Assembly: GCA_964016885.1 (NCBI GenBank)
Contig: OZ024741.1
Coordinates: forward strand, 191,952,001-192,016,000
DNA from: Eledone cirrhosa
Taxonomy: Eukaryota
DNA: 64,000 nucleotides
Direction: 5' to 3'
The notes below the pieces were generated by a model that worked only from the letters and a program-made list of their open reading frames with translations, had not been told where the DNA came from and did no database searches. Positions 1 to 64,000 of the stretch are shown here, one piece after another (the first letter of the stretch is position 1; the number at the start of each line of letters is the position of its first letter). A program made the position numbers and the translations under genes.

Positions 1-9
1 CTGTCTGCC

Positions 10-48
<39 letters not shown>

Positions 49-51
<3 letters not shown>

Positions 52-215
52 ATCATCATCATTTTACGTCCACTTTTCCCTGCTTGCAAGGGTGGGACGG
101 GAACTGATTCTGGCTCGATTTCTACAGCTGGATGCCCTTCCTAACACCAACCTCATTTACAGTGAGTGCTGGGTGCTTTTATGCCATGGCACCTCCACGA
201 CCACTTTGCAGTGGA
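49..215 (-). mobile_element. 3' tail of RTE LINE or RTE-tailed SINE, ending in (GAT)n next to (TA)n
   Basis: Reverse complement matches the RTE 3' UTR at about 17100-17340 (GGTTGGTGTTAGGAAGGGCATCCAGCTGTAGAAA...GGACGTAAAATGATGATG). Confidence 0.75.
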
Positions 216-235
216 ATGATAAGGACCCCAATCCC

Positions 236-381
236 TATCATCTCATTTCTACAGCTGAGTAAACTGGAGCAACGTGAAATAAAGTGTCTTGCTCAAGGAA
301 ACAACACATCACCCGGTCTGAGAATTGAACTCACAACCTTTCGATTGCAAGGCCAATGCTCTAACCACTAAGCCATGTGCC
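236..381 (-). mobile_element. tRNA-derived SINE head and central domain
   Basis: Minus strand has A-box TGGCTTAGTGG and B-box GAGTTCAATTCTC, then TTTCCTTGAGCAAGACACTT. A relative lies at 56183-56280. Confidence 0.75.
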
Positions 382-429
382 CCCATATATATATATAATT
401 ATCCCCCATATATATATATAATTATCCCC

Positions 430-1400
430 ACCGTTTAATGTCCATTTTTCCATGCTAGCATGGGTTAGATGAGTTATCCTGTTGTGAAAAATGCGAAGTC
501 AGGTGACCATGTCTTGCTCATACGGAACTGATTTTGGCTTGGTTTCCACAACTGGATACCCTTCATAATGCAAACCACATTTACAGTGAGTACTGGTTGC
601 TTGTTGTCATGACATCTACATGACCACTTTACAGAGTGGGCTGGGTCTTGTGTCATCATCTTTGGGAGGTGCAATTGAGCAAGGTCAGCTTTTATCACCT
701 CATCCTAAGTCTCCCCGTTCCAAGGCTTCCATCGACTGAGTGCTCTGCAACTTTTTATACAGCTGTCATCCTTCATGCGCATCACACATCCATACCAACA
801 CAATCTCCTCCCCTGCACACTGAGCAAGGGGATCAGGGCTCTGTTTTCTCTTCTACTTACTAGGGCCTTAGTTTTGTCAGGTTGACTTTTCTGCAGTTCG
901 AAAATAAACAGGAGAAGACTAAGAACAGAGCCCTGGTGGACGCCAACCTGCACCCTAAATTCCTCGCTATAGTCATTGGTAATCCTAACTTTGCTGACTT
1001 GTACAGCCTTCACAAGCCATTCATCTACTCCTAGTTTTCTAAGAGCCCAAAAGATTATGGCACGGTGCCCTCTGTCAAAAGTTGTCTCCAGATCAATAAG
1101 GGCCGGGTAGAGCAGCTTACTTTTAGCTAGGTACTTTTCCTGTAACTGCTTCACCAGCAAGAGAGCATCTGTGGTGCTTTTACCTGGTACAAATCCGAAC
1201 TGCATTTCATTTAGATTTACCCAGTCCCTAATTAGCTGTGCTATAACTCTGTTACTTTCATGACCTGGTCCAACAATTTGATGCCTCTATAATTTCCTCT
1301 ATCTAGTGCATCTCCTTTATCTTTGTAGCAGTTGACAATGAGGCTGCTGTACCAATCATTCAGTATAACACCATTTAATTTTACTTTGTTTACAATACAT
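430..1400 (-). mobile_element. RTE LINE (PHD family), 5'-truncated and internally deleted
   Basis: ORFs 705-1205 and 1241-1483 carry NYRGIKL, QFGFVPGKSTTDA and GVHQGSVLS, collinear with 14554-17031. The 3' UTR is present. Confidence 0.9.
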
Positions 1401-1419
1401 GAGGTTAAGGTGTGACCGA

Positions 1420-1850
1420 CTGACCAACTGTGTGTGTGTGTGTAAAGTGGTTGGTTTGAGAAAGGCATCGTTGTAGAAACCATAGCAGAACTGGAACATA
1501 TATAAGCAAGACACGGCCCCCTCCAGTCAGTCTTGGATGACAGTGGCTCTGATTAAGTACTGACTTGGTCTGTGATAACCCAGTCAACACGAACCAACAT
1601 GGAAAAAAATGAACATCAAATTATCATGATATATATATATTTCATCATCAAGAATCAAATGTATTGTGCAAGAAAGAAAATTGTGCTGATACAGACATGA
1701 AGTGCACATGGAGGCAGCCAATTGCATTAAGAAATGCATAGAAGTAGAAGGAACTTGTGAAAGAGAAAGACCAAGTGGTGAAGGCTGACACTAAGAAGCT
1801 GAACCTCCCAAAGAAAATGACTCATGACAGGCTGTGCTGAAGAAGGCCCA
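1420..1850 (+). mobile_element. Decayed RTE 3' UTR and C-terminal fragments
   Basis: GTGGTTGG...AAAGGCATC...GTAGAAACC tail motif and a degenerate RT C-terminus. Confidence 0.5.
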
Positions 1851-2274
1851 TCTATTGGTGCTCATTAAGGTGATGGAAATGGGAGCTGGCTCTGTCGAAC
1901 ACTCCTGTTAAGTCTTAATCCAATTCTGTATATGCTCCCCACCCACCTATTACTCTTCCTCCTTTATATTCAATCCTCCATTATCATAATCACACCTTTT
2001 AATATCACCATCATCTACCTCTCTTTTACCAGCACTTCTCTGTTACTACTTCTAACCCCACTGCAACACCATTATCACACCCATTATTACATCATGCCCA
2101 TTATTATCACTACTCCTCTCACCTTAACTGATCTACCACTACACCATCACCAATTATTAATCTCACTAATTATCATGCCACTTCTCTCTCATCTCATTAC
2201 CATTTTACCTCTCTCACACCTGCACGTTTCCGTTACTTTATTATTAACACTCCTCTCTTTCACCACCAACCTTT

Positions 2275-3230
2275 TTTTTCTTTGCCAACTTATTCCTGAG
2301 AGGGTTGTCCTCAAACACTCCTTCCAGTGGCTCTTATCAGAAGCAACCGTCTCCATCTGATCTGGCTGAATCCCCTTGTGTGACCAGCCAAGTTCATAGA
2401 TGTTATCCAACCATCTTGCTCAGGGTCTACCTCTGGGTTTACTGCCAGTTGGTTTTGTCCATAAAATGTGTCCAGCGATTCTTTCCTTAGACATTCTAAC
2501 CACATGCCCATAGTATCACAGCTGCGATCTCTAAATTCAGAGAAGTAATGGCTCTACCTGGAGTGACTCTCTCATCTTCGAGCTACATACTCTATCGAGT
2601 AACGTTACTCCAAAGACCCTTCAGAGGAACCCCATTTCAACCCCTTGTATTCTTTCAGTCATTACCCCAAGATTAATGACCATAGGTAAGGTTTGGCATA
2701 AATACCGAATTGAAGATAGCAAGTTTGGCTTTTACACCTACCTCCCTTCTTCTAATTACCGCATGCACATTACTGCATCAGCTCCTGCAATTGTTACACT
2801 CAATTCAGCCTGCTGCCTTCCATCAATTATAAGAACAAGAATATACATCTTGGCAATATTCCAACGATTTCTCAAAGACCTACCGCAGTGTGAATATTTG
2901 GCCAGCTGTGCTGTTCATCAGCTAGCTTGGACTCGACAATTTCCTTGTATCTCTTTGCCAGACCCTTAGCATAGACTTTACCAGGGAGGTTTAACAAGGA
3001 GATCCCTCTGTAATTAGAACAATCTCTCTTATTTACCTTTTTGAAAATTGGGATTATCACTCCCAATTGCCATTGCTTAGGTGCCTTTCCAGAAATCCAG
3101 GCCACCCAGCACACACGAGTCAGCCAGAAAATACCTTCTCTATTTAATGCTTTTAACATCTCAAGCCGGATTTCATCTTCCCCAGCAGTCTTGCCAGATT
3201 TGAACTCTTTAACTCCTTTTGTGACCACTA
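2275..3230 (-). mobile_element. RTE LINE RT fragments (different families)
   Basis: ORF 2872-3240 has GEDEIRLEMLK and IIPIFKK...DCSNYRGISLL. ORF 2189-2410 has an RTE-like C-terminus. Confidence 0.8.
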
Positions 3231-4443
3231 AATTTAACACCCATCAAGACAACATATACATTCCTACTAACATCATTCTCTTATTATCCCATTGTAACTA
3301 TTAACATTTACCCAACACCCATATATGATACCATTACCATAATCATCATTTTCTTCCTAATGAGACTTCACTGTTGTTCACATTTCTATGTCGATATATA
3401 CCACTAGCTCTTATGATGACGCTCACACCTATTGCTCAATCTCCTACCATCAAACAACCAATGAATCCCTTTTTCCCCTTTCACATTCATATTCATTCTT
3501 TGCCCTGAGGAACAGTTGTCATTCACTATTCTCACCATCACTTCTTGGTTGCTAATCAGCACCAGTCAACATGTAGCTACCATTACCTCTCTCTCTCTCC
3601 TACCACCCTATCACCTTTTCCCTCTTCACATCCATACTCATACTTTTTACTCATTTAACTTCTTGGCCATCACTCTTCTTCAAATTACATTATTGCTTTA
3701 AAAGAATGACAACAGACTAGAAAAGACTATTTTTCTATGCAGAAGAAAAGGCAACCTTTCTAGTGTAGACATCAAGATATAATGCACCCAATATACTCCA
3801 TAAAATGGTTGATGATTAAACAAAGACATCATAAGGTATAGTCAGTACACTGTTAAGTAGTTGGTGTTAGGAAATGCATCAAAACGTAAAAATCGTGTTA
3901 AAAATTGAAACACACAAGTGGGACGTGGTTCCTCTAACCCATCAAGGCGGGAAGTCACCACCACATTATTCTCATTCTTGAAGACTTTTGCTTTGGAACA
4001 AGACAACCTCTATAATGTGGGTGCCATTGCAAAATACACTTGATCTCTTTAGAGTAAAGGAGGGCTCTTCAGTGAAGTCAATGACTTGACGTCCCTGGTG
4101 CTGGTGCTACGATAAAGTGCACCAACCTTGCCAAAATTTAAAGGTATGTAAATAAGACATGAACCCCGAATAATAAGCTCTGGTTAAATAACCTAAGCCA
4201 GCAAAGCAAAACGTACGTAAAATTATAATCTGTGTGAAACAGTATAAGTCCTGTGGAAGTTTTTTCTATTTGAAATAAATTTTGTAAACTCCCTACTTGA
4301 TGTTTTGAGCACCTTATTTAACTATGGACTTCTTCCGTTCATCGGCAGAAAAACATTCCCTCTCTCTTATATGTGTGTGTGTGAATGAGAGAAATAGAGA
4401 GAGATGGGACGGCTATACAAATGATAGAAATAAAACTCAAAAC

Positions 4444-4613
4444 ATGGGTAGAGTGGTGTACATATCTGTGGAGCTATATCAGTGACTCGCGGTGAGTTTC
4501 CTGATTAAATGCACTTTTCAAAATCGGTTTGAAAAGTACATTTAAGCACGAAACTCATGGCTCTTGAGTTACTGGTGTAGTTTCACTTTATATGTGTGTC
4601 ATTATGTGTTCAT
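4444..4613. repeat. Imperfect ~170-bp palindrome (old MITE or foldback) in PP1 intron 1
   Basis: TGAGTTTCCTGATTAAATGCACTTTTCAAA-atcgg-TTTGAAAAGTACATTTAAGCACGAAACTCA, with outer arms GTGGAGCTATATCAGTGACTC / GAGTTACTGGTGTAGTTTCAC. Confidence 0.7.
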
Positions 4614-5321
4614 TCTGGTGTGAATAGCAAAGTAGAGAATGAATATTCGATAACGTTGAATAGAATAATATATAATCGAAATCAGTCTATGTGAGTTGCT
4701 TCTCAATTTCTTGTTAATGATCTTTACTTGCCAGATGATAGATAACGAAAAACTCCGAGGAGCTATTCACACTATAGCTATTAATACGTATGTGTACATA
4801 CACATATTTTAAGTTTGTGATTTAGATTTGCTTAACTCAAAGTTATTGAACTAAAGAGCTATATATGTATTAAGTTTAAAATCTAAGCCAAGTAGTTATA
4901 TATATATAATTTGGTTCCCTCTTTCTCTCGTATGTGTGTGTGCGTGTATCTATCTATCTATATATATATTAGTTCCCTTTCTCTGGTGTGTGTGTGTATA
5001 AATATATATAATATACACACACATACATACATATATAGACAGTTATATTTATACGCATTATATATATATATATAATATATATGTATGCGTGTGTAAGAGA
5101 GATAGATTGCAGTCGTGTAGTAACATAACTAGTAGAGTCATAACTGGTACCCATGTCATTGCCGACGCCCCAGAATGACCCGTGGTATAAAACACAATAA
5201 AACCTATAACAAAATACAAGCACAGAAGCTGCAGTTCAATAAAGCCAGTTACATTACTGGTTCCAAATCATCAAGAAGATACTAGAAAAATACATTATTA
5301 AATGAATTATCGTCTTCATAC

Positions 5322-5373
5322 CTTCCAGCAATCGTTGAATAAGGCTGTCGACATTAAACTCATTATCCGCCAT
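5322..5373 (-). CDS. PPP1CB: First coding exon of Ser/Thr protein phosphatase 1 catalytic subunit (PP1-beta-like); other exons not found in the window
   Basis: Minus strand ATG at 5373 gives MADNEFNVDSLIQRLLE plus one G, then donor GTATGA (phase 1, 52 nt). This matches the animal PP1-beta N-terminus MADGELNVDSLITRLLEV and its first intron position. Confidence 0.9.
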
Positions 5374-5410
5374 TTTAGAAGTGTCCGATTAACAGGCCGC
5401 GCATGCGTAA
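5366..5410 (-). promoter_or_regulatory. PP1 proximal promoter: NRF1-like site and YY1/TISU-like motif over the start codon
   Basis: CGCGCATGCG at 5398-5407, about 25 nt upstream of the ATG; AAAATGGCGG spans the ATG. Confidence 0.55.
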
Positions 5411-5519
5411 CAGCGTATATATAACTGTTTATAGACTTACAGTTTCAATAGTAGAGACTATTTTGAATAGTGCGACTGCGAATTATATACTACCAACAGT
5501 CAGCCTTCGAAGAGGCTTC

Positions 5520-5985
5520 TATGTGCCCGTTCGACCTGCTAGAAATAACGACCAAATTTTCCTCAAATCTCAGCCTACTGACTTTATATAATATAGTCCA
5601 GAAAGACTTGGATAGTCACAGTTGTAATGCTTAATTAGTGCAATCTGTGACTAAACAGCAATTAGGCCTAATACTACTTCAATTAAGGGCGCATAAAAAT
5701 GTGATCGACCTCTTTGAAACAAAAGATAATGATGTTAAATATATATATATAATTTTTTAAAGAATCACGAAGTGTCAATTAAAAAAGCTAACGGTGGTGG
5801 GATCCTCGATCTGCTAGAAATAACAGCTAAATTTCCCACGAATCACTGTCTACTGTGAAGTAAAAGACAGTTATATTAGATAATGTAATACTTGATATAT
5901 TATGTCTTAAAAGATTTGGTGGTTATAGTTTATTTATAGTTAAACAGTAACAAGCGAGTTCCAGCTTGGCGTTAATCGCAAGAAT
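5520..5985. mobile_element. Two diverged copies of a SINE-like repeat
   Basis: Shared TCGA.CTGCTAGAAATAAC...AAATTT.C...AATC...CTACTG at about 5531 and 5806. Confidence 0.5.
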
Positions 5986-6231
5986 TAAAGCAAACTAAAT
6001 ATTGTAGTTAGTATTAACACATCTAAAGCAAGGTACATGAAGTATTTAACTGGAAATGGTGGTGAGTCAATTATTAAGATTATTTCAGAGAGTATGGAAA
6101 ACATCAGTGAACAAGTTACGGTATTATAATTACCTTATTAACGAAGCATAGCTTTCATTGTATTTCTTGTAGGGTAGAGAAAAAAAGAATCTATAATATT
6201 TACATAACAATGTAACATATGTATGTATAAT

Positions 6232-8255
6232 GCTCATGTGGGTAGTGATCACGAGACGTGGGACGTCCTCGGTCCATATGGTATTGGTAAAATGAACACC
6301 AATGGCCTGGGGCTGCTTGAACTCTGCTCAGAACTCAACTTTACCATCTGCAACACTTTTCCGTCTGAAGCTCAAATATAAAGCTGCCTGGTATCATCCA
6401 AGATCCAAGCATGGACACATAATTGATTTCATCATCACTTGTAAATGAGAGCTAAGTGATGTGTATACAGTGCATGTGTTGCGTAGTGCAGAATATGGCA
6501 CTGACCACAAATTAGATGAGTATCTGCAAAAGAATTCATATGAGTGGCGTGAAATCACCGAAACACATTGATGTCACCAAACTGAGGCAAGCAGATGTAC
6601 GTGCAACCCTAACTGGAAAATTTGATGGTTTTGATTTTGATGGCACCTGGGAAAACTTTAGAGATCAAGTTTACTCAAGGTACTTGACTTCAGAACCAAG
6701 AAACACCAGGACTGCTTCGAAGACAACAATCCTAATATCAATCAGCTATTGAAAACCAAGCACACTCTCTATGAGAAGCTCCTGAATCAGAATCTCGTAA
6801 CACAACCAGCTGTCAGGAAAGCCAACAAGGATCACAAGGCAACACTGCAGCGCGAACTGCACAGGATGCAAAATGAGTGGTGGAGTAATATCTTTTCGGA
6901 TATTCCTGCTCCTACGCTTTTCTCCATCCTCTTTGCTGCCTTGCTCACACATGCTTTCCATGATTGTGACAGAGGCATTCTCTTACAGTTCCGAACCACT
7001 GGAAAGGTTTTCAACTTAAGAAGGTTTAATGTCAAGACAAAAACTTTTCAAGCTTTGATCAGAGACCTTTACGCCGACGATGATGACTTCCTAGCACACA
7101 CAGAAGCTGACATGCAACGCATTATGGACCGTTTCTCGTCCTCATGTACAGCATTTGGGCTTACAATCAGCCTTAAAAAGACCAAAGTAATGTTTACTCC
7201 TGCTCCTGGAGAACCATATACTGAACCCCGTATCATGGTTAATGGAACCAGGTTGGTAGTAGTAGATGAATTTGTCTACTTGAGTAACACACTCTCAAAT
7301 GATGGCTTCTTGCATGCTGAAATACATCTGTGCATCCAGAAGGCCTCTGTTGCCTTCGGAAAATTGGAAAAGAGAATTAGGTCAAATCGCAACAATACCA
7401 AGGTGTGCATGTATAGATCATGTATTCTGTCTGCTCTTTTATACTGCGCCGAAACCTGGACGTTATTCCAAAAACACACCAAATTGGTTGAGCGTTTTCA
7501 GCAGAAATGTTTAAGGCACATATTCAACATCAAGTGGCAAGACAGAACTCCAGACATCCATGTGCTTATCAAAGCAGAATGTCCAAGCATTGAGTCCCAA
7601 GTAACATCTTCTCAAGTGCACTGGACAGGACGTATCGTTCACATGAAAGAAAGCAGGATCCCGAAGCAACTGTTTTACCGTGAACTCCATCTTGGAAAAA
7701 AGCCTCAACACAAACTGAAAATGAGGTTCAAGGACCACCTCAAAGAGCTGGCATTTGATATAGAAAACTGGGAGGAAATAGCTCTAAATAAGGCTGAGTG
7801 TAGAAAGCGCATAAAGGGCAGTTGCAAAATTTTTGAGGAATGTCACCTAGACCATAAACAACTGATGTCTTGATGAAGTCATCAGTAGTTAGACATGCAA
7901 TTTCTGTATACTCCTCTCAAAGGCTGGTTATGTTAATCACCTGAAGTCACATGAAAGGATAACCATCCGCAACACAACTCAACAAAGTCTTGGTGAATCA
8001 ATGTGTGTGATATGAAACAAAGTGTGCAGAACTAGTTCCAGACTAAAAAACACTTGGTGGTACATAAAGATTCTGTCCCACAGGGTGACCCCACCATTCC
8101 TGTGGAAAGCACAACCCTCTTCTGTCACCTGTGTTATAAACCATGCAGATCTACAGCTGGCTTACAAAGTCATCTACGAAGTCATGGACGCAGATGGGAT
8201 GATAACGAAGAATCAATAAGAGATGACAATTGTCTGTGAAGATGCTGCAATCCTC
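6232..8255 (+). mobile_element. RTE (BovB-like) LINE relic: partial APE endonuclease, deleted RT N-half, C2H2-finger tail
   Basis: Endonuclease WYHPRSKHGH.IDF remnant. ORF 6749-7873 has PAPTLF, LYADD, LLYCAETW and RIPKQLFY. Tail has CHLC...AGLQSHLRSH. Confidence 0.9.
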
Positions 8256-8266
8256 ATGTATGCATG

Positions 8267-10081
8267 TTCTTCTGGTTTTATAATTTTGCAAATTTTTGCC
8301 AATAGAGAGAGTCGGTTTCTAGCATAGACACAAGACTCTCTCATTGGAATTTACACATCAACTAGGTAGATGTGTATGCATGTCTGCATGCATGCATGTG
8401 TGTACAGGTATGGATGTTATTGTATGTGTGGATGTGGATGTTTTGCTTTGTATCTGTACATGTGTATATACAATTATTAGATGCAGAATTTTTGGAATGT
8501 TTTACATATTTTTACTGTTTGATTATTAGATTGTCCTTCTAATTTCCTAACTAGTCGTGTTCTTTCTGTGAAGTCTAGCTTCTCAAAATTTGTATTGAGG
8601 CAGTTACTAACATATCCCAGTGCCCCAATAGTTACAGGCATAAATCTGAAGGTATATTCAGGGTGGAGTATCTGCAGATTTCTCATTACTTCTGCATAAA
8701 TATTCTCCTTTTCACTAATCTTTAATATTATATTGGCATCTGCTAGGCAGCTAACTTCCACTACTGTGCATGCCTTCTTTACACTGTCCCATATAATTAT
8801 ATCTGGTCTGTTATGCCTGCATTTTATTGGGGTTTTTACTGGAACATTCCACCAGTACTCTTTCATATTATGTACATGGATGTCTTCCACATTGCTGTAG
8901 CTTTTAATGTGTTTATTATCGGGGCTATCTTTTCTACGGATTGTATTGTACAGTGTTTTGGCCACTACATCATGCCTCATAGGTAGATAGCACCGCAATG
9001 ACATCTTTGGACAGCTGCTGATGACATGGGTGATATCTTCGATGGTGATTCTGCAGAGTCCGCACTTGTTGTCACATCTAGGTGTTTTGCCTGCAGCCCT
9101 ATCTCTTTTGTGAATCAGGTATTTCGTGTTGATTTCCTGTTCCTGGATTGCAAAAGTGTATCCTTCAAAGTGGGAGCCAATATAGCGGTTGTTGATCCAA
9201 GATAGACTACTTTCCTTATCTATATTACTCTCACTATGGAGCTTCCTGGCAACATATCCATGCATGACTTTTTGCTGATAAGCATGCAGTTTTTTATCCA
9301 TGGATTCACTGTGGTACTGCTGAGCGACTTCCCTGGGTGTGAGTTTTTGATTATCACACAGGGAATATCTCTCGAGGAGTTCTTTCCCAACTCTCATGAT
9401 CTTATCTGTCTCATGCAGATAGACTTGCTCGAGAGAGGGCTCCTATGCTTCGAGGTTCGTAAATGTTGTCGGAGGGGTATGATGCGACATTCAAATAATG
9501 TTTGGACTGATGTTAGACCTCTGCCTCCCTGCTTACGTTTCAAGTAGAGGCGGTCTATGTCACTGTTGATGTGGAAGTTTCCGGTGTTGTTTAGTATTTT
9601 TCGAGTCCTAACTTCAATTGCTTGGATTTCGTCTATCGTCCAATTGAGTATTCCAAACATTGGTGTTAGGACAGGCACAGCAAACACATTGTGAGCCACT
9701 GTTTTATGGTGTGCAGAGAGTTCTGATGACCATATTTTTCTTAATCAGGTGTAATATTCCCTGGTTACGCGTTCCTTATTACAGATACCATTATAGGATA
9801 TGTTCTCATCTATCCCCAGGTATCTGTAGCAGTCCTCATCAGATATCGGTGAAACAGTTAGGTCATTGATGACAATGTTGCTATATTGGGTTGTTGTTTT
9901 TCGCCGCTTTACAGTCATATAAGAACATTTATCTTGGCCAAACTCCATTCCTATATTATTTGAGAATGTTGTAACCAGGTCAAGATTTTTCTTCATCTCA
10001 TCTATGTTCTTGGCATAGAGTTTCAGATCATCCACAAATAAATTATGGGTTAAGTTCGTATTTCTGTCCTCCCGTGAGCCA
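8267..10081 (-). mobile_element. Dong/R4-like REL-endonuclease LINE, 5'-truncated
   Basis: DDLKLYAK, YRYLG, RKQGGRGL, CCHC knuckle (CGLC...HVISSC), RHDVVA, RPDIIIWD...VEVS. Flanked by (TATG)n. Confidence 0.9.
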
Positions 10082-10095
10082 ATGTATGTATGTAT

Positions 10096-10600
10096 GTGAC
10101 AACAACTGAGGGCCTTTCACTCCCAGGTGAAAAAAAAAAAAAGTACTATTTGGATGGCCGTTGACTCTGCTGAGTTCCTCCACCCTTTGCCAAGTCTAGT
10201 ATTTCATCCCACAGAGTGTCCAAATATCCTCACATAGCAAGCTTACTGGGGTTGCCGGTTTAGTCGGTGACGACCCGACCATGAGACAGGTTGTACTGGG
10301 TTGCATGTTACCAGTAGCACTCGAGTGCTTTCTAAGAGGGAAACTCTGAAAAAAAACCTGCGGCTTCGGAAGCATCCAATGATGTTGACAAGTTCTCCTT
10401 TTCGGGTAGTGTTTTTGATGCTCAGAAGGTGGGATTGGTCGAGTGCAAGGCCTTTCTGAACTTAAAAAACGTTCAAAGCACAGGCATTGCTTGTTCAGGT
10501 TATGTTACAGGTTTGTGTGGCTGGCTGTAGCCTAAAGGTGCACGACTTTCTGTAATCTGAGAAGTGATTCCAATACTCTTAGCAGAGTTTGTAGCCATCA
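10096..10600 (+). mobile_element. Non-autonomous bipartite RTE derivative (5' UTR plus 3' end) with an inverted 5' segment
   Basis: 10096-10324 is the reverse complement of about 22190-22350. 10326-10550 matches 22357-22580 directly. 10552-10600 matches the RTE terminus at 25432-25482. Confidence 0.8.
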
Positions 10601-10602
10601 TG

Positions 10603-10618
10603 TGTATATATATATGTG

Positions 10619-10705
<87 letters not shown>

Positions 10706-10712
10706 TATATAT
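10603..10712. repeat. (TA)n microsatellite
   Basis: Seen directly. It produces the spurious YIYI start of ORF 10564-11958. Confidence 0.95.
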
Positions 10713-12225
10713 AAATAACCAAAAAATAGAAAAACTACGCAAAGATATAAGAAAACTACTACTCAAAATAGGACTAACTATAACATATGAACACAACCTT
10801 AAAGTAGTTAACTTCCTGGATGTCACACTCAATTTAAACTCTGGTCTGATTAAACCGTTTCATAAATTGAATGAAAATCTCAAGTACGTAAATGTTGGGT
10901 CTAACCACCCCATCTCTATAATTAAATCTATCCCTAAAAATATTTCCCTTAGAATCTCGGGCCTATCTTCTAACATACAAGTATTTAAGGAACACGCCGA
11001 GTACTACGATAACGCCCTTAGTAAAGCAGGCTACCTCAACAAAATAGAATATATAGATGAAAACAATCAAAACACCCAAAATAAATCCAACATAGGTAGA
11101 AATAATAACACAACACCAAACCACACTTACTACCATAGTGTACACACCAGTAAACCAACAAACAAAACTAATAGAAAGCGATGCAAAGAGTACTTATGGT
11201 ATAACCCTGAATACAACAGTTCCATTAGTACAAATTTACCAGTACTCTTCTTTAAAATAGTTATGAAACATTTTCCTACATCACACAAATACCATAAAAT
11301 CCTAAACCCTACCACTATAAGACTGTCATACTCTACAGTGTTAAACCTTGAACAACACATAAAAAAGATCAATACTAGAAGGTTAAACGAAAACACTAAA
11401 AACTTAAGTACAAAGAACACAAAAAAAACAGTAGACAATACACTACAGAACATAAATAAACCACACCTAAGTTCGTCTGCAATACTACTCCAGAGTAAAC
11501 CTAACTACAAAACCAACGTACACAACCGTAACTGCACCTATCCTGACAATTGCCCCCTTGGCAATAACTGCCTTGAAAAAAATATCATCTATAAGTGTAC
11601 CATTGAATCCGGAGGCAACGAGTGGTACTACGTGGGATCAACGGCAACATCGTTTAAATCTCGATTATATAGGCATTCTTACTCAATAAAACACCAGAGC
11701 CAAAGAAATGTAACAACTTTAGCAGATAAAGCTTGGACACTCAGGGATAGCGATCAAAAGTTTACCCTAAAATGGGAGAAATTAGCTAAAACCCAAAGCT
11801 TTTCCAGGAGCCAAAATTTCTGCAAATTATGTAATCTTGAGATTTATTACATAATCACACACAAGAAGAAATTGCTTAATAACAGAATTGAACGAACATT
11901 ATTTTGCCGTCACCGAACTAAAACCCTTTTTTCCCACTACAAGCTGAATATTACATAAACGAGGGACATCCTCCCAACTATACAAATCCTCAATCTAGTT
12001 AGAAAAATATAAAAACAATCACTTCTCAACATATATATGTACTATTAATAACCTTAAATTATCAGACTAATAATGGATAAATATGCTGGTGAGAATAGGT
12101 GCGAATATGCTATAATGAATGTGTCTAAAAGCGACCATATGTATGTATATATGTGAAAATGTATATAAATAAGAAAATAAGTGGGTGAGTGTATATATAT
12201 ATATATGTTTGATGTGTATAATTAA
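10713..12225 (+). mobile_element. Penelope-like element, Naiad-type, 5'-truncated (RT C-terminus plus GIY-YIG; frame open to 11958)
   Basis: VNFLDVTLNL, YVNVGSNHP, WYNPEY, linker C-x5-CPLGNNC, IIYKC...YYVGST..FKSR, CKLCNLE, CRH. Confidence 0.9.
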
Positions 12226-12231
12226 ATGTGT

Positions 12232-13630
12232 CTCAGCCCCCTACTATTTATTATTGCCCTTCAGGCTATAACAGAGGAGTTCAAGACAGGCTGCCCATGG
12301 GAACTCCTATACGCAGACGACCTGACACTCATAGCGGAATCAATGGCCGAGCTAGAGAAGAAATTCCAAACATGGAAGCACGGCCTAGAGTCAAAAGGAC
12401 TTAAAATTAACCTGGCTAAGACCAAAGTTCTAGTTTGTAGGAAAGAAAACAAGGCGGCGGTCCCTTCTGGGAAATGGTCGTGCTCGGTGTGTAGGAAAGG
12501 CGTAGGTAGAAACTCCATTTTATGTCCTAAATGCAAAGTATGGGTGCATAAAAGATGTAGTGGGATCACAGGTAAGCTAACTAAGAACATAGATTTTACA
12601 TGTGGCCGGTGTTCTGGTGCAATAAGTAGCAGCAAGTGCCCACAAAATACTAGCTCTTTCAATTGCGCAGAGGGTTCTATAGAAATAGTGGACAGCTTCC
12701 GTTACCTGGGCGATAAAATCAGCAGTGGGGGAGGGTGCTCTGAAAGTACTGTAGCTAGAGTCAGAACTGGTTGGAAAAAGTTCAGAGAGCTTATACCACT
12801 ATTAGTTGCTAAAGGGTTCTCCCTAAAAATGAAAGGCAGGTTGTACGATGCCTGCATACGAACAGCAATGTTGCATGGTAGTGAGACCTGGGCATTGTGT
12901 GCAGAGGATATATGCAGACTAGAGAGGAACGAAGCTTGCATGCTCCGCTGGATGTGTAACAGTAATATACGTGAACGGCAAAGCATAAACGAACTAAGGA
13001 AAAAATTAGAGATAAGAGGGATCAGATGTTGTTTACTCGAGAGAAGGCTGCGTTGGTATGGACACGTGATGCGCATGAAAGTCGATAGCTGTATAACAAA
13101 GTGCAGGGCAATAAAGATAGACGGTAGCCACGGAATAGGCAGACCTAGAAAAACATGGGATGAGCTGATAAACTCCGACCTCACACACTTACACCTCTCC
13201 AAGACAATGTCACTGGACCGAGACCTTTGGCGGTACTCAGTAACAGAGAAGACCCGCCTTGCCAGTAGGCATCTCTAACAAAATACACCCCGTCCCGCCA
13301 CCACCCCCACCCCATCCACACCACCCCGTTCTATGTAAAGTTATGTTGGTGCCGCGCTATCCAGGCCGAAACAAATGAGATCGTGTAGGTGTCACGACAA
13401 AAAAACACACAGTCCACGCTGTAATGTGGCCGTGTAGGCAACACGGTAAAAACCTCCCAGACCCACACTGTAAATGTGGTTGGTGTTAGGAAGGGCATCC
13501 AACTGTAGAAAACCTGCCAGACAGTCCTATGCGAGCAAGACAATCACTCTTGCCTCAAGTGGGACTACCCCCGTCCAAACCCATGCAAGCGTGGAACACG
13601 GACGTTAAACGTTGATGATGATGATGATGA
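12232..13630 (+). mobile_element. RTE LINE (PHD family), 5'-truncated, with 3' UTR and (GAT)n tail
   Basis: ORF 12226-13278 has LSPLLF, LLYADD, a C4HC3 finger, RLRWYGHV and GRPRKTW. Confidence 0.95.
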
Positions 13631-13939
13631 TATATACACATAGACAGGAGTATGTATGTATTTATGTGTGTGTCTATATGTGTGTATATGAAGATAAGTA
13701 GAGTATGAAAGTGTATATACATGAATGCGTATGTGGGTACATATATATATGTATATATATATGTACATATATATGTACATGTATATATATATGTAAGTAT
13801 GAGCATGTAAGTATGTGTATGTGAGTGTATGTATTTGTAAAGGTGTGCATATATGTATGTGTGTGAATGTGTATGTTTTTTTAAAAAATAAGTATATATA
13901 CACATATATCTATGTGTGGGCGAACGGATACACACACTT

Positions 13940-14465
13940 GAAAGAAAAATTCAAGTCTGTATGTTAATTAAGTGCAAACACAAAACCAACCACGCATATC
14001 TTTACTATCTCTTATCCTTCTATAGATTTTGAAAAATAACCAATGCCAAATAATGTATTCTATAAAAAATGTCAAAACAACAGATGGGAATCTAATTACC
14101 CACAGCTATCAAAAATTTCTATCCACTTCCTTAACTACTCTTCTAACAACTTCTCTCCTTCCTCTTAATATTCTCTATAAAAACCAAACAAGTTCTCAAT
14201 GAGATTATTCTGATGAAATGATAGTTGAAAATAACATTGAAATATTGAGTGTCTGCATAATTAATACTTTGTAGATAGCAACTGTTTTCAGGTTATATAA
14301 CTGTTATTGAAACACGTGTCAATAAATTCCTTTTACTGAACTGTATCCATTTAAATCCTTCTATTTTCTCCGGATTACTTTTGAAACTACAACTGGAACC
14401 GTCGAGCAAACCCTACGTGAGCTGTCCATCTACTGTGTGTAATATTCATATTACAACACTACGGA
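13940..14465 (+). mobile_element. Probable Penelope 3' or pLTR relic with decayed hammerhead-like motifs
   Basis: CTGATGA-AATG...CATT-GAAA at about 14210-14241 and GAAACACGTGTC-AATAAA at about 14309. Ends at (TA)n. Confidence 0.45.
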
Positions 14466-14531
14466 AAATACTATATATATATATATATATATATAACACA
14501 GAAAATACTATATATATATATATAACACAGA

Positions 14532-17314
14532 CTTCTAGAATTCTGCGACGCCAATGACGTCGATATGTAACACAAACTTTAAAAAACCCGACAACCACCT
14601 GATCACCTATAGATCAGGGGAGCACTCTAGTCAGTTAGATTTTATCCTCATCAGAGGACGTGACAGATGGACGGTCGTAAACACAAAAGCCTTCCCTAGT
14701 GAGGAATGTACATCCCAACATAGCTTAGTTGTCAGCGACCTCACGGTCAGAACTAGACGAACCCGGAAACAGAGGCCAACCTGGAGAAGAAAGATCTGGA
14801 AGCTGAAAGTCCCCTCAACCAGTAACAGATTTAAAGATATTTTACTCAACGCCTACGACAGTAAAGAAGAACAGATAGAGACATTTAACGTAGAAGAGAA
14901 CTGGGAGTTCCTAAAAAATAATTTACTAGAGGTGACGGATGAGGTCTGTGGCTGGAGTAAGACCTCAAGCAGGAGGAGAGTGACTTGGTGGTGGAACAAT
15001 AAGGTAGATGAAGCAGTTAAGGCCAAGAGACAGGCATGGAAAGAATGGAAGAATGGGGGGAGCAGGGTGCATTACATAGAGACCAAGAGGGAAGCTAGGC
15101 GACAAGTATACTTAGCTAGGAGGGAAGCAGAGGATAGAAAATTCAAGCATGTTTTACAACGTGAGGACCAGAAACAGGAGGTATTCAAGATTGCGAGGCA
15201 GTGTGTCAGAGATAGTTGCGATGTCATTGGAGAGAAGTGTATCCGGAATGATAAAGGTGAGCTTGCCCTCACAAGTGCTGAGAAGAAAGATGCATGGAAG
15301 AGTCATTATGATAGATTACTAAATGAGGAGAATGCATGGGAAGAGACCCTACCCCAAGTAGACCCTATAGAGGGACCAGCAGTACAAGTCAGCAGCAGTG
15401 TAGTAAGTAAGGCAATCAAAGATATGAAGATGGGGAAGGCAACCGGTCCATCGGGTATAGCTGCCGAGATGCTGAAGGCATCTGGGTCTGTAGGTCACAC
15501 TATAACCACACGTATCGTTAACCAGGTAATACTAGAAGGGGCCATACCAAAAGATTGGTGCAGTAGCATCATTGTCAACTGCTACAAAGGTAAAGGCGAT
15601 GCACTAGATAGAGGAAACTATAGAGGTATAAAGTTGATGGACCAGGTCATGAAAGTAACAGAAAGAGTTATAGCACAGCTGATTAGGGACCGGGTGAATA
15701 TAGACGAGATGCAATTTGGGTTTGTACCAGGAAGAGGCACCACTGATGCCCTCTTCCTTGTGAGGCAATTACAGGAAAAGTACCTAGCTAAAAGTAAGCC
15801 ACTCTACTTGGCATTTGTCGACCTTGAGAAAGCCTTTGACAGAGTTCCACGTGCTGTAATCTGGTGGGCTCTTAGAAAACTAGGAGTAGATGAATGGCTT
15901 GTGAAAGCGGTACAAGCCATGTATAGGGGAGCAGTCAGCAAAGTTAGGATTAGCAATGAGTATAGCGAGGAATTTAGCGTACAGGTTGGGGTCCACCAGG
16001 GCTCTGTTCTTAGCCCTCTCCTGTTCATCATAGTCCTGCAGGCAATAACAGAGGAGTTTAAGACTGGATGGCCATGGGAACTCCTGTATGCTGATGACCT
16101 CGCACTCATAGCTGAATCTATGGTAGAACTAGAGAATAAATTCCAAACCTGGAAGCAGGGACTAGAGAGAAAGGGTCTCAAAGTCAACATGACAAAGACT
16201 AAGGTCCTTGTAAGTAGACGAGAAAACAGAACCCAGATCCCCTCAGGGAAATGGCCTTGCTCAGTATGTAGGAAAGGTGTACCCAAATGCAAACAATGCG
16301 TACACAAGAGATGTAGCGGGATCTCAGGAAGCTTAATTAAGAATGTAGGATTCACATGCAGCAGCTGTGCTGAAACAACAAGCAGCAAACAGCCACAGGA
16401 AACAAGTACCACCAATCTCTGGGAGGGCCCTGTAGAAACAGTAGACAGCTTCTGCTACCGAGGTGACCGAATTAGCAACGGAGGTGGGTGTTCAGAAAGT
16501 ACAATAACTAGGGTAAGAACGGGATGGAAGAAGTTTAGGGAACTACTACCACTGCTAGCTGCAAAAGGCTTCTCCCTCAGAATGAAAGGCAGACTGTATG
16601 ATGCGTGTATCCGAACAGCGATGTTGCATGGTAGTGAGACCTGGGCGCTGAAGGTGGAAGACTTACGTAGATTAGAGAGAAACGGAGCCTGCATGCTCCG
16701 ATGGATGTTTAACAGTAATATACGTGAACGACAAAGCATAAATGAATTGAGAGAGAGACTGAGCATAAGAGGAATCAAATGCTGTGTGCAGGAGAGGCAG
16801 TTGCGCTGGTATGGACATGTGATGCGTATGAAGGATGACAGCTGCATAAAAAGGTACAGAGCACTAGAAGTTGATGGAAACCGTGGAGTGGGGAGACCCA
16901 AGATGACCTGGGATGAGGTGATAAAAGCCGACCTTACCCAATTACACCTCTCAAAGACAATGACACACGACCGTGACTTCTGGCGTCACGCAGTAATACA
17001 GAGTACCCGACCTCCCATGGGTACATGCTGAAGCATATAAACAATATGCCCCCACACACCCCACCGCAAGGTGGTCGTGGAGGTGCCACGGCAAAAAAGC
17101 ACCCAGCCCACACTGTAAAGTGGACGTGTAGGCGCCACGAAAAAGCACCTAGCACTCACTGTAAATGAGGTTGGTGTTAGGAAGGGCATCCAGCTGTAGA
17201 AATCAAGCCAGATCAGTTCCTGTATGAGCAAGGCATGGTCAGCCGACCAGACACTGCCCACAACAGGACAACCCGTCTAACCCATGCTAGCGTGGAAGAA
17301 CGGACGTAAAACGG

Positions 17315-17340
<26 letters not shown>
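14532..17340 (+). mobile_element. RTE LINE (PHD family), young 5'-truncated copy
   Basis: Long intact frame, full 3' UTR and (GAT)n tail. Begins at (TA)n. Confidence 0.95.
14554..17031 (+). CDS. RTE polyprotein fragment, 825 aa (APE C-terminus, RT, partially deleted PHD finger)
   Basis: SQLDFIL, NYRGIKL, AFVDLEKAFD, GVHQGSVLSPLLF, LLYADD. The endonuclease N-terminus is missing. Confidence 0.85.
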   Translation: MTSICNTNFKKPDNHLITYRSGEHSSQLDFILIRGRDRWTVVNTKAFPSEECTSQHSLVVSDLTVRTRRTRKQRPTWRRKIWKLKVPSTSNRFKDILLNAYDSKEEQIETFNVEENWEFLKNNLLEVTDEVCGWSKTSSRRRVTWWWNNKVDEAVKAKRQAWKEWKNGGSRVHYIETKREARRQVYLARREAEDRKFKHVLQREDQKQEVFKIARQCVRDSCDVIGEKCIRNDKGELALTSAEKKDAWKSHYDRLLNEENAWEETLPQVDPIEGPAVQVSSSVVSKAIKDMKMGKATGPSGIAAEMLKASGSVGHTITTRIVNQVILEGAIPKDWCSSIIVNCYKGKGDALDRGNYRGIKLMDQVMKVTERVIAQLIRDRVNIDEMQFGFVPGRGTTDALFLVRQLQEKYLAKSKPLYLAFVDLEKAFDRVPRAVIWWALRKLGVDEWLVKAVQAMYRGAVSKVRISNEYSEEFSVQVGVHQGSVLSPLLFIIVLQAITEEFKTGWPWELLYADDLALIAESMVELENKFQTWKQGLERKGLKVNMTKTKVLVSRRENRTQIPSGKWPCSVCRKGVPKCKQCVHKRCSGISGSLIKNVGFTCSSCAETTSSKQPQETSTTNLWEGPVETVDSFCYRGDRISNGGGCSESTITRVRTGWKKFRELLPLLAAKGFSLRMKGRLYDACIRTAMLHGSETWALKVEDLRRLERNGACMLRWMFNSNIRERQSINELRERLSIRGIKCCVQERQLRWYGHVMRMKDDSCIKRYRALEVDGNRGVGRPKMTWDEVIKADLTQLHLSKTMTHDRDFWRHAVIQSTRPPMGTC

Positions 17341-17345
<5 letters not shown>

Positions 17346-17484
17346 AGGGTGAAAGAACTCATAAGAGTCAACGGGCATCCAAAAATGTGTAAGTATGTAT
17401 ATACACATGTACATATGTATGTGTATGTATATGCATGTGTATGTATATGCATGTGTATGTATATACATGTGTATATATATGCAC

Positions 17485-17830
17485 GGGGACATAGAAATAG
17501 CCGGGCTGGATACCCGATCGTGCGATTAAACCACTGGGAGTGAAGGACCCCTAGCCTTTGTCAGGGCATTCTTCTAGGAGAAGGCAACTCAGGAAACTGG
17601 GATAACTCTGACATAAAACATGCGGCTCAGTAGTTACCGATGATGTTGATCTTTTCTTCTTTTCAGGTTATAGCTACTGTCGCTCAGAGAGTGGGATTGG
17701 CTCAGTGCACAGTCTGTCCTCACTTTTAAAAAAATCTTCATGCACAGGCATTGCACAAAAGAATTAATTAATAATTATTAATAATGGCGTATCATGCAAT
17801 GGCCAGTATTAATGAAAGGGCAGCCATCAT
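17485..17830 (+). mobile_element. Second bipartite RTE-derived SINE-like element
   Basis: Homologous to the RTE 5' UTR at 22323-22520, joined to a tail like 22133-22175 (GGGCAGCCATCATGTATG). Confidence 0.7.
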
Positions 17831-17881
17831 GTATGTATGTATATATGTATGTATATATGTATGTGTGTGTGTGTATGTATG

Positions 17882-18736
17882 TTCTTCTGGTTTTATAATG
17901 TATATGTACAGATATGAATGTTATTGTATGTGTGGATGTATATGTTTTGAGTTATATGGGTGCATTGTATCTGTATATGTGTACATGGAGTTATTAGATG
18001 CAGAATTTTTGGAATGTTTTACATATTTTTCCTGTTCCATTAATGGATTGTACTTGTAATTTTCTAACTAGTTGTGTTCTTTCTGTTCCTGTGAAGCCAA
18101 GTTTCTCAAGATTTGTACTAAGGCAGTAGCTTTTAATGTGTTTATTATCTTTTCTACGGATTGCATTGTACAGTGTTTTGGCCACTACATCATGCCTCAT
18201 AGGTAGATAGTACCGTGATGACATCTTTGGTCAGCTGCTTATGACAGAGTTTGCATTTGTTGTCACATCTAGGTGTTTTGCCTGCATCCCTATCTCTTTT
18301 GTGAATCAGGTATTATGTGTTGATTTCCTGTTTTTGGATTGCAAAAGCATATCCTTCAAAGTGCGAGCTAATATAATGGGTGTTGGTCCAAGATAAACTA
18401 CTTTGCTTATGTATATTACTCTTACTCTGGAGCTTCCTGGCAAGCATGACTTTTTACTGATAAGCATGCAGTTTTTCATCCATGGTATTTCATCCATGCG
18501 GTATTGCTGGGCAACTTCCCTGGGTGTGAGTTTTTGATTATCATGCAGGGAGTATCTTTCAAGGAACTCCTTCCCAGCTCTCATGCAGGTAGACCTGGTC
18601 AATAGATGGGCTCCTACGTTTGGAGGTTCGTAAATGTTGTTGGAAGGATATGATGGGACATTCAAATGCTGTCTGTACTGATGTTAACCCTCTGCATCCC
18701 TGCTTACGTTTCAAGTAGAAGCAGTCTATGTGCTCG
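17882..18736 (-). mobile_element. Dong/R4-like LINE relic, same family as 8267-10081, internally deleted
   Basis: YLPMRHDVVAKTLYN and KICKTFQKFCI; same 3' end ATAAAACCAGAAGAA; (TATG)n on both sides. Confidence 0.9.
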
Positions 18737-18789
18737 TATGTATGTATGTATGTTTCTCTTTCTCTTCCTCTTAATTTCGAATACATTTT

Positions 18790-19795
18790 TGACCGGCCAC
18801 TTTCCTGGTGACAAGGTTGTAAAAAAAAGAAATTGTTATCCCTTGAATCGCAAGAATGTTTTGCAAATTTTGAAGGTGCCAGCTATCGCAGCCATTTGTA
18901 ATCTATGAATTAGGGAGCTGCGCTCTTTGTCCACAAATCCAAGTTCAGTTTACTTTGGTCCAAGTGGGTTGGTATATAACATGTAGCTCCAATAATGATG
19001 GGTATGAAGCTGAAGGTGTATCTTGGATACTGGATCTGCAAACTCACCAATGGTCCATAGATGTCCTCCTTCTCTTGTATTTTTCTTACAATGTTGACAT
19101 CTGATGTCTACAACAGAGCACATTTTGAATGTGTGGTCCCAAACAACAATATCAGGCCGGTTGTGCTTTAATTTGGCGGCAGTTTTTATTTTCAGATTCC
19201 ACCAGTATTTTTTAGTGTCATCTATCTCAACATATTCCTCCTCATTTGTTTTTAATTTTGTTTTCCTAAGTGCGTTCCAGAGGGTTCTAGCTATCACATC
19301 ATGCCTCATAGGGAGATATTTGCGAGATAACATTGTTTCACAGTTGGCAACAATGTGGCTTACATCTTCGATCTTTGTTTTACAAAGCCTACATTTATTG
19401 TCGACTGATGGCCCTCCTTTTTTGTGTAGCAGATATTTGGTAGGGATTTCTTGTTCCTGTATTGCATAGAGATATCCTTCAAGGTGGGATGTCATAAACT
19501 TGTCGGAAATCCATGCTAGACTTTTTGAATGATTTATCCCCTCCATGGTCTGTGTTTTTCATCTCTGGTCCATTTTTTTATCTTGTTCAAACATTGAATA
19601 GGATCTTCCAATGTCCCTGGGAGAGAGATTTATATCAGGCCTTATTCCATATCTCTCCTCCAGATCAATGGGTATCCTAATGATATTATTTCCTTCATGC
19701 TCATAAACCTGGGCAAGATGGTTGCTGACCTTTTTCTTCTGTTGAGGATATTGCTTCAGTGTTACTATCTGGGTCTCATATGATGTTAATATGTA
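18790..19795 (-). mobile_element. Dong/R4-like LINE relic, different subfamily
   Basis: ORF 18950-19546 has AIQEQEI, CRLC...HIVANC, RHD and HNRPDIVVWD. Confidence 0.85.
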
Positions 19796-19801
19796 TATAA
19801 C

Positions 19802-22175
19802 ATTGAATGTTGGAATGTACGGACACTGCTTGACAGTGATTCCTCAGAACGTCCTGAATGAAGGACCGCTCTTGTTGCGAGGGAGCTTCATCGTTATGAT
19901 CTTGACATTGTTACTTTATCTGAGATGAGGTTAGCTGTAGATGGTCATCTTATGGAATATTGTGGAAAATATATATTCTTTTGGATAGGGAGAGATGAAG
20001 GGATTAGAAGAGAAGCTGGGGTAGCATTTGCTGTTATGACTACTCTTGTGGATAAGTTGGAAGACTTCCTAGCGGAAATTAGTGAGCATCTTATGTCCAT
20101 GAGAACTCCGTTGGACAAAGGAAGATATGCGCCTCTGGTGAGTGTGTATGCTCCAACTATGAATTCTGTTGATGAGGAAAAAGTATCTTTCTACCATGCT
20201 TTGAAAGGTGTTATAAGAAATATCCCTTAGGCAGTTACAGTAACTGTCTCGAAGCTGAACAGTGGAAGACCTCCAGGTATGGATGGCATACATGCAGAGC
20301 TCCTACAATATGGTGGTGAGAGACTTCTGCAACATCTTCACTCTTTGTTTGGCAGGATATGGGCTAATGAATCCGTACCTGAGGACTGGAGGGATACAGT
20401 AATAGTAGTCTTGTACAAGGTAAAGGGTGATTGTGGAAACTATAGGGGTATATCATTCCTTTCTGTCGTAGGAAAAAGTTTATGTAGGATGCTTCTGGAC
20501 AGTCTCCTGACACACATTGCAGACTGTGTTCTTCCTGAAAGAATCTGGTTTTCGTGCTGGATGCGGCACTACTGATATGATCTTCTCAGCTAGACAGCTC
20601 CAGGAGAAGTGCATGGAACAAGGTTTGGATCTGTATCAGGTTTTTGTCAATCTGACAAAAGCTTTCGATGTTGTTAACAGAAATGCATTGTGGAAGGTTC
20701 TCCAGAAACTTGGTTGGCTTGATAAGTTCCTTTGGTTAGGTCTTTCCATGATGACATGAAGCTTGGGTTAATGTCAGAGGTAACATGTCAGAGCCTATCT
20801 CAATGAAAAATGGAATGAAACAGGGAGATATTCCAGCACCGACCCTATTTGCCATATACTTCGTGTTGGTTTTCTATATTGCATTCAATATTGCATATCA
20901 AACCTCTGGCAGCATATTTAACATCAGGTGCTTTGCTGCAAAAACATAGTATTTACCTTAATCATAAGAGACCTTTTGAATGCAGATGATTGCAAACTTT
21001 TAGCGCACACAGAAATTGACATGCAATACCTTTTGAATGCATTTTCTGATGCTTGCACTGCCCTAGGATTGATTGTCAGTCTCAAGAAAACTGTTGTCAT
21101 GTACCAACCTGCTCCTGGTAAGCAGTACAGTGAGCCAAATATCTTTGTGTATGGTAAATGACTTGGAGTGGTTGATCAGTTTGTCTACCTGGGAAGCACT
21201 GTCAATCGACACATGATTAGGAAAGCAAGTGATGCTTTCGGAAAGCTAGAAAGGCGCCTCTGGGGTTGGCGAGACGTATGCAAGGAGACAAAGGTAAAGG
21301 TGCACAAAGCATGTGTGCTCTCTTCTCTTCTTTATGCCTGCGAGACCTGGGTCACATATTGACACCATCTTAAACAGTTGGAACGTTTCCATCAGATGTG
21401 TCTCAGATGGATCCATGGCATTCACTGGAGGGACCACATCAGTGATGTCGAGATTTTGGAAAGATCTGTGTGTGAAAGCATAGAAGCTTTTGTGCTTAAG
21501 CAAATACTCCGATGGAGTGGTCACCTTGCCAGGATGAAGGATTCTAGGATACCAAAACAACTCTTTTATGGAGAGTTAGTTAAAGGAAAATGACCTCCAC
21601 ATAAACCCCAAAAGAGGTATAAGGATTTGTTGAAAGACGCTAACATCTCTGCTGATACATGGAAAAGCGTAGCTGCTGATCGTAATAAATGGAGAAAGAC
21701 TGTATATGAGGGGAAAGTTGTTTTTGAAGTATCTTGAATCGCATACGAGAAAGTAAAAAGGGACGTGAGGAAAGGCATTGCTGTTACATTTCCAGACAGC
21801 AAAGGTCCTCCTATGGCACTGACATGTGCAAGACTCTGCCTCAGAAAAGCTAGACTCAAAAGTCATCTTCACAGTCATAAAGTGAGACCAGTGGTTGACT
21901 ACCAGGCTGCTGTTGGAGATGCTACTCATCAACCTGTCAAGTATGTGGAAAAAAGTGCAGATCAGCAGAAGGGCTCAAACGACATGCAAAAGTATATAAC
22001 AACCAGCCTCTGCCAGTGAATGTTTTTATGGTTGCCAACTCTGTGCAAGACATTTTAGATTATTGACTGGGCTAAAAAGCCACATTCGATCGCAGTACCG
22101 TTAATTATTAATGTGTGTGTATTTTTTTTTCTATCATGCCATGCCATACTCAATAACGAGGGGGCAGCCATCATG
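19802..22175 (+). mobile_element. RTE (BovB-like) LINE pseudogene with C2H2-finger tail
   Basis: WNVRTL remnant, SVYAPT, NYRGIS, KAFD, NADD, LLYACETW, RIPKQLFYGEL; many frameshifts; (TATG)n tail. Confidence 0.9.
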
Positions 22176-22180
22176 TATGT

Positions 22181-25100
22181 ATATCAGGCTGCTCTTGAGT
22201 ATTACTGGTAACATGTAACCCAGTACAACCTGTCTCATGGTCGGATGAAATACAAGACCTTGGCAAAGGGCGGAGCAACTCAGCAGAGTCAACAGCCATC
22301 TAAATAATACCTGTTTTTTTATTGGAGTGAAAGACCCCCAGTTGTTGTCACAACACCTTTCTAGGAGAGGGAAACTCTGAAAGAAAAACCTGTGGTTTTG
22401 GAAGCATCCGATGATGTTGACCAGTTCTCCTTTTTGGGTAGCGTTTTCAATGCTCAGAGAGTGAGATTGGTTGAGTGCAAGGCCTTTCCCCATTTAAAAA
22501 ACCTTCACATCACAGGCATTGATTGTTCAGGATCTGTTACAGGTTTTAATGGCTGGCCATAGCCTAAAAGGGCTCCAAACTTCTATGATGAAAAATGATG
22601 ACCTTGAAGTCAATGGCAGTAAGGGCTCTGGAACTTCTTTTGAAGGTGTCTGGCTCAGCAGGTGTCCCATGGCACTGTGGAATGGGCCTGGTCGTCATCC
22701 TGATACTGCAAGGAGGTTCAAACCTATGAATATTGGGTGTTGGAATGTAAGAACTTTACTTGATTCCCAATCCAGTGAAACTCGCCCTGAAAGAAGATCT
22801 GCTTTAGTGTCAAAAAGAACAGAATCGCTATAACTTGGACATCATTGCACTTTCAGAAACGAGATTGGTAGGTGAGGGTCAATTCACGGAACAGAAGGGA
22901 GGATATACCTTCTTTTGGAGTGGTAGAGCAGAGAATTGTAAGAGAGAGGTAGGGTTCGTATTTGCTGACAGGAATGGAATCGTCTCAAAGCTGGAAAATC
23001 TTCCTTGTGGATTCAATGATCGGATAATGTCCATGAGAGTCCTTCTGATTCAAAACCGCTTTGTGACTCTGGTCAGTGTGTACGATCCTACTATGTGTGC
23101 TAGTGATGATGAAAAACTAGCTTTCTACATGTCTTTGAAAGAGCTCATCCATAGTATACCTTTTGCAGACAAGATTGTCATCCTTGGCAATTTTAATGCA
23201 CATGCTGGTAATACTAGGAAGCTTGGAGTGTGATGGGCAGGCATGGAGTAGGTAAGTGCAATAACAATGGGCCTATTTCGGTTGCAGATGTGCGTTGAAG
23301 TGGATCTTGTTGTTGGGAACATGCTCTTTCAGCAGAAAGACAAGTATAAGACAACTTGAAGGTATTCAGGTACCAAGAAGTGGCACTTTATTGACTTTGT
23401 TTTAACGAGGAAATGTCATATCAGGGATATCACATTGGTTCGTGTATTGCGAGGCACGGAATGCTGGACTGACCATCGTTTGGTGTGCACCAAGTTTCAA
23501 TTTTTTGTGAAGCCCAAAGTTAGGAGGAAGAAGGTTGCACTTCCAAAATGACTAAACGTGGCTCGTCTGAAGATGGAAGAAGTCAGAGCTGAACTATCGA
23601 AGTTTCTTGAGTCCATGGAATGTGAAAGCACGTGGGGAATAATTGAAGAAAACCGTCTATGATGTCAGTGCTGGAGTTTTAGGTTATACTAATAGAAAGC
23701 ATAAAGACTGGTTTGATGGAAATGATGCAGAAATCCAGACCTTGCTTGAAGAGAAATAAAAAGTGCTGACATCATTGTTGCGTGAGACACATTCTGACAA
23801 GAGTGACCAGACCTTCAAGCAGATCAAGGCACGTGTGCAACATCAATTGAAAGCCATGCAAGATACATGGTGGAGAAAAAAGTCTGATGAAATCCAGAAA
23901 GCCTCAGATAGACATGATATGAAGCTCTTATACAATCTGCTCAGGGAGGTGTATGGTCCGACCGGTCCACAAATATTCCCACTTCGCTCCAAAGACGGCA
24001 AGGAATTGCTCAGAGATCCAAAGGAAATCCTGATCAAGTGGCATGACCACTTTGATGAGTTCCTCAATAGAGATTGGGCTGTCCTGAAAAGTTTTTGAAA
24101 AGTTTTTGATGAAATGCAGGCATGGATAAACATCGGAAGTAAACTGTCTGAGCCAATCTCGGTTAAAAATGGTATCAAGCAAGGTGATACACCGGCATCA
24201 ACTTTGTTTGCCTTGTTTTTCGCAATGGTGTTCTTCATGGCTTTTAAGGATTATCAACACAGTATCTATCTTAGATAGATTCTTCCGGCAAGCTCTTCAA
24301 CTTCAAACATCTCACTGCTAACACTAAGGTACTGAGTACCTTGATCAGAGAATTTCTGTATGCAGATGATTGTGATCTCTTTGCACACTCCCAGAGTGAC
24401 ATGCAACACCTTATGGATTCTTTTTTCCAATGCGTACAGTGCTTTGGGACTGACAATCAGTCTAAAGAAGACTGTCGTCAGTACCAACCTGCTCCAGATA
24501 AAGTTTTCAATGAACACTCCATATATGTATACGGTCAAAAGCTTAAGGTTGCTGACAGATTTGTGTATTTGGTGAGTACTCTGAGTGTGACCTGCTCTCT
24601 GGATGCAGAAGTTGGTCTGCGTGTTAGCAAAGCAAGTGAGCCATTTGGAAGACTCAGTGACCGTCTGTGGTGCAGGTGAGGAATCACAATGTAGACCAAG
24701 TTGAAAGTGTATGCTACATGTGTACTGTCAGCATTGCTGTATGCGTGTGAGACATGGGTTGCCTACAAACGGCATATCAAAAGACTGGAATGATTTCACC
24801 ACCAGTGTCTCAGGAAGATGCTCGGTATCAAGTGGCAGATGCATGTCAGTGATATGGAGGTCCTTGAAAGAAGTGAATGTCGGAGCATTGAAAGTATCAT
24901 CCACCAACGTTTGCGATGGAACAGACACCTCTGCAGAATGGAGGATGATCGAATCCTGAAACAAGTTTTGTATGGTGAGCTTTGTAAAGGTAAGAAACCA
25001 CCTCACAAGCCAAAGCTCCAATTCAAAGATTGAAAAAAACTGGTTTGATGGTGGCTGACTGGGAGATAGAGGCTCTTGAAAGAGAAACTTGGCGTGGAGT

Positions 25101-25482
25101 GGTGAATGATGAGGTCCATAATTTTGAGGACAGATGCATAGAACGCAAGAAAATCAAATGACATGTGCATAAGCAATGCCCTGGTGTATCTCTTGAAATG
25201 ATTGGTGTGCCCTGAGTGTGGAAAGATTTGCTTGAACAAATCTGGTCTCAGGAGCCACAATTGCAGCCATGTTCAGAGAGAACCAATGAACTATCATCTC
25301 CACGGTATTGTGAAGGCTCACAGGCAACCCTATGCAAGATCTGAGGCAAGGGAGATCCATAGTTGTCGTCAGTGTGTGAAGGAGTGCAAGTCTCTAGCAG
25401 GCTTGAAAAGCCATATCCGAGCGTCACACATCTGAATCTGACAAGCAATTGCAATACTCTTAGCGTGAGTTTGCAGTCATCA
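22181..25482 (+). mobile_element. RTE (BovB-like) LINE: 5' UTR, APE, internally deleted RT, two C2H2 fingers
   Basis: IGCWNVRTL, DIIALSETR, LGNFNA, FLYADD, KQVLYGEL, CPECGKIC...LRSH, CRQC...LKSHIRASH. Confidence 0.9.
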
Positions 25483-25529
25483 AGTATGTATGTATGTATA
25501 TATATATGTATGTGTGTGTGTGTGTGTGT

Positions 25530-26235
25530 TTAGAGAGAGAGAAAGAGTCATATATCATTTGAGAATCACATAGTATTTTGTACACATATAATATTCAGGA
25601 AAAATACATACTTTACGGTGGAAAATGTTAAATATTACTTACAATACTCTTTCATAGTGCAATAAAACGAGGGAAAAGCAAAATCAATCTAAGCAATTGT
25701 CTATCATTAGCAACTATCGATTCTGGTAAAGCCAATGGAAGACAAGAAACTAATCATCAGAGGAAATTGTTTATACATATGCCCCACACTGTACAAAATA
25801 CTTTTATATCTGATGAGAGGAGAAAGTCTGTCTAAGCTTGAACTCTGCATGGTTTCAAAGTTTAATGATGAGGGCAGATATAAATAGGACTGGAGGTTTT
25901 ATTGGCTAGAAAGAGCAGTGAAACATCAGTCAAAGTTGAATCAACTCAACAAATCAATAAATTTTGAGCAGTTATATACAATGTTAAGGTATCAAAACAT
26001 ATTAAATATGTATGATGACCATGGTTGTCTCTAAATAAGGTCAATGGACCTTAGTTCAGAGCATCAATAATTCAAATTTAAAAGATATATTTAGAGATAG
26101 AGAGAAAGAGTCATATATCATTTAAGAAACACATAGTATATTGTACACATATATAATACAAATAATATTCAGGAAAAAGTAGATACTTTAAGGTGGAAAA
26201 AGTTAAATCTTTCTTACAGTACTGTTCCATAGTAA
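25530..26235. repeat. Diverged ~130-bp direct repeat pair (25530-25658 and 26091-26233)
   Basis: Both read AGAGAAAGAGTCATATATCATTT...CACATAGTAT..TGTACACATAT...ATATTCAGGAAAAA...ATACTTTA.GGTGGAAAA.GTTAAAT. Confidence 0.75.
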
Positions 26236-26307
26236 AAAAAAAAAAAACCCCAAAAACAATGGCCACATCAGGAAATCCACCTATTATATATAGATATATA
26301 ATTCAAA

Positions 26308-26428
26308 ATTGCAGCCTTGTCTCACTATTACACCATGTGACATTAATTTGATCTGTAAATATGTCTGCGGAATATTTAGCCACTCTGCATGCTAATTCAA
26401 AGAGTAGGTCGTTCAGTTGACTGAACAA
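26308..26428 (-). mobile_element. SINE central-domain fragment (Nin/Deu-like)
   Basis: Minus strand TGCAGAGTGGCTAAATATTCCGCAGACA...GTGAGACAAGGCTG. Family recalled from memory, not searched. Confidence 0.4.
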
Positions 26429-26443
26429 CTGGACACTTATATG

Positions 26444-26711
26444 CAGTGGTGGACTGGGTCTAAAAATATTGGTTGCCAGGAGATAAAGGGGGCACACCCA
26501 TATATAGAATGCTTTCATTTAATTTTTATAATGTATATGTAACGGCCCCTTACGGCTGTAACTCAGCACGTATAGGATTTGCATCCCTTTGGCTTCTAAA
26601 ATATTAAAGTGGGCCCCTGCAATGCTTCTGTGGACCCCTGCATTGCTACTATGGGCCCCCTGGGGCCCACTTGCCATTGGGCAACCTGGCAACCTGGCCA
26701 GTCCGCCACTG
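26444..26711. mobile_element. hAT-type MITE
   Basis: TIRs CAGTGGTGGACTGG / CCAGTCCGCCACTG; degenerate 8-bp TSD CTTATATG / CTTATACA; internal GGGCCCC motifs. Confidence 0.8.
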
Positions 26712-27512
26712 CTTATACATCATTCTTGAAGGGTGAGTCCATCATATGTATGGATAGATGTAATACATATATACATCCCAAGACTTAGTCATTAAAATTT
26801 AAATGTTTACGTAGTAAAGAACGGTTGACTAACTTTGCTATCTACCATATATGTCAGTGTGATATCTCAATACTGTGTTAGATTTAATAGACAAAACAGA
26901 GTCTATATGATTCCAATAATGGTGTCTGTTGAATGCTGTCATTATTATGTTATGTTTACATAAACATTTCAAGAATAAAACTTTAACTTCTTAATCTTTA
27001 AGTGAATCAAAGAAAAACAAAGAAAATTAAATGGTATCTTAATAGCATTTTTCTATATGAAGCCTCAAAATTATATACATAAATAACATTACAAATTGTT
27101 CACAATTCTTTTAGAATGAAAATATAAACACATATAACAAATACAATTAACTATTGCTAGGAACCTCACAAATACAACACACCAAAATATATGACCAGAG
27201 CGAGAGAGAAAAAAATCAAACAACCATCAATTCACCACCAAATGCTACAATTGGCCACACACCACAAGGGTCAATGGCATATTTTGGAGCACGCCAATAT
27301 GCTCGCAGTATTATAACAGATGATGGCAAGGCCAAGATGCTGAAACAGCTAGGCACTCTTACAGGCATCACCTGACATAAGTGGTATAAGATTAAGTAAC
27401 ATTTATACTTTTTTGTGAGTATTAATTCTGTAAATGAAAAGAAATCGCCCCAGCCAGGAATATAAAACCTATGCAATTTGTCATAAGTTTGTTTGCAAAT
27501 TTCCACATTAAA

Positions 27513-29179
27513 TGAGTCTCAAACACTCTTTGCTTTTCTTAAGACTTTATTTCTGAAGCAATGACAAAAGAAGTTCTCAGTGCGTCTGTGTCCATGAGCA
27601 AGCCATTTGCAAAGTGATGAAAGAACGTCTAGCGAAGAAGAGTTCCACAACAAAGGGGAGCATGTACAAGTCATATTCTATGCCCTCCCCAAGTCTTTGG
27701 AAGGAAGTGACAAAGACTGAAAATATGAAGGAGTTTGAGTGATGATACATGCAGTACAGTGGGTAAGCTACTCAAACAAGACACATGCAGGGTTGTTGAT
27801 AATCAGAGGGTCAGTCATGGGTTGGGTTTTGTGCCAGTTTTGGTCAGTCGAGTGGAGCATCAGACAAAGTGAAAGTCAAGTGGTGGATCAGTTTTGGATC
27901 AGCATTGCAGAATTCGTTGTACACATGGTGATCAAGAGTTACTGCTTCGGCAGAGGATCGGCCAGGTGCATCAATTATACAGCAGAGGTTGTTGAATGTG
28001 GCGGTGGAGTGATCATCAGCCTCCGCTGCATTGCTTTGAGCCTGTCATTGGGGACGGCGCCGTTGTTGGCGGCAGACACTCTCATGGTGATGTAAGATAC
28101 CACACTTGGTGCATTTATGGTTTCATGCACTCCTGTACATGGTGTCCGTGGTCTTGTTTCCCATAGTGGCTACAAAGGGCAGGTGAAGGTTGAGAGTTGT
28201 TGGGCCTGTTGATGGTCCATCTGTAGGAGCTGGAGGCAGCTATGGTTGAGGTGATGTCATATTCCAGAAGATGGCTGACTGAGTGCTTACTACTTTCTTT
28301 CGGCTCGACGTACCTCAAGGCCTCTTCGAGAGTCATATTCTGTTGTGAGTTACTGAGGATGTCTAGGCGGATCTCATCATCCTCCAATCCTCGAATGAGT
28401 GCGTCACGGACCTTGATGTCACTATAGTCTATTGCAGTGTGGCACGAGGCTGATGGGCATTCCACTTTGAAATTGCAGACACTGGCCTGTCCTCAGAGAT
28501 GGGCAGCGAAGGCCCTAATCGGTTCATCCCACCGCATCTGTTGCAGTTGCATGCAAGCAACCATGACATTTTCTTGGTGGACGGCCAAGGACTTAATGTT
28601 GTGAAGGGCCGTTTGCTCATCACTGGAAACTGAGGCACCGAATATCCATGTGAGGTCCTACCTCAAGTCTTTGCCGCAGCACTCGAGTAGCTGGAAAACA
28701 ACATCCCTACCTGTAAGGCGTGTGGCCCTTTTGTAGTCTGACCATCCCTCTTCAAAGTAGGCCCACTCTTTGCTCGTTCCAGCTGCAGAGATGACAGGGC
28801 GTCGTACCTTCTCGGCTGCAGCTGCTCCTGTAGTGGGTGGTGGTGCATTCGTGCTGTGAGCAGTGGAGCTGCAAAGGTTGATGAAGCACCTCCATGGGAA
28901 TGTTGGCAGACCATGTTGTGTCACAGTCAGGCACATGGTATGTCGCTTTTGTTGGTTTTCAAGAAGTCAAGTGTACTTCTTTTGTCATGAGTCTCGAATC
29001 CTCTTTGCTTTTCTTAAGACTTTATTTCTGAAGCAATGACAAAAGAAGTTCTCAGCACGTCTGTGTCCATGAGTAAGCCATTTGCAAAGTGACAAAAGAG
29101 CTTTGATGTATAGCAAAGAAGAGTTCCACAACAAATGGAGATAAGGGGCAAGTGTGTATGAGTCATATTTCTCTACACA
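27513..29179 (-). mobile_element. Internally deleted Gypsy-type LTR element with both LTRs and a decayed gag
   Basis: Direct repeats at 27513-27680 and 28983-29179; PPT GGGGAGGG next to the 3' LTR; gag motifs AEKVRRP, WSDYKRAT, QLLECC and LIRGLED.EIRLDIL. Confidence 0.85.
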
Positions 29180-29456
29180 TCGTTAATGCATATTGAAGAT
29201 ATTAAATTATATTGAATTTATTTTTACTTTAGCTCTTGGCTGACAGGTTCGTATGGAAGTTTCTTAGTTGATTGAACAAAATACAGTTTATTTCATGTTT
29301 ATTTTCTTTAAATCAACCTTGATTCTTCTGGTTCTATTGAAACCTCTGATTTTTTTTCATTTCCTTATAAGAAATTGCTGGCCTATTGGATGTCCCTTGG
29401 TTTTACAATGACATTTTGAGGAAAAACATATTCTAGTACATTTCTTCATAAATATA

Positions 29457-30510
29457 TGTGGTGATAGTGTGCAAGGGAGATCTTGCTAGGAGCCAGTGAC
29501 ATCACATCAGGGTTTTCTCTCTCTTTCTTCAGGATGCAATACTGTGTGGACATGCTATGATTGTGTGTTAGAGACTCTCTGTATTTCTTGGTCAGGCATA
29601 AAACAGGTGAACATCTGCACAGAGACATTCAGTCCGGACTCAAGTGGAGATGCAAGGTAGCACTGTTCACTTCCTCACGACAAGCTATTTCGGTACCCTG
29701 GCATTCTTAATTTCAGCACTATTTTTATTATTATTATTTACTTTCTCTTATCTTGTAGACAATATGGCAACGGAAATGAGAATAGGTAGCGAGGCAGTCA
29801 AAGCCTTCAACAGCGAGGGAGATGTTATCGCCTGGATGAGAAAGATAAAATTGGTCGCTACACTACAAGGCATCAAAAATGAAGCTGACCTCATGGCACT
29901 CTATCTTGATGGAGACGCATTAGCATTATACCTTCAAATGAACCAGTCAGACCAATTGAATGCAGAGAAGATAGAGCAACACTTTAAGGAAGCATTCACC
30001 TTTATGTTGCTTTCACCAAGCTAAGCAAAGTGAGAAGGACAGGAGAGCAGATGGACATATTTGTGGCAGAAATCCAGAGATTGGCTACGCTAGCCAAATT
30101 CACAGGAGAGAATCTCAAAAGGACCGTGCGGTTGGCGTTTGTGAACAGTCCCCTTAATGAAATTTGAGTGAGGCACCAACAGTTGCCGGGCAACAAAATG
30201 ACCATAAACAAGATAATCACACAGGCTTGTGTAGTGACACAATGCGTTGCGCAGAATGTTGCAATGTGAGCAGTAACAGAAGCCCATAGCAGTTGACAGC
30301 AATTGACGAACAATGAGGGAAGAAGAGCCCCCGTGAATGCTCGGCCTCGGGTGTTCAGGGGGATGTGCTTCAAATATCAGGGTCTGAACATGGCAAGGGA
30401 CTGCAGGAAGAAGAAGCCTGATATAAGTGGGTGGTCACATCGCCAACAACTACGACCAGGGAAAAGGTCAAAGTGGAGTTACTGCACCAATAGCTACCCC
30501 CCGGAGTGAA
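29457..30510 (+). mobile_element. Gypsy-type gag relic with a possible upstream LTR
   Basis: From 29764: MATEMRI...GDVIAWMRKIKLVA...LYLDGDALALYLQM, then a decayed knuckle CFKYQGLNMARDC. Confidence 0.75.
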
Positions 30511-30637
30511 TACCCAAAGTAGTGCTAAAACGTACATTTGTGCTACCACTAACAAATTTAAGACTAGATTCAATTCCAGCATGATGGGTATCTAATATTA
30601 CTGTTGCATTTCCCCATCCCTTCTCTATTGGTTAATA

Positions 30638-30770
30638 ATTGTTTCTACTTTTGGCACAGCAATTACCCAGTACATTACTGGTACTTTATTTTATCAACCT
30701 CGTAAGGATGAAAGGCAAAGTTGACCGGCGGGATTTGAACTCAGAATGGAAGGGGCCGATACTGCCAATA
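30638..30770 (-). mobile_element. tRNA-derived SINE, truncated (second family)
   Basis: B-box GAGTTCAAATCCC on the minus strand; near-identical to copies at 40522, 50702 and 51503. Confidence 0.8.
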
Positions 30771-31387
30771 ATGCATTTAAGTCACTGTAGGTTATAGCTA
30801 TCTACATTTGATACATATCCCTAGGTATCTCTCCTCCCATACTATGATTTCTTTATGAACCCTTACATTGTGGCGTATGGTCCCTTTCTTTAGTTACTTG
30901 TCATGGTATATTTTATATAGCATTAGAGTCTATTCTTTATGAAGCAATGATATAATTCTAAGTAGTTATATATCTACGTCACTTTAGGTAAATACTAAAT
31001 CAGGTTCTTAATCACCCTTATGTATAATTAGATTACAGTGGAATTTGATCCGCAACATGAGTTTTCCTTTTGACTAAACATAAATACACATTAGGTAAGT
31101 CCTTGTCTAATAGGGTATCACAGTTTGGTAATTAAATATGAATATATAGACAATTTTATTCAATATTCCTTATCTAACCCCTTATTTTTCTATTTATATG
31201 TTTTCTTCATTAATTAAAATTTCTGATTTGATAGAGTCATATTAACAATTATAATTAAATTTACATCCTATCAGCTCACTACTGATAAATTATTTATGTC
31301 TCCTGGGATAATAGTCACTTCTTACACTATTATTTAGTAATAGCCTAATGTTATATAAATAATACTTTTTTTTATTATAATAAATAA

Positions 31388-32275
31388 CTAGCTGATGTAC
31401 CCAGCTTCGCCCGGGTAAACAGATGATAAGAGAATACAGGTAAAAGAGAAAATGACTGTATTGGATGTTTGTCTGGTTACAGTATGAGGCAAGTTCGTGG
31501 TATCTGTGTGATACAGAAAACAGTAAAAAAAAATCTTCCAGATATACCAGATTCTTCGTTGTACCGTTTGTGCGTAGTATATGAACAATTCTAGGTGCTC
31601 CCACCTAGAATAGTGACCTCTAGGAGATGGTTCATCTTCTGCCTGACTGTAAAACATGTATCATTTCATAGACGTGGTTGTTCCACGTTTCTCAAAAGGA
31701 TGATGGGAGTTCCAATCTTTTATATTATATATAGATATAGATAATTAATATAAAAGATGTCCGTCAATGTAAAAAAAGGTCCCTATTTACTCCCTTCACA
31801 ACTCTGTGTATGTTAGACTGACAGACAGGCACACAGACAGATAAAATGCGTGGCGATTGTGGGAGGCGCACGTACACACACATTCACGCATGGAAACGCG
31901 CACACGCACGCAAACTTACACACACGCACGCATTCACACATGTTGATAGTTTTTACTTTCTGTGGAACGCTGCACGCACACACACATAAACATACGCGCA
32001 CGTACATACACACGCACACATGTTAATAGTTATTGCTTTCCTTCCCCTCTTATTTCCACACACACACATACGTCTCTACACTGACACATATACAGTGTAT
32101 CCAACACAGCGTTTACTTTGCCTCTCTCTCCCCTCTCACTCCCTCATTGGCATTATGCATATTAATTTAAGTTTGGCATCGCTGAGGTGGGCGGAGTCAT
32201 TTGAAACCTATGAACCAATGATAATCGAGAATTATGACATACGGAATACTGACATTGTTCAAATTAATATATAGA
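31388..32275 (-). mobile_element. Non-autonomous Helitron
   Basis: Minus strand starts A|TCTATATATTAA and ends with hairpin ACCCGGGCGAAGCTGGGT then CTAG|T (AT target, no TSD). Internal (CA)/(GCAC) repeats. Confidence 0.8.
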
Positions 32276-32928
32276 TTTACATATATTGAAGCTCTTCTGT
32301 GTATTTAAACACATCCTAGATAGGAGTCACCTCCCTTCCATCTTAATGTATTTGTTTACTTTCTGTTCTGTATAATATCCTGTAACAATGGCTACAGACG
32401 TATCTGTGACCAGAAAATATGTTAGGACCTTTCTGATTAAATTTATTGATTCCCAATATGGTTTCTTTTTGGTAAAATTACTGGTATGTTTTTCATGCTT
32501 GTTGTATCCCTAAGTGGCATATTTTTGTAATTTGTTTTTTATGCTCCAAAGATAAGGTTCTGGTCCTAATTTGCTCTTCATAACACGTGTATCTATTAAT
32601 TGAAATATTGATAGTATCTACATTTATTGATTGAATTTTGATCTCATCCTTTGAAACAATTGTAAATTAATAAACACTTCTTCAAGAATTTTGGTTGAAT
32701 TTCTCTAAACTTTGATATTTACGCTCTGCCTATATTTAATGCTTGGCTTCTACTTTGTTTTGCCCTCTCTAAACACTTGTCTTGCATCCTATACACATTG
32801 AGCATACTGCCCTCCTTGTTACTGGCATTTAATTTTCACAAATTAATCTCTACCCTCTCTTCTTGTATTGGATTGTACACTTACATATGATATATATATA
32901 TTATATTATATATTATATTAAGAGATTG

Positions 32929-33340
32929 GAGGCCATAATCAGTTGATTCAGGTTTATTTAAAACTTCATCATACACATTTTACTGAGGACTATCAGTTAT
33001 GATAGCCTGAGCTCTTCAGGTAACAAAACCTATAAAATCTTGAAAACATAAAAAAAATCTTTAAATTTCGAAATATCCAAAAACTTCCCCGAAAAAAATG
33101 CTACAGGTCGACGACCGAACATGTGGAGTTGTTTCTTCGATGGCTGGCCCCTGTATCAAGAAAAGAAAAATTTTCGAGGAAGTTTGGGGATTTTTTTTTA
33201 ATTTAAAGATTTTTTTGAGGAAATTTCAATATTTTATAGATTTTGACGCCTGAAGAGCTCAGACTGTCATAACTGATAGTCCTCAGTGAAATATGTATAA
33301 CAGAGTTTTAAATAAACCTGAATCAACTGATTATGGCCTC
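32929..33340. repeat. Long inverted repeat (~170-bp arms) with divergent hammerhead-like motifs, probably an inverted Penelope pLTR pair
   Basis: Arms at 32929-33095 and 33171-33340. The right arm has CTGAAGA (33250), a hairpin, GAAA (33288) TATGTATA and AATAAA. Confidence 0.8.
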
Positions 33341-33573
33341 TGAGCTTTTAATAATATATAATGCTCCGGCTTGCACCATTGATACAGGTCATTGAGCATT
33401 TTTTTAAATCTGCTTCACAACCGACCGACGATAATGTGGTCCTCACATCCCTGGTCAGTTAACCTCATATTTTAATATATATATATGTAAAAGGTAAACA
33501 GAAATAACAACACAATAGGTACAGTATATGGAAGGGATATATTAGGTTAACGCTTGATATAGCAGGAAGAGTG

Positions 33574-33609
33574 TCTTAACGTTTCAGACGCTAGTCCTTC
33601 ATCAGAAGA
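33574..33609 (-). ncRNA. Minimal type-I hammerhead ribozyme
   Basis: UCUU-CUGAUGA-A-GGAC uagc GUCU-GAAA-CG-UU-AAGA with palindromic stem III AACGUU. Confidence 0.65.
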
Positions 33610-33639
33610 AAGAATATATATATATATATATATATGAGT

Positions 33640-36611
33640 GAACTCCATAACTAGAGTTGGTCCCATAAATATAACATAAGCACATTGAAAGGACGATCAA
33701 GTGAGATTGAAGAGATACTTGAACGAAAGAAAATTGATGGTTGCTGTGTACAAGAGACTAGATGGAGAAGATGGTCGGTTAGATTTATTGTGGGCCCAAA
33801 AATGATACTACAGATTTTTCTGGGCAGGTGATGCCAATGGGTTGAGTGGAGTAGGAATTATGTTAGCAGAAAAATGGGTACATAAGGTAATTGCTGTAAA
33901 TAGAGTGAATGACAATAATCAAAATAAGACTAGTTCTAAATATAACAACCATGTCAATTAAATCTGCTTATGCACCCCAATCTGGTTTACCAGACGTTAT
34001 AAAAGACAGGTTCTATGAGTCCCTAATGCACACTATTTCTCAAATAACTGACACTGATAGCTACAATGGGATCCGTGGAGGTTATGGATTTGGTACTAGA
34101 AACGAGGAAGGTTTCAGGATCCTGGAATTCTGTGACGCCAACGACCTAACTATCTCTAACACAAACTTCAAAAACGAGACAATCACTTGATCACCTATAG
34201 ATCAGGAGAGCATATCAGTGAGATAGATTTTATCCTTAATAGAAGACAAGACAGAGTCATTATTGTAAACACTAAGTCCTTTCCTGGTGAAGAATGCACC
34301 TCCCAACAGTTAGTGACCTTATAATCAGCGATAGACAATCTCGTCGACAGCAGAGGACAACCTTGAGAAGAATAAGGAAGTTGAAGAACTCCACAGCCAG
34401 TATCAAATTTAGAGGCATGTTACTTGATGCTTTTGACAGTAAGGAAGAGCAAATAGAGACACACAATATACAGGAGCAGTGGGAATTCCCGAAAGATAAC
34501 CTACTGAAGGCAACAAATGAAATTTGTGGCTGGAGCAAGCCTCTAGAGAGAAGGAGAGTGACTTGGTGGTGAAACAGTAGGGTGGAGGAGACAAGGCCAA
34601 AAGGCAGGCATGGAAAGAATGATGGGATGGAGGAAGTAGAGAACACTACTAGGTGGCTAGATGACAAGTGTACTTTGCAAAAAGGGAAGCATCCGATAAA
34701 GAATTTAAGCATGTTTCACAATGCAAGGATCAAAGGTGTGAGGTGTTCAGTATTGCAAGACAATGTGTTAAGGAAAATTGTGATATTGTTGGGGAAAAGT
34801 GTGTCCATGATGATAATGGTGTGCTTGCCTGCACTGATGCTGAAAAGAAAGCAGCATGGAAGTGCCACTATGAAAGACTACTACATGAGGAGAATGAATG
34901 AGATGTAGATAGTTGCCACAAGTTGACTCAACAGAGGGACTGGCTATGCAAGTGAGTAGTAGTGTAGTAAGAAAAGCAATCAAAGATATGAAGATAGGCA
35001 AGGCAGCTGCAGCTTTGGGGATAGTTGCTGAGATGCTGAAAGTGTCTGGAATGGTGGGACACTTCATAATCACCCATATAGTAAACCAAGTAATACAAAA
35101 TGGTGTCATACCCAATGACTGGCATAGCAGCAGCAGCATCAACTGCTACAAGGGCAAAGGAGATGCTCTAGACAGAAAACTATGGAGACATAAAGTTGAT
35201 TGACCAGGTTATGAAGATCACGGAAAGAGTTATTGTGCAGCTGATTAGAGACCGAATTAAACTTAATGAAATGCAGTTTGAATTTGTGCCAGGTAAAAGT
35301 ACCACGGATGCTCTCTTCCTCATAAGGCAACTACAAGAGAAATACCTAGCTAAAAGTAAACCCCTCTACTTAGCCTTTGTTGATTTAGGAGAAAACCTTT
35401 GACAGAGTCCCCCATTCCATTATCTGGTGGACCCTTAGAAAACTAGAAGTAGATGAGTGGCTTGTGAAAGCTGTGCAAGCCATGTATAAAGGAACAGTCA
35501 GCAAGGTTAGAATTAACAATGACTATAGTGAAGAATTTAGCACACAGGTAGATGTGCATCAGAGCTCTGTCCTTAGCCTTCTCATGTTTATTATTGCCCT
35601 ACAGGCTATAACAGGTGAGTTTAAGACTGGCTACCTATGGGAACTTCTGTTGCAGATGACCTAACCTTTATAGCTGAATCTGTGGCAGAACTACAGAAGA
35701 AATTCCAAATATGGAATTAAAAGGTCTTAAAGTCCTAGTATGTAGAAAGGAAAATAAAGACCAGATACCCACTGGGAAATGGCCTTGCTCAATATGCAGG
35801 AAAGGAGTAGGTAGAAATTTCATTCTATGTCCCAAATGCAAGCTATGGCCATATAAAAGATGTGGTATCACAGGCAGGCTATCAAGGACCATAGGTTTTA
35901 TATGCGGCCGATGATCAGGTGCAGTAAGTGGCAAATGCAATACGAACAGCAATGTTGCATGGTAGTGAGACCTGGGCACTGTGCATAGAGGACCTAAGAA
36001 GACTGGAAAGAAATGAAGCATGCATGATCCAATGGATGTGTAAAACACGAACAGCAAAGCTTAACTGAACTAAGAGAGAAATTAGGCATAAGAGGGATCA
36101 GATGCAGTATACTAAAGAGGAGATTGCGTTGGTATGGTCATGTGATGCATATGCAGGGGGATTAAAATTAATGGAAGCTATGGAGAAGGAAGACCCAGGT
36201 AGACCTGGGACAAGGTGATAAAAGCTGACCTTGCGCAATTGCACCTCTCAAAGACAATGACACAGGATCAAGATCTTTGGTGTTATGCCTTCCCATGTAC
36301 GTGGACTCAAACACAAATCTTGTAGACATCTCTTAAACTATACTCCCTTCCATACACCCCACGCCTCTACAACCACCCTCCCACTCCAGTCCACACTACC
36401 CTTGCACTGTAAAGTTATGTTGGTATCACAAAAAGGCATCAAGCCCACACAGTAAATGTGGTTGCCATTGGGAAGGACATCCAGCCGTAGAAACCAAGCC
36501 AGAAACAGTTCTGTATGAGTAAGGCATGGTCACCTGACCCGACTTGCCTCAAACAGGACAACCCATCTAACCCATGCTAGCGTGGAAAAATGGACATTAA
36601 ATGATGATGAT
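33640..36611 (+). mobile_element. RTE LINE (PHD family), near full length, heavily decayed
   Basis: APE (QETRW, SAYAPQ), RT and PHD fragments in several frames; 3' UTR and (GAT)n tail. Confidence 0.9.
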
Positions 36612-36617
36612 ATATCT

Positions 36618-39390
36618 AGCTGGGCAGAATGGAGAAGGCGTTTCCCTGGAGGATGGTAAGGGAGATGTGCTGGAAGAGCCATTCTAACTCGCGAAGCTCA
36701 CACCAGCTCAGGGTTTATGGTGGTGAGTAGGGAGGTAGCCCTAGGGCCAAGGACGCCAGAAGTCTCCACTCCCAAAGGTACGACCGCGAACCTGTCGGAG
36801 AGCGACCGGTACTTGGGGAGTTTGGCTTCCTCAGCTTGACGTGCAGCAGAACGTGGGTTAAACGCAGACTGCACCAGGTTGCAACTGGAGAAAGTGTCGC
36901 TGTAAGTGACATCCCGGACGAGGGGTTTGCCACCGCGGAACGGGAAGATGGTTATGCCATCTGGCTTTTTGTCGTCCCCTTGGTGCAGACCTACTGGCTC
37001 GAGCTGGGGGGGGGGGGGGGGGCAGCCTGCAGCGTCCAAGCCATGCTTTATGGCCTCGTTGAGAGCAGCTTGGAGTGGAAGATGGCCAGACTGTGGCGAC
37101 AGGAAAGTGGGTGGAGGCTGAAAGAGTCCACTGTGGATCCACAGTGATATTTGTGTGGCTCACGGATCCGGAGGCCAAGCCTCAGGGAAACACTGAGGCA
37201 CAGGGGCTATTGTTGTCCAGCTGCATGCCAGTGGAGAAGGAGGGTAAGGCATGGAGCAAGGCACCACTGTGGGGTTTGGAGGCTGCGCGAAAACAGGTAA
37301 TGCGGTGCTGGTCAAGCTGGTGTGTGAGCCTGTCTGAGGCCAGGCAGCACTGGATGGCATCCCAAATGCTTTGGGGGGACTTGATGTCAGCAGGGGAAAA
37401 AGGAGGAGGGGCGTCTACTGGGCTAAGTCCCAGCTGGTCCCACATCTCACAGGCGGCCTCATGTTCCCCGATCACAGAGGGTTCCATTGTTTTGGAGAAC
37501 CCTGCTGATGAGGACACGGCATGAGGTTACCAACAAAAGAAACGCTGGCAAAACCAACGAGATCGGGGACCAGAGGCCAAGGCTGCCATAGCTGACAGGT
37601 AAAGTGGCCTGTTGCTATCCAATGTTGTCAAATCTGACATCGCATATCTCCTCTGCTGCTGCTCGGATACAAGTATGGAGATCAGTGGGGAGAGATACGT
37701 GGCTGTAGCATGGAGTGCTGCGAAGGATCAAGAGGAGCTTTGGTATGGCGAAGCAGTTTCTCAACAGGAAGAGTGCTGGATGGCCGTCAATCAAGCCCAG
37801 TCGACTCTTGAGGGTCTTGAGTTACTGGAGCCTGGACCTGATGGTGGAGTGGATGGCCGGCGGGTGGATTGGTGACCCGGGGATAAGGACATCCTCTTTA
37901 GGGGTCACCTGTACCTGGTGGAGAATGGATCGCACATCCGAGACGGAGGCTGCAAAGCCCTCAGCATCGTCGCTGACATTCACCACCTCCGACTTGGACG
38001 AATTGACCTGGAGGCGTGATACTCCGGGAAATGTGGTCTATACCAAGGGCAAACAGGAGGGGGTCCAAAGGGTCACCCTGCTGGACCCCAGTGGCCTCAG
38101 GTATGACTGTATCAGCAGCAAGGAGAATGCTCGGGGCTCCATATGATAAGTATACCAGCGGGTAGACAGAGGGGGCTTGGCTGAGGCAGGCATTGAGCAG
38201 ATGGACCCAGTGTATGCAGTTAAAGGCATTCCTCATGTCAAACTTGACAATGAGGTGCCTGAAGTCCCTGGGTGCCCGTTCCAGTGGGCAGCTATTGAAG
38301 AACTGCCTGGTTGCATGTGCGGCTCCCTCACAGCCACCATGACACCCCGACACCCAGTTGCACCGGACTAAACTCCTCACCCAGTTCAGGTGTTATGGAC
38401 CTGCAGACCACCTAGGCAGCCAGCCTCCGGAAGACATTGCCCACAGCGATGGGACATATGCCACCCTCTTTCTTCCTGAGAACGGTCAGGCTAGCTGAAA
38501 AAAAGAGGCCTCAGGCTTGAGGGTCCAGGGCGCCATGGATAGACCTATTGGTGAGTGCCACAATTGCATTCAGAAGGTGACGCTCGGCCTGAGTGGAGAG
38601 GCAGGATAGCAACTCCGTGAGGTGGCCAGGTCAGAGACCAACAGCAACTCCGCTGCTGCTAGCTGGGAAGGACTTGATGGCAGACATGATGTCTGCGTCG
38701 GAAGCCACAAGAAGCAAGTGGGGATTGGGTGAGGGTATGGGTCTGAGGTCAGCAGGTGGCTCAGGGTGTTTGAGTCACAGGGCAGCCAGGACCACCTCGG
38801 TGGGTTGAAGGACAGTATCCTCTGAGGCAACTAACTGCGGCTGCGACATCACCCATGATTAGTTTAGCGTTTACGCCGTCACGTAAATGCTTGGCGCTGG
38901 CTGGTCTCAGGGGTGGAGGATTGAAGGCACCCGAGAGCAGGAGGTGTCATCCTTCAGCACGCTTGGGATGGGTGCTTGCCCAAAGGACGAAACATTGGTC
39001 TTGACAAAAGCTGCTGTTGACAGGCCGCCTCGGTCAGCGCCAGAGTTGGGGTGGGGGGAAAATGGGTGTGGGGCGAAATAGAAGAGGTGTTCCCAGTCTC
39101 TGGCTTGGTTAGAGTCCAGGGCACTCTCAATTGAGGAAGAGAGGGCATCGGCTACCGGCACCCGGGTCGCTCTTGGGATCTTCAGCAGGATCTTTCAGAG
39201 CCGCCGTGAGCCGAACGATGTTGACCAGCGAGGCTTGGGCATCAGACAAGATCACTGTCTCATCTGGTGGTCTGCCAGACGGCCGTGGCTGGGCAGACGA
39301 TGGGAAGAGACAGTTGCTTGGAGAGGTTGGAGCAGATGTTACGTCAAGAGAACATCTGGACAGGATAGATTTGGATAGAATATGTTAGAA
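36618..39390 (-). mobile_element. CRE-clade non-LTR retrotransposon relic
   Basis: GGCEGAAHATR, KFDMRNAFN, GVQQGDPL.PLLF, EPVGL...KKPDG.TIFP..GGKPL and LGVETSG (REL domain). GC-rich. Confidence 0.85.
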
Positions 39391-39804
39391 CTGATGAAGC
39401 AACGTGGTAAATGTTTAAGATAAACATTCATTATAGACTAATCTTAATCATTTTTTTTTTAAATCAAGAGAATGAGTATCTGATGCAAGCAAAATTCCTT
39501 TATCGACATCAGGATCAACATATTTATGTACTTCACGTGATGAGTTACGAATGGCGAACTATTTTGTTTAATGATTCACGACTAGTATAACAGCTCTGCA
39601 TGGCTCTCATTGCATTGAGCTGAAAAGTCTGTAAATGAATATACTTGCTCCAATTGATAATATAATATTAGTATACTATATACACACACATATATATTAT
39701 ATTAGTATACTATATACATATATATATATACATATTTGTGTGGGTAGCAACGTGTGTTAATGTGTGTTACTGCTGACTCTAGCAGAGCCACAAGAAAAGA
39801 CGTC

Positions 39805-39862
<58 letters not shown>

Positions 39863-39887
39863 GAAGAATCAGTGAACACAATTTATT

Positions 39888-39982
39888 ACGTATTACAATT
39901 GTTTCTCCGGCGAACAACTTGAGGTGCGATCTGTTTGTGGATCGAACCTGACTTTGTATTCGCAAGTTCCTCAGATATGTCT
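39888..39982 (-). ncRNA. Type-I hammerhead with large stem-II insert
   Basis: ACAUAU-CUGAGGA-(~62 nt)-GAAA-CAAUUG-UA-AUACGU; palindromic stem III and GUA site. Homologous to 61523-61619. Confidence 0.65.
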
Positions 39983-40065
39983 AGTGATTTCGAAGCAAAT
40001 CCTCTTTCTGTAATGTCTACGCCATTTTTGACATTATAATACAATGGGAGGAAACATAATATATA

Positions 40066-40119
40066 ATAGTACTACTGATGATGTTGCAGATGTGCGACGA
40101 AAGAACTTTGATAGACTAT
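40066..40119 (+). ncRNA. Hammerhead-like motif from the Neptune-type Penelope pLTR (solo fragment)
   Basis: CUGAUGA-U-GUUGCA gaug UGCGAC-GAAAGAACUU; near-identical to 53728-53781. Confidence 0.5.
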
Positions 40120-40129
40120 ATATATATAG

Positions 40130-43100
40130 AGAGTTTGAAAAGAAAAAAATCTGGACAGTCAGTGACAATGCCAAAGATAAAGACAAATTCACCTCATGCT
40201 GCCGGACGAGAATGCAAGGACTCCTCCTCTTTATTTCGGCCGCGGATGGCTAACATAACCCCATCCGCGCCCCACCGTTCCCACCCTCCAAACGCAATCC
40301 AAAACTTCAGAGTTGGTACCATGAATGTAGGCACCTTAAAAGGTCGCTCTAACGAGGTTGTAGAAATACTTGAACGTAAGGATGTCGATGTTTGCTGTAT
40401 TCAAGAGACCAGGTGGAGGGGTGGGTCTGCTAGATTCATTGTGGGTAAAGAACGATGCTATAAGCTTTTCTGGGTGGGTGGCGTAGGAATCATGGTAGCA
40501 GAAAAGTGGGCAGATAAGATAATTGTTTCTACATTAGGCACAAGGCCAGCAATTACCCAGTGCATTTCTGGTACTTTATTTTATCGACCCCGTAAGGATG
40601 AAAGGCAAACTCAACCTCGGCGGGATTTGAACTCAGATCGTAAAGGGACGTAACTATGCTGGAAAGCATGGCGTCCGACCCTCTACCGATACGTAAATAG
40701 AGTGAACGACAATAATTAAAATAAGACTTGTCCTCAATAGAACTACTGTGACAACAATATCTGTATATGCACCCGAATCCGGACTGTCTGGTGTTATAAA
40801 AGACAGATTCTATGAGGTGTTAATGCTCACTACCTCCCAAATAACCAACAGTGACTACATAGTTATCGCTGGCGACCTAAATGGTCACGTTGGACAACAT
40901 TGTGACGGCTATGACGGAATCCATGGAGGCTATGGGTTTGGTACTAGAAATAAGAAAGGCTCTAGAATCCTGGAATTCTGTGACGCAAATAACCTAACTA
41001 TCTGTAACACTAACTTAAAAAAACGAGACAATCACTTGATCACCTATAGATCAGGGGAACACACCAGCCAGGTAGATTATATCCTTACCAGAAGATGTGA
41101 CAGTGTCTGTTGTAAACACTAAATCCCTCCCCCATGAAGAATGCACCTCTCAACATAGACTCATAATTAGCGACCTCATAGTCAGGACGAGACGTACTCG
41201 ACAACAGAAGAGGACTATCCTCAGGAGAAAAATATGGAAGCTAAAGGACCCCACAACCAGTAATAAATTTAAAGGCATATTACTTGATGCTTTTGATAGT
41301 AAGGAAGAGCAATTAGAGTCGTACAATATAGAGGAACATTGGGAATTCCTGAAAGCTAACCTGCTGAAGGCGACAAATGAAATCTGTGGCAGGAGGAGAG
41401 TAACTTGGTGGTGGAACAGCAAGGTGGAGGAGTCAATCAAGGCCAAAAAGCAGGCTTGGAAAGCATGGCGGGATGGGGGAAGTAGAGAAGACTATCATGT
41501 GGCCAGGAGGGAAGCTAGGAGACAAGTGTACTTCGCAAGAAGGGAAGCAGAGGAAAGAAAGTTCAAGCATGTTCTACAACGCGAGGACCAAAAACGTGAG
41601 GTGTTCAGGTTTGGTAGGCAATGTGTCAAGGAAAACAGTGATAACAGTGATATTGTCGGGGAGAAGTGTGTCCTAAATGATGATGGTGTACTTGCCATCA
41701 CTGACGCTGATAAGAAGGTAGCTTGGAAGTGTCGCTACGAAAGGATACTAAATGAGGAGAACAATTGGGAGAAAGACAGTCTCCCCCACATCGATCTAAT
41801 AGAGGGACCAGCATTGCAAGTTGAAGGTAGTATAATAAGTAAGGCGATCAAAGATATGAAGACAGGCAAGGCGGCAGGGCCTTCGGAAATAGTTGCTGAA
41901 ATGCTGAAAGCATCTGGAACGGTGGGACACACTATGGTCATCCGGATAGTAAACCAAGTCATACAGAATGGGGTCGTTCCGAAGGACTGGCGTAGCAGCA
42001 TCATCATTAACTGCTACAAGGGTAAAGGAGATGCCTTAGATAGGGGAAACTATAGAGGCATTAAATTAATTGACCAGGTCATGAAGGTCACAGAAAAAGT
42101 AACAGCGGAACTAATCAGAAAGAGAATTGATCTAGATGAAATGCAGTTCGGGTTTGTGTCAGGTAAAAGTACAACAGACGCTCTTTTCATTGTACGACAA
42201 CTACGGGAGAAGTACCGAGCTAAAAGTAAACCCCTATACTTAGCTTTTGTTGACTTGGAGAAAGCCTTTGACAGAGTACCCCGCTCCATTATCTGGTGGC
42301 CTCTTAGAAAACTAGGTGTTGATGAATGGCTTGTGAGAGCTATACAAGCCATGTATAAAGAAACAGTCAGCAAGGTTAGAATTAACAACTAATATAGTGA
42401 AGAGTTTAGCGTAAAAGTTGGTGTTCATCAGGGCTCCGTCCTTAGCCCCCTACTATTTATTATTGCCCTTCAGGCTATAACAGAGGAGTTCAAGACCGGC
42501 TGCCCACGGGAACTCCTATACGCAGATGATCTAACGCTCATAGCTGAATCAATGGCTGAACTAGAGAAGAAATTCCAAACATGGAAGCATGGCCTAGAAT
42601 CCAAAGGCCTTAAAATTAACCTGTCTAAGACTAAAGTTCTAGTTTGTAGGAAGGAAAATAGGGCACTGGTACCATCTGGGAAAAGGCCATGCTCAGTGTG
42701 TAGGAAAGGGGTAGGCTGAAACTCCATTTTATGTCCCAAATGCAAAGTATGGGAGCATAAAAGATGTAGCGGGATCACAGGTAAGCTAACTAAGAATATA
42801 GATTTTATATGTGGCCGGTGCTCAGGTGCTATAAGTAGCAAGTGCCCACAGAATACTAGCTCATTCCATTGCACAGATGGTTCTATAGAAATAGTGGACA
42901 CCTTCCGTTACCTGGGTGACAAAATCAGCAGTGGTGGAGGGTGCTCTGAGTACAGTAGCTAGAGTCAGAACGGGATGGAAAAGGTTCAGAGAGCTTATAC
43001 CACTATTGGCTGCTAAAGGGTTCTCTCTAAAAATGGAAGTCAGGCTGTATGATGCCAGTATACAAACAGCAATGTTACATGGCAGTGAGACTTGGGCATT

Positions 43101-43760
43101 GTGTGCAGAGGATCTACGCAGACTGGAGAGGAACGAAACCTGCATGCTCCGTTGGATGTGTAATAGTAATATACGTGAACGGCAAAGCATAAATGAATTA
43201 AGGGAGAAATTAGGAATAAGAGGAATCAGATGTTGTTTACTTGAGAGAAGACTACGTTGGTACGGTCACGTGATGCGCATGAAAGACGACAGCTGTATAA
43301 AAAAGTGCAAGGCGATAAAAATAGACGGTAGCCACGGAGTAGGCAGACCCAGAAAAACTTGGGACGACTTGATAAATTCCGACCTCACACACTTACACCT
43401 CTCCAAGACAATGTCACTGGACCGAGATCTTTGGCGCTACACAGTAATACAGAAGACCCGCCTTGCGTAAGTACAAAGCGAAACCTACAGTCAGTAGGCA
43501 CCTCTAACAAAAATACACCCCCCACCCCACCCCCACCCCATCCACACCACCCCTTTCGATGTAAAGTTATGTTGGCACCACAACATCCAGTCCGAAATAA
43601 ATGAGGTCGTGTAGGTGTCACGACAAAAAAAACACACAGTCCACGCTGTAATGTGGCCGTAGGTAACACGGTAAAAACCTCCCAGTCCACACTGTAAACG
43701 TGGTTGGTGTTAGGAAGGGCATCCAGCCGTAGAAAACCCGCCAGACAGTCCTATCGATAT
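40130..43760 (+). mobile_element. RTE LINE (PHD family), essentially full length, interrupted by a SINE and by stops
   Basis: VGTMNVGTL, CIQETRW, GDLNGHVG; RT ORF 41097-42392; C-terminal ORF 42916-43470; 3' UTR. Confidence 0.95.
40522..40691 (-). mobile_element. tRNA-derived SINE inserted into the RTE endonuclease region
   Basis: Splits EKWADK(II) from (V)NRVN, which are contiguous in the copies at 33870-33910 and 59470-59516. B-box GAGTTCAAATCCC. Confidence 0.85.
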
Positions 43761-44106
43761 TCAAAACAACAAACAGCGAAGGACGCGTTCCTCACTTGTC
43801 CGACAGACAACCTTTTCCCCCACGCCGGAAGAAAACCCCAGTTGATGGATGTGAATCCTAAATATATAGGGACTATTAAATCTCTCCCAAGGTAACTCTC
43901 TCTTGTGTTGTTATTTTTATTTTATCCTTTATACTCTTCCCTTCATTCTACACATCTCACACATCTTATACACACCACGCATCTCAACGTACACCCACTT
44001 ACATCTCTCTCTCCACCACCGGACCTTGTTACCCGGAGATTTACCCATTTGCATTGTCGAGGCTTCCAAACGACTTAAATATATTTACATATATATATAT
44101 ATATAT

Positions 44107-44745
44107 TGTTGTGGTGATCACCCCTTTGGGATTAAAGAAATGGACTTGGTGGACTATTATAAATAAACAACGAGATACATTGTCAGCGTGTTCGGTTGGA
44201 GTCTCGTTTGAAAGTCTCATGTTTTGTAGTCGGAAGTTACGCCTGAGATAAATTGTTAGTACCTCCGCAACGTAGAAAATATAACCAGTTCAAAGGGTTA
44301 TAAAAGTGGCGACGAGGTATTCGAAGCTTGCGTTGGCCTGTAGACCCCTCCCCCCAAAGTAAAAATCATTAGCATGGAAGATTTGTTAGCCGCCGTGGTA
44401 CAGTCACAACAACAGCAGCAGCAGTAACAGATACAATAACAGCAACAGATGCTAGAATTAATGTTAAAAAGGTCAGAAAGTTCTTCAGGTTTGTTCACAC
44501 CAGATGCCGTGGCAAATTTAATTGGTAATTCGTGTACAAACGAGAAGGTATTACCTTCGCAGCATATTTCAGAAGATATGAAGAAATCTTCAAGAAAGAA
44601 AGTCGCGGTTGGAATGACGGAAAGAAGGTACCACGATTATTAAGGAAGCTATCTCCTGCGGAACACGAAAAGTATTGTAATTTTATTCTGCCACAGAAGT
44701 CAGGTGAGATTTGTTTCGATGTTACTTTGTTAACAGAAAGTCTAT
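44107..44745 (+). mobile_element. Gypsy (Mag-like) 5' LTR, PBS and truncated gag
   Basis: TGTTG start; PBS-like TGGCGACGAGG at about 44307; gag GITFAAYFRRYEEIF...LLRKLSPAEHEKYCNFILP. Confidence 0.8.
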
Positions 44746-44843
44746 ATTAAAAATAAAAATAAAAAATAAAAAGAAGTCCCAAAAATAAAATACAATAAAA
44801 TATGGGAGAGAACTCTTTAAAATATTTGAGTTGTTTTCCTTTT

Positions 44844-44844
<1 letters not shown>

Positions 44845-44875
<31 letters not shown>

Positions 44876-46060
44876 TAGTTAGTTGACTTCTGTAGTCGTC
44901 GGGAGTATCTGCAGAAGCAGCACACACTCAAAATAGTCTATCAACGGCGGCCGTCAACAAATCTAGTATCGTCATTTGCGTCCATTCTTTGACATTGTCC
45001 AACCAGTTTTTGCGTTGGCGTCCACCTTCAACAGTGCCTTGCATGATGGTCTTGCGCAGGCTATCATGTCGTGTGATGTGGCCAAACCACGCCAGTTTCC
45101 TCCTCTTGACAGTGATGAGGAGAGATTCCTGGTGGCCCACAAAACTTCTAACATTACTCCGCACGTATTCATTGGTTTTAAGTTCCCAATAGGAAATACG
45201 AAGGAGTTTTCTCATGTATTTGTCATCAAACGCCTGGATCCATCTCCCCGTTTCTTCCAAAAGAGTCCAGGTTTCACACCCATATAGGAGGACGGGGACT
45301 ACCAGCGTTTTGTACAATCTATACTTGGTCTGAAAACTGATTTTGCTCTTCCATATTCTTGCCAATTTGGGCATCACTGTTATAACTGCGACAATCCGTG
45401 TGCGGATTTGTTGCAGGTACCATCTTTTGACAGGACTGTTCCCATGAATGTCCGTTCACAGTGATGTTGACATAGGTGCTACTTGTGCTATTCACCATTA
45501 CTTTGGATTTCTTGAAGTTGATCTCCATTTCATATGTTCCCGCTCTTTCAATAAGTTCGTTGGTGAAGTCTTGGAGCTCGTTGTTACTGCCTGCTATGAG
45601 GTCAATGTTCTCTTCAAAACGTAGATTACAGACAGGTCTACCACCGACAGAGATTGAGATATCATGGTCGTTGAGGTTTTTTTGCATGATTCGTTCTAAT
45701 AATAGGTTGAACAACGTGGGTGAAAGTACGCACCCCTGTCTCACGCCAACAATTGTCCGAAAGAAGTTTTCCACGCATTTTCCCATAAGAACTGCGCTGG
45801 TGGCCTCTATATAAAGGGCCTGGATGACTTGGATAATTCCATTTTCCCACCCTGAAGATATCCCAAAGACCGTCATGCCATACACGATCAAACGCTTTCT
45901 TGAAATCAACGTAGTTGTAGAACACGTCCTTCAGATGCTGCAGGTGTTTCTCTTCGAGGATCCTCCAATTGAAGTCTTGTTCCATTGTACTTCGTCCGGC
46001 TCTGAAACACGCTTGCTCTTCTGACAATAATTCTTCGGCCTTGGATTTCAGACGGTTCAA
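44845..46060 (-). mobile_element. RTE LINE fragment (third family)
   Basis: EEQACFRAGRST, VDFKKAFD, GVRQGCVLSP, LLYGCETW, KLAWFGH; (GAT)n tail. Confidence 0.9.
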
Positions 46061-46064
46061 AACT

Positions 46065-46840
46065 TGTGAAAGAATACATAAAAGATAGATTTCCTGTAAA
46101 AATCCAATAAAAAAACAAAGAGGGAACTCTTAGGTGTATATGGACTATAAATTTGATCAAAAACACGAAAAGAATACATAAATAAATAAAAAGAAAAGTT
46201 TTTCGGTAAAAATCCAATAAAGTAAGGAAAGCTTTAGAAATATTTTAAGAGTTGCCTCCCTTTACTGGAAGTAAAAAAAATTACTGAAAGTATGGCATGC
46301 GTCGACTATAATAAAATTTTGGTGAAATCTTATTCAAAAATACGTAAAACGTAAGTAAATAAAAAGATAGATTTTTCAGTAAAAATCCAATAAAGCAAGG
46401 TAAGCAACTCTTTAAAATATTTTAAGAGTTATTTCCCTTTACGAAAATTAATTTTTTTTAAACCAAAATGTAGGTGTTGGAGGGCTATAAAAAGTATTTT
46501 AATCAGAAACGTGTAAATTTCATTCAAATATGCGTAAAAGAATACGTAAATAAATAAAAAGATAGGTTTTTCGGTAAAATCCAATAACAACTCTTTAAAA
46601 TATTTTAAGATGTTTCCCTTTACCACAAGTGAAAAAACTTTACCAAAACCAAGGTGTAAAATGGCTTTAAAGATAAAATTCTTAAAAGGATACTTAAACC
46701 ACGGGAGGAAACGTTTAAAAATATTTTAAGTTGTATCCTTTTACAGGCAGTGAAAAACGTTACCGAAATTAAAGCATAAAACGAGTAAAAGAATACATAA
46801 ATAGATAAAAAGAGGTTTTTCGGTAAAATCCAATAAAACA
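46065..46840. repeat. AT-rich diverged tandem array, also present at 44750-44843
   Basis: AAGAATAC.TAAATAAATAAAA.GA...TTTTTCGGTAAAA.TCCAATAA recurs about 5 times. Confidence 0.75.
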
Positions 46841-46948
46841 CTGTGTTCATTACTGTATATTACTAAACAACAAATTAGATGAAACTTTTTGAGAGGTCAA
46901 ACTGTATGTTATTTTGAGTATGATATATACTGCTAGCTGATATATATA

Positions 46949-48925
46949 GACTGGCTGCTAACACCTGAACTGGGTGAGGAGTTCAGTCCGGTGCAACTGG
47001 GTGTCGGGGTGTCATGGTGGCTGTGAGGGGGCCGCACATGCAACCAGGCAGTTCTTCAACAGCTGCCCACCGGAACCGGCATCCATGGACTCCAGGTACC
47101 TCATTGCCAAGCTTGACATGAGGAATACCTTTAACTGCCGGGACCACTTGCTCGATGCCTGCCTCAGCCAAGCCCCCTCCGCCTACCTCTCATATGGAGC
47201 CCTGAGCATTCTCCTTGCTGCTGATACGGTCATACCTTCAGCCACTGGGATCCAACAGGGCGACCCTTTGGGCCTCCTCCTGTTTTCCCGGAGTATCACG
47301 GGCCCTCTCAACGTTTGGTAGCTGGAGGATGCTACGCTGGGCGGGCCCGTGGAGACTCTGCCAAGACCTTCAATCGGTGGTTCCTGCCCTGGCAGGAATT
47401 GGCATCCTGGTCAACTCGTCCAAGTTGGAGGTGGTGAATGTCAGCCATGATGCTAAGAGCTTTGCAGCCCCCGTCTCGGACATGCGGTCCATTCTCCACC
47501 AGGTACAGGTGCTCCCCAAAGAGGATGTCCTCATCTTCGTGTCACTGATCCACCCGCTGGCCATCCGCTCAATCATCAGTTCTAGGCCCGAACAACTCCA
47601 GACCCTCACGAGCCGACTAGGCTTGATCGACGGCCACCCAGGTCTCTTCCTGTTGAGGAACTGCTACGCCATGCTGAAGCTCCCCTACACCCTTCGCAGG
47701 GCTCCGTGCTACACATCTCTCCTTGCTGACCTCGATACTTGTATCCGAGCGGCAGCTGAGGAAATATGCAACGTCAGGTTTGACGACATTGGATGGCAAC
47801 AGGCCTCTTTACCTGTCAGATATGGCGGCCTTGGCCTCCGGTCCCCGATTTAGCTGGCTTTGCCGGCGTATCTTTCTTCGATAACCTCATGCCGCGTCCT
47901 CGTCAGCAGGGTTCTCCAAAACACAATGGAACCCTCTGTGAACAGGGAACGTGAGGCCACCTGTGAGACGTGGGACAGGCTGGGACTTAATGCAGACGTC
48001 CTTCCTCCTTCTCCCCTTGCTGATGTCAAGTCCTCCCAAAGCGTATGGGATGCCATCCAGTGCAGCCTGACCTCAGACAGGCTCACGCGTCAGCTCGACC
48101 AACACCGCCTTGCCTGTTTTGCGCGGCCTCCAAATCCCACAGTGGTGCCTGGCTCCATGCTTTACCCTCATTCTCCAGCTGGATAACGATAGCCTGCGCA
48201 TCAGCGTTTCCTTGAGGCTTGGACTCCAGATCTGCGAGCCACATAAATGTCGCTGTGGATCCACCGTGGACTCTTTCAGCCTCCACCCGCTTTCCTGTCA
48301 CCACAGTGCCGGCCTTCAACGCCATGCTGCCCTCAATGCTGCAGACTTCCCCTCCCAGCTCGAGCCAGTGGGGCTGGACCGAGGGGACAGGAAAAGGCCA
48401 GACGGTATGACCATCTTCCCGTTCCGTGGTGGCAAACCCCTCGTCTAGGATGCCGCTTGCAGCGACACGTTCTCCAGCCGCAACCTGGTGCAGTCTGCGA
48501 CTAACCCAGGTACTGCGACTAACCCAGGTACTGCGACTAACCCAGGCACGTCGGGCCAAGCTCTCCAAATACCGGTAGCTCTCCGACAGGTTCGCGGTCA
48601 TGCCCTTGACAGTGGAGACTTCTGGTGTCCTTGGCCTTAGGGCTACCTCCCTATTCACCACCACAGGCGCTGAGATGGCCAGCCGCAAGTGTGAGCCTCA
48701 CGAGTTGGAATGGCTCTTCCAGCGCATCTCCCTTACCATCCTCTGGGGAAACGCCTTCTCCATTCTGTCCGCCGGGGCTGTGGGGAGGCCAGTACATGGC
48801 ACCCCATTTGCTCACCATGTGGATTGGTGCAGGTAAACCAACTTTTTTACTTTAGTAACTCCACATAGTACAAGACATTAAAAAATACTTACAACTGAAA
48901 TAAAGAATATATAAAAAAAAAAAAA
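46949..48925 (+). mobile_element. CRE-clade retrotransposon relic, same family as 36618-39390, with A-rich tail
   Basis: KLDMRNTFN, GIQQGDPLG, WQQASLPVRYGGLGLRS, SLRLGL, CRCG...HPLSC, KRPDG. An 18-bp unit TGCGACTAACCCAGGTAC is triplicated at about 48496-48548. Confidence 0.9.
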
Positions 48926-49009
48926 GAATAGGATGTCTGTCTTATGGACACTATTGTTTAAAATAAATATTTCTTATTTTAATTCAAGGATGTCTTTCAT
49001 ATGGACACA

Positions 49010-49082
49010 TGTTTTCTACTTGTAGGTAAGCTTCAGAAAGGTCTAATTTAGAGAAAAATGTTTCACCGTTTAGTCCTGTCAA
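49010..49082 (-). mobile_element. Tiny Gypsy RT fragment
   Basis: GLNGETFFSKLDLSEAYLQVE, the first catalytic-Asp motif of LTR-type RT. Confidence 0.7.
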
Positions 49083-49109
49083 AAAGTATATATATTTCAC
49101 GAAAAAAAG

Positions 49110-49242
49110 AGAATCAGTGTTGCGACGAATGGAATTTATTGGACATATTACAGCTGGACGCACGATCGATGTGATGATCGAACCTGACTCTGAAAATCGC
49201 AAGGTCCTCAGATACGTCTTGATTCTATGAAGCAGATTTTCC
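49110..49242 (-). mobile_element. Third copy of the insert-hammerhead repeat, with GAAA and stem III deleted
   Basis: Aligns with 61501-61643 but lacks ATAGTTTCTCTGGCGACC. Confidence 0.7.
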
Positions 49243-49249
49243 TATTTGG

Positions 49250-49699
49250 TTCTCGTAAATAATTTTTTCAAAATATCAATTCAAAACTTATGTGAATAGG
49301 CAGCATATCTTGTCATTTACCTATGGTTTAAATTTCATATAAATCGAAGGGAAACAATTTCCAGCGGGGGTTTGTGCCCCCGGGAACCCTAATAGGGGGT
49401 TTAACCCCCATTAGGGTGTGTTAATATTATTGAAATTTGCTGAAATTTTGTGAATAGGCATCATTCTTTGTCATTTACCTATGCTTTAAATTTCATATAA
49501 ATCGAAGGGAAAACATTTTCAGTGGTGGTTTGTGACACTGGGGAATCCCCCCCCCCCCTCCCCGGAGAACCCTTTGATTAAAATGAAATGCGACGTAGTT
49601 TCAGAATATATAAATGGTTATGGGAGTCTATCTCCAAAACCATAGGAGGAGTTCGTGAACAAACAAACATACAGGAACTACAATTTTATATATATAGAT
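49250..49699 (-). mobile_element. Non-autonomous Helitron-like 5' portion with ~158-bp internal repeats
   Basis: Minus strand starts TCTATATATATAAAA followed by (TGTT)n; repeat units at about 49291 and 49449. Confidence 0.6.
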
Positions 49700-49714
49700 A
49701 TATCTACATATATA

Positions 49715-49851
<137 letters not shown>

Positions 49852-49917
49852 AGCGAATCTTCTGACCGTTAAGGTCTGATTTCCATGGGTATGTCATTGT
49901 TTATAAAACAAATTTTG

Positions 49918-49983
49918 TATTTCATCTGATGAAAGCGCACCATAATTTGCTTTGGTTGCCCTTGAAATATATATAATAAAATA
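49918..49983 (+). ncRNA. Type-I hammerhead, copy 1
   Basis: UAUUUCAU-CUGAUGA-AAGcGCACCA...UGGuUGCcCUU-GAAA-UAUAUA-UA|AUAAAAUA. Confidence 0.7.
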
Positions 49984-50329
49984 AATATGGTTTTATAAAT
50001 ATAGTTTCCATTTATTATTATCTTGGAATTTCTAATTTTATTTATTCATTTCATCTCAAATGTTAAGATAATTCAACAAGATACGACTTAGAGTTTTCGT
50101 TCTCTCTCTCCTTTCGCTTTCTCATCTCTCTCTATCTTTTTCTCTCTGTTGTTCTGATCTTTCTCTCTCTTTCTCTTTCTCCGTAACCCAACGGCTTATT
50201 TAAAAATATCCAATACTAACTTACCTAATAGTATAATTAAAGATATAACTCCACTATCCGGGAGCTTCCAACAGTAATGGCTGCATTCTTTAAGGGTATG
50301 TCAATATTTTTTTTATAAAACTGCTCTAC

Positions 50330-50392
50330 ATTTTATCTGATGAAAGCACACCATAATTTAACTTGGTGTCCTTGAAATATGTATAATGAAAT
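50330..50392 (+). ncRNA. Type-I hammerhead, copy 2
   Basis: AUUUUAU-CUGAUGA-AAGcACACCA...UGGUGUcCUU-GAAA-UAUGUA-UA|AUGAAAU. Confidence 0.7.
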
Positions 50393-50520
50393 AAATATGG
50401 TTTTATAAATATAGTTTCCATTTTTTAATATCGTATTTTTACTCCAATTATTTGTTGAGTGCTTTATATCAGTTATGAAAATATTTGCTTGTTGTATCCC
50501 AACAATTTAAATAGAACTTT

Positions 50521-50593
<73 letters not shown>

Positions 50594-50701
50594 CCATATA
50601 TCTATATGTATCAATAAATAACAACAATACGGACAACAACAATAACATCAAAAGTGGTAACATAAACAATAACTTTGACTATAGAAATAACAGCTATAAT
50701 A

Positions 50702-50815
50702 ATTGTTTCTACTTTTGGCACAAGGCCAGCAGTTACCCAGTACATTACTGGTACTTTATTTTATCGACCCCGTAAGGATGAAAGGCAAAGTTAACTTCGG
50801 CGGGATTTGAACTCA
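50702..50815 (-). mobile_element. tRNA-derived SINE, 5'-truncated
   Basis: Same family as 40522-40691. Confidence 0.8.
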
Positions 50816-50866
50816 ATAACGTTGCTGTTCCTGTATAGGAACAGCAACGTTAACGAGAGACAGAAC

Positions 50867-51200
50867 TATAGCGAAGAGACTGGGTTGTATGAATGTAACA
50901 AGGAGACATGGTTTGTGTGTATAATATTTAATCAACAATTTAACAGTATAGTTGACATGTCAATGAATAAACGAAAGAATGAAGCAAAGTTAGTAGTTAC
51001 CGTTTTGATTGCCAGGCAAACGCAGGCTGGCAGAAGACGCCTGGCGATGGCCAGGCGCCGGAAGGGCTAATGAGAGAGTGAGAACTTAAAGTTGTTAGTT
51101 TTATAGGGTTCTGACCGGAAGTTACAGAAAGGGTTCTACTTCCCGTCTAGATGTTAATCTATTGGGGTTGTGAGTCACAACAAGGGAGGCCACTGCTACA
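50867..51200 (-). mobile_element. Solo LTR
   Basis: Ends TATAGC / GCTACA; 4-bp TSD GAAC at 50863-50866 and 51201-51204; CTATAAAA box on the minus strand. Interrupts an (AAC)n tract. Confidence 0.6.
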
Positions 51201-51502
51201 GAACAACAACAACAACAATAATAATGGAAATAGCAGGAGCAGCAACGTTAACGATAGGCAGGACAACAACAACAACCACTAATAATAATGCAAATAATAT
51301 GAGTAGCAACGTTAACGATAGACACAACAACAACAACAACAGAAACAAGAAACACAATACAGGTAACAACTACAATGGTAGAAATAACAGTAACAACAAC
51401 AATACGTCTAATAATATAACAATAATAATAATGTCAATGGTAGGAACAACAACAACCATAATAACAATAATAGCAACACACACAACTATAACGATAGATT
51501 TA

Positions 51503-51615
51503 ATTGTTTCTACTTTAGGCACAAGGCCAGCAATTACCCAGTGCATTACTGGTACTTTATTTTATCGACCCCGTAAAGGATGAAAGGCAAAGTCAACCTC
51601 GGCGGGATTTGAACT
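51503..51615 (-). mobile_element. tRNA-derived SINE, 5'-truncated, with TSD-like flanks
   Basis: Same family as 40522-40691; flanked on both sides by AACTATAACGATAGATTTAAT. Confidence 0.8.
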
Positions 51616-51630
51616 ATAACGATAGATTTA

Positions 51631-54020
51631 ATGACAACCCCTTAGAGAACCTATTCTTCAACCCAGCTGACAAAATGAACAAAATTCACCTCACTAAATT
51701 ACCTTTTAATAAGAGTTTGTATACCACAACAAATAGATGACCAAACAGAAGCACAGTTCACCATAGCTAGAAATAAACTTAGACAGGTAGTAGACCAATA
51801 TACTAAGAGACAAAGCAGACCATAAATCCAACAACTTGGAAGGAAACCTGTAGAAGGCCTACTTAGCCCCAAGCAGCGCACAGGGGATGGTGAGGTAGTG
51901 TGTCCACCCGACGATAGGACCACCAAATACCTTTATGCGGAGCCAATATTGCTAGCAACTACAGGATATACTTTCTCTCGATGGCTATACGCCCCATAAT
52001 TAAGATGTTCCCAGATATGTGACAGTACAGAGGACGTCCTCAGCAGAATCAATGAGTGCACCATAACCTCAATGGCTAAAAAGACTCCCATGGGAAGATG
52101 GAATAGATGGACCAAACCCATACGGACACCCCAAAACAATGATCAGGTGAGAAAAATGGTCGCACATGCAATAGGGGCTAGTGTTAAAACTACCCTAAAG
52201 GGCCATATGTTTAAATTTAACGAAAACATCTACACCCAGAATGAGGGAGCAGCCATTGGCGTCAGCATAGCTGGTGACGTTGCCAATCTATTTATGGTAT
52301 GGTGGGAAAGGAGACTCAAAGAACTCCTTGAAGAGAGCTCCATAGACCTCGTCATGTACTCTCTGTACGTAGACGATATTAATATAGTAATAAGAACACC
52401 CCACAAGAGAGTACTAATGAACATGATTTAGAAGATAGCACAATGGAAAGCATCCAGCAGATAGCTAACTCCAGAGACCAAAGTATAACCGTAACTGTTG
52501 ACTACCCTTCCAAACACCCTAACAATAGACTACCTGTATTAGACACGGAACTTTGGATTAACACTATAGACGAGAGGGTCCAAATTCTCCACTCACACTA
52601 CGCGAAACCCATGGCCTCCAAATACCTGATACTCAAAAACTCAGCAGTGTCCAATAGTTCTAAGTTTAATATTCTGATCGCAGACTTGGTACGAGTGATG
52701 AAGAATGTGTCCCGCATGTGCGACCCAACAGAAATGGAAAGACACATCCAACACTCCATCAACCGCATGCAGTTCTCTGGCTACAACCAAAGAGATAGAA
52801 TCAGAGTATACAAAGGAGTCACGGAGAACTATAAGACCCTCATAGAAATGGAAATGAAAGGAATTTGCCCATTATACAGGAGAAAATCATGAAATAGCTT
52901 AAATAGGACTAAACATAAGATAGGGAAAGTCACTTCATGGTACGACAACCAGAAATACCAGACTGTCATGTTCGTGGATGCTACCCCTGGGGGAAATTAC
53001 CTAACGAATGTAGAAAGGCTCTAAGAAAGACCCACTTAAATATTAAAATGGTAGAAAAGCCAGGAACTACCATAAAGTCCCTGATCAGCAAAACATACCC
53101 CGTTAAGAAAACCCACTGTACTATTAAGAAATGTGTTATATGTAAAATGAACCCCCAGATAAACTGTAAAACTAGAAATGTAGTCTATAGCATAAGATGT
53201 ACAGAGGGTACTTACAGAAACACGACAACTCGAAGCATAGGAGAAAGAATAGACCAACACTGGGGGGAACTAAAAGGCCCCCCAAAAAACGGTTCAGTAC
53301 TATACGAACACGCTAGACAAAGACATGGCGGTAACATAGACAACATAGAAATTAAGATAATATCTAAACATAGAAATGACTCAACAGGTAGGCAAATCAG
53401 AGAAGCAACTGAGATAGAGCTTAGAAGACCAAAATTAAACAGAGAAAATTAATGTAATAACAACAACAACCATACCCAAACAAACAATCCTGACTTAAGG
53501 GAAATATAAATAAATAAATATATACACAACTACAATAACAATAAACATATAAACACAGAACACACACATAAAGATAGAATACAAAAACATAAACACAGAA
53601 CACACACACCAACCGTTATACACACACGAAAACGCATGCGCAGAGACGGAGACAAGAATAAATAAATAAATAAAATAAAAATGGCGTAGACATTACAGTA
53701 CATTACAATACAATGGGAGGAAACATAATAGTAGCACTGATGATGTTGCAGATGTGCAACGAAAGAACTTTGATAGACTATATATATATTTATATCGTAC
53801 TGGTAATAAGGTAGTAATAAATTACTGCCTTTCACTATTTAGGGTTTGTAATATATATAACTATAAAAGGTTTTAGTATATACATAACCATAAATAGTAT
53901 CCTTAATACTATATTTATATCTGTATTTTTTAACCGCTGGTCAATCAATGATAAACATTGATTACCAAATAAATTAACTATCGAGATATAAAAGATACAG
54001 AAGCGAAAGCCAACCAAACA
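51631..54020 (+). mobile_element. Penelope-like element, Neptune-type, decayed, with 3' pLTR
   Basis: QNEGAAIG...ANLFM, YVDD, LPVLD, linker CTIKKCVIC, VVYSIRC, ERIDQH, EH...HG, IREA...PKLN. Confidence 0.85.
53728..53781 (+). ncRNA. Hammerhead-like motif in the Penelope pLTR
   Basis: AUAGUAGCA-CUGAUGA-U-GUUGCA gaug UGCAAC-GAAA-GAAC-UU-UGAUAGACUAU; stems I and III are imperfect. Confidence 0.55.
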
Positions 54021-54060
54021 GTGTGTGTGTCCTGTATATATATATGCATATATATATATA

Positions 54061-54199
54061 TATTGTTATACTTTGGGAGGGTCATGTTGCCATGTTGCCA
54101 TGTTGTCATGTTGTCATGTTGTCATGTTGCAAATTCAGAAACGAAATATATATATATATGACAACATGGCAACATGACCCTCCCAAAGTATAACAATAT
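54061..54199. repeat. Small foldback with ~37-bp inverted arms and CATGTTGY 8-mers, in (TA)n
   Basis: TATTGTTATACTTTGGGAGGGTCATGTTGCCATGTTG / CAACATGGCAACATGACCCTCCCAAAGTATAACAATA. Confidence 0.8.
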
Positions 54200-54289
54200 A
54201 TATATATGCATATATATATATATATATATGCATATATATATATATACATATACATATATATATACATATATATATACATATATATATGT

Positions 54290-54412
<123 letters not shown>

Positions 54413-54421
54413 TATATATAC

Positions 54422-54890
54422 ACAGTCGGCTGACTGTTCGACTAATGGCAAATGAGCTGGGCATGAATCGGGACAGCGTTTGGAAGATTATCACTGTAGA
54501 TTTGGACATGCGCGAAGATGGCGCCAAAACTGCTGAACGATGACCAGAAGGGTTGACGCATGCAAGTGTGCCAGGACATCTTCGAGCATCTTGAAACCGA
54601 ACCAGACTTGCTAAGGACAGACATCACCGGTGATGAGTCGTGGATCTTCGAGTATAACCCGGAGGGGACCCGTTTTGAAGACGTGGACGAGATCAAAAAG
54701 GCGGTGACGAGGGAACTGCGGAGGATCCCGGAAGAATCCTTCCAGGAGTGCATGCAAGCGTGGCAGAAAAGGATGGAAAAGTGCATTAGACTCCAGGGGA
54801 TACTTTGAAGGAGAGAACTCTTAGTGTGAAGTTTGGGTTTGAAATAAATCTTTTGTGACATCAGTCCTGGAACTTTTCTGACACACCTCG
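54422..54890 (+). mobile_element. Mariner relic, 5'-truncated, catalytic core deleted
   Basis: [16 protein letters not shown]; [14 protein letters not shown] joined to [11 protein letters not shown]...W.KRMEKCI; TIR ...AACTTTTCTGACACACCTCG|TA. Confidence 0.9.
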
Positions 54891-55790
<900 letters not shown>

Positions 55791-55887
55791 TGTAATCTGA
55801 GTTTTTCGAATATTAATAATAACATTCGATTCGTTTGCAATTATGCAAACAAGCCTCATTTTTAAGCCATGTCATTCTTGCTCATGT

Positions 55888-55969
55888 GTTGGCATGTAAA
55901 CAGAACTGCAGACACTAATGTTTCTGGGTATCACCCTTCATCAGTACAGCTCACTGTTTACCTGCCAAC
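55888..55969 (-). ncRNA. Type-I hammerhead with GUC site and extended stem I
   Basis: GUUGGCAgGUAAACAGuGAGCUGUA-CUGAUGA-aGGGU gau ACCCa-GAAA-CA uuag UG-UC|UGCAGUUC-UGUUUACaUGCCAAC. Confidence 0.8.
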
Positions 55970-56017
55970 TGTCAGAGCTAGTGAAAATATATGCTATTTT
56001 CAAAAATACACAGTGAC

Positions 56018-56123
56018 TGATCGGCCTTGATTTGCATATTAGCAGACTGGCTGATCAGTCAGATCTGCATATTAGCAGATCCACTGATCAGCCAGATTTG
56101 CATATCAGCAGACTGGCCAGTCA
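56018..56123. repeat. Three ~33-bp tandem units with octamer-like ATTTGCAT
   Basis: TGATCRGYC.GATYTGCATATYAGCAGA x3. Confidence 0.75.
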
Positions 56124-56182
56124 GTTTCCTGTATACGAGCGATAAATCGCCGGCTTTGCCAGATTCAAATAAAAAAGAAAAT

Positions 56183-56280
56183 TTTGCTCAAGGACATGAC
56201 GCATAACCCAGTCCAAGAATCGAACTCACAACCTCAAGATTGTGAATCCAATTCTCTAAACACTCAGCCACACACCTTCA
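56183..56280 (-). mobile_element. tRNA-derived SINE head
   Basis: A-box TGGCTGAGTG, B-box GAGTTCGATTC, then GTCCTTGAGCAA. Confidence 0.7.
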
Positions 56281-56292
56281 CAAATGTGTGTA

Positions 56293-56327
<35 letters not shown>

Positions 56328-59300
56328 CATCATCATCATCTTCGTTTAACGTCCATTTTCCACGCTAGCATGGGTTAGACGGGAGATGTCCCGCTTGAGG
56401 CAAGGCTGGTCGGGTGACCGTGTCTCACTCATATACGACTATCTGGCAGGTTTTCTACGGCGGGATGCCGTTCCTAACACCAACCACATTTACAGTGTGG
56501 AACTGGGAACTTTTTACCGTGTTACCTACACGGCCACATTACAGCGTGGACTGTGTGTGATTTTATCGTGACACCTACACGATCTCGATCTCATTTTCTC
56601 GTGCTGTTGGTGGGAGGATAGGGTAGGGGGAGAGTATATGGGGTGTATATTTGGTCAAGAGGTGCCTACTGACTGTAGGTTTCGCTTTGTACATAGGCAA
56701 GGCGGGTCTTCTGTATTACTGTGTAGCGTCAAAGATCTCGGTCCAGAGACATTGTCTTAGAGAGATGTAAGTGTGTGAGGTCCGAATTTATCAGATCATT
56801 CCAGGTTTTTCTGGGTCTACCTACTCCATAACTACCATCAATTTTGATCGCCTTACATTTTTTTTATGCAGCTGTCGTCTTTCATACGCAACACGTGACC
56901 ATACCAACGGAGTCTTCTCTCAAGTAAACAGCATCTGATCCCTCTTATTCCTAATTTCTCACTTAGTTCATTTATGCTTTGCCGTTTACGTATATTACTA
57001 TTACACATCCAACGGAGCATGCATGCTTCGTTCCTTTCCAGTCTACGCAGGTCCTCTTCACGTAATGCCCATGTCTCACTGCCATGTAGCATTGCTGTTC
57101 GTATACAGGCATCATACAATCTGCCTTTCATTTTTAGAGAGAAACCTTTTGTGGCCAACAGCGGTATAAGCTCTCTGAACTTTTTCTATCCCGTTCTGAC
57201 TCTGGCTACTGTACTTTCAGAACACCCTCCACCTCTGCTGATTTCGTCACCCAGGTAACGGAAAGTGTCTACTATTTCTATAGAACCATCTGGGCAATAG
57301 AAGGAGCTAGTATCATGTGGACACTTGCTACTTATTGCACCTGAGCATCGGCCACATATAAAGTCTACGTTCTTAGATAGTTTACCTATGATCCCACTAC
57401 ATCTTTTCTGTACCCATACTTTGCATTTGGGACATAACATGGAATTTCTGCCTACTCCTTTCCTACACACTGAGCATGGCCATTTCCCTGAGGGCACCTG
57501 TGCCCTATTTTCGTTTCTACAAACTAGAACTTTAGTCTTAGACAAGTTAACTTTAAGGCCTTTTGATTCTAGGCCATGCTTCCATGTTTGGAATTTCTTC
57601 TCTAGTTCAGCCATTGATTCAGCTCTGAGCGTTAGATCATCTGCGTATAGGAGCTCCCATGGGCAGCCGGTCTTGAATTCCTCTGTTATAGCCTGAAGGG
57701 CAATAATAAATAAGAGGGGACTAAGGACAGAGCCTTGATGAACGCCAACTTTTACACTAAATTCTTCACAATATTTATTGTTAATTCTAACCTTACTGAC
57801 TGTTTCATTATACATAGCTTGTATAGCTCTCACAAGCCATTCATCTACACCTAGTTTTCTGAGAGCCCACCAGATAATGGAGCGGGGGACTCTGTCAAAA
57901 GCCTTCTCCAGGTCTACAAAAGCTAAGTAGAGAGGTTTACTTTTAGCTAGGTACTTCTCTTGTAGTTGTCATACAAGGAAAAGAGCGTCTGTGGTACTTT
58001 TACCTGGCACAAACCCAAACTGCATTTCATCTAGATCAATTCGCTCTCTGATTAGTTGCGCTATAACTCTTTCTGTGACCTTCATGACCTGGTCAACTAA
58101 CTTAATGCCTCTATAGTTTCCTCAACTAGAGCACCCCCTTTACCCTTGTAGCAGTTAATGATGCTGCTGCTACGCCAGTCTTTCGGGATGACCCCATTCT
58201 GTATTACTTGGTTAACTATACGGGTGACCATAGTGTGTCCCACCATACCAGCTGCCTTCAACATCTCAGCAACTATCTCCGAAGGCCCAGCTGCCTTGCC
58301 TGTCTTCATATCTTTGATTGCCTTACTTATTATACTACCTTTAACTTGCACCTTCTATTGGATCGATTTGGGGCAGACTATCTTTTTCCCATTTATTCTC
58401 CTCATTTAATAGTCTCTCGTAGTGACACTTCCAGGCTACCTTCTTATCAGTATCAGTGAGCGCAAGTACACCATTATCATTACGGACACACTTCTCCCCG
58501 ACAATATCCCGGTTTTCCTTGACACATTGTCTTGTAATCCTGAACACCTCACGTTTTTGGTCCTCACGTTGTAGAACATGCTTGAACATTCTATCCTCTG
58601 CTACCCTTTTTGCAAGGTACACTTTTCTCCTAGCTTCTCTCCTGGCGACTTGATAGTGCTCTCTACTTCCCCCACCCTGCCATACTTTCCAAGCCTGCTT
58701 TTTGGCCTTGGTTGTCTCTTCCACCTTACTGTCCACCACCACGTTACTCTCCTCCTGCCTATAGGTCTGCTCCAGCCACAGATTTCATCCGTTGCTTTCA
58801 GCAGGTTCACTTTCAAGAATTGCCACTGTTCCTCTATATTGCACGTCTCTAATTTCTCTTCCTTATTGTCAAAGGCATCAAGTAATAGGCTTTTAAATTT
58901 GTCACTGGCTATGGGGTCCTTCAACTTCCATATTCTTCTCCTCAAAGTAGGCCTTCTCTGTCGTCGAGTACGTCTATTCCTGACTATGAAGTCACTAACT
59001 ACTAGGCTATGTTGGGAGGTGCAATCTTCACGGGGGGGGGGGGGATTTAGTGTTTACAACAGACATTTTGTCCCGTCTTCTAGTAAGTAAATAATCTATC
59101 TGGCTGGCGTGTTCCCCTGATCTATAGGTGATCAAGTGGTTTTCACAATTCTTGAAGTTTGTGTTACAGATAGTGAGGCTATTTGCGTCACAGAATTCCA
59201 GGATTCTGAAGCCCTCCTCATTTCTATTTCCAACCCCGTAGCCTCCATAGATTCCATCATAGCCATCACTATGTTGTCCAACGTGACCATTTAGGTCGCC

Positions 59301-59545
59301 AGCAATAATTAAGTAGTCGCTGTCGGTTATTTGGGAGGTAGTGTGCATTAGCGACTCATAGAACCTGTCCTTTATAACATCAGGTAGACCAGATTGGGGT
59401 GCATAAGCAGACATTATTGTCACAGTAGTTCTTTTTAGAACTAGTCTTAATTCAACTATTCTGCCATTCACTCTATTTACATCAATTACCTTATCTACCC
59501 ATTTTTCAGCTAACATAATTCCTACTCCACCCAGTCCGTTGTGAA
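56328..59545 (-). mobile_element. RTE LINE (PHD family), near full length, frameshifted
   Basis: ORFs 59028-59516 (APE), 58341-58945, 57186-57833 (YADD and PHD) and 56853-57158; 3' UTR and (GAT)n tail. Confidence 0.95.
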
Positions 59546-61340
59546 GAACAAGAGTCTGAAAGTGAGTTAAGTTTATATGAGCTGGAAAGCAAGTGTGATT
59601 TCATGTGTGGGCAATTAGTGAAAATTTCTGTTTTTGCATTTAGGCAGGTTTTTGGTGATTTAAGGTTCTGTAAAATCCAATATTTTTCACTTGTGCAGAG
59701 TGCGCATCTTCTTGTTCCTCTTGCATATTCTTTAGATTGGTTCAAAATTGACCAATCTAATTTATATTGGATACCTTGGTCTTTCAAATCCCATATTCTG
59801 CTAGCCAGAACTGTTGTAAATCTATTTAAAGGATGTCGGAAAGAAGCGACATATGAGTAATAACGAGTTTTGAATTTGTCTTGTGTCATACCCACATATC
59901 GTTCGCTGGTGGCTGGTAGGTTGTTGGTGGTGGTTGTCCCTTTAGCCGCATATACAATGGCTTTGGTGTTGCATTTACCTTGTAATGGGCATTCACTTTT
60001 GACTCTACAGGAGCAATTTTGATATTCTCTGGGTATTTTCTTATTGAGGATATAAGATTTAATAGGGGGACCGCAGGAGTAGCTGATTTTGACACAGTTT
60101 CTATTGAAGATCTTATAGTATCTATGTGTTCTAGGGAAATGTTTATCTAAGAGCTCTAGGAATTTTTTGCCTACATTAGTTTTAACTTCTAAAGAGTAGG
60201 GGTGTGTGAACCAGATTATTTTTCTTTTCCTATTATTATGTTTAAAGGAGTTAGTATTGTTGGGTATGTACTTAATCGGTTCGCTAAATCCGCTATTTTG
60301 AAGGGCTTTATTATAGTAGGGGGATGCCTTATTGAAAATAGCTTCTGAGGAAGAGAGGGTGGAGATCCTACGGCTAATATTAGGGATAAGATTAAAAAAA
60401 ACTATAGGAGGATGGCAAGAGCCTTTATTTATATATTTTAAATTTTCATTAGGTTTATGGTACGGTTTATAAGAAGCAGTAGGCAGATCTAGGTTTATAT
60501 CTAGAAAATTAACATTAGAAAGGTTAGTGTCAATGGTAATTTTAAGATTAAAACTAGCGAAGGTTTTCATTAAGTCTTTCCTGAATCTATCTAAGATATG
60601 GCCTATAGTGGTATGGGAAAGTATTAGACCATCGTCACGATAAAGCCCATAGGTATGGTTAGGGAATTTCTCTTTAAGTGTGTGTAGGAGGAATAGGCCG
60701 ACTAAATCACACACGTCAGCACTGTCAAAAGAACCCATTGAGACATCGAATAGGTTCTCTGGGTTAGATTTTTTTACCCAAGTATCATTATTAGTAAATA
60801 GTAAAGTGTTTCTAGCATGCAAAATGACATTCTCTTCAATATCAGAAATATTGATAAAATTTCTAGCGAAATTTAATGCATTCGTTAAAAGAGGGTGAGT
60901 AATAGACGGGTAGAAGTCTACAATGTCAAATTGGGTGAATCTAGAACTATTTTTATCTTTAATATTATTAAACCAATGTACTACGGAAGAGCTATTTATC
61001 CATTGGAGTAATTCAGACTTACTTCTAATATGTTTGTTTATATTATTTAATATTTTTTTGCTAGCAAGGCCGATTTCAGTCTTAGCGGGGTTGATTAATC
61101 TACAACTAGGACGATTAATAAAATCAGGTTTGTGATCTTTGAGGGTGATATAGGCATTATGTTTAGCAAGTTTTTCTGTTCTATTGTCTAGTTTAAAAAA
61201 AACTAGCTAATTCTTTAGCTTCCTTATTAATAGTATTATAGGTGTTTATATTAGCTATTTGGTATTTAGAGGTGATGTTATCTGTTAAGAGTTGGTCATG
61301 TAAGTTATTATTAACTTCGTATAAGTTTTTAGTTATATAT
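59546..61340 (-). mobile_element. Penelope-like element, Naiad-type (RT plus GIY-YIG; frame open from about 61195)
   Basis: YITLKDHK, CRLINPAK, FDIVDFYPSI, FDVSMGSFD, GLYRDDGL, CSC-x5-CPLQGKC, YVGMT..FKTR, CALCTSEK, CPH. Confidence 0.92.
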
Positions 61341-61463
61341 AACGAAATAATTGTGGTAAGGAACCAGATGGACCATAACGCACCAAAGTACTCAATACTT
61401 AGGGTAATCCAGAAATAGCCGTCGAAACGGCTTGAGCTCTGCCGTCGGGGTCATACTTGTTCC

Positions 61464-61495
<32 letters not shown>

Positions 61496-61522
61496 GTGTG
61501 TGTGCGACGAATAAAATTTATT

Positions 61523-61619
61523 AGACATATTACAATAGTTTCTCTGGCGACCAGCTCGAGGCACGATCGATGCAATGATCGAACTTGACTCTGAAATCGC
61601 AAGATCCTCAGATACGTCT
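61523..61619 (-). ncRNA. Type-I hammerhead with large stem-II insert (best copy)
   Basis: AGACGUAU-CUGAGGA-UCUuGCGA...UCGCcAGA-GAAA-CUAUUG-UA|AUAUGUCU, then AAUAAA. Confidence 0.75.
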
Positions 61620-63379
61620 CGATTCTACGAAGCAGAGTTTCCAAATGTCCAGTTACACCCGCGGCCTTCACTCGGCAGCTTAAATCCCGTTGTTGTGTTT
61701 CGATGAGTGCTCAAGAATTGTACGTCATCGGTTTTTTTGGCCACTCATGGTCGTCGTATATTTGGTTCCTTTCATTTGCCACCTGTCAATCAAAGTTGTT
61801 TCTTATATCGGAATTACTACTGTAGGAGGTAAGGGGTTGTATGAGTGAAACGCTCGCGCCGTGTCGCAGCCATCCCAGCCTGTAGGCGCCCTCACCCATG
61901 TCCATATTTCGCACAGGCGTGATACATATGGGCATTTATAGACCCACAGCGATCACATATACACCCGCAACTGAATTATATGCGACAATCACAGTAAATT
62001 TTGAATATGCAGCGAATATTTAGAAAGAATTAAAAAAAAAAAGGGAAAAACATTTTAAAAAAGAACGTTTCAGAAAAACACACCCTCAACTCAAAAAACA
62101 CATTTCAAAAAAAAAAAAAAAAGCCCTATAAAAAGAAAGTTTAAAAAAAAATGCTTGAAAGAGCCTTTCAAAAAAGTTATTTCAAAGGTATTTTTGATAA
62201 ATATGCACATATCTACACACACTGTACCCAGGAAAGCATATATACTTAAGACGCTGCACATATATACAGATGAAAAAGTGGAAAATCTACACACACATAT
62301 GCATACACCTACACAGACATGTTCATACAAATACACACACCCAGACATGCATACACATGCATGTATGCATATGTGCATGCACACACATACATACATCTAC
62401 CTGTGCATGGGCATGCTTATACATCTAAAAAAAAGCACATACTTGATGAATACCTACATATCCACACACACACGCAACTGTGCACATGGCGCATAAAATA
62501 TTATATGAGACAACATTCTTGAGGCTTGGACCCAACCCATTCATGGAGCGATATAAGCCTGAAAGTGCATGCACAATATGCATAAATGCAATAGCTGCGT
62601 AATAACCATTCACTAATCAGATAACATGGGGTGCACATATATAAATGCGTGTACGTACATAAAATAAAATAAGATAAAATAAAATACTGGAAAAAGGAAT
62701 GTATACATAAAAAAGATGCAAAGAGGATATCTGTTAACGCCACCCCCACCCGGACATTATTGGGATGTGCATAAAATACTTGAATACTGTGATGCATAGG
62801 GTTATATAATATACAGAAGGACTGACGATCCAAGGACTGGGTAAGAACCTGCACATCAACCATGCACATGAGACGGATTTCATGACTGGTGGACACAGGG
62901 GACCTTGTGTGCATACACAAACAGGTTATATATATTGTGAATGTGTAGAATATCCATTTCATAATAGTATATATGAAATGTACATGGAATGGATGCATAA
63001 GTGGAATATACCAGCGGCTTGTGTTGCAGGCATGTATATAGCAACAGCAGGCAAAGTTAGAATTAAGTGCAACATTAACCTTAAGACCAGCATCAAGTCC
63101 AACATCAAAGTTGCAAATTAAACATCAAGAATCGAAAATTAAAAATTAAAAATCAAAAATTCAAATTCAAAACCACACATAAGGTTGTAAACAAAATCAG
63201 ATTTATATTGAGTCGGCGTCCTCACGTTGGTGGGACGGTGTTATCCAAGGAACGTTACGAGGTAGGTATCGCTGGATCTGTCGTTGATATCAGCTTGTTC
63301 CGCCTTGCATTCATAGGTATGTTGTGGCATATCGTGGTCCGCTGCATGCACCCCACCTGGCATTGTCATACCAGTAGGG

Positions 63380-64000
63380 CCTTAGATAGACCCATCCGGT
63401 ATCACTAAAGCGGAGAGCGTGCATTTACGTTGGTGTCTGCAGGCTATGATGATTTCAGATTTAAGGTTGACTGCTTCGCCCTTTTAGTTTTACTATCTCC
63501 ATAGCCTCGGACAGGCACAACCTGCACCTCATCTCGCCAGCCGAGTACGCATTCGTGCGCTGGACAATACTCCAGCTGAGGTCAAACTCCGTGCCACTGT
63601 CTTTGAGTCCCCAAGTTAGGTCCGCCAGTCTGGTGGAGTGTCTTTTGTTCCTGTCTTTGAACGAGTTCTTGTGGTTGTACATCCTCGATTTAAAAGTCGT
63701 GGATGTTGCCTCGGTGTAGGTGTGCTTATCATTGTGCGTGGTAACCACACCTCTGTAGACAACGCCCTTTGTCAGGCACATTCCCCGCAGAGGGCACTGC
63801 TCATCTACACGGCAGTTACAAGTCCGTGCATCATTTTTGTCATTCCCTTTATGTTGGCCTGACGTCTTATTTGGGTTCTCTCCGGTCCTCATGTGGTGTT
63901 CCGGCAGAGTGGTGGACTCAGTGTTCACCACCTGCTGGTCTCTGAAATATTTCAAATTACTAAGATGAATATGCAAATGAGGTTAAGGTATAGGGCTGAA
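63380..64000 (-). mobile_element. Penelope-like element, Naiad-type, GIY-YIG end (runs off the window)
   Basis: CNC-x5-CPLRGMC, GVVYRG, TFKSRMYNH, CRLCLSE, and CRH after a frameshift. Confidence 0.88.

What the first reader, a model, noticed from the sequence alone, without database searches (positions are those of the whole stretch)
55888..55969. Hammerhead with GUC site and ~23-bp interrupted stem I, not linked to an ORF
Seen: full core, a stem III that can form in cis, a GUC triplet (cut between 55911 and 55910), and a long bulged stem I. An A-A apposition at the base of stem II is non-standard. Known: bulged stem I contacting loop II is what makes natural type-I hammerheads fast. Inferred: the best candidate here for a monomer-active ribozyme.
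Basis: partly seen in the sequence, partly recalled or inferred. Interest (0 to 1): 0.75.

Follow-up and report, generated by a model that had tools for sequence, protein, structure and literature searches.

The report
Retrozyme hammerhead with fixed A·A mismatch
This is one copy of a protein-free jumping repeat with well over a thousand copies, and it carries an intact hammerhead ribozyme motif with an unusual mismatch shared by the whole family; where the inserted copies break off suggests the RNA does cut itself in the animal, likely slowly or as a pair rather than as a fast single unit.

Summary
The hammerhead is real (minus strand; all core bases, GUC, cut 55911^55910), but it is not stand-alone. 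It sits in a truncated copy (55786-56189) of a ~439-nt non-coding tandem-unit repeat with 1,603 exact core matches in the genome: a non-LTR retrozyme with Penelope-type insertions (49 of 57 copies end at two fixed sites; 30 of 57 have an inverted arm). The A·A at the base of stem II is the family state (1,524 of 1,603), not decay. Sister families confirm stems I and II by covariation and redraw stem I as 5 bp plus a UGAG×UU loop. Arm 5' ends pile up at the predicted cut (10 versus 1.5 expected; a comparably stable hairpin shows no excess), indirect evidence of cleavage in vivo, yet 107 of 129 arms read through it. 'Fast monomer' is doubtful: stem III is a 10-nt palindrome, sisters are obligate-dimer types, and the closest tested analogue (axolotl Amex2) is weak alone. 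No partner element or RNA data found. The scan has reported octopus retrozymes with Penelope footprints before on other DNA.

The parts
55786..56189 (-). Single truncated, circularly permuted copy of the ~439-nt retrozyme unit (unit positions 160-439, then 1-143 after the cut; one 17-nt deletion); one hammerhead only
   Evidence: 97.9% over 281 nt to the family majority sequence
55888..55969 (-). Extended type I hammerhead ribozyme motif
55938..55944 (-). Core CUGAUGA (C3-A9)
   Evidence: sequence
55925..55937 (-). Stem II: A10.1·A11.1 mismatch, GGG/CCC, loop UGAUA
   Evidence: A·A in 1,524 of 1,603 cores
55912..55924 (-). GAAA core plus stem III ACAUUAGUGU: 3 bp + UUAG loop in cis, or a 10-bp self-duplex between two copies
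   Evidence: self-duplex -8.8 kcal/mol; isolated hairpin not stable
55910..55911 (-). Predicted cleavage site (GUC^U)
   Evidence: sequence; 5' ends of family copies enriched here
55904..55953 (-). Stem Ia (55949-55945 with 55910-55906) and internal loop UGAG (55953-55950) × UU (55905-55904), the predicted partner of loop II
   Evidence: covariation in 4 of 5 stem Ia pairs across 10 sister-family sequences; the contact itself is inferred
55786..55846 (-). Two small hairpins conserved in sister families and the first of two fixed 3' ends (about +143), the inferred reverse-transcription start region
55600..55785 (.). (TA)n-rich microsatellite target, extending further left
   Evidence: 44 of 49 family ends run into a microsatellite
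56047..56095 (-). Internal ~20-bp hairpin of the unit (used as the stall control)
   Evidence: -36.9 kcal/mol
56184..56283 (-). Unrelated high-copy SINE head with A-box-like (56270-56260) and B-box (56225-56217) motifs, joined to the copy's 5' end by a short overlap; T4 and T6 runs at 56181-56171 would stop Pol III before the ribozyme
   Evidence: sequence; high depth; boxes read by eye; ARAGORN found no tRNA

Best explanation
This hammerhead motif lies in one truncated copy of a ~439-nt non-coding repeat family (a non-LTR retrozyme) that was likely pasted into (TA)n by the enzymes of a Penelope-like element, and it likely cuts its RNA at the GUC only partially, predicted to work best when two units pair their palindromic stem III. 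Steps: (1) tandem source arrays are transcribed (inferred; no RNA data). (2) Adjacent hammerheads fold as a double hammerhead and cut, releasing unit RNAs that may be circularised as in other retrozymes (inferred). (3) A Penelope-type RT starts at two fixed sites about 143 and 180 nt downstream of the cut, one per arm (ends shown, enzyme inferred). (4) On cut templates it runs off at the cut; on uncut or ligated templates it reads through (both patterns shown). The A·A pair and the core/stem III mispairing would damp cutting of single units. The window copy has one ribozyme and less than one unit, so it is probably a dead-end insertion.
For: Copy number: 1,603 core matches, control 0. Unit: 14 core-to-core spacings of 430-470 nt, 39% GC. 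In 57 copies taken in order along contig C1: 34 end at +130-150 and 15 at +160-190; 44 of those 49 run into a microsatellite; 30 of 57 have an inverted arm; the two arms use opposite sites in 22 of 23 scorable cases, two of them a duplicate pair. This matches the 30-40-bp one-ended PLE 'tail' (PMC11167929, PMC8557442). Covariation: 25 cells changed on both sides against 9.7 in shuffles, slid controls 0-3. Cut footprint: of 129 distinct arms reaching +8, 10 end at -1..+1 (1.5 expected, Poisson p about 3e-6) and 22 at -1..+8 (5.2 expected); the rate drops to 0.35%/nt just upstream; the 3' strand of a -36.9 kcal/mol hairpin has 2 ends against 5.8 expected. Dimer: 10-bp self-duplex; in 2 tandem loci the double hammerhead costs 8.4-10.7 kcal/mol against 19.5-20.6 for two monomer folds; sisters have ACAUGU or ACUAGU palindromes. 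Circular fold of the unit z = -9.5 against 40 shuffles.
Against: No cleavage assay. No autonomous partner found: no similarity to the unit in 6 young ORF-bearing loci, and in 60 PLE-protein loci only one hit, an older copy of the unit, from just two PLE families. Ends are also enriched at +9..+20 (1.9%/nt), inside the 3' strand of stem I, so stalling may contribute. Folding energies ignore tertiary contacts, and the core/stem III mispair also appears in the lowest-energy folds of all sisters and L051, so it is weak, uncalibrated evidence. Only 3 of 57 copies scored two exact cores in one direct run, so dimer-competent sources are rare. All sampled copies come from one contig and the two arm sets overlap (de-duplicated by junction). 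In vitro, PAc inserts from uncut RNA and its ribozyme needs protein (PMC11167929); 8 of 9 Xenopus retrozyme dimers did not cut (bioRxiv 10.64898/2026.07.22.740005).
Confidence: 0.7

Rival explanations
1. Same element, but the ribozyme is a fast stand-alone monomer: the 4-nt gain in stem III and the loop I/loop II contact compensate for A·A.
For: Stem III can close with 3 bp and a tetraloop, unlike sisters B-D; 5-bp stem Ia plus internal loop is conserved; coral and mussel retrozyme monomers cut at about 0.8 and 0.1 per min (PMC7229834); most copies are single units.
Against: 10-nt palindrome retained; purine mismatch at the most conserved stem II pair (PMC3088659); predicted 7-bp core-sequestering helix with more than 99% occupancy; 107 of 129 arms read through the site, though ligated circles would also give that; Amex2 precedent.
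Confidence: 0.18
2. The A·A family ribozyme is inactive or vestigial; the element spreads from uncut RNA, and the 5'-end excess is reverse transcriptase stalling in stem I.
For: The enriched zone (+1..+20) coincides with the 3' strand of stem I; PAc does not need cleavage in vitro (PMC11167929); the folding model favours an inactive fold.
Against: Single most common end among arms reaching +8 is exactly +1 (7 arms), with an abrupt drop upstream; the control hairpin shows no excess; all core bases are kept across five subfamilies while stems covary.
Confidence: 0.09
3. The unit is the detached end repeat (pLTR) of a still unidentified autonomous PLE rather than an independent retrozyme lineage.
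For: Retrozymes derive from PLE pLTRs in Xenopus (bioRxiv 10.64898/2026.07.22.740005); only two PLE families were checked.
Against: Complete ORF-less tandem units exist; none of 30 sister-family loci had a consistently attached PLE ORF; the sisters form long ORF-less arrays.
Confidence: 0.03

Closest known systems
Metazoan non-LTR retrozymes (coral, mussel, axolotl; PMC7229834; vertebrate survey bioRxiv 10.64898/2026.07.22.740005)
   Same: Non-coding tandem unit of a few hundred nt, low GC, one type I hammerhead per unit, highly self-paired predicted circle, co-occurring PLEs
   Different: Cephalopods are not mentioned in the main text of PMC7229834; unit slightly longer; mostly single or two-armed dispersed copies; RNA and circles untested here
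Axolotl HHR_Amex2 (PMC7229834, section read)
   Same: Mismatch at the base of helix II together with a more stable helix III than its relatives
   Different: A·A instead of U·U; stem III of 3 bp with a 10-nt palindrome
Penelope/Poseidon PAc of Anolis (PMC11167929) and PLE insertion structure (PMC8557442)
   Same: Two internal start sites 30-40 nt apart downstream of a hammerhead, AT-rich targets, inverted 5' arm, tail on one end only
   Different: No ORF; full extended hammerhead rather than a minimal one; partner not identified
Newt/salamander satellite-2 extended hammerhead (known here only through PMC6155905 and PMC7229834 passages; original papers not held)
   Same: Internally looped stem I extension that must match loop II; palindromic helix III; dimer cleavage
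   Different: Amphibian helix III has 1 bp; sequence identity to published satellite 2 could not be checked

Membership tests
Type I hammerhead ribozyme | Core C3 U4 G5 A6 N7 G8 A9, G12 A13 A14, A15.1-U16.1, H17 | tested here: met
   definition from PMC3088659 passage
Type I hammerhead ribozyme | Stems I, II, III with covariation | tested here: met
   for stems I and II; the two stem III pairs are invariant, so uninformative
Type I hammerhead ribozyme (canonical) | Paired 10.1-11.1 (usually G-C) | tested here: not met
   A·A in 1,524 of 1,603; A-U in 12; G-C in 0. Filed as a variant; natural U·U variants are known (PMC3088659, PMC7229834)
Type I hammerhead ribozyme | Match to an Rfam hammerhead model | tested here: not met
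   L051 was also missed
Type I hammerhead ribozyme | Site-specific self-cleavage | not testable with these tools
   only the indirect genomic footprint
Extended (fast) hammerhead | Loop I/loop II tertiary contact | tested here: inconclusive
   geometry conserved; loop pairs differ together between subfamilies (UGAG with UGAUA; mostly UAUA or UAAA with UAAUNA) but in few independent events
Non-LTR retrozyme | Non-coding tandem unit of about 150-450 nt with a type I hammerhead per unit, GC below 50% | tested here: met
   (439 nt, 39% GC, 14 tandem spacings)
Non-LTR retrozyme | Dispersed high-copy family co-occurring with PLEs | tested here: met
Non-LTR retrozyme | Linear and circular unit RNAs | not testable with these tools
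   no run on record as RNA; contigs only
'Active' retrozyme locus (Li et al. definition) | [quoted passage not shown] | tested here: not met
   the window copy has one; other loci meet it
PLE-mobilised element | Two 3' ends 30-40 nt apart, tail on one end, inverted arm, microsatellite targets | tested here: met
PLE-mobilised element | Shared end sequence with an autonomous PLE | tested here: inconclusive
   not found in the two PLE families sampled

The most novel reading that the evidence does not exclude
A natural hammerhead with a purine-purine mismatch at 10.1·11.1 is active in vivo, and weakening that pair (A·A here, U·U in a 27,000-copy sister family, U·U in axolotl) plus a stem III that locks the core in single units is a repeatedly evolved brake. 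It keeps circles and uncut templates closed while tandem transcripts cut. The genome's own insertion ends record the share of cut versus uncut templates used by a Penelope enzyme.
Probability: 0.3. Interest if true: 0.65.

Novelty: new variant of a known kind. Interest (0 to 1): 0.42.

Why it matters
The role of the hammerhead in PLE and retrozyme mobilisation is open: in vitro a PLE used uncut RNA and no RNA-seq ends were seen at the cut (PMC11167929). Here insertion ends show both cut and read-through templates in one family, and sister families with A·A, U·U and G-C at 10.1·11.1 form a natural series for testing how ribozyme strength relates to spreading. Strict descriptors discard such mismatched motifs (PMC3088659), so they are probably undercounted. 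The element class itself is known and has been noted repeatedly by this scan.

Tried and rejected
Rfam: no hammerhead hit; microsatellite-driven miRNA hits are noise. A·A as a private decay mutation: rejected. A universal mismatch in all sisters: rejected; family D is G-C in 100 of 100 listed matches, many from arrays, and the A·C row L180 in my alignment is a mutant copy, so the '10 of 10 unpaired' figure overstates it. Family C as pLTR of the window's PLE family: rejected, these are separate insertions in adjacent (TA)n. A free-standing SINE with a Penelope tail: not supported, since unit sequence lies just upstream in nearly all of 30 loci. Upstream SINE head as promoter for this ribozyme: unlikely, T4 and T6 runs intervene (sequence). 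Expression: no RNA holder listed; three contig sets laid show presence only. Viral contigs: 0 matches. Bacterial promoter scan irrelevant. Partner search by a recalled Pfam accession failed, not in the library. Literature: the stem II sequence was found in no relevant paper; no paper held all terms for 10.1/11.1 mismatches; A10.1/A11.1 search gave nothing relevant among 20 of 47 listed; no paper held SINE + penelope + non-autonomous + tRNA-derived + hammerhead; hammerhead + ribozyme + octopus gave 7 listed papers, none by title on a cephalopod retrozyme. Five newt papers were not held and the PMC7229834 supplement could not be read; either may already show an A·A variant.

Full report
Observation. 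On the minus strand the motif reads stem I 5' strand, CUGAUGA (55944-55938), A-GGG-UGAUA-CCC-A, GAAA, CAUUAGUGUC, cut at 55911^55910, then the stem I 3' strand. All core positions listed in PMC3088659 (passages) are present. The 82-mer folds far better than shuffles (z -4.97, 0 of 200), but that fold pairs the core with stem III. Rfam has no hammerhead hit.

Parent element. The stretch 55800-56180 has 2,701 first-look candidates in the 3.0-Gb genome, 40 scored at 89-100% identity. The core pattern has 1,603 exact matches, control 0. Fourteen core-to-core spacings of 430-470 nt define a 439-nt, 39% GC unit. The window copy covers unit positions 160-439 at 97.9% and 1-143, so it is under one unit with one ribozyme. 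It ends in (TA)n and is joined at its 5' end to a SINE head whose T-runs would stop Pol III (read by eye). The host is probably an octopus; this is inferred from repeat content and earlier scan notes, not tested.

Insertion footprint. I took 57 core-bearing loci in order along contig C1 (three variant-picked loci left out). Of these, 34 end at +130-150 and 15 at +160-190 after the cut; 44 of the 49 run into a microsatellite; 30 of 57 have an inverted arm. Reading that table, the two arms use opposite sites in 22 of 23 cases where both fall in the two bins (L048 and L049 are duplicates). This is the tail signature of Penelope-like elements: two RT start sites in PAc (PMC11167929, parts 1-2 of 4 read) and a 30-40-bp tail at one end with an inverted arm (PMC8557442, passages). 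A 2026 preprint ties retrozymes to PLE end repeats (parts 1-3 of 5 read). I found no partner: two PLE families were sampled (60 loci plus 6 young loci), and the family at 52000-53452 has its own different hammerhead-like motif.

The A·A pair. It is the family state: 1,524 of 1,603 cores; 35 differ at 11.1 (17 G, 12 U, 6 C, all with A at 10.1), none is G-C. A descriptor scan of fetched loci found related families. A2 and B also have A·A (522 cores; that pattern fixed the A's). C has U·U in 98 of the first 100 listed of 27,104. D has G-C in 100 of the first 100 listed of 4,193. So the mismatch is tolerated in very successful families but is not universal. Natural U·U is published (PMC3088659; axolotl Amex2, PMC7229834 section 15). 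I found no report of A·A, but the newt papers and one supplement were not readable.

Structure by comparison. On 10 hand-picked sequences of five subfamilies, 90% of cells pair; 4 of 5 stem Ia pairs and 3 stem II pairs change on both sides; the score is 0.546 against 0.214 shuffled and at most 0.09 when slid. The sequences are related, so these are not independent events. Stem I is 5 bp, then an internal loop (UGAG, UAUA or UAAA against UU), then a distal helix. This is the arrangement described for extended newt hammerheads (PMC6155905, passages). Against the family majority the window copy differs within the motif by one distal G-C to A-U pair and a one-base shift at its edge.

Monomer or dimer. 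Stem III is self-complementary over 10 nt (-8.8 kcal/mol). B, C and D have 6-nt palindromes that can close only 1 bp in cis, the dimer type described in PMC4209133 (passages). The nearest-neighbour model puts the active monomer 6.5 kcal/mol above a fold that pairs the core with stem III. In the 2 tandem loci that matched my strict pattern, the double hammerhead costs 8.4 and 10.7, against 19.5-20.6 for two monomers and 10.7-14.1 for one. This is weak evidence: tertiary contacts are ignored and similar mispairs appear for the sisters. Amex2, the closest tested case, cut 22% in 1 h alone and much more as a dimer. For the monomer view: this family gained 4 nt that let stem III close, and invertebrate retrozyme monomers can be efficient.

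Evidence of cutting. I mapped 5' ends of arms chosen by anchors downstream of the cut (96 arms at +8..+39 and 95 arms at +86..+119, from the first matches listed on C1). Among 129 distinct arms reaching +8, 7 end at +1, 2 at 0 and 1 at -1 (10 against 1.5 expected); 22 end at -1..+8 (5.2 expected). The rate falls to 0.35% per nt just upstream, and a -36.9 kcal/mol internal hairpin shows 2 ends against 5.8 expected. Ends are also frequent at +9..+20, which could be loss of terminal bases or stalling in stem I. 107 of 129 arms read through the site, so most templates were uncut or ligated. This is indirect, concerns the family's source copies, and says nothing about the window copy being transcribed.

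Verdict. A real extended type I hammerhead variant in a Penelope-mobilised retrozyme: known kind, with a fixed A·A pair and a genomic trace of partial cleavage. Shown: anatomy, family, ends, covariation. Inferred: enzyme, circles, dimer mode, braking role. Earlier scan notes describe the same kind of element and footprint on other DNA; I read them after reaching the retrozyme and two-site reading.

Noticed in passing
L051:9-60 (minus): The only metagenome match is a different type I hammerhead sharing the core and the 11-nt stem II-loop (23 of 25 letters) but with G10.1-C11.1 and a 1-bp stem III with a palindromic loop, like the amphibian type described in PMC7229834 (resemblance partly recalled). 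The older A2 subfamily has a different loop II, so the match looks convergent.
   Followed up: partly
L122-L151; L033, L099, L114: At least 849 exact junctions where a ~184-nt SINE with a tRNA-like head is followed by the unit's +109 onward tail and ends at the same two sites. Unit sequence lies just upstream in nearly all of 30 loci, with variable junctions at about +72..+126: a SINE-carrying subfamily or repeated template jumps; 9 of 57 core-selected copies carry it.
   Followed up: partly
window 40526-40692, 50706-50815, 51507-51615, 30642-30745: The same SINE subfamily occurs four times in the window without the retrozyme; the first three lie next to other hammerhead-like motifs or PLE fragments.
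   Followed up: no
window 53737 (+) and 40075 (+): Hammerhead-like core about 300 nt after the ORF of an abundant PLE family (52000-53452), with an extra base before stem II and no evident stem I; present in most of 30 relatives, and young copies have ORFs over 1,000 aa.
   Followed up: partly
window 33605 (-), 49926 (+), 50337 (+), 14210 (+), 25810 (+): Further hammerhead-like cores; 49926 and 50337 are 411 nt apart with a TATA-palindrome stem III, a likely second retrozyme-type pair.
   Followed up: no
L248-L287: Sister families C (27,104 cores) and D (4,193 cores) form long young arrays (D up to 31 units of ~466 nt), unlike this family, which is mostly single or two-armed.
   Followed up: no
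run X5 on window 55921 and 55926: One deep contig carries changes at A15.1 and in stem II, an apparently inactivated variant; the run type is not on record.
   Followed up: no
window 10561-11958 (+), 59506-61206 (-), 63461-63982 (-): Further PLE-like ORF fragments by inspection (weak RVT_1 match for 59506-61206 only); the family at 59506 gave 65,656 first-look candidates. Many LINE RT fragments fill the rest of the window.
   Followed up: partly
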